From the human T2T-CHM13v2.0 reference genome, Homo sapiens: 64,000 nucleotides of DNA. The notes under the pieces were generated by a model. The model did no database searches and was not told the origin of the DNA. It saw nothing but the letters and a program-made list of their open reading frames with translations. Positions 1 to 64,000 of this stretch are shown piece after piece. The stretch lies in the NCBI RefSeq assembly GCF_009914755.1, contig NC_060932.1. One strand, given 5' to 3'. The position numbers and the translations under genes were made by a program. The first letter of the stretch is position 1. Each line of letters opens with the position of its first letter.

Positions 1-7
1 ATCTATC

Positions 8-45
<38 letters not shown>

Positions 46-50
46 TTATC
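1..50. repeat. (TATC)n/GATA tetranucleotide microsatellite, truncated by the window edge
   Basis: atctatcatctatctatctatc... read directly. Confidence 0.95.
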
Positions 51-389
51 TTTACTTTTCCAAATAGATTATAACCTTTTTAGGAGCAGCACACATTGTA
101 CTTACTATATCTTTTTATCCATTGTAATGCTTTGTAACATGCTAAGCATGTTGGTGACAATTTATATATGCATTTCATACTAGGTAAAAATTAAGGCTTT
201 ACCTGCATGGGAATAACTTGCTTAGGAAATGGCAGGGAGGCTACATTGGTATGGAGTAGTTGTGATGTTTATCATGTTCACATCCCTGTTTCGGATGTCA
301 AGAGTCCTGGGTTTGAATTCTGGTTCTGTTGTGAATCTGTCTTTCCTGAAGTGACTTATACAGGACTTGTGTCTCTGGATTCTTGTTAC

Positions 390-515
390 AACTCTGTATG
401 ATAGATCTTATCATCTCCATTTTACTGATGAGGAGACTAAAGCTCATGGAAGTAGCCTGAGCAGTGGAACTGAGATTTGAACCTAGACCTGCCTGATTTC
501 TAACTCCCGTACTAT
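390..515 (-). mobile_element. MIR SINE fragment
   Basis: atcatctccattttactgatgaggagactaaagctc...gagatttgaacctagac resembles the reverse complement of the MIR core. Confidence 0.7.
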
Positions 516-527
516 GTTCTTGAAACT

Positions 528-927
528 ATGGTCTTTCTGACTTAAAGTACATATGGAGGAGAGAAGTAAGGCCAAGAAGTTGGACAGTTGATGCAACTAC
601 CAGTATGATGGTCTTTCTGACTTAAAGTACATATGGAGGAGAGAAGTAAGGCCAAGAAGTTGGACAGTTGATGCAACTACCAGTATGATGGTCTTTCTGA
701 CTTAAAGTACATATGGAGGAGAGAAGTAAGGCCAAGAAGTTGGACAGTTGATGCAACTACCAGTATGATGGTCTTTCTGACTTAAAGTACATATGGAGGA
801 GAGAAGTAAGGCCAAGAAGTTGGACAGTTGATGCAACTACCAGTATGATGGTCTTTCTGATTTAAAGTACATATGGAGGAGAGAAGTAAGGCCAAGAAGT
901 TGGACAGTTGATGCAACTACCAGTATG
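528..927. repeat. Tandem repeat, 5 copies of an 80-bp unit
   Basis: Unit atggtctttctgacttaaagtac...gcaactaccagtatg starts at 528, 608, 688, 768, 848; one difference seen (C>T at 861). Confidence 0.98.
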
Positions 928-1942
928 AACAGTGAACAAGATTAATAATAAATGGCTCCAATGTGTATACCTAGTACACATTGCCTCAAACAACAGGCTT
1001 GTGTCTGACCTTTCCACATTGACCATTTATTTTGGTCCTAAGGCAGCCTGGGAGGTAAATGGGCAAAGCTTATTCTTGCCACTTTACAAGTCAAGAAACT
1101 AAGATTCAGAAAGGTAAGTGATTTACACAATGTCACAAAACTAGTAAGTGGCAGGTGGTTACTGGAGGAGAGGGATGGAAGGGGGATTTGAAAACAGGTC
1201 TCACTCTTCAAGTAAAGGATATCCCTCTTGTGCTCTTACCTTTTGGAGGAGAGATAAGTTGACAAAAGATATCTGTGGACAAATACATTTTAAATAATAT
1301 GTTTAACCATTACTACTTCACATGAAGTTGTCAAAATGGTTTCAAAAATCAACTCATTTAAAAAGGTACCTGTTGATGTGCCAGGCCCTGGGCCTGTTGG
1401 CCCCGCATTCCCAGCAGACTTGACGGAATGAACCTTCCCCATGAGTGATGCTGTGCCATCACATGTTCTTCTTGTGAACCACCCAAAAGGGTTTAGTTCA
1501 TTTATTCTCTCAAGAATTTTATTTACTTTCTTTATTCTCTCAAGCTATAGGCCTGAGTCATTTCATTAAATAAGTGTTCTGCTTTGGCCTTCTTCCAGCT
1601 GGCATGATACTAGACTGGCGTGAAGCAGGGAAGTGGAATCATCTTAAATTTAGCATCATGAAAATCTGTTCCTCGTGAACTCGTGGGGGCTACTCAGCAT
1701 CCTCAAGACAGGGTAGTCACCTACACAGCCACTGGGCCCAGGAGGGAGACCTTCTCTCAAGGATTAGAAAGGGCAGCGTGGTTTTTCTTTACTTATACTC
1801 TGCCTGGTTGAAAAGCATGGCTAGCCTCTTCTGTTTAGAAAACAATAGAGAAGTCAGTGGGTGAACACAAGGAGGAATTGTAGAGAACAGAGGAAATGGG
1901 AGCAATAAATTTACATGTATTTTCACAGAATCCTGCGGCCAC

Positions 1943-2024
1943 CCTGTAAGGAAAGAACACTTGTTGTTCCCAGTTTATTGTTTATCCTGTAAGGAAAGAA
2001 CACTTAGTGTCCCCAGTTTATTGT
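1943..2024. repeat. Two-copy tandem duplication, period 43 bp
   Basis: cctgtaaggaaagaacactt..tgt.cccagtttattgt at 1943 and 1986. Confidence 0.9.
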
Positions 2025-2028
2025 CCCT

Positions 2029-2140
2029 CGGGGGACCAACTCATGCTAATTTGTCTGGGAATTTTCCAGACTTACCACTCAAAGTCCTACTCCTGGGAAA
2101 TCTCTCAGTACTAGACAAGCAGGAATAATGGGTCACATAC
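2029..2140. mobile_element. MER94-like hAT DNA transposon relic
   Basis: ggggaccaactc...gggtcacat resembles MER94 termini (agggtgacc...ggtcaccct) and its ~110-130 bp size. Confidence 0.55.
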
Positions 2141-3134
2141 CGTGGATCTGAGATTCTACCTCTACTACAAAGACTGTGTTTTCAAACTTTGCACTCTCCT
2201 GCGTCTCATCCATGACGTCCTCTGATTGTCCAACCACTTTGCAATTTGGGGATTGTTATACCTGATTTACTAATGGGAAAAGGAGGCTCAGAGAAGCCAA
2301 TGGCTGGTCCACGGTCCAGGGCCTAAGCACTAACAATTCAGCTCTGAAATCTAGCTCTCATGGGCTCTGAGGCCCCTCTGTGCAACTCTCCTGAAACCGA
2401 CTGAGAGGTCAAGACTGACAGGTGTGAAGAAGAGGCAGCGGCTTATCTGGGGACTCCACCATCCGCTCTCAAGCTCCCCAGGTGTAATTCTCTTTCAGGA
2501 CTTTAGCTTTTTATTCCTATAGGTGTTTATAGCTTTCTGACAGTGGACATGATGCAGAGTCACAGGGGAGAAGCATAGTTCAGGGCACAGGTGGGGACTG
2601 CTGGGGTCCAGGGAGTGCTGAAAGGAGCCACCCGAAGTGTGGTCATTATCATCTGCTTCCCGGCAGACAGGCTGGATGTGGGATCCAGACCTTGTGAGGG
2701 CCGGCCCGCTCAGAGGGCCAGAGGACAGCAAGGAGGGGCCAGAGGGGCAGGGCTGGACCTTTTTTTCAGACAGGAGGTGATCTGTTGAAGAAAATAGCCT
2801 TCATGTGAGTCTGATTTGACCCGACAGCCCAGACCAGCTTCAGGAGCTGAACACGCTGGGAGGGAGTGTTTTCTGTCCTTAGAACGTCCTTCCCTTGCGT
2901 GTCTGATCTGCTTTTTCCTCCCAAGTCATTTTAAACATATCACATGGGAAAGAGGTTACACATGCCCTGTATTTACTCATCCTCTCATCCAACATTTACC
3001 GAGTGCCCACTGTGTAGCAGGGCACTGTGTGAAGTGCTGGGAGTTGGAAATGAAGAAAGCATGGCTTTCTCCCTTACAAAGTGACAACGTACTGAGAAAA
3101 CAGATATGGAAGCAACTAATAATGCAGTGTATAA

Positions 3135-3555
3135 GGAGAATGGGCTTGAAAGTTTCTCATATCTGAGTTCCCATCCTGGCTCTGTGACCTTGCCAAGTTA
3201 CTCAAAACTGTCTCTGAGCCTCAGGCTTCTCATCTGTAAAATGGGGCTAATAATGCTGCCTCACAATTACTGTGAGTGTTCAGTGCAATGATACCTGCCT
3301 TGTGCTAGGTCCAATGCCTGTTGCATGGTAACTACTCAATTAACAAGAGTCATTTTTCCAGTTCTACCAGTAGCCAGTTCTAGATACTTGGGTAAGTCAG
3401 TTAATTTCTCTATGTATCCGTCTCTCTTCTGTAAATTGGGAATAATAATAGTAACCACCTAGGAATGTTGAGAAAATTAAATGAAGTAATACCTGTAAAG
3501 CACTTCAAGCAATGTCTGGCATATAGTATGTATCAAATATATAATAGTTATTATC
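3135..3555 (+). mobile_element. Two adjacent MIR elements
   Basis: tctgagcctcaggcttctcatctgtaaaatgggg and ctgtaaattgggaataataatagtaacc MIR cores. Confidence 0.75.
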
Positions 3556-5249
3556 ACCAATACCAATGGTAATACAAGCTACAGCTGATGAAAGCAAAAA
3601 GAGACATTCTAGGAGCAAATTATAAGAAAAAGAGTTGGAGGCATTGCAGGGTGAGGGTGGTGTGTGTATGATATGGGGGTGTGAAGAAGCCCAGCATCCG
3701 AAGGACAGGCTTCAATGGGGAGATTAGGGTCACACATGGGCAGAGGGTGAGTGGGCTTTAGAATGAGCCAGAATTCAGGTTCTGCCACTTACTAGGTGTG
3801 TGACCTTTTGAAAGTGACTTAACTTCACCAAGCTTCCTCCTCAGTCACATATTGCTAGCATTTTGTACTTTTTAATGTCAGTCTAAGAATAAAATGACAT
3901 AACTTCTGCAATTGTTCAGCCAGTGTCTGACTCAAAGGAGGCCTTCAATAGGAGGTAGCTAATTATTATGATTTTTTAGTAGAGGATAGGATGAAGGGTG
4001 GGAGGAAGCCAAAGGAGAGCGACTACGCTGTGGAGGAAAACTGATGAGGCTGGGAGGTGCGGTCTCTGACAATTTAAAATATGGAGATGTTGAATGTGGA
4101 AGCAGTTGGAAAGCTCAGTACTGTGACTCCTCGAGGCTCTTTCTTGATGCTGTACCATCTCTACCTCTCTCTGAGCCTCAGCTTCTGAGTCCTACATCCT
4201 TCAGTTTTGTCAGGTTCTAAATTTACCCTCATCGTAATTATTCACACTATGTCTCATCAGCTTGTGAGCAGAAGAACTAGTGGAGGCCAAAACTGCTGGA
4301 GAGGAAGGAAAGAAAAGAAAAGAAAAGAAAGACAACTTCAAGCAGTAGAGCTGCCCAGTGTTGACTGCAAGTTGCGGGTATTGGCCAGTACCCCTGAAAT
4401 AACTCCTGGGGCAGAGTTGGCTCATGTGTCTTTGAACGTTAAAATTAGAGCGAACCAAGATTAAATGCTCCCGAGAAACTGACCAGCCTGACATTTTTCT
4501 CCTCCCTCTCTTTTTATAACTATGACCACAGTAGTAATTCAATTGGAAACATATTCTGTCCCTGATTGCTCCAACACTGGCACTAGATCATTCCCAGGGC
4601 TCGATTTTTTTTTTTCCTTATTAAATGCACACACTGCTGTTATTTTCTGCCAGGGCTAAAAATACATCTGACCGAGCAGCAAAGGCTCAGCCAGGGCCTC
4701 CTCCCTGTTCTCTTAGAGGGCAGGACCAGGCAGAACGAGCAGACTGATGGTCCTTCCAATTAATTTAGACAGCATGTTGTTTCCAAGGAAAACTGCCCCA
4801 GATACTGATATAATGGTAAAAATAAAAACGGAGTTCCAGCCTGAAAGGATGAATAACGAGAGCCTATATATCCAACCCCATTTACTACCAGTCTTTTTTC
4901 ACTTCTGGCTACCACACTTCATCATTTCAAAGCACTTCATGTATTTTCAAGGCCTCTAGTCTTTGCAGATGCTGTTCCCTGGTCAGAAATTCTTTTCCTC
5001 CCTCTCCTGTGGATTTGTGATTGTGTCTTAGTTTCAGCTCAAGCACAGTCTTATTTTCAGAGCCTATGAGCTGATGCTCTGTCTCTCATACCTTCACATT
5101 TCTCCTGCCTTCTCTTGTCTGAATGCATCATCTGCATCATAATCACCAGCTGCAGGTCTGTCCACCCAAAAATCTTGAAGTTCTTGAGGGCAGGGACAAT
5201 GTCTTACTGACTATTATATTTCAAGTACCTAGCACAGTGCTGGGCCCAA

Positions 5250-5408
5250 CAGGACTGGCACTAGGGTGGGGCAAGCGAGGTATTTAAGGACCCAAAATGT
5301 AAGAAGGTGCCACTCTCAGGTGCTGACTCTGTGCTTGTACCATCCTGAGAATGAGTGCTTTCTTAGAGCTCCCATCCGAGACTCCTAGCTTGTCTTATCC
5401 CAGTCCTG
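5250..5408. mobile_element. MER91-like hAT element inserted in an L2 3' end
   Basis: Terminal inverted repeats caggactgg...ccagtcctg; flanked by L2 tail sequence (agcacagtgctggg / tcaataaatg). Confidence 0.6.
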
Positions 5409-8139
5409 GCCTTGGAGCATGAAATATCAATCAATAAATGATTCTTAATTGAAGGCTTGTCAACCATCTTTTCCTTTTGGAAATTGTCCCCTCAATTGGC
5501 ATTTAGGATGGTTCTGGTTACCTTTGCACCTCTCTAACAGGGACTTCTCTGCAATCATTTTGGATTCATCTTCTTCCACCTGCCCCTAAAACATTGCTGA
5601 TGAGATGCTGCTCCTCTGTGCTCCCACGGTCATGTCAACATACCACCCATGTGTCCATTCAGTCACTCGTTATTAAAGCAAACACTGTTTGTGGAGTGCT
5701 TACCAGGTGCCAAGCCCTGTTCTGGGTGTTTCAAGAGAGCCTAGAGAAACAAGAGAATATAAGTTCTTCTGTTTTCAGGGAACTTACATTCTATGATACG
5801 CACAGAGACAAGAATACAAATATATCAAATACAACGTTATTTGTCACATTGGTCTATCATTCATTATTGAGGTCTAAGACCTTGCTTTATTCATCTTTGT
5901 ATGCTCAGCATACCATGGTGCCTAGTAACAGATCATGTATAAAATACAAGAATAAATGATTGATCACTTAAATAAATGAATGAAAATGTAGCTTAAGTAT
6001 CAACTTTTCTATAAAATATGTTCTAAATTTCTCAGGCAAAATCTGGTTAACTCATTCATTCACTCACTCATTCATTCATTTAACAAATATTGATCGAGTG
6101 TCTCCTCTGTGCCTGGAATGGTTTGAGACATCTTATAAATTTCTGCCATGGTGCCTACCATAGTTTAGTACTATTTTTTGTTGATTTCCTGTCTCTAGCA
6201 CTCCACAAGGGCAGAAGGCTTGTCTAATTCATCTCTGGATCTCTCAACCTAATACAGCAACTAGCATATTGTAGGCATTCAAAGTAAAACTTACTTGAAA
6301 GAGATATTTCAACAATTAACAAAGAAATGAAATTACCACACTATGCCATGGCAGCTAAGTGCCCTCTACTTCTCTGAAAATACCTGGGTTGTTTATTTAT
6401 CTTAATGTGCAATGAAATGCAGAGGATACCCAGGTTGTGAAAAGATCTTCATCCTCATTCTGAAATCCTTCCTGCAACTTTCTACATTCCGTGACTCTGG
6501 AATGTAATTCATTTTTCTCAAATTGTAAGGATTTTGGAAGAAAATTTAGTAAAAGGCAAGAAGATTCTATGCAGCCTTGTCAATTTGCAATGTCCTCAAT
6601 ATAATAACTCAATGAGAGCTTCTCTCTGAGGTCAAAAAAAAATGTTTTCAAATGGACTGTTACAAACCCTTTGACTAGATTTCTTACCTATTCATGGTCA
6701 AGACTTAGGTACTAGTCTTAGAACTGCCCACAACTCATTGATGATCTTGGACAAATCACTCTCCTTCCTTGGACTTCACTTTTTCTTTCTGGAAAAGGAA
6801 ATTGGGCTGAAATGTACACATTTCCTGCAATTCTGATCCTTGGAGGAGTCTGTGAGTCTGCTCCAGAGAAGAGGCTGGTTCATAAGGATTCTTGTCTTTC
6901 CTCCCAGTAGGTTGATAGGCACAAAAATGACATTCAGAGGGGGTACTTCTTGCTGTCCTAAGATGGCCATTTCATGGACATTTATTGAGAATTAACTGTG
7001 TTCCAAGATCTACTAAAAAGGGATGTTTTTGTAAAAGGCTGTATTTTTACCTAATAAAGCTGTTGTTGAAATATTTCAACCTCTTAACTAATTCCTGGGA
7101 ATATACTATAATTCAGGGGGTGTCAAGTGGGCAAGAAGACAGGGCAGTGAGCTTCAATTGGGGGCTCACATCCTAATTGAGGATAAAACGGAGCACAGAG
7201 CAAGAACTCAATAAAAGCTCCAAAGAAACTCTATTACATAAATCTTCATTCTGAAGAATACCCAAAATGTATTATTTAGGGGTCAGGAGAGGGAAAAATA
7301 AAACTTCTAAGAACTTAAGTGATTAGGAGAAGGATTCATGACAAGGTGGAACTGGAATTGGACCTTGTGTGATGGGTGACAAGGTAAGTGGGGAGGAGGG
7401 GAAACACCTCTGAGAGTGAGCAGGAACTAAGGGAACCTTCTTTCCAGCCTGTGCAGTGGTTTATTTGTTTAATAAGCCAATGATAAGCACAGACCTTCTC
7501 TGAATTCTTGGGTCGATGTGAATCTGGGATTTGGGTCTACTATCCAGGATTGCCCAGAGCAGAGCCCATGTCTCATTGCTACAATGATGTGGTCTTATGT
7601 GTGGTATCCATCAATATCCTGTGTGGGCAGGTGACTTTAAGAACTTTCTCTACCTTCTGTCTGCCTATGAGTGAGTTGTACTGAAGGGGAGTCTCTTGTA
7701 GGAGAAGAAAGGAAACGCCTCTTTTTTCTATGAGACTAGGAAGAGACTCAACATTCATGGCCCTGTTGGACCTTACAGTTAAGCCTACTTCTGCTCTTTG
7801 AGTCCTTAGTTCTCAAACGTGTGGGAGATTCTGGAGGATGAAAGAACACTACCTGCCCAACTGGAAGCTAATTAGCTGAGAAGTCTTAGAGGTAAGATAT
7901 TCTGGCTTCTATTATTAGAGCCTCCATTTTGGCTTATTACAGAAAGCTTTATTATAAGAATATGTGTGTGTGTGCAATTGTGGTTTGCACATATTTATGT
8001 GTGTGTGTGTTGTATGTATTTTGGTGATCACTAGCCATTTTTTCTAAAAGTGGTAAAGAGGGGAGATGGTCCTCAATGATAAGCCTCTAGGAAATTAGAG
8101 TCTGATTTATCAATTTAAAAAAATTTGCTACTAACATTT

Positions 8140-8945
8140 ATTTTTATTGCAAAATGTACATAACATAAAATTTACCGTTTAACAATTTTAAGTGAACAGT
8201 TCAATGGCATTAAATATATTTATATTGTTGTGCAACCATCACCATCATCTCCAAAACTTTTTTTCACAAAACTAAAATTCCATCCTCATTAAACAATAGC
8301 TCTCTATTTCCACCTGCTCCAAGCCCCCTGTTACCACCGTTCTACTTCCTGTCTCTGCGAACTTAACTACTCTAGGTACCTCATATAAGGGGAATCATGC
8401 AGCATTTGTCCTTTTGTGACTGTCTTTTTTTCTGGTTAGCATAATAACCTCAAAGTTTGTTTAAGTTGAAGTGTGTGCCAGAATATCCTTCCTTTTTAAG
8501 GCTGAATAATATTATTTTGTGTGTGTACACCACGTTTTTCTTATTCATTCATTTGTTGATTAGTATTTGGGTTGCTTCCACCTTTTGCTACTGTGAATAA
8601 TGCCGCTATGAACATGGGTATACAAATATCTGTTCAAATTCCTGTTTTCACTTCTTCTGGGTATATACTTAGAAATGAATTGCTGGATCGTATGATTATT
8701 CTGCTTTTGATTTTTTGAGGAATTGCCACAGTGTTTTTCACAGCAACTGTGCTATTTTACATTTCTATCAGCAATGTCCAGGGATCCAATTTGCCCACAT
8801 TCTTGCCAATACTTCCTATTTTCTGGGGTTTTAAAAAATGTATATTAGCCATTCTAATGGGTGTGAAGTGGTATCTCATTGTGATGTTGATTTGCATCTC
8901 TCTAATGATTAATGATGTTGAGCATCAATTCATGTACTTATTCAA
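8140..8945 (-). mobile_element. Old L1MB-type 3' fragment
   Basis: Antisense L1 ORF2 end/3'UTR: gggtgtgaagtggtatctcattgtgatgttgatttgcatctctctaatgatt; tgtgaataatgccgctatgaacat. Confidence 0.85.
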
Positions 8946-11249
8946 TTTATTATTTTTAATGTTTCTGTATTTGCTCTTGATCTAAACTTTTCTTCCGGAC
9001 TACTAAGCTGATTTATACTGAAAAGCAAATTATTTAAATTCAATATTGTTCAGTGTAACTCCATAGGCATTTATGGAACACTTTATTGTGTGCAAGAGAT
9101 GGTATTCTGCTCTGTCCTGGAACTCTATGGCTGCTCTCTTGGGGCAATCATCTAACAGAGGAGACACACAGATATATAACTTGCAAACCAATCGGCCTAT
9201 GAGAACTGCTACAAGAGCAGATGACCAATTTACTATAGTAGCAAGGCTGAGATTCTTGGAATATGTAGGTCAACTCTTAGAAGACTCTATGATTCATTCA
9301 CTGATTTATTCATTAATTCACTCATTTATTCAGTAAACAGTTTTCAAATACTTGCTTTGCTTTAGGTAGTGTGCCAGGTAGCAGAGATGTAGAAAGGAAC
9401 AGTCCCTAGAACAGTCCTGCTCCTTTACAATGGCCAACTTTCTCATTTACCTCTAAGCAATCGCCAGAGAGCCTTAGATCCCTGGACATGGCCCTCTTCT
9501 CCCCTGCTCCACTTTACTTCTGTCCTAAGCCTTTCTACTTTATTCCGCTTCATATTCACTTTCCTACTTGCTTTGTATCACCCCAGGCCTCCGTCATCTG
9601 TCCTCACCTTTTACTACTGAATTCACCTTACCTCTGTGGAAGTAACGCTGATGGTGCCTCTTTGACTGTGGCACCTTCCGTGGCCCTGATTTGCTTTCTT
9701 TGCTTACTCTCGGTATAGTGTTTGCTCTGAATAACTGTCTGCTTTGTTCCAGCTCCCAAGGAGTGAGGCTGCTCCAAAGTTGGCTGCTGCAACCAAGTTC
9801 CTTTGGCCTCTAGAAAGGAGAATTTGATGATTCCTACTTCTAAGTGGACCACAGCTTGGTGTGGAATTGACTTGTCAACACATAACACAATGTCTTAAGT
9901 GCCAGAATGGAAGGCTCATATGAAAAGTGATTTTGGAATCCAAGGGCCAGTCAAGATGTTCTTACCAAGTGGACCTTTAAGCTGAGTTTTGAGGTAGAAG
10001 GTGACACATGGGCAAGGGGTGGAGTAGGACTTTCAAGGCAGATAGAACAACATAGAAGGCATGGGAATGGTAAAAAACTGTGATGTGTGTGTCTTTGGCT
10101 GGTGCTGGTGGCAAAACTATAGATACTTTGAGCTAACTGTAGTGCTCAGTGCTGATGACAGGATATTGGAGCATTCATAACATGGCAGCTTATTCATGAA
10201 ATAATTCTTATTTTTTTATGAGAAGTGGCAAAGTCATGAGTCCACACGTACCTTCTAACCCCCAAACCAGACCAACTCCTTGAATATTATTTTGGAGCAG
10301 TGTTTGATGATCAAGAGGCATGAGCCTATGATCTATATTTAGTCATGTGCTTGACAATATGGGGCCACCCTGTAAGAGCAGAGTTTCTGTGTCAGCTGGG
10401 GAAGTACTGATGTCAGGATGAGATCCTCTGATGATGTTGTCCCCAGCTTGGAAATTACTGGTAACAAAAAATGTTAGTCTTTTATATTGTTTTTTCACTG
10501 ATTCTGGTTGGCTGATTACAAGGTACAGGGAAAGCATTGTGAGCTAAAAAAGCACCAGTTTAAATATTTGCATGTGGGTTGCTGTATAAGATTTTCTATA
10601 TTTAATGCAAAAATTGAATGAAGTCATTCTAATGGGTATCTGACTCATTTGGAAAGTGAACACTATAGATTTGCCACATGCCAGTAAACACCCATGCATT
10701 TCTATACCTCTTTAAGTAGATGCTTCAATACTTGCTCTCATATTAGTATTATTGCCTAGTTGGCACACTTTAGTGGGAGTGGAAAAAACCATTTCATGGG
10801 TGTGAGTGGACACCAACCTGGGAGTGAGAAAATCTACATTCCAGATCTGGCTGTCTTATTGGGTGCTTGGCTGTGTGACTTTAGGCAAGTCCCTACAGGT
10901 GGACATTGAGAAGGAGCTGACATTGCCTTTTTCTAACTTGGATGGCACTAAATGGAAATTGAGTTAGGACAGAGAAAAGCAGGCTAGACACAAACAGGCC
11001 TTAAGTATCACAGAAAATTAAATCCCTGCAGAATATAATCATGGGGACTCAAATGCAACAAAAATATTAACTCTGATTTACAACATTCCCTAAAAATTTG
11101 TTTCATAATATTAATATTACAAGAAGACTGAGGAATTAGTGTCTTTAAAGCTGGTTCATTCATTCATGGTCTTCTTAAAGAGGACCTATTGAGTGGATGA
11201 ACTGTTAATTGCAATTTCAAGTCGAGTGTTAATAGGTGGTATGTTTTGA

Positions 11250-11445
11250 CCATTTACTGTGGATCAGCGCTGTTGTAAATAGTTAACAATCATTATCTAA
11301 TTTAATCTTCACCACCAACCTTATGAGGTAGTGCTATTAATATCCCCATTTTGCAATGGAGGAAATTGAGGTTTGCCAAGGTTAAGCAACTTGCCCCAAT
11401 CTGATGGCTGTTAAGCAGCAGAAACTAAAATATTGGTCTATCTCA
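11250..11445 (-). mobile_element. MIR SINE
   Basis: aaccttatgaggtagtgctattaatatccccattttgcaatggaggaaattgagg. Confidence 0.75.
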
Positions 11446-11517
11446 TGCCATAATTGCTTATCTGTTATTGCCTGTTCAATTCTTCACATTTACAGAACCC
11501 TGAAGCATTGGTTTGCA
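11422..11517 (+). repeat. 96-bp dispersed direct repeat, copy 1
   Basis: Matches 12366-12461 with 3 substitutions. Confidence 0.95.
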
Positions 11518-12365
11518 TCTATATTTCCAAGGACTTGAGATTTGAGAAGGGTCTTTTCATTCAATATCCATCTAATCCACATTTTCTTTTTCCTTGTAAT
11601 CCATGACGAGACAGACTTATGCCTAAAAAGAACATCCGTCTATCATTCCTTAGGTCAAAAACTTCCTTCCTTGGTGTCCTTTTATCTTTAAGATAAAATT
11701 CTGGCTTTATAACATGGCATTTAATGACCCTTTAGGCCTTTTCCAATGTAACTGTCTGGTGTGAATGCTGTATCCCAACCCAACTCCCCTCAGATCAGAG
11801 AGGTCTAGTCATTGTACATCCTTGAAACACTCCTCTTCTCCTGCCACCCTACTGACTTAGGAAAGCTCCCACTTACCCTCCTCCAGGCATCTATAACATG
11901 CCTTTTGGGGGATGACCATTTGTATGGTATCTGTCAATCCCCAGTCCTTAATGAAGCCCTACCTTGATGTGTCAAGACATCCACTTAAATCCTGCCTATA
12001 TTTATTCATTTGTTCACTCAGTTACTCATTCGTTCAACATTTATTGAACATCTATATGTGCCAGTCTTTGTGCTAAGGATGTCCTGTTAAAAACCAGATA
12101 GTGCACCTGTTGTAGATATTTTTCTGTTTAATTATGATTCATTTGTGTAAAGGGATAGTAATCTTGTTGAGAGTAGATCTTTTTCCTTTTCTTTTTCTGC
12201 ATCTTTGCGTCTTCAATATTGGCACATAGCAAGTTACCAGTAAATGTTTTTATTTTTTATTTTTGATGAATTTCTGAATCACATTGCTTTTTAACCTAAT
12301 TTATTCATATAGTATCTGAGGAAATCAAAACATTTGTGTCTTTTTGGCAAGAATTTTATGACTAT

Positions 12366-12461
12366 AAACTAAAGTATTGGTTTATCTCATGCCATAATTG
12401 CTTATCTGTTATTGCCTGTTCAATTCTTCACATTTACAGAACCCTGAAGCATTAGTTTGCA
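12366..12461 (+). repeat. 96-bp dispersed direct repeat, copy 2
   Basis: Matches 11422-11517 with 3 substitutions, offset 944 bp. Confidence 0.95.
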
Positions 12462-12960
12462 ATGCTAAATATCATTTGTGAAAATATTATCAGGGTTTCA
12501 AAAAGTATTTTTTTGTTTTTCTTGTCTTTCTTTTTTTGCTCATTACCTTCACCACACTGAATGCAAAGCACCCAAAAGATGTTATATGAATGTAATGGTT
12601 AGGAGGTTTTTTGGTGCCCTTTACTTAACTATAGATGAGAACAGTAAAAGCTAGTTGACTTGGTATGAACATTTCCTTAAGAGTCTAAGATGTTTCTGGG
12701 TCAAAAGTTCAGATGGATTTTGCAGAACTTCAGAGGAAGAACTTCTTCATTGTAGGGGTTTCAGCCTCAAAAATGACTTGAAGTACTTTTACATCTGGCT
12801 AAATTCAATTCAACCATTTGCTGTAGCACTTACAACCCTGCACATTGTACTTATAACTTAGATACTGACTTTCTGGTAATGGTATTACCCTAAAGCAAAA
12901 GGTCTAGATGAAGATGCCTGAAAGCTGCATCTCCTAAGCAATTTTTCTGGGAGAGAGAAG

Positions 12961-13032
12961 CAACACACACACACAAACACATACACACACACACACACAC
13001 TCTCACACACAGAGAGAGAGAGAGAGAGAGAG
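12961..13032. repeat. Compound (CA)n(GA)n microsatellite
   Basis: Read directly. Confidence 0.95.
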
Positions 13033-15330
13033 TGTTCCAGAGACAAATAAGTTGGAAAGTACTTCTTTACTAAGTACTTAGTAAATATCATCTTTTGTAT
13101 ATTTACCAAGCACATTTGCATACAAAAGACTCTGAGAAGTCTATACATAAAGAGGCCTCACTAATTGTATTACCCCAAATTATTGGACTGTACAATTTTC
13201 CCCATTCCTATACTACTTGACTCTGGCTTCTTCCTGTGACTCTATGTCTTCATTAATTCATTCAGCAAATTTGCATTGCCCAATACTGCTGGCCACCAAG
13301 GAGTATAACAAAGTCCCTATCTTCAGTAGCTCAGAGTCTACTGGGGAAGCAGATAAGTAAACAGTGGGTAAACAGGTCTGTGATATGAGCTATAATGGAT
13401 GTATTCATCAGGAGCTGGAAATCAGACATTGTATTCAGGAAAGTGGAATAGAAGTAGACTTGCACCAAGTTCTTCAGAATTGGAAATTGACCAGGCCAAT
13501 GGTCAAGCATAGGAGATTCCAGGCAACAAGAAGTACATGAAAGTCATTAAATATGAATAAGTGACAAGTCTGCCCTGATTAAGATACAGGGTTGAAAGAG
13601 GACACTAGAATGTGATGATATGAATGAAGCAGCAAGACAAGATCCTGAAGAACCCTATTTCTCATCTGGGTTTGTCCTTTGCTTTTTCAGAACTGATCCT
13701 TGGGTCAGGCCTGGCAGTTCTGGTTTGGCTTTTCATGCCCTCTTACCAGCAGCAGGGACAGGAGGCACACAAGATGATTCAGAATATGGGAAACTGGGTT
13801 CCAGAGTTGTAGGAGTTGGTCAGAATAGGAGGCGGCTGTAGATGCCACTGGAAAGTCCCCAAAGAATGAGTGCTCCTGATAACAAATTGTTTTTCTCTCT
13901 CAATGATTTTTGATATAACCAAATGATTCATGCTTTTCTACCTATAACACCCAGTACTGCTTCAGACACGGGTAGTGCAAGTGCGCTCACCACCACTCTG
14001 CTCTCTGCTTGAAAATTATTGTGTAAAATGGTTTCCCTAATAGAAACTGTTATTATTGACAAGTGGTAAAATGGTACCTCAGGTTCTTTTTCTCTCTCTA
14101 GATCCTGGCTGCATAATAATTTTCCTTTTGATTTTTTAAAATATTTTTTTCTCTCAGCTATGTATGTATGTATTTGTAAGCTTATAAGTGAGATAAAATA
14201 TTGTTCATAAATGTTGTTACATTTTCTCATGTCCAGCAAAAAGAAAACTCCCTAGCAAAATGATCTTAAAAATGGAAAACTCTACAAGTTATTTATTCCC
14301 TCATCTGTAAAACAGTAGGGCTGGGCTAGCTTGTCTCTGGGGTCCCTTCTAACATTAAGGTAATGTTCCTGGTTTCCATGGGAGTTGGACAAAATTGTGG
14401 ACAGCAGCTGTGAAAGATAATTGCCTCAGCAAGAAATTTGTCCCTCACAGACTCTGGGAAATGGTGAGCATGTATTGTATTTCATGTTATGACTGGAAGA
14501 TGTGAACAATAATTATGAGAACATCCATAGAATTTCCCCCGGGGTATAAAATACAGATAAAAATCTCATAATATTAACCTTTGATTGCTGATATTCATGA
14601 AGACTGGAACTCTCTACGGAGCTCCCTGAGATTGGGACTGTGCTACTTGTCATCTGGATCTACTTGTCTATGAGGATGCCCAGGCCTTGGCTGGCTTCCA
14701 ACAATCAATTCATTCATCCGTCTGACAAATATTTACTGGGCACCAGCCTTGTATAGGGCATTATTCTAGGGGCTAAGAAGAAGGATAAATAAGAGCTCAC
14801 AGTGTAGAGGGGAACTCAGATATGCAGTCCATTCAACAGACATACATTGGGTGCCTAGAATGTGCATGGCTCTTGACAAATAGGAATGAAATAAATGACA
14901 ACTTATGCATGTGCTCAAGCTCAAACTGATACATGGTTACTAATCCATGGTGTCTAGACTCAGAAGTTTCACAGAGGAGATAGCATAAAACAAGATTTTA
15001 AAGGAAGAGTTGGGGCTCACCAAGTGGCTAAGATGAAGGCCCTTCTATGAAGATGGAACAGCATCTCCCAAAGTACAGAGGCATAAAAAACGTGGTGTGG
15101 TTGAAGTAGTTGCGAGTGGTTGTGATGGTCGCAATATGGCTGAAGATAAGACTTGGAGGCTTGAAAGAGCCTCATATGCCGGTTCAGGAAATCTGGAGAG
15201 AAATAGGGACCCACAGAAAGATTTGGGCAGAATGCCTCAGTTGCTCGTTTGTAACACAGAACTAAAAAAGCCAACATTTATAGAAGTATTGTGAGCATCA
15301 ATAATAATAAGAATAGTTGGGGGGAGGAGC

Positions 15331-15341
15331 CAAGATGGCCG
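15331..15341 (+). promoter_or_regulatory. YY1 site of the L1 internal promoter
   Basis: caagatggccg at the canonical position near the L1 5' end. Confidence 0.8.
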
Positions 15342-15516
15342 AATAGGAACAGCTCCGGTCTACAGCTCCCAGCGTGAGTGACACAGAAGATGGGTGATTT
15401 CTGCATTTCCATCTGAGATACCGGGTTCATCTCACTAGGGAGTGCCAGACAGTGGGCGCAGGTCAGTGGGTGCACGCACCGTGTGCCAGCTGAAGCAGGG
15501 CGAGGCATTGCCTCAC

Positions 15517-15771
15517 TCAGGAAGCATAGGGGGTCAGGGAATTCCCTTTCCTAGTCAAAGAAAGGGGTGACAGACGGCACCTGGAAGAAAGGGTCACTCC
15601 CACCCGAATACTGCGCTTTTCCGAAGGGCTTAAAAAACGGTGCACCAGGAGATTGTGTCTCGCACCTGGCTCGGATGGTCCTCCGCCCACGGAGTCTCCC
15701 TGATTGCTAGCACAGGAGTCTGAGATCAAACTGCAAGGCGGCAGCGAGGCTGGGGGAGGGGCGCCCGCCAT
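15517..15771 (-). CDS. ORF0: L1 antisense ORF0 (84 aa)
   Basis: MAGAPPPASLPPCSLISD... is the primate L1 ORF0 N-terminus, antisense in the 5'UTR; expression not shown. Confidence 0.7.
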   Translation of the reverse strand: MAGAPPPASLPPCSLISDSCASNQGDSVGGGPSEPGARHNLLVHRFLSPSEKRSIRVGVTLSSRCRLSPLSLTRKGNSLTPYAS

Positions 15772-16230
15772 TGTCCAGGCTTGCTTAGGTAAACAAAGCA
15801 GCCTGGAAGCTAGAACTGGGTGGAGCCCACCTCAGCTCAAGGAGGCCTGCCTGCCTCTGTAGGCTCCACCTCTAGGGGCAGGGCACAGACAAACAAAAAG
15901 ACAGCAGTAACCTCTGCAGACTTAAGTGTCCCTGTCGGACAGCTTTGAAGAGAGCAGTGGTTCTCCCAGCATGCAGCTGGAGATCTGAGAACGGGCAGAC
16001 TGCCTCCTCAAGTGGGTCCCTGTCCCCTGACCCCTGAGCAGCCTAACTGGGAGGCACCCCCAGGCAGGGACAGACTGACACCTCACACGGCTGGCCGGGT
16101 ACTCCAACAGACCTGCAGCTGAGGGTCCTGTCTGTTAGAAGGAAAACTAACAAACAGAAAGGACATCCACACCAAAAACCCATCTGTACATCACCATCAT
16201 CAAAGACCAAAAGTAGATAAAACCACAAAG

Positions 16231-17247
16231 ATGGGGAAAAAACAGAGCAGAAAAACTGGAAACTCTAAAAAGCAGAGCGCCTCTCCTCCTCCAAAGGAAC
16301 GCAGTTCCTCACCAGCAATGGAACAAAGCTGGATGGAGAATGACTTTGACGAGCTGAGAGAAGAAGGCTTCAGACGATCAAATTACTCCGAGCTATGGGA
16401 GGACAGTCAAACCAAAGGCAAAGAAGTTGAAAACTTTGAAAAAAATTTAGAAGAATGTATAACTAGAATAACTAATACAGAGAAGTGCTTAAAGGAGCTG
16501 ATGGAGCTGAAAGCCAAGGCTCGAGAACTACATGAAGAATGCAGAAGCCTCAGGAGCCGACACGATCAACTGGAAGAAAGGGTATCAGCGATGGAAGATG
16601 AAGTGAATGAAATGAAGTGAGAAGGGAAGTTTAGAGAAAAAAGAATAAAAAGAAACGAGCAAAGCCTCCAAGAAATATGGGACTATGTGAAAAGACCAAA
16701 TCTACGTCTGATTGGTGTACCTGAAAGTGACGGGGAGAATGAAACCAAGTTGGAAAACACTCTGCAGGATATTAATCAGGAGAACTTCCCCAATCTAGCA
16801 AGGCAGGCCAACATTCAGATTCAGGAAATACAGAGAATGCCACAAAGATACTCCTCAAGAAGAGCAACTCCAAGACACATAATTGTCAGATTCACCAAAG
16901 TTGAAATGAAGGAAAAAATGTTAAGGGCAGCCAGAGAGAAAGGTCGGGTTACCCTCAAAGGGAAGCCCATCAGACTACCAGCGGATTTCTCGGCAGAAAC
17001 TCTACAAGCCAGAAGAGAGTGGGGGCCAATATTCAACATTCTCAAAGAAAAGAATTTTCAACCCAGAATTTCATATCCAGCCAAACTAAGCTTCATAAGT
17101 GAAGGAGAAATAAAATACTTTACAGACAAGCAAATGCTGAGAGATTTTGTCACCACCAGGCCTGCCCTAAAAGAGCTCCTGAAGGAAGCGCTAAACATGG
17201 AAAGGAACAACCGATACCAGCTGCTGCAAAATCATGCCAAAATGTAA
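16231..17247 (+). pseudogene. ORF1: L1 ORF1p (RNA-binding chaperone), disrupted
   Basis: MGKKQSRKTGNSKKQSASPPPKERSSSP...QNHAKM; premature TGA at 16618-16620 (CGA>TGA). Confidence 0.95.
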
Positions 17248-17294
17248 AGACCATCAAGACTAGGTAGAAACTGCATTGACTAACGGCAAAATAA

Positions 17295-21135
<3,841 letters not shown>

Positions 21136-21374
21136 ACAATGAGAACACATGGACACAGGAAGGGGAACATCACACTCTGGGGACTGTTGTGGGTTGAGGG
21201 GAGGGGTGAGGGATAGCATTGGGAGATATACCTAATGCTAGATGATGAGTTAGTGGGTGCAGCGCACCAGCATGGCACATTTATACATATGTAACTAACC
21301 TGCACATTGTGCACATGTACCCTAAAACTTACAGTATAATAATAATAATAAAGAAGAAAAAAAAAGAATAGTTA

Positions 21375-21830
21375 ATTTTTTTAATTTTTAATTTTTAATT
21401 TAATTTACATGAGATATTTTGATACATGCATAAGATGTGTAATAATCACATGAGGGTAAAAGGACATCCATCACCTCAAGCATTTATCCTTTGTGTTACT
21501 ATTTAATTATACTCTTTTAGTTATTTTTAAATGTATAGTTAAATTATTATTGACTATATTCACCCTGTTGTACTATCAAATATGAGATCTTATTTATTAT
21601 TTGTAACTGTTTTAACCACTAACTATCTCCACTACACCTCCTCACCACTATTATCCTTCCCCGTCTCTGGAACCCTCATCCTACTATCTCCATGCGTTCA
21701 ATTGTTTTAACTTTTAGCTCCCACAAGTGAATGAGAACATGCAATGTTTGTGTTTATATGCCTGGCTTATTCATTTAACATAATGTCCTCCAGTTCCATC
21801 CATGTTGTTGCACATGACATGATCTCATTA
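21375..21830 (-). mobile_element. L1MA-type 3' fragment
   Basis: catccatcacctcaagcatttatcc...tttagctcccacaagtgaatgagaacatgc antisense L1MA 3'UTR. Confidence 0.8.
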
Positions 21831-22135
21831 AAAATCATGAACATGGATTGAAGGCTGCCTGTAAACTAAATACTGCTTTTAACACTGTGCACACTTTATC
21901 TCATTTCAATGTTATGACACCCCAGGTCACAGATGAAGAAATGGAGGCACAGAGAACTTGAGCAACCCAATGTCACCAACTATTTAGTAGAAAAGTCAGG
22001 AATAGAATCCAGGCAGCCTGAATCCAGAATCCTGTCCTCTTTCATAGTTTGTTTTATTTTAAACTTTTAAAAGTTGAATAATACAACATTTGAAGAGAAG
22101 TGCACAAATTATAAATACGCATTCAATACATGATC

Positions 22136-22345
22136 ACAGGGGTCAGCAAAATATAGCCCACAGGAAAATTCCATCCTGCCACCTGATTTTGTAAATAAGG
22201 TTTTACTAGACTGCAATAATTCATTTATTAATTGTTGATGGCTGTTTTGGGGCTACAACAGAGTTCAGAAAGCCAGAGAAGAATGGCCCCCAAAGCCTGA
22301 ACTATTTGCTATCTGTTCTTCTTCCTAAAAAGTGTTGCCAATCTT
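22136..22345. mobile_element. MER58A-like hAT-Charlie element
   Basis: caggggtcagcaaaatatagcccac...gattttgtaaataaggttttact. Confidence 0.65.
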
Positions 22346-22520
22346 TGTGTTATCACATTGTGAGGGCAACTGGGAACCTATCATCCAGGTCAAAAAGTAG
22401 AGCATAACCAGTGTCCAGGAGCCCCTCCACTTACTTGCTTACTTCCAAACACTCTTCCTTCCCTCCAGCCCAAAGATCATCCCCACTTTGATTTCCAACA
22501 TGGTGGGTTTGTTTTGCCTA

Positions 22521-22848
22521 TTTTTTATTTTATTTTATTTTTATTTATTTATTTTTTATTATACTTTAAGTTTTAGGGTACATGTGCACATTGTGCAGGT
22601 TAGTTACATATGTATACATGTGCCGTGCTGGTGCACTGCACCCACTAACTCGTCATCTAGCATTAGGTATATCTCCCAATGCTATCCCTCCCCCCTCCCC
22701 CCACCCCACAACAGTCCCCAGAGTGTGATATTCCCCTTCCTGTGTCCATGTGATCTCACTGTTCAATTCCCACCTATGAGTGAGAATATGCGGTGTTTGG
22801 TTTTTTGTTCTTGCGATAGTTTACTGAGAATGATGATTTGCACACGTA
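22521..22848 (-). mobile_element. 5'-truncated L1PA2-like insertion with a very short 5' inversion
   Basis: polyT tail and antisense L1 3'UTR; TSD tgttttgcctatttt at ~22510 and ~22849; opposite-orientation L1 piece tgcacacgtatgttt at the 5' junction. Confidence 0.92.
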
Positions 22849-23098
22849 TGTTTTGCCTATTTTTGAACTTTATACAAATGCAATCACACAGTGTGTGAGT
22901 GCTTCCCTTTCAACTGCTGTGCTATGCTGAAGTGCTTAACTTAAGTCCACAAGAAATGGGAGGCCAATTTCCATTTTCTCTGACCACAGAGCAGGCAAGA
23001 ACCTAGAAGATCAGGCATGCTCGCTTCTTCTTGGAAGGGTACCTACAAGGTTCACTCTTTTCAGATTGCAAGTTGAATTAGGGTCCTCTGTGTCTATC

Positions 23099-23260
23099 TG
23101 TATTCATTTCCTGTTGATGTTGTAATAAATTCTCACAAGCTTAGTGTCTCAAACAATACAAATTTATTCTCTTAGAGTTCTGGAGGTCAGAAGTGTGAAA
23201 TAAGGATTGTGGGCTAAAACTGATGTGTTGGTGAAGTCATGTGTCTTCTGGAGGCTCCTT
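23099..23260. mobile_element. MLT1 (MaLR) LTR fragment
   Basis: aatttattctcttagagttctggaggtcagaagt MLT1 motif. Confidence 0.65.
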
Positions 23261-26079
23261 CATTCTCATTCTAGACTCTCCCTGTATGAACCCTCAATCT
23301 TGTAACTTAAATTACCATATTTATGCTGATAACCCCAAATCTCTTCCTGTGGTCTGCTCCCTCTTCTGAATTTCAGAAATGTATCTTTGACTCCTCAGTT
23401 GTGCATCTGGGATCTCCTGAACACCCTCCACACACCTCAGCCCCACCATCTCACATCATTACGCCTCCATCACCCACCCATCTCATTGATTGGCACCACT
23501 TTCTGCCTGGTTGCTAAAAACTAGAATCCTAGAAGTCTTTTTAGGGGGGTTTGGTTTTTTGTCTCCCATTCAATCATCAAATTAGACCACTAATCTCATT
23601 CTGTCCATTCTATATTGTTAATATTTTTTCAGTTTATCTTCTCCCCATTTCCATTGTCATTGTTCCTGGTTAGGCCTTCCCACTTTTTACCTAGCTTGTT
23701 CTACCTATAAGCCAGTCACAGCCTTGCCCCTTCCACATGGTAGCCCACATGGTCTTCCTTAAAGCAAAACCTGATTCTCTCTTTTCCCAACAAAAGAGTT
23801 AATTTTTCAAAGACTGGGTTTGTGCCTTGTTCACTATCATGCTTGCTATACCTAGCAAAGAGCCTGGTAACAGTGAGCTCTCAATAAATACATGTAATGA
23901 AATAGAGCTTTTACTTCTCTGCCTCTTTCTCACTCTCCTGTCTCTTCAGGCTTTCCTCCATTCTAAACCCTCCATCCTGTCCTAGGCTTCCTCTCTCTTT
24001 CTATCACCTGTGGGATTCAACATCATCTTTTTTCCAAGAGAACAGATCTCTGCCTTAATCACAGTGCTGGGTCCATAGCAGATTTCTGACATAGGTTGAT
24101 GAGTAAATGAATCCTCATATGAATAAATAAGTGGACTCATGAGGTTTACAGGGAACATTTCCCAGGAGACACAAACATGCTTAGCTGATTTGTCAATTCC
24201 ATTTGAATTGCGTATGGCAGAAAATGACAGCTGATTTTGGATGGAAGAGATTTGGAAAGCTGATGTGCTCTATTCCCCTGACTCCAGGAAACATTTCTCA
24301 AAGTGTGGAAAGTCCTGTGAGATGCTCTAGAAATCCAAAGAATATGTGCAATGATTCACCCTCTCTTGAGAACTGACAATGCACATTAACATGTTAAAGA
24401 CGAACAATGCTACAGTAAAAATACCTCTTCAACATTTACCCCAGTTTTTAGTTTTATTTGAGTCTTTCCCAAACCTGGGTACCATGGAGCTCTTGTCTTC
24501 CCAATGATATCTACTAACATTCTGAGATCCAGTGGCCCAACTGATAACACTTTGAGAAATGTTAGCCTAAGGAAACATTTGCTTTTTGTGTAATAACTTT
24601 TACAAGGTGAAGAAAATTTATTGCAATGAATATTCTTCCTGCTGTAAAAGATGATCATGTTCAGAAGAATCTTCACAATGACATTTTTTTTTCAAACCTG
24701 CCAGAGCAGAAGCAGATTTTAATATTCTCTTTGTCAAAGTAAGCCTTTCCTTTAGTTAGAGGGGTGGAAGAAAACTGAGGTAATTATATAGTGACGGGAA
24801 CATTTTTCCCCCCATTGAGCTCCAGTGTCAGTCTTCTCAAACAAAGGTGCCATTGAAATTGTGAATTATAAAGTTGATTTTTCTAACTTCTGGGCACCAG
24901 CTGGGCTCAGTAGGGAAGGGTCTCTGGTGTGGAGGAAAGCATTTTTAGCCAGAGATCCCTTACTGTGTCCTTCAAGGACTCTACACAGCTATTTTGCATG
25001 TCATTTGTCCATTTCACAAACATGTAGGGAACCTCTATTCTGATAGGTGCTGCCAATGCCCAGATTAACATAACCCACTTGTCACCTTTCCAAGTGAATA
25101 AGGATTTGAATAAACTCATATGCCACTCTTTCTTTTCATATTAATACATTTTAAAGTCACTCATTTTGTACCACACACACCATGTTATGTGCCTTGAAAG
25201 CTCTGATGAATTCTCATAGATACCTAGGAGGTGGTTAGCACAGCCATATCATATTTCAGGAAACTGAGGCTAAGGGACTTAGTCAGGAGGCACAGTTATT
25301 AAAGGATAATGTCAAAGTTTGAATCAAGGCATATCCATTCCATGGCTTATTGCTTTCACATTTGGACAGTGTGATGTCATTGGTAGAATGTTTGAAGATT
25401 GAAGGTTTGCTAAAAGTCAAGGTTGGGCTGTTTTGAAACAAACAGTCTCTAAGTCCTTTGTGCCTGCTTTTTGGTAGCTATCACACAGCTGCAGCAGCAG
25501 CAGAAAAACTTTTCCATTCTATCTTAGACTTCATGCAAATTCCCTCATAGCAACACTGGCTTGTGAAGAATTACATTTCCTGCTGCAGTGATTAGATAGG
25601 AGGACACATTTAAGTCCTATCAGCCAGAACTTAGCCCTGTGTTTTACTGGAAAGTTTGTTAATAAGCTTTTCATGCCAGCTTTCTCCCTCTTTGCATTGG
25701 GATAATAATTCAGGACACTCTGTTTTTCATTTACTTCCATCTACATTATTTCCTTTGAGATACCTAGTGCTCTATAGGCAAGACAGGTGGTATTATTCCC
25801 ATTTATGGGAGGCAGAACCAAGGACTAGAGAGACCTGGGAGCATGACTGAATGCCACACAAACTGCACCTCATAACCACCTTTATCCTAATACTTACAAA
25901 TGGTATGATCAATTTTTCTCTTGACCTCTTTTCTCTATGGCAGTGGGAATATCTTGAGGGCAGAAACTATGTTGTTCACTTGTATTTCCCTAGGATGTAA
26001 CAAGAAATCTAGAATATATCAATGTGTAGAAACATTCAAGAAGTTGATCCTTGAATGGTATCCGTGATTCTGATAACTC

Positions 26080-27155
26080 CTAAATTTTTGCCTGTAGTCT
26101 GAATGGAATGTGCTCTGGAAGCTCAGACTTTCATATCTAAGTGCCAGCTTCACATTTCCATATAAGCATCTTTGGCATCACAAGAATAATATGGTCAAAG
26201 TAGAACTCTGGATTTCCCTTTGCAAAACTGCTTTTCCTAGAGTTTGTCCATCCTAGCAAGTAGCTTCATAGTTTTTCGTGCCAGAAATCTGAGTTATCCT
26301 TGATTCTTTTTTTTCCCAACAACTTCCAGATCTACTGGATCACCAAGTCCTCTTGACTTTCCATTCAAAACACATCCAGAATTTTCCCTTTCTTCCAACT
26401 CCCTTCTTCCACTCCATTCTAAGCCACCACTTTCTCTTGCTTGAGCTACTGCAAGTATTGTTCTCACTGATCTCCTTTCTACTCTTGTCATCCTACAATC
26501 TTTTCTCCATGCAGTACTCAGAGTGAGCTTTTGAAATGGCAAATAAAACCAACTCACTCTCGTGTTTAAAACCCTTGGCCGGACTCTCTTTTCACTGGAA
26601 AAACAAAACAAAACAAACTCCAATTCCTTCTTTTTGGTTTGTGAAGCCCTCTGATTTTCTCCCAACACCCTGGTAGCTATAATTTACCTCTCTTGGTACT
26701 CTTCATGTTCCAGCCGTGGTAGCCTCCTTGATATTCCTTAGCCTTTCTGGGTTCACTCATGCCTAAGGGTCTTTGCGCTGGCTATTTCCTCCATCTGATG
26801 CCTCCTGTCCCTTCATCCTACTTACATGACTGGCTGCTTCTTGTCATTCAAATGTCAGCCTAAAGTGACCTCATTAGAGAGGCCATTGCTGACCACCCAG
26901 TTTCAGATAGCCGCATATCTACTCTATTAAATCATCTTACTTTAAGGCTCTCTTTGGACAGCACTTACCATAATCTGATATTCTTGTTTCCTTTGTCTAT
27001 TTCTCCCTCCACCAACCACCTGTCCACCTACTAGATTACACACCCCAAGAGACATCCTGACCCTCAGGAGACAGGGATCTTCCTGTCTTTTTCATTGTTA
27101 TGCCCCTTGTACAGTACCTAGGACACAGCATGGGCCCCACGAATATTTATGTAAT
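26080..27155 (+). mobile_element. L2 LINE 3' fragment
   Basis: Degenerate L2 sequence ending in caggagacagggatctt...cagtacctaggacacagc. Confidence 0.65.
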
Positions 27156-28431
27156 GGGTCTCAGAGGTGCCACTTTACACTGTAAAGCCATTGTTGGTAT
27201 TTTTAGCAGAGTAGATGGTCAAGGACTCAAAGGATGTTGTATAATTAATTTTTGAACAAACTGGGATGAGATACATTTTTATCTTTTATTTTTCAGATGA
27301 TGTAACTGACACATAGGTCAAGCAACTTGCTTAAGAGTGTAGAATCAAGTGATCAATTAAACTTGGAAGGTGAGGAAATAAATGAATCAAGCATAATTCA
27401 GATTTCTGGTATGAGAAACCACGGAGCTATTTTTTGAGATGAGAGAATGTAGAGAAAGCAGATTTGTAGGGGGTAAAACTTTCTTCTGCTTTGGGGTATT
27501 TATTCTCATAATGGCCAAGGATACACTCTTCGTCCTAGTAAAAGGGTCAGGATTTGAGCTTCTATCTTTGGACACTAAACATTATGCCGCCTTCCCCAAT
27601 AGTGTGCTGAACTTTCCCAGTTTTTTTCCTTCTCTGCAACGAGGGTGCTCCCTCTAAGTAATTTTCCATATAACTTAGAGAGGTGGTGGGTCATGCATTT
27701 CTGCAGTCTGGAGATAAGAAGGATAATATTCCAAATGGGAAGTGTAAGTGATACCCCGTAAAAGAAGGCCAAGAAGGGTGTTTGCTTTGTATTTCCATGG
27801 CTGATAAATGGGGCCTTTGAAGATTCTCAGGAAAATGTGAATTTCATGGTCAGAATGAGGAAGGGGGACTGCGCACAGGAAGAGCAACCTTCCCCTCCAC
27901 CCACGCTCAAGTCTGTGATAATAATGTTGCCCCCTGATGTGGACAGTTTCCAAAGAATTTCACATTGCTTCTCGCATGTGAACCTCACACCAACCTGCAA
28001 AATGGAACTTTTTATTCCTGATAAAATAAAGAGGAAACTAAGGATCTAGAGAAGTTGTTGTCCAAAGTCCTAGAGTTAGGAGTGAGCTGGGGCCGACATT
28101 CAAAGCCAGTCTTCCCGCTAGTGGTCCTGGTTCCACATACTGCTCTTTTCACAGAAACCTTGTGGCCACTCTTCTCAGGCCCTCGGCTGCTGACCATGTA
28201 CTTCTATCCTTTCTACTGATCTCTATATTGCACCCACCTCGGTTCTGGAGTTCACTTTCTTGCCAAAATGACTGCAACGTTGTTTATAATCCCCTAGGGC
28301 CCCTGTTGAAGAGCTACCTGTCAGTCAGCCATAGGGAAGGTTACTGAGAAAAAAAGTCAGTGGGAAGGGTCAAGGGAGGTGTGAGTTCCTTGGTGGTAGC
28401 ACTTATAACTCTGTGTCTTATGCTCAAAATT

Positions 28432-29137
28432 AGTGGTTCTTAAACTTTTAGGAATGCTGTGAAGAGCTTGTTAAAACCCAGTTTTTAATAAACATGCATG
28501 TGCATGTGTCTTTACAGTAGAATGATTTATAATCTTTTGGGTATATACCCAGTAATGGGATTGCTAGGTCAAATGATATTTCTGGTTCTAGATCCTTGAG
28601 GAATCACCACACTGACTGGATAAAGAAAATGTGGCACATATATACCATGGTATACCATGCAGTCATAAAAAATGGGTTCATTTCCTTTGCAGGGACATGG
28701 CTGAAGCTGGAAGCCATCATTCTCAGCAAACTCACACAGGAACAGAAAAACAAACACCATATGTTCTCACTCATGAGTGAGAGTTGAACAATGAGAACAT
28801 ATGGACACAAGGAGGGGAACGTCACACACCAGGGCCTTTTGGGGGTTGGGGGGAGGGACAGCATTAGGACAAATACCTAATGCATGTGGGGCTTAAAACC
28901 TAGATGACAGGTTGATGGCTGCAGCAAACCACCATGGCACATGTATACCTATGTAACAAACCTGCACGTTCTGCATATGTATCCCAGAACTTAAAGTAAA
29001 ATGATTTAAAAAAAAAAAACAGTTTTTGAAAACTGAGTTGCTGATTGAGTAGGTATCTGGTCTGGGGGCTGAGAATGTGTATTACCATATGATTCTACTG
29101 CTACTTGTCTGAGGCCTACTGAAAGTAAAACTGCTCT
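28432..29137. mobile_element. MER5A-like element interrupted by an L1
   Basis: agtggttcttaaacttt...agcttgttaaaac then ctgattgagtaggtatctgg...gagaatgtgtatt. Confidence 0.55.
28487..29019 (+). mobile_element. 5'-inverted L1PA7/PA8-like insertion
   Basis: Antisense ORF2 piece 28487-28614 joined through gact microhomology to a sense 3' end with polyA; TSD core cagttttt on both sides. Confidence 0.9.
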
Positions 29138-31184
29138 AAAACCAGACCTGTTGCCTTCCTTGGTGGAGGTAGGGTGAGGTAGACATTCATTCACAGGTGG
29201 TATTGATAGAAGTATCTATTGGTACAGCTTCTCTGGGGGAACAATTGGCAATTCCAATCAAAATCTGAAAAGTATACTTTTCCCAACAGTTCCACTTCTG
29301 GGAACTTTACCTTAAAGAAATAATTAAGGATGTGAGCAAAAATTTAGACACTATGTGGCTGGCATTGTAGGTGTTCAATAAATCTTTGTAGAATGAATTG
29401 TTGAGTATAAAAGGTGCTCCTTGCTGAAATGTTTATAATAGGGAGAAATTGGAAGCAAACCATACATCTTTTCAACTGGATATGAGGCAGCATTAAACTG
29501 TTAGAAAGGATAATCATAATATAGCAATATATGAAAAATGCTTGTATGCTTTCATTTTGTTATACATTTTTAAAAACATTAATAATAGGATATCAATTAA
29601 TTCTTGTTTATGATGAATGGGGCTTTTGATTTTTTATTTGCAATGAACAAGTATTGTTTGTCTTACTAAACAAACAAAGCCAATTTGTCTAAAATCAGCA
29701 TGAAAGAATAACTATTCCACTGAGAGCTTCACTCTCTGACCCAGTATCATTTTCTATACCTGCCAGCTTGGAGGAAGCTGCATTTATAGCTGTGGACGGA
29801 GGAATTTTCTTTGCCTTTGAAGAGGCTGTTGCAATCCCAGTTAATAGAAACCAGATGCATTTGAACCTTAGCTTTCCGGAAAGCTGGGTTACTCTTTATC
29901 TTGGAGCCCACCTTTCACTCTGTCATGAGCTGTCCTTCCCTGTAGGGCTGATGTGCAAGGCTGGCTTTTAGTGAAGGTGAGCAACTTGGAGTTGTAAACA
30001 TTAACTGTGTTGGGCATCATGTTAAAGTAAACTGCAGCAAATCATGTACTTCTCCTTTCAAACTTCCAAATTAGTTGGATGATATTAACCAGCAATGATT
30101 GTTAGATTAAATTTTCAAGGGAGGTTATTGTTTGCCATATGATGATTTAAAAAATAAACAAAACATTGATATCTATTTTTTCTTTGACAATAAATATTAT
30201 CACCCATAACACAAACAATATTTGGAGTTATTAGCATGGAACTCACTCATCTGGACTGTTAAAATGAATGATGTTTCCTCTGGTGGGTTGAATTGTGGGT
30301 TAATATGTACTTTCATTTTCATGGAATAGATATTGATTTTCTATGCACAAAATATGTAATAAAGTATAAAATAGTTAAGAAAGAAGATGTTACTAGGGGA
30401 AACGTGCATCTGGGTTGTTGGCAAATTGAGTCTAGAGAAGAAAATGTAGAACCTGCCAGAAATCTTTGTGATTATTGATTGCTTCAAGGATTTGTCTCAA
30501 TTTCTAAATTTGTACATTGCATGGATTTTCAAGTCGGACATTCAATTTAGTATAGTGCTTTCAGCATTTATTCGCTGTGAGACTAGGAGAAAAGATTCTC
30601 AACCTTTTTTGGCTATAGTCATCTTATTTGCAGAAAGAGAACCGAGAACCTAGAACCTCACATTAAGTAGATCCCTGGTCAGGAAATGTTTGTTTATGGT
30701 AATGATGTTGATAGTAATACAAAATAATAGCAAACTTTTCACCAGTCAAACATATTCATTCCTATTTGCTACCTAAGCTAGGAAAGTAAAAATGCATTTA
30801 TAGAATTTATTTCATTGTAAGAATAAATATAAAATTATATAAAATAATAAAAAATTGGGAAATACCTAAAAATAAAAAAAAAACTTTTTAGTATTACCAT
30901 TTCAACACAACCACTAATACTTTTTATATCACAATTACTTTTATAAAGAATGCCACTAAGTTGAGAAAAAAAAACTTGAAGTTCAAATTGTAGATTGGAT
31001 GAGAAGGCTTTTAATTTCCTTTTGACCCTGCCTCCCTTGATTCCAATGTTCTAGGAAATTCAGTTTGGAAACATCCTATTTTTTAAGTATTTTTGAGGCT
31101 TAACTGTGAAAAAATGATGAAACATTATTTAAGACACTACATCTTAACACTGATTTTTATTAGAAGCCACTGAAGATACAGTAA

Positions 31185-32520
31185 CTTCATTCATTCATTC
31201 ATTCAACAATTGAACAAATGTTCATGGCTTATATGTATTTGGAACTAGGCAAAGTGCTGGGGATACAGCAGTGAAAAACAACAATAGTACAATCTCTGCT
31301 TTTGTAGGCATGGTAGTCTGATTTAGGAGACAGACCTGAAACAGACAATCACATACAAAAACACAGATTCACACTAACAGGAATCCATAAAGAAAAATGG
31401 AGGGTTTTAAGAGATGGTGTAACCAGGAGGCTAATTTAATTGAGGAGTCAGAGGAAATCTTTTGAATGATATTCCTGGTAGAGAATGGGTAGAACTTAGT
31501 CAGCCTATGAGATGGGGTGGGAAGGGGGTAGACTAGAGGAATAAGAGGAATGGGAGTTTAGACTCTGAAGTCTAAACTTGGTGTATTTAAGAGTATGGAG
31601 GAAGAGCAGTGTAGTTAGAACACAGAGGTGTGGAGGAAGCACAGTACACCGTGAAGCTAAGAGTGCCGGGGTGCTATGGCACAGAGGGCGAGGCTGACTA
31701 TGGAAAAATATTTGGATTATATCTTTTTTTTTCTTTTTTAGAGATAAGGTCTCACTCTGTCACCTAGGCTCCAGTGCAGTGGAGCTATCATAACTCACTG
31801 CAACCTCAAACTCCTTGGCTCAACCGATCCTTCTGCCCTCTTAGCCTCCCGAGTAGCTAGAATTACAGGGGTGCTCCCCCATGCCTGGCTAACTTTTTAT
31901 TTATTTATTTTGTAGAGATGGAGTATCCCTATGTGGCACAGGCTGATTTCAAACTTCCAGATTCAAGCAATCCTCCCGCCTTGGCCTCCCAAAGCTGGAG
32001 TTACAGGCATGAGCCACTGTGGCTGGCCTTGGATTACATTTTAAGGGCAAAAGGGGACACCAAAATGTTTTGAGTGGACAAGTGGCCTGGTGCAGTTTAC
32101 AATTTCAGAGAATCTCTCTGTGGCTTTACAGAGATTGAATTAAAGGAGGTAAGAGGGCAAGTGTGGAAGCAGGGAGGACAGTTAGAAGGTCCCTGGAGTG
32201 GTCCAGAAAATAAGATGATAATGTCTTGATTTAGGATGGCATTGATGAAGAGCTGAAGAAGGAGATTTGGGTACTTTGGAAGTGAACTTGATAAGAATTG
32301 GTGAAAAGTTAAACATGAAGGCTAGGGAGAAGGAGCGATCAGGAATGTCTTTCAGATTCCTGGCTTAAGAAACTTGATGGACAGGCGTTCTCTCAATGAA
32401 ATAGGGAGGACAAAGGAGAAGATTAGGCGTTAGATGAAACTTTCAGTTTGGAACAGGTTGCTTTTGAGATAGATGTGAGACATCCAAGTGGAGAGACAAC
32501 TGAATATGCAAGCCTGGCAA
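31185..32520 (-). mobile_element. L2 LINE fragment interrupted by an Alu
   Basis: ttcattcattcattcaacaa...agtgctggggatacagcagtgaa; tgtgagacatccaagtggaga. Confidence 0.75.
31724..32028 (-). mobile_element. AluJ
   Basis: Antisense dimeric Alu with J-type sequence (atcataactcactgcaacctcaaactcc); TSD ttggatta(t/c)at. Confidence 0.92.
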
Positions 32521-32844
32521 TTGCATATGTCTTGCTTCTTTTGACGATTCTGAGAACCAATGAACTTTTCTATCTATTGTAGTTTTTGGTTACTTTACAT
32601 CTAATAGGTAGCTATGAAGTAATGTGAGGCAATTTCTACATATTATTTTATTTAGCCTTATACACAGTGAAATGTCCTTCTCTAATTTCAGTTGAGAAAA
32701 TTGAGACCAAGAGGAGTGAAAACATGAGACAATGTATAGATTTTGGAACTGGGTAAAATCTGCTAATAACCAGTGGAACAAAGATTCAAACCCGGGTCCT
32801 GTTCTCACCTGGATCCAAATCTTCTCATGCCATATCTGCTATTC

Positions 32845-32952
32845 CCTCCTTCCCTCCCTCCTTTTCTTTTCTTTCTTTCTTTTTTCTTTCTTTCCTTCTT
32901 TCTCTCTCTCCCTTCCTTCCTTTCTTTTTCTTTCTTTTCTTTTCTTTTCTTT

Positions 32953-33007
<55 letters not shown>

Positions 33008-33020
33008 CTTTCTCTCTCTC
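32845..33020. repeat. (TTTC)n/CT-rich microsatellite
   Basis: Read directly. Confidence 0.95.
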
Positions 33021-33339
33021 TTGCTCACTCTTTTCTCTTTCATTCTGTAATCTATCATTCTTTCATCTTTATCATCAATATAATCTATCTCTGATCATCT
33101 GTATTTGTCTATGTAATCCTTTTAAAAAATCAATTCCTCCATCCATCCATCATTTCATCCATCCATTCATCCATCCATCTTCCCAGAAATAGATAAATCC
33201 TCAAGAACTGAAGGGTATTTAAAAGGTCACCACTTCATAGATGAGGAAATTGAGTCCCAGTAGAGAGAAATCTCTTGCCCAGAGGCACTCAGTGTTGGTT
33301 AAAATTTTACTTTTTCACCCCGTTTCCTTAACCAGTACC

Positions 33340-33379
33340 TTTCTTCCTTTCTTCCTTTCTTTCTTTTTTCCTTTCTTTC

Positions 33380-33426
<47 letters not shown>

Positions 33427-33520
33427 CTTTCTCTTTCTTTCTTTCTTTTTCTTTCTCTCTTCTTTCTTTCTTTTGCTTTCTTTCTTTCTCTTTTTCTTTC
33501 TTTCTTTCTTTTTTTTTTTT
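33340..33520. repeat. (TTTC)n microsatellite ending in polyT
   Basis: Read directly. Confidence 0.95.
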
Positions 33521-34751
33521 AATGCCTCCTCAGAGAACAGCTCTACTTGAAGCCTAAAGAGAACACTGCCAGGCCTCTGGAGGTAGAGTTTGCATCTATT
33601 TCCAGCATTTCTCCCCTCTGGTGTTTAAATGTATGGGGTTCCCCTCTGAAGTTCTGCAGAGCAAAAGCATCAGCAGGTGGCCTCTCAATGGCTGAAACTT
33701 CCAAGGTATCTGCAGTCAGTCTGCTAACACCGTTTTTCTCCCCTGCTGCTGCAGCAAGACAGAGAATGGGTTTGTAACAGGGGACAAGATAATGATCAAA
33801 GAAAAACTTAGAGTGAAGCCTTCTTGTGTAATTGATTTGGAGGTGGAGGAGGAAGCTGCTGGCCTCCTGGCTGCAGATTTGGAATCCTGCCAGGAGTTAA
33901 CTCTTCAATAGCTGCCCTCCTGAACAGCCTCAGAACAGGAGAGATGAAGCACCAGAAGAGAGTTATCAGAAGAGTGTTCTCTTCTTGTCAGAATTGTCCA
34001 TTCCTGAATCATCTGTGCTTTGAATTTACCCCAAACTGGAATGATATGAAAAAAAAAGAATAAAAGGGAAAAATATTAAACCACTGTTCATTTTTGTATT
34101 GCATTAATTTAACCTAGTAGTCAAATTGATGCTCATAAGCTCAATGATTATGTCTTGGCTCATTATTATAATGCACATTTATCAAGGGCCTGTCTATGTG
34201 CTAGGCACTAAAGAACCAACAACGAAAAATACAGTTTCTTCTTGATGTGGCTCTGGGCTCCATACTTAGTCTTTTTATCCTACCATTCTCCCCCTCATCA
34301 GAATATGAGCTAGTTTCCAAATGAACAACATTTCCTTGGGTCACTGACCTTCTTTGTACATGCCCTTGTCTTAGTTGAGCAGGCTCTGATGCACCTTGGC
34401 TTCCTTTGAACATCTTGACCATCAAGTCTAATTGCAAGGAATGACTATGCTGAATCTTCTTTATTGGTCTCTTCTCCCTTTACATTTCCATTGCAATCTG
34501 GTATAACTTGGCTTGATCGAAGTTGTTTTAAAATGAATTGTTTCAGCAAGTAGGTGGGGATTTCTTGAGTGCAGAGACCGAGTCCATTCGTTTCCATCTC
34601 ACTCACAGACACATGGCACCTGGCATAGAGTAGGTGCTCAAAAAGTAATGGCTTAATGATACAATGAGTGAGTGAAGAACTCACACTCCTTTAGAGATCT
34701 CAGCTCTACTCTCTACTAACCTAACATACTGGTGTAGATACTACTGTGGAG

Positions 34752-35080
34752 ATATATATATATATATAGTATATATATGTAAATATATATACGTATATAT
34801 ATGTGTATATATATACGTATATATATGTGTATATATATACGTATATATATGTGTATATATATACGTATATATATGTGTATATATATACGTATATATGTAT
34901 ATATGTGTATATATATACGTATATATGTGTATATATATATACATATATATATATGTGTGTATATATATATACATATATATATGTGTGTATATATATATAC
35001 ATATATATATGTGTGTATATATATATACATATATATATGTGTGTATATATATATACATATATATATATATGTGTATATAT
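34752..35080. repeat. (TA)n-derived minisatellite with ~24-bp and ~28-bp higher-order units
   Basis: gtgtatatatatacgtatatatat at 34803, 34827, 34851; later gtgtgtatatatatatacatatatatat units. Confidence 0.95.
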
Positions 35081-36419
35081 AACTTTGGATGCTCAGGGGA
35101 AGATTAATCACCTCTTCCCCAGGATAGAGATAATAAGCAGATTTAACAGATAATATTTTTGCACTGGGTCTTAACGTGTGAATAGGTGGAAGAGAGAGGA
35201 AATGGCACCCAGAGGTGGAGAACAGCATAAGTAAAGGCAAGCAACTGGCCATGCTTAGTGTTAAAATACTCTGGGAGTTGTGGGAATTAGGGGCGGATAG
35301 TACCAGAAGGAGTGGGAGAGGGCAAGGTAGAGGAACAAAACACACAAAGAAACTGGTATTATTTTTAAACTTATTACACAAAATTTAGAAGTGTCCAAAA
35401 AACAAGAATTGTATAATGAGTTTGCAGCTTCAACAATTATTAATTATTGTCCAATATTGTTTAATCTATAACCCCACCCATTCCCCACCTCCATGAATCT
35501 TTTGAAGCAAATTTCCACAGGTTATACTATTTAACTCATAAATATTTCAATATGCATCTTTAAAACATAAGGACTCTATTTTGTTTTTTAAAGCATAACC
35601 ACAATGTAATTATCACAACTCAAGAGTTCTACAACAATTACCTAATACCATAAAATATGCAGTGTTCAATTTTTTATTGCATTTTTTATTTTTTTGCATT
35701 TTGTTTGAATCATTTCAAATAAGTTCCATACATGTCAACTGGTTGATGTTTATCTCTGTAAATCTACAGCTTTTCCATTTTCTCTTTTATTCCATTGAAA
35801 ATTTTTATTTTTATTCATTTGTTTTTCATTTTGTGTCATCCTTCAATTGTTTTATTCATTTGTTTATTTTCATTCATTGGTGTTGTTGAAGATACTGGGT
35901 TGCTTGTTCTAGAGTTTCTGACTCCAACAGTCTGGGTTTTGCAGACTGCATCCTCGTGACCTCATTAGCATGTTCTTTTTTCTTGGAGCCAGGTTCTATT
36001 TTTTGGCAAGAATACTTTATTGAAGCCATGATTCAACAATTCACAGAAGTTGCAAAATGGTGATATTCTAATTCCATGTTTGAACCGAATGTTTCCTGAG
36101 GCCCCTTCCACTTCTGAAAAGGCTGTCCCAGATGCAGAGATGGAATGTGGGAAGGAAAGAAGTGAGGAAGAGCACCTATTCTGCAGCACCTGTCCTGGGA
36201 AGGCATGAGCACAACAGATGAACAAATGCTGATGACACATTTTTCCTCCTTCAAATTTTCTTCCTGTTCAACTTTAAAGAGAAGAGTTAAAGTACCAGTG
36301 GGTGGAGAATAGGGAGAAATGTATAGAAGAGAATTAGTGAGAAGGGAAAAACAAACATGCTGCTATCTCTGTGTGTTTCTTTCTGGGTCTCAGTTTTTCT
36401 CGTCTATAAAATAAAGCCC

Positions 36420-36799
36420 TGCTATAATTTGAATGTGTCTCCTCCAAAATTCAAATGTTGAAACTTAATGGCCAATATGATGATATTAAAAAGTGGGACT
36501 GTTAAGTGGTGATTAGGTCATGACAGCCTTCTCCCCTTATGAATAGGAGTAAGGCCATTATAAAAGAGGCTTCAAGGGCCTCCTACCATACGAAGAGGCA
36601 GTACGTCGCCCCTCTGGAGGACACAGCAGCAAGGCGCCATCTTGGAAGCAGAGAGCAGTCCCCACTGGACAACCAAACCTGCCGGTGCCTTGATCTTGGG
36701 CTTCACAGCCTCCAGACCAGTGAGAAAATAATTTTCTGTTCCTGATATATTACCCAGCCTCTGATATTTTTGTTATTCCAGCACAAATAGACTAAGATA
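36420..36799 (+). mobile_element. MST-family (MSTB/MSTD-like) MaLR solo LTR
   Basis: tgctataatttgaatgtgtc...caaggcgccatcttggaagcagagag...gactaagata. Confidence 0.85.
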
Positions 36800-36873
36800 A
36801 TACCTTTCTAGCTCTGACAGAGCCCCATGACACAGAGTCAGAGCATTTGTACAGGTGTGCTTATAAACATCTG

Positions 36874-36978
36874 AAGAAGGAAAGGAAGAAGGAAGGAAGG
36901 AAGAAAAGAAGGAAGGAAGGAAGGAAAGAAGGAAGGAAGTAAATGAAGGAAGGAAGGAAGGAAAGAAGGAACGAAGGA
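36874..36978. repeat. (GGAA)n microsatellite
   Basis: Read directly. Confidence 0.9.
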
Positions 36979-39655
36979 AAACACACACAAAAAAACTCCT
37001 GAAAATGAAAAGTTTTATACACAAGACTGCTCTACTGATCCACAGATCCACAAATAAACTTCAGTAAATTGACTTCATAAAACATTTTCCTTAACTGCAG
37101 TCATATTAGCAGATATATTTTGTGCTGTTATTAAATATTTTAAATGCTGCAACTTATGAGACTCTAGTAAAATTTGATGTCTATATAGCTGAGACTACAA
37201 AGTGAGCCCACTTTTGGACTCAATAGTAAGGTTTGGGGGTTAAATGGTTAATTATCTTACATTTGGATTACAAAACAGCTTCCTTAGTGGTGTCAATAGC
37301 TTCATATTAACCCCAATCTGTAGTAGTATTCTAAAATATAAATTGGACTTATTTTCCTTACTTAAAACCTTTCAAGGGCTCCTCATTACTCTAGCAATAA
37401 GCTCTAGACTTTTAGCTTTCATTGCATTACTTTCTGCTCCTTCTCATGTTTGAGTTCTGTCAGCATTCTTGGTTGCAACAAACAGAAACTAATGAGACCT
37501 AATTTAAGCAAAAATAATGTACTGAAGCAATAGTGTAGCAGCTCCTGAGTGTGTCTCTCTGTATACCCTTGGCACTCACCATTTTGATAGAAGTCGAGAG
37601 CATTCTGTTGGGAGCATTTATGACTCTACCTGCAGAATTTTTCTTGACACTTTCGTAGGCAGACTGAACGTTCCAGGGAGCTCATGCTTGAGAGAAGTCC
37701 TCAACCAATGATGGATGGAAATTATACAATAAATACCCTAGGTTCTTCATTCCTCAGATGGGACAACTCTGAAGAATAAATCAGAAGGATTGAGCTCTAG
37801 GTTCCTCCAGCAGTAACCTGTTTAATCATGTGTAATATATTGGATTTCTTTCTCTATTTTTTTTTAAATTTCTCTCTTCTCCACTCCTTTACTGTTTCCT
37901 TCCAGCATCACTTCCTCAATCCTTGTTTCAAGGTCTACTTCTGGGACATCCAACCTTGGGATATAGTGAGTAGCTCTCAGAATCACCTAGAAGGTAGGGG
38001 AATTGGGCTTGGAAAAAAATTGCAACAAAGGGAAATGATGAGACAAAACCACAGAATAAATTACCCCATACACGAGTCCAGCAAAGATACCCAGCTACTC
38101 TTGCTATACATGACTGGAAGTAGAAAGCCACTGGATGATTTTACACCTGCTATACATAGGCTTACCTACCACCACACTAGAGACCTCAGGCCACCCTGTG
38201 GTTACCACTGAAACCATTTGAAAATAATCAGTGACCTGGGAAATTCTTCTCACCGCTGCTACTGCTACCATCAGAACAAGATATTCCAATGTCTTATCTC
38301 TTAAATTCTTTGCTCTAAGTTCAAAATCTTTGGTAGAGGCAACTGATTGAGTAAGCATAGATCACATTCCATAGCTCAGTTACAAGAATATGGAAAAATA
38401 AGGATGTATACATTTTTTAGCATATATAGTGGGAGGTAGGGTTTGGTTTCTGACTAAGGTTTAGAAAGGAGGGAAATTTCAAAACACAGAAGTGGGTTCA
38501 GACACAGAAGAACCTAAAAGGAGACCACCTTCCACCAAATAACATGGAGTTCCTTTAAACCTACTTTGTCATGGCATGCTGACTCAGCATGCATATCTCC
38601 CTCTACTTTGAATGTTCCCCTTGGTCTCGAAAACTACTTTTAGAATTCAGGCTCAGATGCTACTTCCTCAAGGCCTTACCTTTGTTTCACAGGAAGGATT
38701 GAGTCTTTTAATTCCATGTGCCTTGGGTTCATCCTGGTCATGGCATTTATTGAACAGTATTATAGAAGAAGGTGTGTCTTTCCTATTATCCATAGAGCTT
38801 CTTGTAGACAGGATGACTCCCTTGCTTAACCCTTAGTATTTGACACAATACAAATCACATCGTGAGAGCTCAAGAATCTTTACCTAATAAAAAGCCAGTG
38901 ACCTATTGCAAAAGAGATATTCTACCATTTAAAATTATGATGATCAATGCGCACCAAGTATCCAGGAAACATTTTGGTTGAGGGAAAGTCCGAAGTTACT
39001 TTCTTTGTCATGGTAGCTCATGGTAGCAGGACTTTGATCATTTGAAAAGGTCCCGTGTTAACAGCTTACAGGATCTAACCTCATGGTTTTTAAAGATGTA
39101 TTAAAGACAATTCATTAATCTAATAATTCAACAAGCATGATTAGTTCCAGGCCTGGTGCTGGATATCAAGAATGATGTTGAAGAAAGCACTTTTCTCAAA
39201 GGAGAGTTGTGCTGGTGGAGGGCAGGCATTTTTACACCCCCTTGTAGTAGTGTGAATGCATCCCTTACTACATAATGTAAAAAAGTGCTGTAGGGGCACT
39301 GAGGAGGGAGAAATCAACTTGTTCTGGGAGAGTTTAGAAAGGCTTCCTGGAGGAAAGGTTTTCAAATTTAAGTTCTGGAGAATTTTACATGGCAGGAACA
39401 TTAATAGAGGAAGGGTTCATGGAGGGGAGAGGTGAATAGGACAAGGACAGGAGGTGTAAACATTCAGGAGCTACTGGGGGACTGTGTGCTGTCCAGTGTG
39501 CTGGAGTCTGGCTGTGGTAGAGATGCCTCGGCAGAGCTGAGGCTAGTGGGGAGGAGAAGTGAGGTTGTATGCAAGCCTTGAATGCCATCCTGAGGAGCTT
39601 AGACCTCATCCTTTGTAGGAAATAGGAAGCCACTGGATCATTTAAGGCAGGGAAG

Positions 39656-40496
39656 TGTAAGGGAGGAAAAATAATTTTCTATTTTTTATGTTTTTTAACT
39701 GAGATTCTCCATGACAAAAGACAGATTAACAAGAGAAAAACAAGTTTATCAACCTGTACAGTTCATGAATACAGTTGGTCCTCCATATCCATGGTTTCTG
39801 CATCAACCAACCATGGATCAAAAATATTAAAAAAACAAAAACAGTGAAAAACAACACACAGTAAAACATAATACAAATTGAAAAACTACAACAATTTACA
39901 TAGCATTAAAATTGTATTAGGTATTGTAAGTAATCTAGAGATGATTTAAAGAATGTGGGAGAATGTGTATAAGTTATATGCAAAGGCAACACCGTTTTAC
40001 AATGCGGGACCTGAGGGCTCACGAATTTTGGTATCGTGGGAAGAAGGTGGGGGTGTGGATTGGAACAAATTAGGAGTAAATCTTTAGAGTAGATCTCAAA
40101 GAAAGAGCTTAAACTTCAGACTTAAATACCATCATTTTCAGAAACTAAGAAATAAGTATGTGGAAAAAGGTTTGGTTAAGAGGAGGTGGCCAGGAAAATC
40201 ACTGAAAAACAAAGGTAGAGTTTTGTTATGAAGATTTAAGAGCTGCCTTCCCTGTTGTTTAAGAGTTGTCCTTCTTTTCCTAGTGCAGAAAGGGAGATAC
40301 TCTTACAAATGGAGAATTCCATTATAGATGTGAATTTCTCTTTAAAAACAGTAATCTTTCAGAGCTACTCCTGTGTCTATAGTTTTTCAAAATAACCAGT
40401 TCAAAATAATTCTTACACCAAAGAGGCATATTTTGGGGTGTCATGTTTTGATCTCCTACAGTCATATTTTGGGGTCATGTTTCTTTAGCCTCATTA
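39656..40496. mobile_element. MER34-like ERV1 LTR, inserted in L2 and containing a Tigger element
   Basis: gacaaaagacagattaacaagagaaaaac...ccaaagaggcatattttggggtg. Confidence 0.6.
39772..40070. mobile_element. Tigger3-like TcMar DNA transposon fragment
   Basis: tacagttggtcctccatatccatgg...attgtattaggtattgtaagtaatctagagatgatttaaag. Confidence 0.75.
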
Positions 40497-41894
40497 GGAT
40501 AGGCTCCTGAAATAATCATTGAAATAATTACTTCATCTCTCTGAGAGACTAAGGCTCTGAGAGATTGGAGTTTCATCTTTCACGAGTCACATGGCCTTCC
40601 TTAAGCAAGGTGAGAAACCCATCTGTGTCCTCCTTTTTTCATCTGCAAAATGAGATTAATAGGATTATTTAAGAATTAAATAAAATAAATCAGCCAATTT
40701 AAGATAATGCGTGGCAATGCTTAATATTTATCCCCAGCTACTATTACTATTATCATTATTGGTTTATTTTGGATCAGTGTCTCTGGCAGCAACAAGAGCC
40801 ACGGATTGGAGGGGAAGTAAAGACAAGAGGCGGAACCTAGTGAGGACATAGTGTGACCTGGGGAGTCCCAAGAGAGATGAGTGGACTTTCACTCAAGCCA
40901 CAGCAGTGAGAATCAAGAAGAAAGAGCTGGAAGTGAGTGTCAGGGAAGGTGAAGGAGCCAAGAGTGACTAAGAGATTTCTGGGTTCTTAGACTAGCATAC
41001 GACATGCTTCATGTTTTACCCTTGATCTACCTCTCAGTCCTACCTAGTGCAATGCCCTATCGTTTCACATATGCTCTAGAACTGCTGCTCTAATATATAC
41101 CTAAGAGAAACCATTTTGTTCTAGACCTCTACTCCTTTTCTCAAGAATCTCCTGTGTTTGGAACAGACTTACAACCTCTCTTCCCTAACAGTCTGGGAAA
41201 AAGAAACCTTTCCTTTTTCTTATTTCCCAAGGCTGCATTAGGTTTTCCCAGAGCATCTTGTCCTTACTCTGTCAAATACTTGTCTCACCTTTGGGATTGC
41301 TTGTTTATTTGCCTGTCTTGCTTTAGAAAATTGCAAGCTCCCCAAGGCCAGAGACCATATCTTATTTAAACTGTATGCCTGGCAACTGGCATGACGCTGC
41401 ATAATAGGTGCTCAGTAAATGTTTGTTGACCTGAAATTAACTAGCTTAGGCCAGCAGCTATTTGATAAAGTCCAAAACCAGTGGTTCTTAAATGTAGTGA
41501 GCTCCTGATAGACTTCTCCAGAGATGACAGGATCAGACACAGGCTGGCAGCTGCGGGCTGTAGGCTAGGTGTATGAATTTTGACGAAAGTTCTTGGGTGG
41601 CTCTGAGGCACATGTTGGGTTCACTTGAACTCACTCTTTGTCCCTCTGTATTGTCTGTGAAAGGCCCTATTGTCCTGCCTCTTTCTCAATGAGGCTATGA
41701 GCATGAGTAACATAATAACTAGTGGAAATGCTGTATTATTTATGCAACATAAGACTGCGAGTGAAGTTCCTAGCAGTGGAGTTATTAAGCAATGCATTCT
41801 TGGCTAATGACTAGCCTGTTGGGGGCCCACTTTCAGAACACCTTTCTCTTCCACATCATTTCCTTTCTGACTTTTTTTTTTTTTTGAAAATCTA

Positions 41895-43045
<1,151 letters not shown>

Positions 43046-43997
43046 TAGAGGGCTTCTCTTTTTCCCCCAAGAGGATCATATTTCGGGTTTCAGGATATGA
43101 CTTTGACATCAAGTTCCCTTGGGGTGAAACCTGTTATTGTAGAAGCCACTTGGAGACATCCCCTTGGAAACTTGCCAAGAACTTCCCAGCATTCAAAGGA
43201 GCTGCTCACAGTGTCAGGCAGGGGCAGGGCTTGAGGGGACCAAAAGGGATGGGAGGAAGGCACAATACACCATGTTACTTTTGGAGTTGGGAAGCAGCTC
43301 TTTCATCACTGGCCGTGTGATTTCAGGGCAAGCCCCTCTTCTCCATCATGTCCATTTCCTACTCTTTATAATGAAACTAAAATTTCCTCTCCAGGTTGCT
43401 AGATACAGTAATATAATTAGAAGATGATTCTAAAGCAAATAGCACTCAGTGAATGCCCCTCCCCAATCCTTTGTCAGATTGGGTACTCCAGAAAGCCAGG
43501 ACAGAATTAAATGGATGAGAGGTTTGTTGGAGGAAATGCCCATGTAGGATAAGGAGAAATGGAGGCAGATCAGGTGGAGAGGCTTAGAATGTGATGTGGG
43601 GGTGACACCTGTAAGGGCAGAGAGGGAAAGAAGAAGAGGGATGAAGAGCCTCAGACCCACAACAGCACTGATAGAGCAGGCAGTTGGGGAAGCCAGGAGC
43701 AAAGACGGGCTGCTAGAGGAGTCTTGAATTAGGTGAAAATGGCCTGGCTCTATTGTCCTCACAGTGCTCAGTCATTAGATGGGAGCTGCCTGAGTCTCCT
43801 GAGCACCATGGTGGATCCTGAAGGCTCAGCAGCTGGCGGCTGTCTGTGGACTTCCTTCATTCTACTCAGCAGGTTCTCTGTTGAGGGGACATCTGAGCAG
43901 GTTACTCTCCTAGCATCACAGCTTCCACACACCCCTCTTTCTTCTTTCATCTTTTTTCTTGTCTATACCTTGAGGATAAAGACTTCTATTACTCACT

Positions 43998-44341
43998 TTA
44001 TCAGTCTGCTTGTGCTGCCATGACAAAACAACACAGACTGGGTGGCAAAATTTATTTTCTCATAGTTCTGGGGGCTGGAAGTTCAAGATAAAGGTGCCAG
44101 TAGGATTCATTTCTCCTAAGGCCTCTCTTCCTGGCTCGTAGACGGCTTCCTTCTTGCGGTTTGTGTGCATGCAGCTCTTCCTCTTCTTATAAGGACATTA
44201 GTTTTAGTGAATTAAGGCTCCACCTTTATGCCCTCATTTATCCTTAATTACATCCTTAAAGTCCCTATCTCCAAATACAGTGACACTGGAAGTTAAAGCT
44301 TCAACATATAGTTTTGGGGGAGACATAATTTCGTCTGTAAC
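43998..44341 (-). mobile_element. MLT1A-like MaLR LTR
   Basis: ctgccatgacaaaacaacacagactgggtggc...gtccctatctccaaatacagtgacactgga. Confidence 0.75.
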
Positions 44342-44820
44342 TTATTCATATACCTCATTCAGTAAATGTTTCTTCCTTTCCTCCCTCCGTTGCTTCTTCA
44401 GTCTTCACATTAAAAGCCTGCCATGTCCACCCAGTGTGCTTGGCATGCAGAGACAAAATATACTATTCCTACACTTAGTGAGATGACAATCTGTTGGGAA
44501 GGAAGTACTTGGGATTTGCACTCTATGATGATAGGTGCAATGATAAGAGTGAGCCTGGATACTGGATGAACACAAAAGCAAAATCTCTAATCCTGCCTAG
44601 GCTTGCTGAAGTGTCCAAAAAACACTTTCTGGAAGAGGTAGTATCCAAGTACATTTTAAAGAATGGGTAGAATTTAGCAAGTGAAGAACATGGAAAGAGC
44701 ATGCGCAAATACAAGGAACTTTGAGAGATTATAGTCCACTAAAGCAACTACTGCTACTCCAGTGTGCAGGGAGCACAGGAAAAGCCCTGAGGGATATGCT
44801 GAGAACCAGGAATGCAGGGG

Positions 44821-45624
44821 GGTGCAGCTGTTGGTGCCAGTGTTGCTGGTGTTGGTGCTGCTGGTGCAGGTGCTGGTGCTGTTTGTGCTCGTGCTGCTGG
44901 AGATGCAGGTGCTGGTGGCGCTGATGCTGCTGGTGCTGTTGGTACTGGTGCTGGCACTGCCTGTGGTTCTTGTTTTGCTAGTGCTGGTGCTGTTGCCACT
45001 GGTGCTGGTGCTCCTACTGCTGCTCGTGCTATTAGTGTTGGTGCTGGTGCTGCTGGTACAGATTATGGTGCTGGTGCTGCTGGTGGTACTGGTGCTGGTG
45101 TTTGCACTGGTGCTGCTTGTGGTACTGATGCTGGTGCTGGTGCTGCTGCTGCTGGTGTAGGTTCTGCTGCTGGTGCTGCCAGTACTGTTGCTGCTGGTGG
45201 TGCTGGTGCCAGTGGTGCTGGTGCTGGTGCAGGTGCTGCTGGTCCTGTTTGTGGTACTGGTCCTGGTGTTGCTGGTGCAGGTGCTGCTGCTGCTGCTGCT
45301 GCTATTAGTGCTGCTAGTGATGCAGGTGCTGGTGGTGCTGATGCTGCTGGTAGTGCAGGTACCGGTGCTAATGCTCCTGGTGCAGTTGCTGGTGCTGCTG
45401 GTGCTGGTGTTGCTTGTGCTACTGGTGCTGGTGAATGTGCTAGTGCTGGTGCAGGCGCTGGTGCTGCTAGTGCAGTTGCTGGTGCTGGTGCTGGTTCAGG
45501 CACTGGTGCTGCTTGTGCAGGTGCTAATGCTGCTGGTGCTGGCGCTGGTGCTACCTGTGTTAGTACTGGTGGTGCTGGTGCAGTCACTGGTACTGCTGGT
45601 GCTGCTGCATGTGCTGGCACTGAT
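44821..45624. repeat. Degenerate (GGT/GCT)n triplet-phased low-complexity repeat
   Basis: ~800 bp of GGT/GCT/GTT/ACT/AGT triplets in one unbroken phase; gives a 307-aa Gly/Ala ORF (44812-45735). Confidence 0.95.
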
Positions 45625-46717
45625 GGAGTGTATATCATAAGTCTGATGCTCTGCTCAGAGTTTGGATTTACCCTGAATTCTCATTACAGCATCCTTTCCC
45701 TCTCCTGCTTTCCTTCCTGTGCTTTGATACATTAACAAACTATTCCCTAATATTTCAGGGTACCTGGACTTAATCTAAGGCTCACAATGCCTTTTCTCAT
45801 GTTTCCACAAAACCACAGATGCAAATGACACATTCATAGAAAGGCATCTTTCCCTTCCTCTCTGTAAGCAGAACCCGAAGCTCACAGAGATGCATCTGTT
45901 CTTATGCTATAAACAGTGGCATGTCACCATCCCCCTGTTATTAGTGTAACTGCTGTGCATGCCGAGTAGATGCCTTTATCTTAGGAGCTGTATGTGAAAT
46001 GGCCCAGAAACATCATATTAAGACTCAAAAGATGCAATTTAAATTTCCTCTGGCTGTAGAGATGCCACCAACACAGTGATTACATGTGTCAAGCAAGTGC
46101 AATGCAGGAGGGTTCCCTGTAATTGTGGATCCCAGGCCATGGACTTCAGATGGAGGTGAAGACCTGGTGAAAGGGGCATGCATTGCTGGGCTGTGCTTGG
46201 GTATAGCAGGTACTCGGCGCATACGTGGGAGTTATTAATTTCAGAGATAGAAGGGGCTAAGGGAGCAGTGAGTGGAGGGATTGTTGCTGTTAATGAGAAA
46301 GATTAGGCTCAGAAAGCCATTATTGGCGTAAGGTCATGATCACACATCGAGGCAGAGTCAGGACTAGAACTCAGAACGTCTAAATGCAAATCCAAACCCA
46401 CTCATTTGTTCACAAAATATATTTTGAATGCCTACTAAGTTGTAGGTTCTATGCAAAGTAATCCACATACATGGGGAATAAGAAAAGTATTTTTCTCTAA
46501 GAGTTTACTGTCTGGCTACATCTTAGAGGCATCCTGGTACTTCAACAGACACCAAAGCCTGGCCCTGGTTCCAGAGTTTCTGATTTAATAGGCCTTTGAA
46601 GGGGCCCAGGTATTGATGTTTTCCAAAGCTTTCCAGGATGAAGAATTTTCAGTTGAATGCTGCACCGTCCAACAGGTGGTTGTTGCAATGTGGCTAGTTC
46701 ATAGTGCCATGTGCTAT

Positions 46718-46904
46718 TGAGAGGTGAAGCCAGCTGGACTTCTGGGTTGGGTGGGGACTTGAAGAACTTTTCTGTCTTACAAGTGGTTTGTAAAATGCAC
46801 CAATCAGTGCTCTGTAAAAATGCACTAATCAGTGCCCTATGGCTAGCTAGAGGTTTGTAAAATGGACCAATCAGCACTCTGTAAAATGGACCAATCAGCA
46901 CTCA
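46718..46904 (+). mobile_element. 5' LTR12, truncated within U3 and fused to pol
   Basis: CCAATCAG repeats then an abrupt switch to RNase H sequence (gtaacagtacttgaaagtaagcc). Confidence 0.85.
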
Positions 46905-48140
46905 GTAACAGTACTTGAAAGTAAGCCTCTTCCCCCAGGGACCAGTGCCCAGCTAGCAGAACTACTGGCACTTATCCAAGCCTTAGAACTGGGAAAGGGA
47001 AAAAGAATAAATGTGCATACAGATAGCAAGTATGCTTATCTAATCCTACATGCCCATGCTGCAATATGGAAAGAAAGGGAGTTCCTAACCTCTGGGAGAA
47101 CCCACATTAAATACCAGAAGGAAATTATGGAGTTATTGTACACAGTGTAAAAATTCAAGGAGTTGGCAGTCTTACACTGCCAAAGCCATCAAAAAGGTGA
47201 AGGAGAAAAAGCAGAAGGAAACCATCAGGCAGACACTGAGGCCAAAATTGCTGCCATGTTGAACCTCCCATTAGAAATATATATGGAAGGGCCTTTGGTA
47301 TGGAATAACCCTTTCCAAGAGATTAAGCCCCAGTATTCCCTGACTGAAACAGAATGGGGACTTTTGCGGGGGCATAGTTTTCTCCCCTCAGGGTAGTTAA
47401 CAACAGAAGAGGGAAAGGTACTCATACCTGAAGCTAGCCAGTGGAAAATACTTAAGACCCTCCACCAAACTTTTCATATGGGTTTTGAGAACACTCATCA
47501 AATGGCTAAATCCCTGTTTACAGGGCCAAATCTCCTCTGGACCATCCGACAAGTAGTCAAATCCTGTGAGATGTTCCAAAGGAATAATCCCTTGGTCCAT
47601 CGTGAGGCCCCTCTGGGGGAACAAAGAATAGGTCACTATCCTGGAGAGGACTGGCAGTTAGACTTCACCATATGCCTAAGTCAAAGGGATTTCAATACTT
47701 GTTGGCCTGTGTTGACACCTTCACAAATTGGATAGAAGCCTTTCCCTACAAGACAGAGAAGGCTTGGTAAGTGGTTAAAGTCCTAATTCCTAGATTTGGG
47801 CTTCCCCAAAGCTTACAAAGTGACAATGGTCCAGCTTTTAAGGCCACAATAACTCAGGGAATTTCTAGGGCGCTAGGGATACAATGTCACCTTCACTGCA
47901 CCTGGAGGCCACAATCCTCAGGGAAGGCCAAGAAGACAAAACACTCAAGAGGCACTTAAGGAAACTAACAAAAGAAACTCATCTCCCATAGCCTACTCTC
48001 ACCCATGGCCTTGTTAAGAATCCGAAATTCTCCTAAAAAAATGGGGCTTAATCCATATGAAATGCTGTATGGATGACCTTTGCTCACAAATGACCTCCTA
48101 TTTGATCAGGAAACAGCCAACTTGGTCAAGGATATAACTT
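46905..48140 (+). pseudogene. pol: HERV9 pol remnant (RNase H and integrase)
   Basis: Fragments TDSKYAYLILHAHAAIWKER, PGEDWQLDFT, LQSDNGPAF, WRPQSSGK; stops and frameshifts. Confidence 0.9.
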
Positions 48141-48818
48141 AGTATGGGAAAATGAAAACAACAAACTCACACACCTTTTTAGCATACACAGCCAGTTTTG
48201 TCTACCCAGCCAAGGCATATTCTTCTTATGTGGAACTTCAACCTCTGCCTCCCCACCAACTGGACTGGCACCTGCACCTTAGTCTTCCTAAGTTCCAACA
48301 CTGACATTGCCCCAGGAAATCGGACCCTATTAGTGCCCCTCAAGGCTCAAGTTCGTCAGCGCAGGGCCATACAACTAATACTCCTACTTATAGGGTTACA
48401 AAAGACCACTGCTACAGGAACAGGAATAGCCAGTTTATCTACTTCATTATCCTACTACCACACACTCTCAAGGTATTTCTCAGACAGTTTGCAAGAAATA
48501 ACAAAATCTATCCTTACTCTACAATCCCAAATAGACTCTTTGGCAGCAGTGACTCTCCAAAACCGCCGAGGCCTAGACCTCCTCACTGCTGAGAAAGGAG
48601 GACTTTGCGCCTTCTTAGGGGAAGAGTGTTGCTTTTACACTAATCAGTCAGGGATAGTACGAGATGCCGTCTGGCATTTACAGGAAAAGGCTTCTGAAAT
48701 CAGACAATGCCTTTCAAACTCTTATACCAATGTCTGGAGTTTGGTGACATGGGTTCTCCCCTTTCTAGGTCCCATGACAGCCATCTTGCTATTACTCACC
48801 TTTGGGCCCTGTATTTTT
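48141..48818 (+). pseudogene. env: HERV9 env remnant (end of SU and TM)
   Basis: RQRR furin site, LQNRRGLDLLTAEKGGLC immunosuppressive motif, CX6CC; cut off at FGPCIF by the nested insert. Confidence 0.92.
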
Positions 48819-48950
48819 TTTTTTTTTTTGCAGCACAAGATTTATTAAAGCAAAAGTGAAAGTAAAACAAAAGTGAAAGTGGAGCCTCCACAAGGGTGGA
48901 AGGGGACCCAGAAGTGTTGCCGTTTTTTGGCTTGGATGTCTTATGCTTAT

Positions 48951-49217
48951 ACTCAAGAGGCACTTAAGGAAACTAACAAAAGAAACTCATCTCCCATGGC
49001 CTACTCTCTTGCCCATGGCCTTGTTGGGAATCCGAAATCCTCCTAACAAAATGGGGTTCAGTCCATATGAAATGCTGTAGGGACGACATTTGCTCACAAA
49101 TGACCTCCTACTTGATCAGGAAAGAGCCAACTTGGTCAAGGATATAACTTAGTATGGGAAAATGAAAACAACAAACTCACACACTTTTTTAACATACACA
49201 ACCAGTTTTGTCTACCC
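48951..49217 (+). repeat. 267-bp copy of host HERV9 pol-env sequence 47943-48207 inside the nested LTR
   Basis: Direct alignment by eye, roughly 93% identical. Confidence 0.95.
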
Positions 49218-49689
49218 CTTATGACCCCTCCTCTTTTCCTTTTTCTGTCCTATAGAACTAGCTTATTTTCAATCTGCTTGTGGGTTGGTGGGCCTGATTG
49301 GTTAAAAACATCAGGCTGCAGCTAGAGCTTAAATTCCCTACATGATTGATTGAAGTCTCAATCCCTTAGCTTGCAGCTATGACTTATCTTGGCTTAGGGA
49401 AAGTCCCCTTGGATTGGTTGAAGTTTCAATCCCTTAGCTTGCAGCTACAATTTATTTTGGCTTAGGGGAAAGTCCCCTTAGGGAAGTCCCTATTGACCCT
49501 GGAAGTCCAGCCAACTTAGCCACTTAGTCCCTTAGTCCCCTCCTCAACAGGAAAGCTCAAGTGCTGTTGGGAAGTTGGGCGATGATCATTCTAGCTACTT
49601 CCTGCTGAATTAGGGCATAGAAGGGGCTCTGCAGTTGAGGTTTCCTCGAGAGGGGAGTCTTCAGTGTCATGGTGTGAGAACAGGTTGGC

Positions 49690-50247
49690 GGGTCAGTCTA
49701 GGGGTCCTTGATAGTAGGTGCTAGTGGTGGTCATTTTGGGCTCCATTTGTAGAACCATTTGCATGGATTCTATTCTGGAAGAGATAAATTTTACAAGGAG
49801 GTTAAAAATGCAGGGTCCATACATAAGCAACATCACAATAGCCACCATGGGTCCCAAGAATGGGAGAAGCCAGGGCATCCACTGGTTGACAATACTCCAA
49901 GGTCCTGTGTCATGGAGATCTTGTGCCTGGCACTGTATCTGGTCTCAAAGCTCTTTAACCTTCTGGATGACAATTCCGGATTGATTAACAAAATAGCAGC
50001 ACTCTTCTCCTAGAAAAAGACAGGTTCCACATCTTTTGGCTGTTAATAAATCTAAGGCTCTCCGATTTTGAAGGGCTGCTGCTGCTAATGAGTTAAGCTG
50101 GCTTTATAAGGTGACCAGCAAACCTGCGACTCATTCTATGTCATCATTTAACTCTTGTGATAATTTGTAATAAAATTGGGTGGAGGTGGTAATGCCTCCA
50201 ATGCCGGTCCATAGTCCTCCTAATATCCCAGCCCTGATAATGAATGG
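49690..50247 (-). pseudogene. env: Nested ERV env TM remnant (HERV-W/syncytin-1-like)
   Basis: GIGGITTSTQFYYKLSQELN, LQNRRALDLL, CLFLGEECCYFVNQSGI, MPWLLPFLGP; in-frame stops. Confidence 0.9.
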
Positions 50248-51089
50248 CAGGACAGTCCAGGTAAGCTGAGAAGCTGGGTTTGACAGATCTTTAAAGGCAA
50301 ATAGAAATTGAGAGTCAGGATGCAGACAGATACAGAAGGAAGTGTCCTTAAGATCTAGGACTGTAAACCATTCTGCTTCCTCTGGTATCTGGGAGAGTAG
50401 AGTATAAGGATTAGGTACAACCGGATACAGAGGAAAAACTGCCTCATTGATAATTCTGAGGTCTTGCACTAACCTCCATTGTGCGTTGGGTTTTTGTATG
50501 TCTAGAATAGGAGTGTTGCATGGACTGCTGCATGGCTTTAGTAACCCCTGTGCTTTTAGGTCTTTGATGATCTTTTGTAACCCTTGTTGGGCTTCTGGTC
50601 TGAGGGGTACTGCGTTTGATAAGGAAAGGAGGTAGGATCCTTTAATTTAACTTGAACTGGACAAGCATTTTTTGCTCATCCATATTGTCCTTCCTCTGCC
50701 TAGATGTCAGGATTAACTCCCTCCTCGAGCAGAGGGCAGCAAACAGGTATTCCTTCTCCTGCATGCAATTATATAATGGCCCCTGCTTTAGCTAATATGT
50801 CCCTCTCTAGTAAAGGAGGAGGGCTCTGAAGCATAATAAGAAAGGCAAGTGAGAAAAATAAGGTTCCCCAGCCACAACTTAGGGGGTGGGAGAAATACCT
50901 AGTGACTGGCTGTCCTAGGACCACTTTGATGGTGACAGACCTGGAGGACAGTTTTCCAGGACAGAAGAGTAAAACTGAGAAGGCCACACCAGTGTCCAAG
51001 AGGAAGTTAGTTTCCTGGCCCTCAATGGTTAAGCTTATCCAGGGCTCTGTGAGGGTGATGGCATGGGCTGGCGCCTGCCCTGGACACCC
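50248..51089 (-). pseudogene. pol: Nested ERV protease and N-terminal RT remnant
   Basis: LDTG protease motif; QDLRIINEAV, WFTVLDLKD, QLTWTVLP RT motifs; truncated before YXDD. Confidence 0.9.
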
Positions 51090-52251
51090 TTAGTCCTGTT
51101 GTTGGACCATCTGGTTAGTGGCCTCTGGCCCAGAGGACCTTTGCCCTCGGGGGCAGTGTGCCTTCTAGTGATCACTCTGGCACAAGGGACATGGACGAGG
51201 AGACAGCTTATTGTTGTTTGGGCAGTCCTTTCTGAAACGCCCCTGTAAGCCACACTGATAACAAGCCCCGTTAGGCGGGTTGCCTGCCCAGCCTTTCTTT
51301 CTTTCAGTGCCACCGAAGTTCATCTGCCTGAGGGCCATGACTATGGTGGCAGCCTTTTTCTTGTCTCATCTGTCTCGTTCAGCCTGCTCCTCCTGATCCC
51401 TATTATAAAATGCCAAAGTTGCCAAATTCAATAGAGTTTCCAAGTTTTGCTCGGGGCCCAGGGCAGACATTTGAAGTTTTTTTTCTAATGTCTGCAGCTG
51501 ACTGAGTGATAAACTTATCCTTTAAAATTAGTTTTCTTCCTTCTCCTGCGTTATGGTGGACATCATTGAGAAATTCATTGGCTTTTTTCTGGTCTTTCTT
51601 AATCCCTCTAGTATACAAGTCAGTAAATGCCTGCAATTCTAGTCTCCATGCTCTGAATCGAGGTCGCAATGGGGATCCACACTGGGAACTGCCTGTTGGC
51701 CTGTGGGGAATAGTTCCCTTTCTTCTGATGTCATTTTATCATTTATCTGGCTTAGGTACCAGAGATCCCCAAACTGCCTGGCCGCAGCTAAGGCAGCCTC
51801 TTTTTTGTTGGGAGTTAACGTTTGACCTAACAACAACATAATATCTCTCCCTGCTAAATCAAAAGATTGTCCTAACCCCTATAAGAGGTCTATGTATCCA
51901 TCAGGATTATCTGAGAATTTTCCTAGGTCCAGTTTGATCTGTTTTAAGTCTGAGAGGGAAAAGGGGACATGTACTCACGCTGGGCCAAAGTCTCCTCCTC
52001 CTCCCACAGCTTGGAGGGGACACAATTGAGGGCCATTGGCACCTTTGGTTCCTTGACTATCTTTTTGTCTGGTTCCTTTTCAGGCCGTTAGGGCCAAAGG
52101 AGAGTCCTTACTAGTGGGAGGGGGAGCAGTGGGGGGACCTGGGTGTGGGGGTAGGCTTTAAGGATCCCTGGTAAGATGTAAATCAAATTGGTCCCAAATT
52201 ATCCAGAATACACCTCAGAGGTGGCTTCACTTTTGAGGGAACATCTCCCAT
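51090..52251 (-). pseudogene. gag: Nested ERV gag remnant
   Basis: atgggagatgttcc start, ILDNWDQF, MLLLGQTLTPNKKEAALAAARQFGDLWY, degenerate zinc knuckle, QQQD-stop. Confidence 0.85.
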
Positions 52252-53820
52252 CTGAAGGGAGGGCATAGGAGTGCCCACGCTCCTAGTCATGCCCTAGTGA
52301 GCACTAGTCCTAGAGTGTCCCCTACAGTTCTAATGTCCTTTTCTTTCCAGGGTGCACAATCACCCATGGAACCCTGCTTATCAGATTTATTTGCACTTAC
52401 TGATGTAGCAATTTTGCCCACACTCATTTCCTGCCCTTTTTTAGCTGCAAAAAAGGGGGCTGGGGCTGCTGGATTTTAGTGGCTCCTTACCAGTGTGCCC
52501 ACAATTGTCTTTGCATCTGCAAGTGGGTCTTAGGTTCAGGGTGTATTTTGAGTTTAGAGACCAGTCACCAATTAGCATATTTCCAGGCTTGGAGCTGTCC
52601 CAGCAAGATAAATTCCTTGAAAATGGCACTGAAGCACAACAGTTTTAGGGTAGGCAGTGGCAAATTGGAGGACCATGGTTGGCGCAGTGCTTTTTGTACC
52701 TGAATTTTCTGTTCCCTATTTGCCCTCCTAAGAATATTCATTGACCTTTGGTCTTGAATAGGGGGACCTATTATCTATTATATTGTTTTTGGCCCATAGT
52801 CTGACTGCTTCGAGTGGAGAAGTTCTACAGTTCTAATTGCTGATCCCAAACAGGAAAGGTGGTAATTAAAGTGGCCTCTATAATCTGGAGTAAGTTTAGG
52901 GCAACAAAAGGAAAAATGTCCTAGGACTTCTGTCAGCCACTCACATGCCTTTTGATGTCCCGGATAGTGCCTAGGGTACAGGTTATGAGGGACAGGTCTC
53001 ATATAAGTATATTGATACATATTTGCATAAGAATAAGCCTGGGGGCACCATGGGCAAGGGTCTTTGGATTGCCACTCCACTCGACTTAGGCTTCTAGCCA
53101 AAAGATTCTTAGACTCAGGGGTAGGAAAGATCCTAGAAGAGAGGGCCTAAAGTATTCTCTGAGGACATTAGGACCCAGGAGGCATGGGTCAGAAAAGGCA
53201 GGGAATGCATGCATGGGCGGCTGCAGACTAGAGGCTTCTTGCTGTGCCATGATCTTGACTGGGTCAGTGCCAGGAGTTTGGGGGACAGTTTTCCACCTCC
53301 AGCCAGCCCTCAGCTTTTCCCAGGAAAGGTAGAGAAAGGTGGAACTGGTTTCAGGCAAACCAATGCTCCCAGCCTGGAGGGCCAGGGGTTGTTAGAGAGC
53401 CCTTTCCCAGAAAGCCTCACACCTGTGTCTTAAGTCCGGTGGCAGTGCTTGTTGCTTTTAAATGGCCGATGGGTGCCTGGTGTTTTCCTCCAAGTTCTAG
53501 TGAGAAGATAGAACAGAATAGCAAGTGAAAAGGGTTCAATGTTACTGTCTGTTTTGGAGAAATCCCAGGTGGGCCCCCAGAAATGAGACAAGAGGTAATG
53601 TCCCGATCAAAGGTCTTTTCTCGATTGAAGGGCTGGTGGTCTCACGGGCTTCAAGGAATGAAGCCATGGACTGCAGCGGTGAGTGTTACGGCTCAATTAG
53701 AGAAACACACAGACCCAAAGAGTGTGTGGTGGCAAGATTTATTAAAGTGAAAGTGAAAGTAAAACAAAAGCAAAAGTAAAGCTTCCATGCAGTGGAAGTG
53801 GACCTGGAAGGGTTGTCCCA

Positions 53821-54102
53821 GGCCCTGTATTTTTAACCTCCTTGTCAAATTTGTTTCCTCCAGGATCGAGGCCATCAAGCTACAGATGGCCTTACAAATG
53901 GAACCCCAAATGAGCTCAACTAACAACTTCTACCAAGGCCCCTGGATTGACCCACTGTCCCTTTGACTGGCCTAGAGAGTTCTCCTCTGGAGGACACTAC
54001 AACTGCAGGGCCCCTTCTTTGCCCCTATCCAGCAGGAAGTAGCTAGATTAGTCCTCACCCCATTCCCAACAGCAGTTGGGGTGTCCTGTCTAGAGGGTGG
54101 AT
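53821..54102 (+). pseudogene. env: Continuation of host HERV9 env (cytoplasmic tail) and 3' untranslated region
   Basis: GPCIFNLLVKFVSSRIEAIKLQMALQMEPQM resumes exactly where 48818 stopped. Confidence 0.9.
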
Positions 54103-54557
54103 TGAGAGGTGAAGCCAGCTGGACTTCTGGGTTGGATGGGGACTTGAAGAACTTTTCCGTCTTACAAGAGGTTTGTAAAATGCACCAATCAGAGCTCTGT
54201 AAAAAAGCACCTATCAGCACTCTGTGGCTAGCTAGAGGTTTGCAAAATGTGCCAATCAATGCTCTGTAAAAATGCACCAATCAGCACACTGTAAAATGGA
54301 CCAATCAGCAGGACATGGGTGGGGACAAGTAAGGGAATAAAAGCTGGCCACCCCAGACAGCAACGGCAACCTGCTTGGGTCCCCTTCCACACTGTGGAAG
54401 CTTTGTTCTTTCACTTATCACAATAAATCTTGCTGCTGCTCACTCTTTGTGTCTGTGCCACCTTTAAGAGCTGTAACATTCACTGCAAAGGTCTGTGGCT
54501 TCATTCTTGAAGTCAATGAGACCATGAACCCACCAGAAGAAACCAACTCTGGACACA
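54103..54557 (+). promoter_or_regulatory. Complete 3' LTR12 with several CCAAT (NF-Y) boxes, TATA-like element and polyA signal
   Basis: TG...CA ends; ccaatca at ~54185, 54252, 54277, 54301; gaataaaagctgg ~54335; aataaa ~54422. Confidence 0.85.
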
Positions 54558-57500
54558 CTATGAGACTTGAAATGAGCAGAAGAGTTTAAAATATCTCACC
54601 TTTTTTAAAAACTTCAAAAAAGTGGCTACTAGAAAATTAATGATACATATGTAGCTTACATAATTCTATTGAACAGTGCTGGTGTAGAGGAAGATAAAGA
54701 GACATTGACATCTTTTTTCAGTGACTGTACAATATCTCTCTATGATTCACTTACACATACACAGAGCCTACATACAAGGACACAAAGTGGCACAAAGAGG
54801 GTGACCCCAGATCATACCCCAGGCAATATAGTGGAGGTGGAAAATAACCTTTGCCCTGGAGATACACTGCCTAGGTTCCAATACCAACTGCAATGATTAT
54901 TTTTTGGATGGCCTTAAGTATACTAACTCTCTGTACCTCATTTTCCTATCTATAGAATGGTAAGAAAGAGGCTATTTAATTTTCCATTGAGACAATGTTC
55001 GATATCATTATTCTCCCCTCCATTGAGATTTAGCTCTGTGACCACCTTCCATTGAACCCAAACGTTTCATTTATGAAACACATAATTGCTCCCAACTGAT
55101 GCAATCCACAAGCATCAATTTAATTCCATTTCATGGTCTGTTATCATAACTCATAAAATATAATCTCTTTCCCTACTGACTTCCTTTCCGTTAAGTCTTA
55201 GGGAAAAGAGAAGTCAGATGAAAATGAGATGAGTTGCTGGCCAGGAAAAGTAGAGATGAAGTTTCTGATTCTCTTCTCCCAAACTCTTAATTTAAATGAT
55301 ATTTTGAGTTGGGAGAATTCCAAGCGGAAGCCAAGACAAAGTATGAAGGCAGTTTGTTTTCTAAAGTTTCATTGAGACCCAAAAGTTCATTTTTGGTAGT
55401 AGGAGTATCTGGTTGAAGACTGAACACTAGGCTGAATAGACCGATCATGGTCCAACTTGTGGTGGCATTTCTTTCATTGTCAGGCTGATGGGCTCAGGGT
55501 AGAAAGGGTCTGGTTCCTTCAAAAGCCCACACTGCCTGCTTTGCTCTATGCTACAGGAGAAAGAATGCTCCTGAGTCTTGACACCAACCCTGTTCTTCCA
55601 AGGCTGCCAATTTTCTTAGAAAATCAAAGCTCTATCCACCCCCCAACAACAACAACAACAAATAAGGAAAGTAGTAGGAATGAGAAAAAGTTATAATCTC
55701 ATCAGAATCTTCCTGCAGAAGTTCTTGACCTGCAGCTTGTCTGGGATGAAGAAGGTCAGCCAGAGACCTGGAGAATGAGCTTGGAGAGAGGAATTCTCTT
55801 GGGGTGGTTTCAGCAAGAAGAGAGTACACTCTATATAGTGAATATGTTCGGACAAATCCAGATCCACTCCCTGACACCAGAGACTAAGTAATCCACCTTG
55901 GAGACTAAAGAGACTGTTAAGAAAAATCCCATCATCACTGTTAGCAACTGTGCAGCAGTTAGAAGAATCTGGAAGAGTCTGGAAGAGATGAGCCTGGCAC
56001 TAAATATATGACCATAGGCAAGTCACTGGTTTCTCTGGGCTTACCTTTGCCTTAGTTTAAAGAAATATTAAGAAGTTTAGATAAGAAAATCTGCATAAAA
56101 TTATCCTATTAAACGCTATGATGAGTGCTGCAAAGAGAATAAAAGGCCTTGGTGATTCTGAGCAAGCAGAAATTAATGTGATGCGGAGTCACTGGAGATT
56201 CTGGGGAATGAGCTGGGTTAAACACAATAGATTTACTGGATATTTGCTAATTTTTAAATTTGTATCTTTTTATTACAATAATAATACATACTTATAAAAA
56301 CAGAGGGGAAAACAAAAAAAGAATTTCTAATCTTCCCACTTAAAAGTAGTACTTGTTAACATTTTTGAAAATTCTATACCCTATATGACTTAGTTTGGTG
56401 AAATAGAAGAGAAAATTTAGTTTTTTAATATTATTTAAACACAGATGTTTGGCTTGGGCAAGGAGGATATTTGGGTCTTGGATGGGAAATTTGGGTGAAG
56501 ATATGGTTGGAGACAAGTCATATGGATTTTGCAAAAAAGGCACCAGTAGTTTTCCCTTCTTGCTTTCTTTTTTGGAGGAAATCCATAAACTCTCAACTTC
56601 TCTGTCTCCCTTTCCTGCTTTCTGACCTTCTGATTTTATGAATTTCATAAACACATTGACATGATATGCTGTGGAAAATGTGCTCTCTTACTTGGTAAAG
56701 AGAACAGAGAGCTCGAGGGCCCTTCTGTCCCTGGTGGAGTTGTGGCACTAGAGAGTGTTGTTTGCTGTTAAATGAATTGCATGTCTGTGCTGGATTCCTG
56801 CGCCGGCTGCCTGCTGAGTTGTTAATGACAGGAAAATATTGGAGCCTTCAGATATGAACCCTGCTATACTTGTAAACTTCCATGTTGCCTTTTCTGGCTC
56901 CTGGCTTTCTGGGATCTGGGCATCCTCCAGCCCCTCATACATTTTCTATAATGGGCATTGTCATACATGATATGTGGCTAGAAATCTGTAGATTTAGATA
57001 GCTTTCTGATTCCAAATAATGAGGTCAGGTAATGGGACAGGGGAGAGAAAGATGAGTGGAGTGTATATTTGTGGCAGGTATGGGGAGAAAGAGAGAGAAC
57101 AGAGAGTCAGTGAGATAAGATGATGAGTGAGCAGCAAAGTATGAAAGGTAGAGAAAGAAAGGGAAGCATGGGAGAGGAAAAACACAGAAAGAAAATCAGA
57201 GACATAAAGAATGGACAGAGAAGAGAGAAGGAAAGAAGGAAGACAGGAGAGGAGCTTGAGAGGCAAAGAGACACAGTGAGGACAAAGAAGATAGAGACAG
57301 TCGTTACCACTTAATGAGTAATACTGGATTAGATGAAATATTCACAAAATGAAATCGGAGCTATAGACCAGTTCGGATGCCACTTCCCTGACCCCTTCTG
57401 TCTTCTGACTCAAAAGTGAATGCTTTGGAGATACACACCCTCTGTTGTCATCACATGGAAAGAGTTGATGGATGGCACCAGGAGAGGAAGCTTGTTTCTT

Positions 57501-59744
57501 TGATGGCATTTCGTTCCATTAAAAGCATTCTACTGATCTACTTGGATTATTCCTGAGTTTCTGCAAGACTGAGGAACTTTCCAGAAGGCTCTCAGCACCT
57601 TCGAGATGATCCAGATGGCTTCTCCCTCCTCTGAACTATTACTTTTGGTCAGTCTCCAAGCATTTCCTGAACCAGGGTCTTCCTTTCTTCCAGGAGACGG
57701 CTGGAAACATCCTCCTTGAGGGTAGCGGCCACCCTGTATACATCTCTTCAGAGCCCAGCGCTGGTAGGTAACAGAAACTCACAAAGTCCAAGAGACCACC
57801 ATTTGACATTTGACCTGCCCAGTGCCAACAAAAATGTTATGGGAATTCTCGTCATCTCCCTGAGCCTCTGCTTCTCATCTGTGTGCAGGTACTAATACCT
57901 AACTTGCTGATAGTACCACCTGCAAAGAGCTGTTAGAGGCCATGAGAGAGTGCTCTCCCAGGGCTTGTTATAGCATGAAGGATTTCATGCTTTCCTCTTC
58001 ACTTCCTCCCACCTCCATCTCTCCCTTGCCTCTCATCAACATGGGATGAAACTGATGCCACCTGTTGCCACTAGACCTTGCCTCCTGGGGAGTGATTTCA
58101 ATCCTGGTGATTGGAAGGTAGAGTCCTTTACTGCTCCCCCATAGTAGTTTGCCTTTGGGGAAATTGTGTGGATGTGCTGCTGTCCACACATCCCCTGACC
58201 TCTCAATCAACTTGCCTGGGGAACTTTTTGTTTTCGTACTGGACAAGTTATGTATGGGCTAAATTTATCCCTGCTTTTGCCTGGTTTCTAGAAGTATGAT
58301 ATTTCCTTAGCTCCAGAGGAGCAGAGAGGTCAATCCTTTTACTATAAAAATAACTTGAGCTGTCAATTTCCCATTATAATGATGACTTAAATGGCCTCCT
58401 TACCTTCTGACTTCCTTATTTAGTCTTTGGATCTGAGTGTCCTCATTTAAAACGGGGATAATAGCATTTACTTTCATGGGGCTATTTGAAGATCAAGTGA
58501 GGGCTTTTTAAACTGTTAAACCTATTCAAATGTTAAATATTATTGTGACAGCCTGTGCACAGTTTATTTTAGTCTGAAAGATCTGGAAATATAGAAAACA
58601 TCTCCATCTTTCTGCTGTTGAGTTCCCAGTGCCCCTGCAAAATGCCAGGTAATCAGTTAATGTTTTCTTAACAAATAACTGACCTCAGATCATCAGAGGT
58701 TTTTCATCTTTCATCTTTGCTGCCTCATACTCATTTTTTAAATCTTTTTTTCTTTTAATTAAAGCCTGTGACTGTCAATATCTGTGACTCTATCCCTCGA
58801 CCCATAATTCCCAGCCTCCATCCTAGCTTCTGGGATAGAGTTCCATGGATAATTCAGCAATTGCAGGAAAATTTGGGCCCCCAACAGTGAACAACAGAAC
58901 TCAAAAGATGCAAATACGAGGATAATGGACCACTGGAGGCTGATCCAACACAAAATACACATTACCCTGTGCTACGTTCAGGAATAGGAGGGTTCCTGTC
59001 TAGTTGCAGAAAAAGGATAAGAGGTCATATCAAAACAGCACAGTCATCTGAAAATGGAACTTATGTCTACAAAAGTTACAGGTATGACAAGCCAAGGATG
59101 GCTGGATGTAGCTTGACCTTTCCAGCATAACTCACTGTTGGTCACATCTTACTAACAGAAGCTGTATACGCTTCCAATGACACATCATTCATTTCACCTA
59201 ATCAGGGTATATGTTATACATATAGAAGGCCAGCACAATCCTGGCTGTCTCTATAGGTGTTCAGTAGAGTTGACTGATTAAATGGTTATATGCAAGAGAT
59301 TTCGTATACCCATTCCCTGTATCGCTTTTTCTCTCTAGACCTTAATACTCTCTAAATTGCCATCCATTTTTCCTATTTGTCTTGTTTATTGCATGTTTCC
59401 CCCAAGATTTGTAAGCTCCATGAAAGTAGAAATGTTTATCTTCTTGTTTGTTTCTTTTCTCTGATATATACCCAGGTTTAGAACAGTCCCTGGCACATAT
59501 TAATATGCACTAATTATTGTTTTTTATGTTTAGTTAAGCAACTAGTTTTCTACATAAGTGGTGCTTACTCCTTTATATAAAACAAAATTAAACAAAAACA
59601 TTTAGATACTTTTTAATGTAAATACCTTAGAAAATATTACATGGTTCCCTACCTTCTCAAACAGAGCTTAAATAATAATAGATAACATGTTTAACACATT
59701 TTGCTTAGTAAAAAGTGTTTTATTGAAGTCACTCATTAATCTTC

Positions 59745-59895
59745 TTAATAACCTTTTTCTAGAAATGAGGGAAATAAAGCAAAGAAAGGCTAAGAGGTTT
59801 GCCCAGAGTCCCCCAGTGATTAAATTACAAACCCAGCATTTGTGTCCAGACAACCTGGTCTCAGAGCCTGAGGGCTTAACCATCACACTATACTA
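59745..59895 (-). mobile_element. MIR SINE
   Basis: aatgagggaaataaagcaaagaaaggctaagaggtttgcccagagtc...cttaaccatcacacta. Confidence 0.65.
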
Positions 59896-60427
59896 TGTCT
59901 GAACATGAGTTAGGTTGTTCTCAAAGAGTCAATGCTTCCATTATGAAGGCAAAATCTCCTATCCCAGTGATCTCCCAAGAGATCTTGAGATGAGAGAAGC
60001 TTTTTGCCACACAGACCACAGAGTAGTGTAGTTTTCTAATTGACATTTCTTCTCCTTCATTGTCAACGTTTGTTAATTGATGTTGTGAGGACTTTCTTGA
60101 GAAGTCCTGTGGCAATGATACATCTGGTCTGCTGTATCCAACAGGAAACCACATCAAGAAGACTTTGTTTTGGTGCCCCAAGAGGATTAACCTACTAAAT
60201 CCTACTAGCAAGTTTCTGGAGAACTCTATAAATTGTAGCAAATCAATAACCTCTGAAGTGTAACCTCTACTTGGACTGCAGCCATTGAGAAGATGTTCTC
60301 TATACCTTCAAGGACAGAGGTATCTTGGTGTCAGGAGGCAAGTTACTCCTTCAAGCACTGATGTCTATGTTGCTTGTGATTCTCTGTCCTACAGCTTTGA
60401 TTGTATAATATATGCTGGGTTAATTTT

Positions 60428-60430
<3 letters not shown>

Positions 60431-60467
<37 letters not shown>
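60431..60467. repeat. (TG)n microsatellite
   Basis: Read directly. Confidence 0.97.
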
Positions 60468-60468
<1 letters not shown>

Positions 60469-63084
60469 TTAATGATTTTTGTTCTTCTATTCTCTTTGCA
60501 TTCCAAAAAAGCAGTGATATGTAAAAGCAAATCGGTGTGACACATGAATCTTATTTATAAAGCACAAGGCCCTGCCCTCACCTTGGTGAACCAGAAAAGA
60601 ATTTTCATCTTGAAGGTGTGTCAGGTCCTAAGAATTCCATAAGTATGAGTTGTTCTGGACTAAGGCAATAATGTAGATATTGAAGCGCTCAATATGGTTT
60701 CTTGACATGAATTAAAGATATTAACGTGCATGAGCTTTGTGATGGCTAAAAATGATTTGCCCTTACATCTGAGTTTGTGATTAGGGATGGTAGATGTTAG
60801 TAGAGACCTACTTCTATATAGATTATGTAAGTTTATTTGAACCAGTTTACTGTCCTGACATTATGAAGTTCATTCTCCAGCCAGTAAGTAAAAACAAAAC
60901 AAAACAAAACAAAACACATAAAATTGAGGTCAAAACAAATTTATGGCCACTTATTTCTTTCCTAAATACAGTTTTTCCCTCTTAAGACATAAATATTAAC
61001 AAGTGTGGGAAGAAATTCAATGATCATTAATATTTTCATTTGATGGAATCAAAGATCCATCCTGTAGATAACAGTTTCACCACGAATTTTGCATTAGGCA
61101 TAGTACCAAGAGCTTTACTGAATTAACTCATTTAATCCTCACAATATGAATTTAAAGCATGCATGGAACAAATGTGGACAAGTCTTTAGGAAAACTTCTC
61201 CCTTACTCTGTATCAGAGGAGCCAAACTTGGAGAAACCTGTAATTGTTGCCTCTGGCTAGGAATCTATCTCCTGATTTCTACTTTCAAACCTCCCATTCA
61301 TCAAATACTGCCTCCCCCATGATTTTCCTACAACATGCAATTTAATTTTCCTCATTTAAAATACATCCCCAAAGCCATCTCGTTTTGTTCTCCTCTGTCA
61401 TTGATCCTATTCTGTCAGACAGTGTGGTTCTCTGAGGATGTGTGATGTGCTCTTAGCAAGGACTTTGGAATCACGAGACATTGGTTTGATGTTTCTGAGG
61501 CTCACTGAGTAAGTGGTACAAAAAGCAGCATTACTTACCTCTGGGGTCTTATGAGACCTAATCAGAAAGCCTAGAGATAATACTTTGTTGACTGGGAACA
61601 TGGTTTAAAAAAAAAAAACGTATTACTGAACACATTGAAGCAAGTGCTGAGCTGAGTTCATTTTTTGTGTGTTCTAGGAAACCTTAAAAGATGCCTGGGA
61701 ACTAGCCGTCTTGCTCAATGTATGTCAAATAAATATTTTTAGGATAGAACCAGATACCTTCTTAATAGATAAACAGCTCTGAAACATCTCAAGAGCTTGT
61801 TCCCCAAGACTCAGAGGCAGGATAGGCAGATCCTTAGCAGGTGCTGGGTTCTTTGAAGCAAATGAGGCACCACATTTTCCTTTGATGGCTGGGAGGACAC
61901 AAGACAGAGGGAGATGCTTTCTTCAGCAAAGGAGAAAGTACTCTTTTTAAGAGGCTTCCTTAATGTGGCAAAATCCTTCATCATGAGGCCAGAAGACTCA
62001 ATGTCAGGCATGTGAGAGGCATGCTCTATATGGGGTAGAAGGACAACATTTGGCCAAATTTGATTCTCAAATGCAGGCATGTTTGGTGCCTCTGCACCTC
62101 TGGAAGGAAGGCTGTGTTTGTGCAGTGATGGACTAATTTCCATGGCAACAGAGTGTCTGGTGTCAGAAGAATAGAAATGAAAGCTCCATGTGCCAACACT
62201 ATATTTATGTGATGTTTATCTCATTGATTCTTACAACGCAAAGAGGGCTTGATCTCTCAGCAAGCGTGCTTTTGTCCAAATGATGCCAATGCAGAAATCA
62301 TGCCATTTCTATCAATATTTCACATCTAAAGGTTGGGTGTACTATTTTTGTCTTGTGAAGTTTTGATAGTCTCAATGGAGCCTTTAGGCTCCTTTCTACA
62401 GGTTTTGTTAGAGCTTCATGGGGTGGCACCAGGAATGGTGAAGGAGGCAGCTAGGGTCTGGGTTTTGGTTTCCTAAGAATGCAGCAATGTCACTGAGCAG
62501 CCACTTTCTGCAGGATGAGGAGAGTGAAAAAATGCACTCAAAGGACTGAATGGACCCTTAACTCCTAAGGGCCAACCAGACAGAATGTGAATGAGCAGAG
62601 AGGCTGGTCTGATCTATTGTAAGCACTCTGCTCCCTCTTGCTACAAGTGTCTTCTTGAAATTGATACCCTCCCCTCCACCCCTAAGAAAAGCTCACCTCT
62701 CAGCCTTGAGTCCCAATCTTTAATGCCTTCCAAGACTTTTCTCTCTCTCTCTTTCTCTTTTTTTTTCTTTTTTCTACTATGATCTGTGCCCTGAATACCT
62801 CAAACCAAAGACTTCACTCTTGGCTTCTTTCCTGACCCCAGGCTTCTCCACAAACCACAGAGTCCTATAGTGTTGCTTCATAGGCCCTTACCCTTTCTAA
62901 CTCATTCCTGTCTTCCCAAACCATAGGCCTGACACATCATGGGAAACCCAACCACCCCTACCTTGTTCTTTACCCCAGATACTGGGTGTCAAGCAGTCTT
63001 TCCAAAAGGAAGGTACTTTTTATCCTGTTGGTTGGCAAGCTGCCCACAGAGAGAATGTAGATGAGCACTTTTAAAAGTGAATGA

Positions 63085-63372
<288 letters not shown>

Positions 63373-63399
63373 GTAAATAAGTAGAGATTAAAATGTCCC

Positions 63400-63740
63400 C
63401 AAGTTACTGCAGTAATGGTTGTGCATATCTGTGAACAAATAAAACCCATTCAATTGTACACTTTAAGTGGGTGAATTGAATATATGGGATGTGAATTACA
63501 TCTCAATAAAGCAATTTTACAATAGATCTTATGTATGACATGGTGACTATAGCTAATAACAATGTATTGCATATTTAAAATTTGCTAAGGGACTGCAAAA
63601 AATTATAAGTATGTGAGGTAATGCATGCTGTATCTAGATTGATTTAGCCATTCCACAGTGTATATATATTTTAAAACATTATGTGTAGACCATAAATATA
63701 TGTACTTTCAACAAAGCTAAATTAAAAATAAAGCTTTTTT
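63400..63740 (+). mobile_element. Old L1M 3'UTR fragments
   Basis: tgtacactttaagtgggtgaatt...tctcaataaagc; ggtgactatagctaataacaatgtattg...gatttagccattccac. Confidence 0.7.
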
Positions 63741-64000
63741 AAAAAAGTAGGTAGACAAATACAGCCATCACATAAAACTCATGCAATAAAAATTTTAAAA
63801 TGAATGTATTTGGAGAAAATCTGAGTGGATTTAGAGAAGAATGCTGTATACACCATAGTATGGTGTAAGTGGTTTGGTGGTATGTTGTAGTATATAATAT
63901 GTGGATGTGGTATGTGAATGTGTTCATGGAAGTTTATAAAAAGTTGGTATGATGGAAAAAGCTTTGGTATTTCTCCTGACAAATCACTTCTGAGCTCCTT

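What the first reader, a model, noticed from the sequence alone, without database searches (positions are those of the whole stretch)
48805..53834. L1-retrocopied ERV transcript nested antisense inside the env of another ERV
Seen: a 5.0-kb minus-strand insert begins at R (no 5' U3) and ends at R, with AATAAA 11 nt before a polyA tail (no 3' U5). It is flanked by a 14-bp TSD (ggccctgtattttt), and the target reads TT/AAAAA on the minus strand. Host env resumes in register on the far side. Known: these are marks of L1 target-primed reverse transcription, not integrase (the host provirus has a 4-bp TSD). Processed copies are common in HERV-W and rarely described in other HERV groups. Inference: env is syncytin-1-like, but U3 does not look like LTR17 and the PBS resembles tRNA-Pro. 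This suggests L1 mobilisation of a non-HERV-W lineage (probably HERV30).
Basis: partly seen in the sequence, partly recalled or inferred. Interest (0 to 1): 0.8.

Follow-up and report, generated by a model that had tools for sequence, protein, structure and literature searches.

The report
L1-copied LTR12F retrovirus transcript in HERV9
A 5-kb dead copy of a HERV-W-like retroviral RNA was pasted by the LINE-1 machinery, backwards, into the envelope gene of an older HERV9-type provirus, and at least six sister copies elsewhere show that HERV-W proper is not the only such lineage LINE-1 copied repeatedly.

Summary
Window 48819-53820 (minus strand) is a 5,002-nt insert that starts at the LTR transcription start with no U3. 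It ends AATAAA + 11 nt + poly(A) with no U5. It lies between exact 14-bp duplications (48805-18, 53821-34) at a TT/AAAAA site, inside the env TM region of a plus-strand provirus that has CTAT duplications.

It is not LTR17 HERV-W. Against the ERVW-1 locus only 56 nt of LTR align, and internal identity is 73-80%. Grandi et al. 2018 (Table S3) list the locus as "LTR12F, HERV17", with orthologues down to rhesus.

New here:
- The insert carries a 3.6-kb RT-to-TM deletion, found at four places in the genome, all retrocopies.
- At least seven members of this small family (about 40 LTRs) bear L1 hallmarks, against four proviruses with internal sequence that I mapped.
- About 266 nt of the host provirus's own pol has been copied into the insert's U3.

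None of my literature searches turned up a description of the LTR12F group as L1-mobilised. Verdict: real, mechanistically ordinary, and a modest extension of a HERV-W speciality to a sister lineage.

The parts
48805..48818 (.). Target-site duplication, left copy (GGCCCTGTATTTTT); it also encodes GPCIF of the host env TM
48819..48829 (-). Poly(A) tail of the retrocopy (11 A beyond the duplication; the boundary with the duplication's own A-run is ambiguous)
48830..48919 (-). 3' R: GGCAAC... to AATAAA + 11 nt; no U5 follows
48920..48951 (-). Last ~30 nt of U3, with the TATAAG box
48952..49217 (+). Copy of host provirus pol (integrase C-terminal region, host 47943-48207) at 92.9% identity in host orientation. 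It replaces 4 nt of the LTR. Junction microhomology is 1-3 nt.
49218..49535 (-). Main part of the 3' U3 (LTR12F-type; start approximate)
49693..50253 (-). env TM remnant (TLV_coat, syncytin-1-like), broken by stops
50246..50253 (-). RT-to-TM deletion junction ('type A', about 3.6 kb missing relative to the chr3 provirus). 8-nt imperfect microhomology (7 of 8 match); no GT..AG.
50254..51089 (-). Protease (RVP, 50769-51089) and the N-terminal part of RT (weak RVT_1, 50254-50646)
51165..52200 (-). gag remnant (CCHC knuckle in ORF 51165-51365; 73-75% to ERVW-1 gag); no Pfam match above threshold
52201..53561 (-). Leader / pre-gag region
53562..53579 (-). PBS-like tgggggcccacctgggat (tRNA-Pro type; 14 of 18 to the MLV PBS)
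53580..53820 (-). 5' R-U5. The copy starts TG+GGACAACC at the predicted transcription start; no U3.
53821..53834 (.). Target-site duplication, right copy
46714..54561 (+). Host provirus, with its CTAT duplications at 46714-17 and 54558-61. It comprises a 5' LTR stub (46718-46908) fused to pol (46912-48207), env (48183-48818 and 53835-53966, most of SU absent), and a 3' LTR (54103-54557).

Best explanation
The insert is an L1-made processed pseudogene of the genomic RNA of a defective, LTR12F-flanked, HERV-W-like endogenous retrovirus.

Proposed sequence of events:
1. A source provirus that had already lost about 3.6 kb (RT to env TM) was transcribed from its 5' LTR. Transcription started about 29 nt downstream of the TATA box.
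2. The RNA was polyadenylated 11 nt after the AATAAA in its 3' LTR.
3. L1 ORF2p nicked the window's plus strand at TTTTT/AA, inside the env TM of an older, already deleted HERV9-type provirus.
4. The T-rich 3' end primed on the poly(A) tail, and the whole RNA was copied by target-primed reverse transcription.
5. A staggered second nick produced the 14-bp duplication.

This happened before the hominoid / Old World monkey split. The same lineage was copied this way at least six more times.

Shown here: the anatomy, the family relations and the sister copies. Inferred: that L1 was the enzyme, and the order of events.

About 266 nt of the host's pol, templated from 0.75-1 kb away, was copied into the insert's U3. 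This most likely happened during a later break repair.
For: Retrocopy anatomy:
- The copy starts at the transcription start, has no U3 and no U5, ends in a poly(A) tail, and has a 14-bp exact duplication at a TT/AAAAA site.

Family:
- Identity is 80-92% to about 40 LTR12F-type LTRs and their internal parts, against 73-80% to the ERVW-1 provirus, whose LTR is almost unalignable.
- The locus is printed as 'LTR12F, HERV17' with orthologues from chimp to rhesus.

Sister retrocopies:
- 5 copies start at the same LTR position without U3: chr8, chr12, chr15, chr14 and chr1.
- 6 of 37 examined U3-bearing LTRs end at R with no U5. Five of these carry an A-rich tail; on chr14 the tail is degenerate.
- Duplications: chr12 9 nt, chr11 11 nt with 1 mismatch and a 5' truncation in gag, a second chr14 copy 18 nt with a 5' truncation in U3, and chr1 about 15 nt with 1 mismatch.

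Source lineage:
- The type A deletion junction is contiguous at exactly 4 places among the 40 candidates scored of 93. All four are retrocopies.
- A different deletion (type B) is shared by the chrY provirus, which has full LTRs, and the chr14 retrocopy. So deleted proviruses were transcribed and then copied.
- The tree is star-shaped, with terminal branches of 0.05-0.10.
Against: - No source provirus with full LTRs and the type A deletion was found. The search scored only 40 of 93 candidates.
- The chr14 copy has no clear poly(A) tail or duplication, and the chr15 copy lacks its 3' part.
- 5' R and 3' R of this copy are only 81% identical over 86 nt. That is more divergence than the roughly 12% expected from two terminal branches of about 0.06, though the stretch is short.
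- All five full-length copies begin with TG, which no U3-bearing LTR encodes at that position. This is unexplained.
- The 266-nt host-derived piece breaks strict collinearity with an RNA.
- No empty site was seen: the printed orthologue table shows the insert in all catarrhines listed, and I could not read other primate genomes.
Confidence: 0.93

Rival explanations
1. It is an ordinary HERV-W (LTR17/HERV17) processed pseudogene, one of the 135 already catalogued.
For: The TM is 43 of 51 identical to syncytin-1. RepeatMasker names the internal part HERV17. R shows faint homology to LTR17 R.
Against: - Only 56 nt of LTR align to the ERVW-1 LTRs, and internal identity is 73-80%, against 85-92% to LTR12F-group copies.
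- The PBS is Pro-like.
Confidence: 0.02
2. It is an integrase-made provirus that later lost its 5' U3 and 3' U5 by deletion.
For: The host and many family members are heavily deleted, so deletions are common here.
Against: - It would need two deletions ending exactly at the transcription start and at the poly(A) site, plus an A-tail, a 14-bp duplication and an L1 target motif.
- The same 5' end recurs at five unrelated loci.
- The one integrase-made duplication read here, the host's CTAT, is 4 bp. That such duplications run to 4-6 bp in general is recalled.
Confidence: 0.01
3. The retrocopied lineage is HERV30 (LTR30).
For: HERV30, HERV9 and HERV-W are close relatives. Two other LTR12F loci in Table S3 carry pieces annotated as HERV30.
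Against: The printed annotation for this locus is LTR12F + HERV17, with no HERV30. Its LTR matches the LTRs of the published LTR12F-HERV17-LTR12F element on Yq11.221. No HERV30 reference was available to me, so this was not tested by alignment.
Confidence: 0.04
4. This concerns the 266-nt host-pol piece only. It was made during the retrotransposition itself: the growing cDNA left the RNA about 120 nt in, copied the nearby host minus strand, and returned to the RNA. It was not a later repair event.
For: - Junctions have 1-3 nt microhomology and only 4 nt of LTR are lost.
- The orientation fits extension of the plus-strand cDNA.
- The template lies 0.6-0.9 kb from the nick.
- 7.1% divergence is compatible with an age near the hominoid / Old World monkey split.
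Against: - Returning to almost the same template position needs two switches.
- 19 differences in 267 nt are fewer than the roughly 31 expected from twice the copy's terminal branch. That favours a younger event or gene conversion.
- Templated insertions from nearby DNA during break repair give the same picture.
Confidence: 0.2

Closest known systems
HERV-W processed pseudogenes (Pavlicek 2002 and Costas 2002, known to me only through citing papers; Grandi 2016/2017/2018, passages read)
   Same: Genomic ERV RNA copied by L1. The copy starts at R, ends in R-poly(A), and has long duplications at TT/AAAA sites. 5' truncations occur. Retrocopies outnumber proviruses. The period is the same (orthologues down to rhesus). 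The internal genes and TM are closely related.
   Different: The LTR is LTR12F, not LTR17. The PBS is Pro-like. Internal identity to ERVW-1 is only 73-80%. The family is tiny (about 40 LTRs). Most copies descend from sources that had already lost RT to SU.
LTR12F-HERV17-LTR12F elements (Yq11.221; Grandi 2018 Table S3 / cluster II; Grandi 2020)
   Same: Same family. The window's insert, chr12, chr15, chr14, chr5, chr6 and chrY copies appear in that table. The printed lengths agree with my maps (chr15: 3,676 against 3,677 nt).
   Different: Those papers list the loci and place them phylogenetically. In the passages and the six supplementary files I searched, they do not type them as provirus or processed pseudogene.
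Retrotransposed HERV-K(HML-2) rec mRNA at 2q32.1 (Schmitt 2013, passages read) and retrotransposed HERV-H (Goodchild 1995, cited there, not seen)
   Same: Sporadic L1 copies of ERV transcripts outside HERV-W, with a poly(A) tail and duplication.
   Different: Those are single loci, and the HML-2 case is a spliced mRNA. Here an unspliced genomic RNA was copied, and at least seven times.
Cellular processed pseudogenes / L1 trans-mobilisation
   Same: The mechanism and the hallmarks.
   Different: The template is a retroviral genomic RNA, whose own R-U5 ... U3-R layout makes the loss of U3 and U5 diagnostic.

Membership tests
L1-mediated processed pseudogene (target-primed reverse transcription) | 5' end at the transcription start; promoter (U3) absent | tested here: met
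   The start aligns to LTR position 355-357, 28-29 nt after TATAAG. No U3 lies upstream.
L1-mediated processed pseudogene (target-primed reverse transcription) | 3' end at the poly(A) site with an A-tail; downstream U5 absent | tested here: met
   AATAAA + 11 nt + A-run. The LTR match stops at position 433 of 580.
L1-mediated processed pseudogene (target-primed reverse transcription) | Target-site duplication of about 7-20 bp | tested here: met
   14 bp exact, with only two copies in the window.
L1-mediated processed pseudogene (target-primed reverse transcription) | Insertion at an L1 endonuclease-type site (TT/AAAA) | tested here: met
   ggaggTT|AAAAATAC on the insert's sense strand. The consensus itself is recalled.
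L1-mediated processed pseudogene (target-primed reverse transcription) | Collinear with one RNA | tested here: inconclusive
   It is collinear with the type A deleted genome shared by 4 retrocopies. However, a 266-nt host-derived piece sits in U3.
L1-mediated processed pseudogene (target-primed reverse transcription) | Empty site in an outgroup species | not testable with these tools
   Table S3 of PMC5775608 shows the insert present from chimp to rhesus. No primate genomes were available here.
HERV-W proper (LTR17 + HERV17) | LTR17 long terminal repeats | tested here: not met
   Only 56 nt (80%) align to the LTRs of the ERVW-1 locus. R is only faintly alignable.
HERV-W proper (LTR17 + HERV17) | High internal identity to HERV-W | tested here: not met
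   73-80% to the ERVW-1 provirus, against 85-92% to LTR12F-group copies. Grandi 2018 report about 63% average identity to HERV17 for these 'HERV-W-like' loci.
LTR12F-flanked HERV-W-like group | LTR homologous to LTR12F as annotated in print | tested here: met
   Table S3 annotates this locus and the chr12, chr15 and chrY copies as containing LTR12F. The chr15 range holds no LTR other than the R-U5 matching this insert. RepeatMasker itself was not run.
HERV30 (LTR30) | LTR30 / HERV30 internal sequence | not testable with these tools
   No reference sequence was available. The printed annotation of the locus has no HERV30.
HERV9 / ERV9 (host provirus) | LTR12-type LTR with repeated CCAAT-box units in U3 | tested here: inconclusive
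   Repeated TGTAAAATG[G/C]ACCAATCAG units can be read in the host LTR. Calling them LTR12 rests on recall, not on an alignment to a reference. R-U5 is 74% identical to the insert's.

The most novel reading that the evidence does not exclude
Frequent L1 mobilisation is not a peculiarity of LTR17 HERV-W. It is shared by its LTR12F-flanked sister lineage, which has at least 7 retrocopies against 4 mapped proviruses with internal sequence, and an LTR that barely aligns to LTR17. The cause would then lie outside U3/U5: in shared leader, internal or R features of the RNA, or simply in germline expression during the catarrhine burst of processed-pseudogene formation. This would weaken the printed suggestion that the HERV-W LTRs play the central role, and the printed statement that HERV-W is the sole HERV group mobilised by L1. 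It would also supply a natural comparison set (LTR17 against LTR12F against the non-mobilised platyrrhine ERV-W) for finding the cis feature.
Probability: 0.55. Interest if true: 0.55.

Novelty: new member of a known kind. Interest (0 to 1): 0.42.

Why it matters
Reviews state that HERV-W is the only HERV group specifically mobilised by LINE-1 (PMC5537654). They also suggest that its LTRs are central to that (PMC5775608 discussion), partly because the closely related platyrrhine ERV-W shows no processed pseudogenes (PMC6995185).

A second catarrhine lineage with a very different LTR but the same retrocopy habit narrows where the cause can lie. It also corrects how these 'LTR12F, HERV17' loci should be read: they are promoter-less retrocopies, not proviruses.

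One of them is the 'truncated, TSS-less' LTR12F enhancer upstream of HERV-K102. Its truncation is explained by its being the R-U5 end of an L1 retrocopy.

For this window itself the element is an old, dead, non-coding insertion with no sign of function.

Tried and rejected
- Splicing as the cause of the internal deletions: rejected. None of the three junction types has GT..AG, and all show 1-8 nt of microhomology.
- tRNA-Pro identity of the PBS by finding tRNA genes in the genome: inconclusive. The 18-mer with 2 mismatches was not enriched over its control, and no loci could be cut out for ARAGORN. I fell back on a paper that prints the MLV PBS.
- A source LTR carrying U3 plus TGGGCAACC: none found, with no enrichment over the control.
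- Locus name in the Vargiu 2016 supplements: no match for the coordinate prefixes tried.
- Pavlicek 2002 (PMC155283): not held.
- Pfam on the gag/leader ORFs and on the integrase fragment: no family above threshold.
- Phylogeny to separate retrocopies from proviruses: a star tree with 6 of 7 inner branches unsupported, so there is no source structure to read.
Full report
**1. The observation**

On the plus strand, GGCCCTGTATTTTT lies at 48805-48818 and again at 53821-53834. It occurs nowhere else in the window on either strand. In the whole 64 kb only four runs of exact direct repeats of 14 nt or more lie 4-6 kb apart. One is this pair and two belong to the insert's own R-R pair.

Read on the minus strand, the 5,002 nt between the repeats begin TGGGACAACCCTTCC. 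They end ...CTTTAATAAATCTTGTGCTGC followed by an A-run. AATAAA lies 11 nt before the tail. On the insert's sense strand the target reads ggaggTT|AAAAATACAGGGCC, which is the L1 endonuclease type of site (the consensus is recalled). Leaving out the insert and one repeat copy, the host env frame runs on without a break to its stop at 53966.

**2. What the insert is made of**

Pfam finds a retroviral protease (50769-51089), a weak RT match, and two TLV_coat TM pieces (49693-50103), all on the minus strand. One open stretch (50131-50646) runs in frame from RT motifs straight into the env fusion-peptide region, so RT-C, RNase H, integrase and SU are missing.

A 51-residue TM piece is 43 of 51 identical to syncytin-1 in the PDB (E 1.5e-24). 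Syncytin-2 scores E 3e-14.

**3. Is it HERV-W?**

I located the ERVW-1 locus in the same genome as the 540-codon open TLV_coat frame at C7:93710269-93711453 (that this open frame is ERVW-1 rests on its position and length as I recall them). I fetched it. Against that provirus the insert shows:

| Region | Identity to the ERVW-1 provirus |
|---|---|
| Leader | 77% |
| gag | 73-75% |
| pro-pol | 80% |
| TM | 74% |
| LTR | only 56 nt align |

A local alignment of the R regions shows only faint homology. So it is a relative of HERV-W, but not LTR17 HERV-W.

**4. What family is it?**

A search of the window's own genome with the R-U5-leader gave full-length hits of 80-87% at eight other places, plus many R-U5-only hits. 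A U3 probe gave 44 candidates, 40 of them scored, at 40 distinct places. This is a small family.

A complete LTR is 580 nt (chr6 provirus; its two LTRs are 88% identical). Its landmarks:
- TATAAG at 326-331.
- AATAAA at 424-429.
- It is followed by TGGGGGCCTGTCCGGGAT. This matches the MLV PBS printed in PMC4587795 at 16 of 18 positions. That MLV uses tRNA-Pro is established knowledge.

Grandi et al. 2018 (PMC5775608, Additional file 1, Table S3, read) list hg19 8:129390098-129394380, minus strand, 'LTR12F, HERV17'. [quoted passage not shown]

The same table holds my chr12, chr15, chr14, chr5, chr6 and chrY loci. The chr15 entry is 3,676 nt and my match is 3,677 nt. Its only LTR is the R-U5 that matches this insert, so LTR12F is this family's LTR.

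I had no HERV30 reference to align.

**5. Is it an L1 retrocopy, and is it alone?**

Aligned to the complete LTR, the insert starts at position 355-357, which is 28-29 nt after the TATA box. Its 3' LTR stops at 433.

Four other loci start at the same position with unrelated sequence upstream: chr12, chr15, chr14 and chr1.

Of 37 examined U3-bearing LTRs (40 places found; 3 not fetched), 31 continue into U5. Six stop after R: chr8, chr12, chr1, chr14, chr11 and a second chr14 site. Five of these six carry an A-rich tail.

| Copy | 5' end | Target-site duplication |
|---|---|---|
| chr8 (this window) | full length, R-start | 14 nt, exact |
| chr12 | full length, R-start | AAAGAATCC (9 nt), after TT |
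| chr1 | full length, R-start | about 15 nt, 1 mismatch |
| chr11 | truncated at insert position 1876, in gag | GTAA[A/G]ATGGTG (11 nt) |
| second chr14 site | truncated inside U3 | ATTTAAAATTAAAATATA (18 nt) |
| chr14 | full length, R-start | none clear; tail degenerate |
| chr15 | full length, R-start | 3' part missing |

That makes seven copies with L1 hallmarks. Against them stand four proviruses with internal sequence that I mapped: chr3, chr5, chr6 and chrY.

**6. The source RNA**

I mapped all copies on the one near-complete provirus, on chr3.

- **Type A.** The insert lacks 6397 to 10015 in that frame, about 3.6 kb. The junction is ...CTGTCCT(G/A)CCATTCATT..., at an 8-nt imperfect repeat, with no GT..AG. 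A probe spanning the junction matches contiguously at four places only, among 40 scored of 93 candidates: chr8, chr12, chr11 and chr1. All four are retrocopies.
- **Type B.** A different deletion (6102 to 9535) is shared by the chrY provirus, which has full LTRs, and the chr14 retrocopy.
- **Type C.** A third deletion is private to the chr6 provirus.

So deleted proviruses were transcribed and their genomic RNAs were copied by L1. I did not find a type A provirus.

A tree of the leader region is a star with terminal branches of 0.05-0.10, and it does not separate retrocopies from proviruses. Together with the printed rhesus orthologues, this dates the whole burst to before the hominoid / Old World monkey split.

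**7. The host**

The plus-strand host has these parts:
- CTAT duplications at 46714-17 and 54558-61.
- A 455-nt 3' LTR (54103-54557).
- A 191-nt stub of the 5' LTR (46718-46908, 89% identical to the 3' LTR), fused to the 3' part of pol.
- An env lacking most of SU.

Its U3 carries repeated ...TGTAAAATGGACCAATCAGC... units, which I recognise from memory as ERV9/LTR12. I did not align it to a reference. Its R-U5 is 74% identical to the insert's, and its env 3' end 71%.

**8. An unexpected piece**

The insert's U3 holds about 266 nt that no other LTR of the family has. It is a plus-strand copy of the host's own pol at 47943-48207, at 92.9% identity.

Genome-wide, the local host is the best match and the only full-length one. 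Other copies of the host family reach 87-92% over the first 225 nt only. The piece replaces 4 nt of the LTR next to the TATA box, with 1-3 nt of microhomology at each side.

I read it as a templated insertion from 0.75-1 kb away, most likely during a later break repair. A template switch of the growing cDNA during the insertion itself is the alternative. The 19 differences in 267 nt are somewhat fewer than twice the copy's terminal branch would predict, which leans towards a later event. Primate orthologues would settle it.

**9. Literature**

- The 2018 discussion suggests 'a central role of LTRs'.
- The 2020 paper finds no processed pseudogenes in platyrrhine ERV-W.
- Schmitt 2013 (PMC3590776, passages) report one retrotransposed HML-2 rec mRNA and cite HERV-H and HERV-W cases.

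My searches were 'HERV30' + 'processed pseudogenes', 'LTR12F' (19 papers), a six-term search, and 'processed pseudogene' + 'ERV9' + 'LINE-1'. None turned up a description of LTR12F elements as processed pseudogenes. Table S3 gives no provirus/pseudogene type for them, unlike Table S4. Pavlicek 2002 and Costas 2002 were not available to me and might bear on this.

**10. Verdict**

The feature is real and the mechanism is the textbook one. The locus is already catalogued, but apparently not recognised as a retrocopy.

The modest news is at family level: a sister lineage of HERV-W with a different LTR was copied by L1 about as readily as HERV-W. The local news is the host-templated patch in U3.

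The TG at the 5' end of all five full-length copies is not encoded by any U3-bearing LTR and remains unexplained.

Noticed in passing
window 48952-49217 (copy) and 47943-48207 (template): About 266 nt of the host provirus's integrase-coding region is duplicated, in host orientation, inside the retrocopy's U3 next to the TATA box. It replaces 4 nt. Identity is 92.9%. The local host is the best genome-wide match and the only one covering the full length; other host-family copies reach 87-92% over 1-225 only.
   Followed up: partly
window 53819-53820; L034:963, L031:1002, L032:1002, L033:9499: All five full-length retrocopies begin TG+GGCAACC (TG+GGACAACC in the window). The 37 examined U3-bearing LTRs mostly read A(C/T)(G/A)GCAACC at that place, and none of them, nor the genome-wide pattern search, reads TGGGCAACC behind a U3. 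The two extra nucleotides seem untemplated. One guess is a cap-derived G plus one added base. Unexplained.
   Followed up: partly
L033 / L071 (G000:C1:154760100-154776725): The chr1 sister retrocopy has its R-start at C1:154776225 and its R-poly(A) near 154760620, carries the type A junction, and has a duplication of about 15 nt with 1 mismatch. It is split by a betaretrovirus-type provirus (Gag_p10/p24, dUTPase-protease-G-patch). By position it is the 'truncated, TSS-less' LTR12F enhancer upstream of HERV-K102 described in PMC11853044.
   Followed up: partly
window 46714-48207: The host provirus keeps only 191 nt of its 5' LTR, fused directly to the 3' part of pol. Only 57 nt separate the end of the pol match from the C-terminal end of SU. 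The same pol-to-TM spacing is seen at another copy (C7:54117243-54118196), so the SU loss may be family-wide.
   Followed up: no
window 44821-45619: Internally repetitive stretch (self-matches of 68-70% at offsets of about 200-450 nt) just upstream of the host provirus. Not examined.
   Followed up: no
L035 + L067 (G000:C3:121561935-121571980): This is the only near full-length member of the family that I found, with pol and env continuous against ERVW-1 at about 75%. It carries about 1 kb (L035 4141-5164) that all other copies lack.
   Followed up: no
L036, L038, L032: Three independent internal deletions occur in this small family, each at short microhomology. One of them (type B) is shared by a provirus with full LTRs (chrY) and an L1 retrocopy (chr14).
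   Followed up: yes
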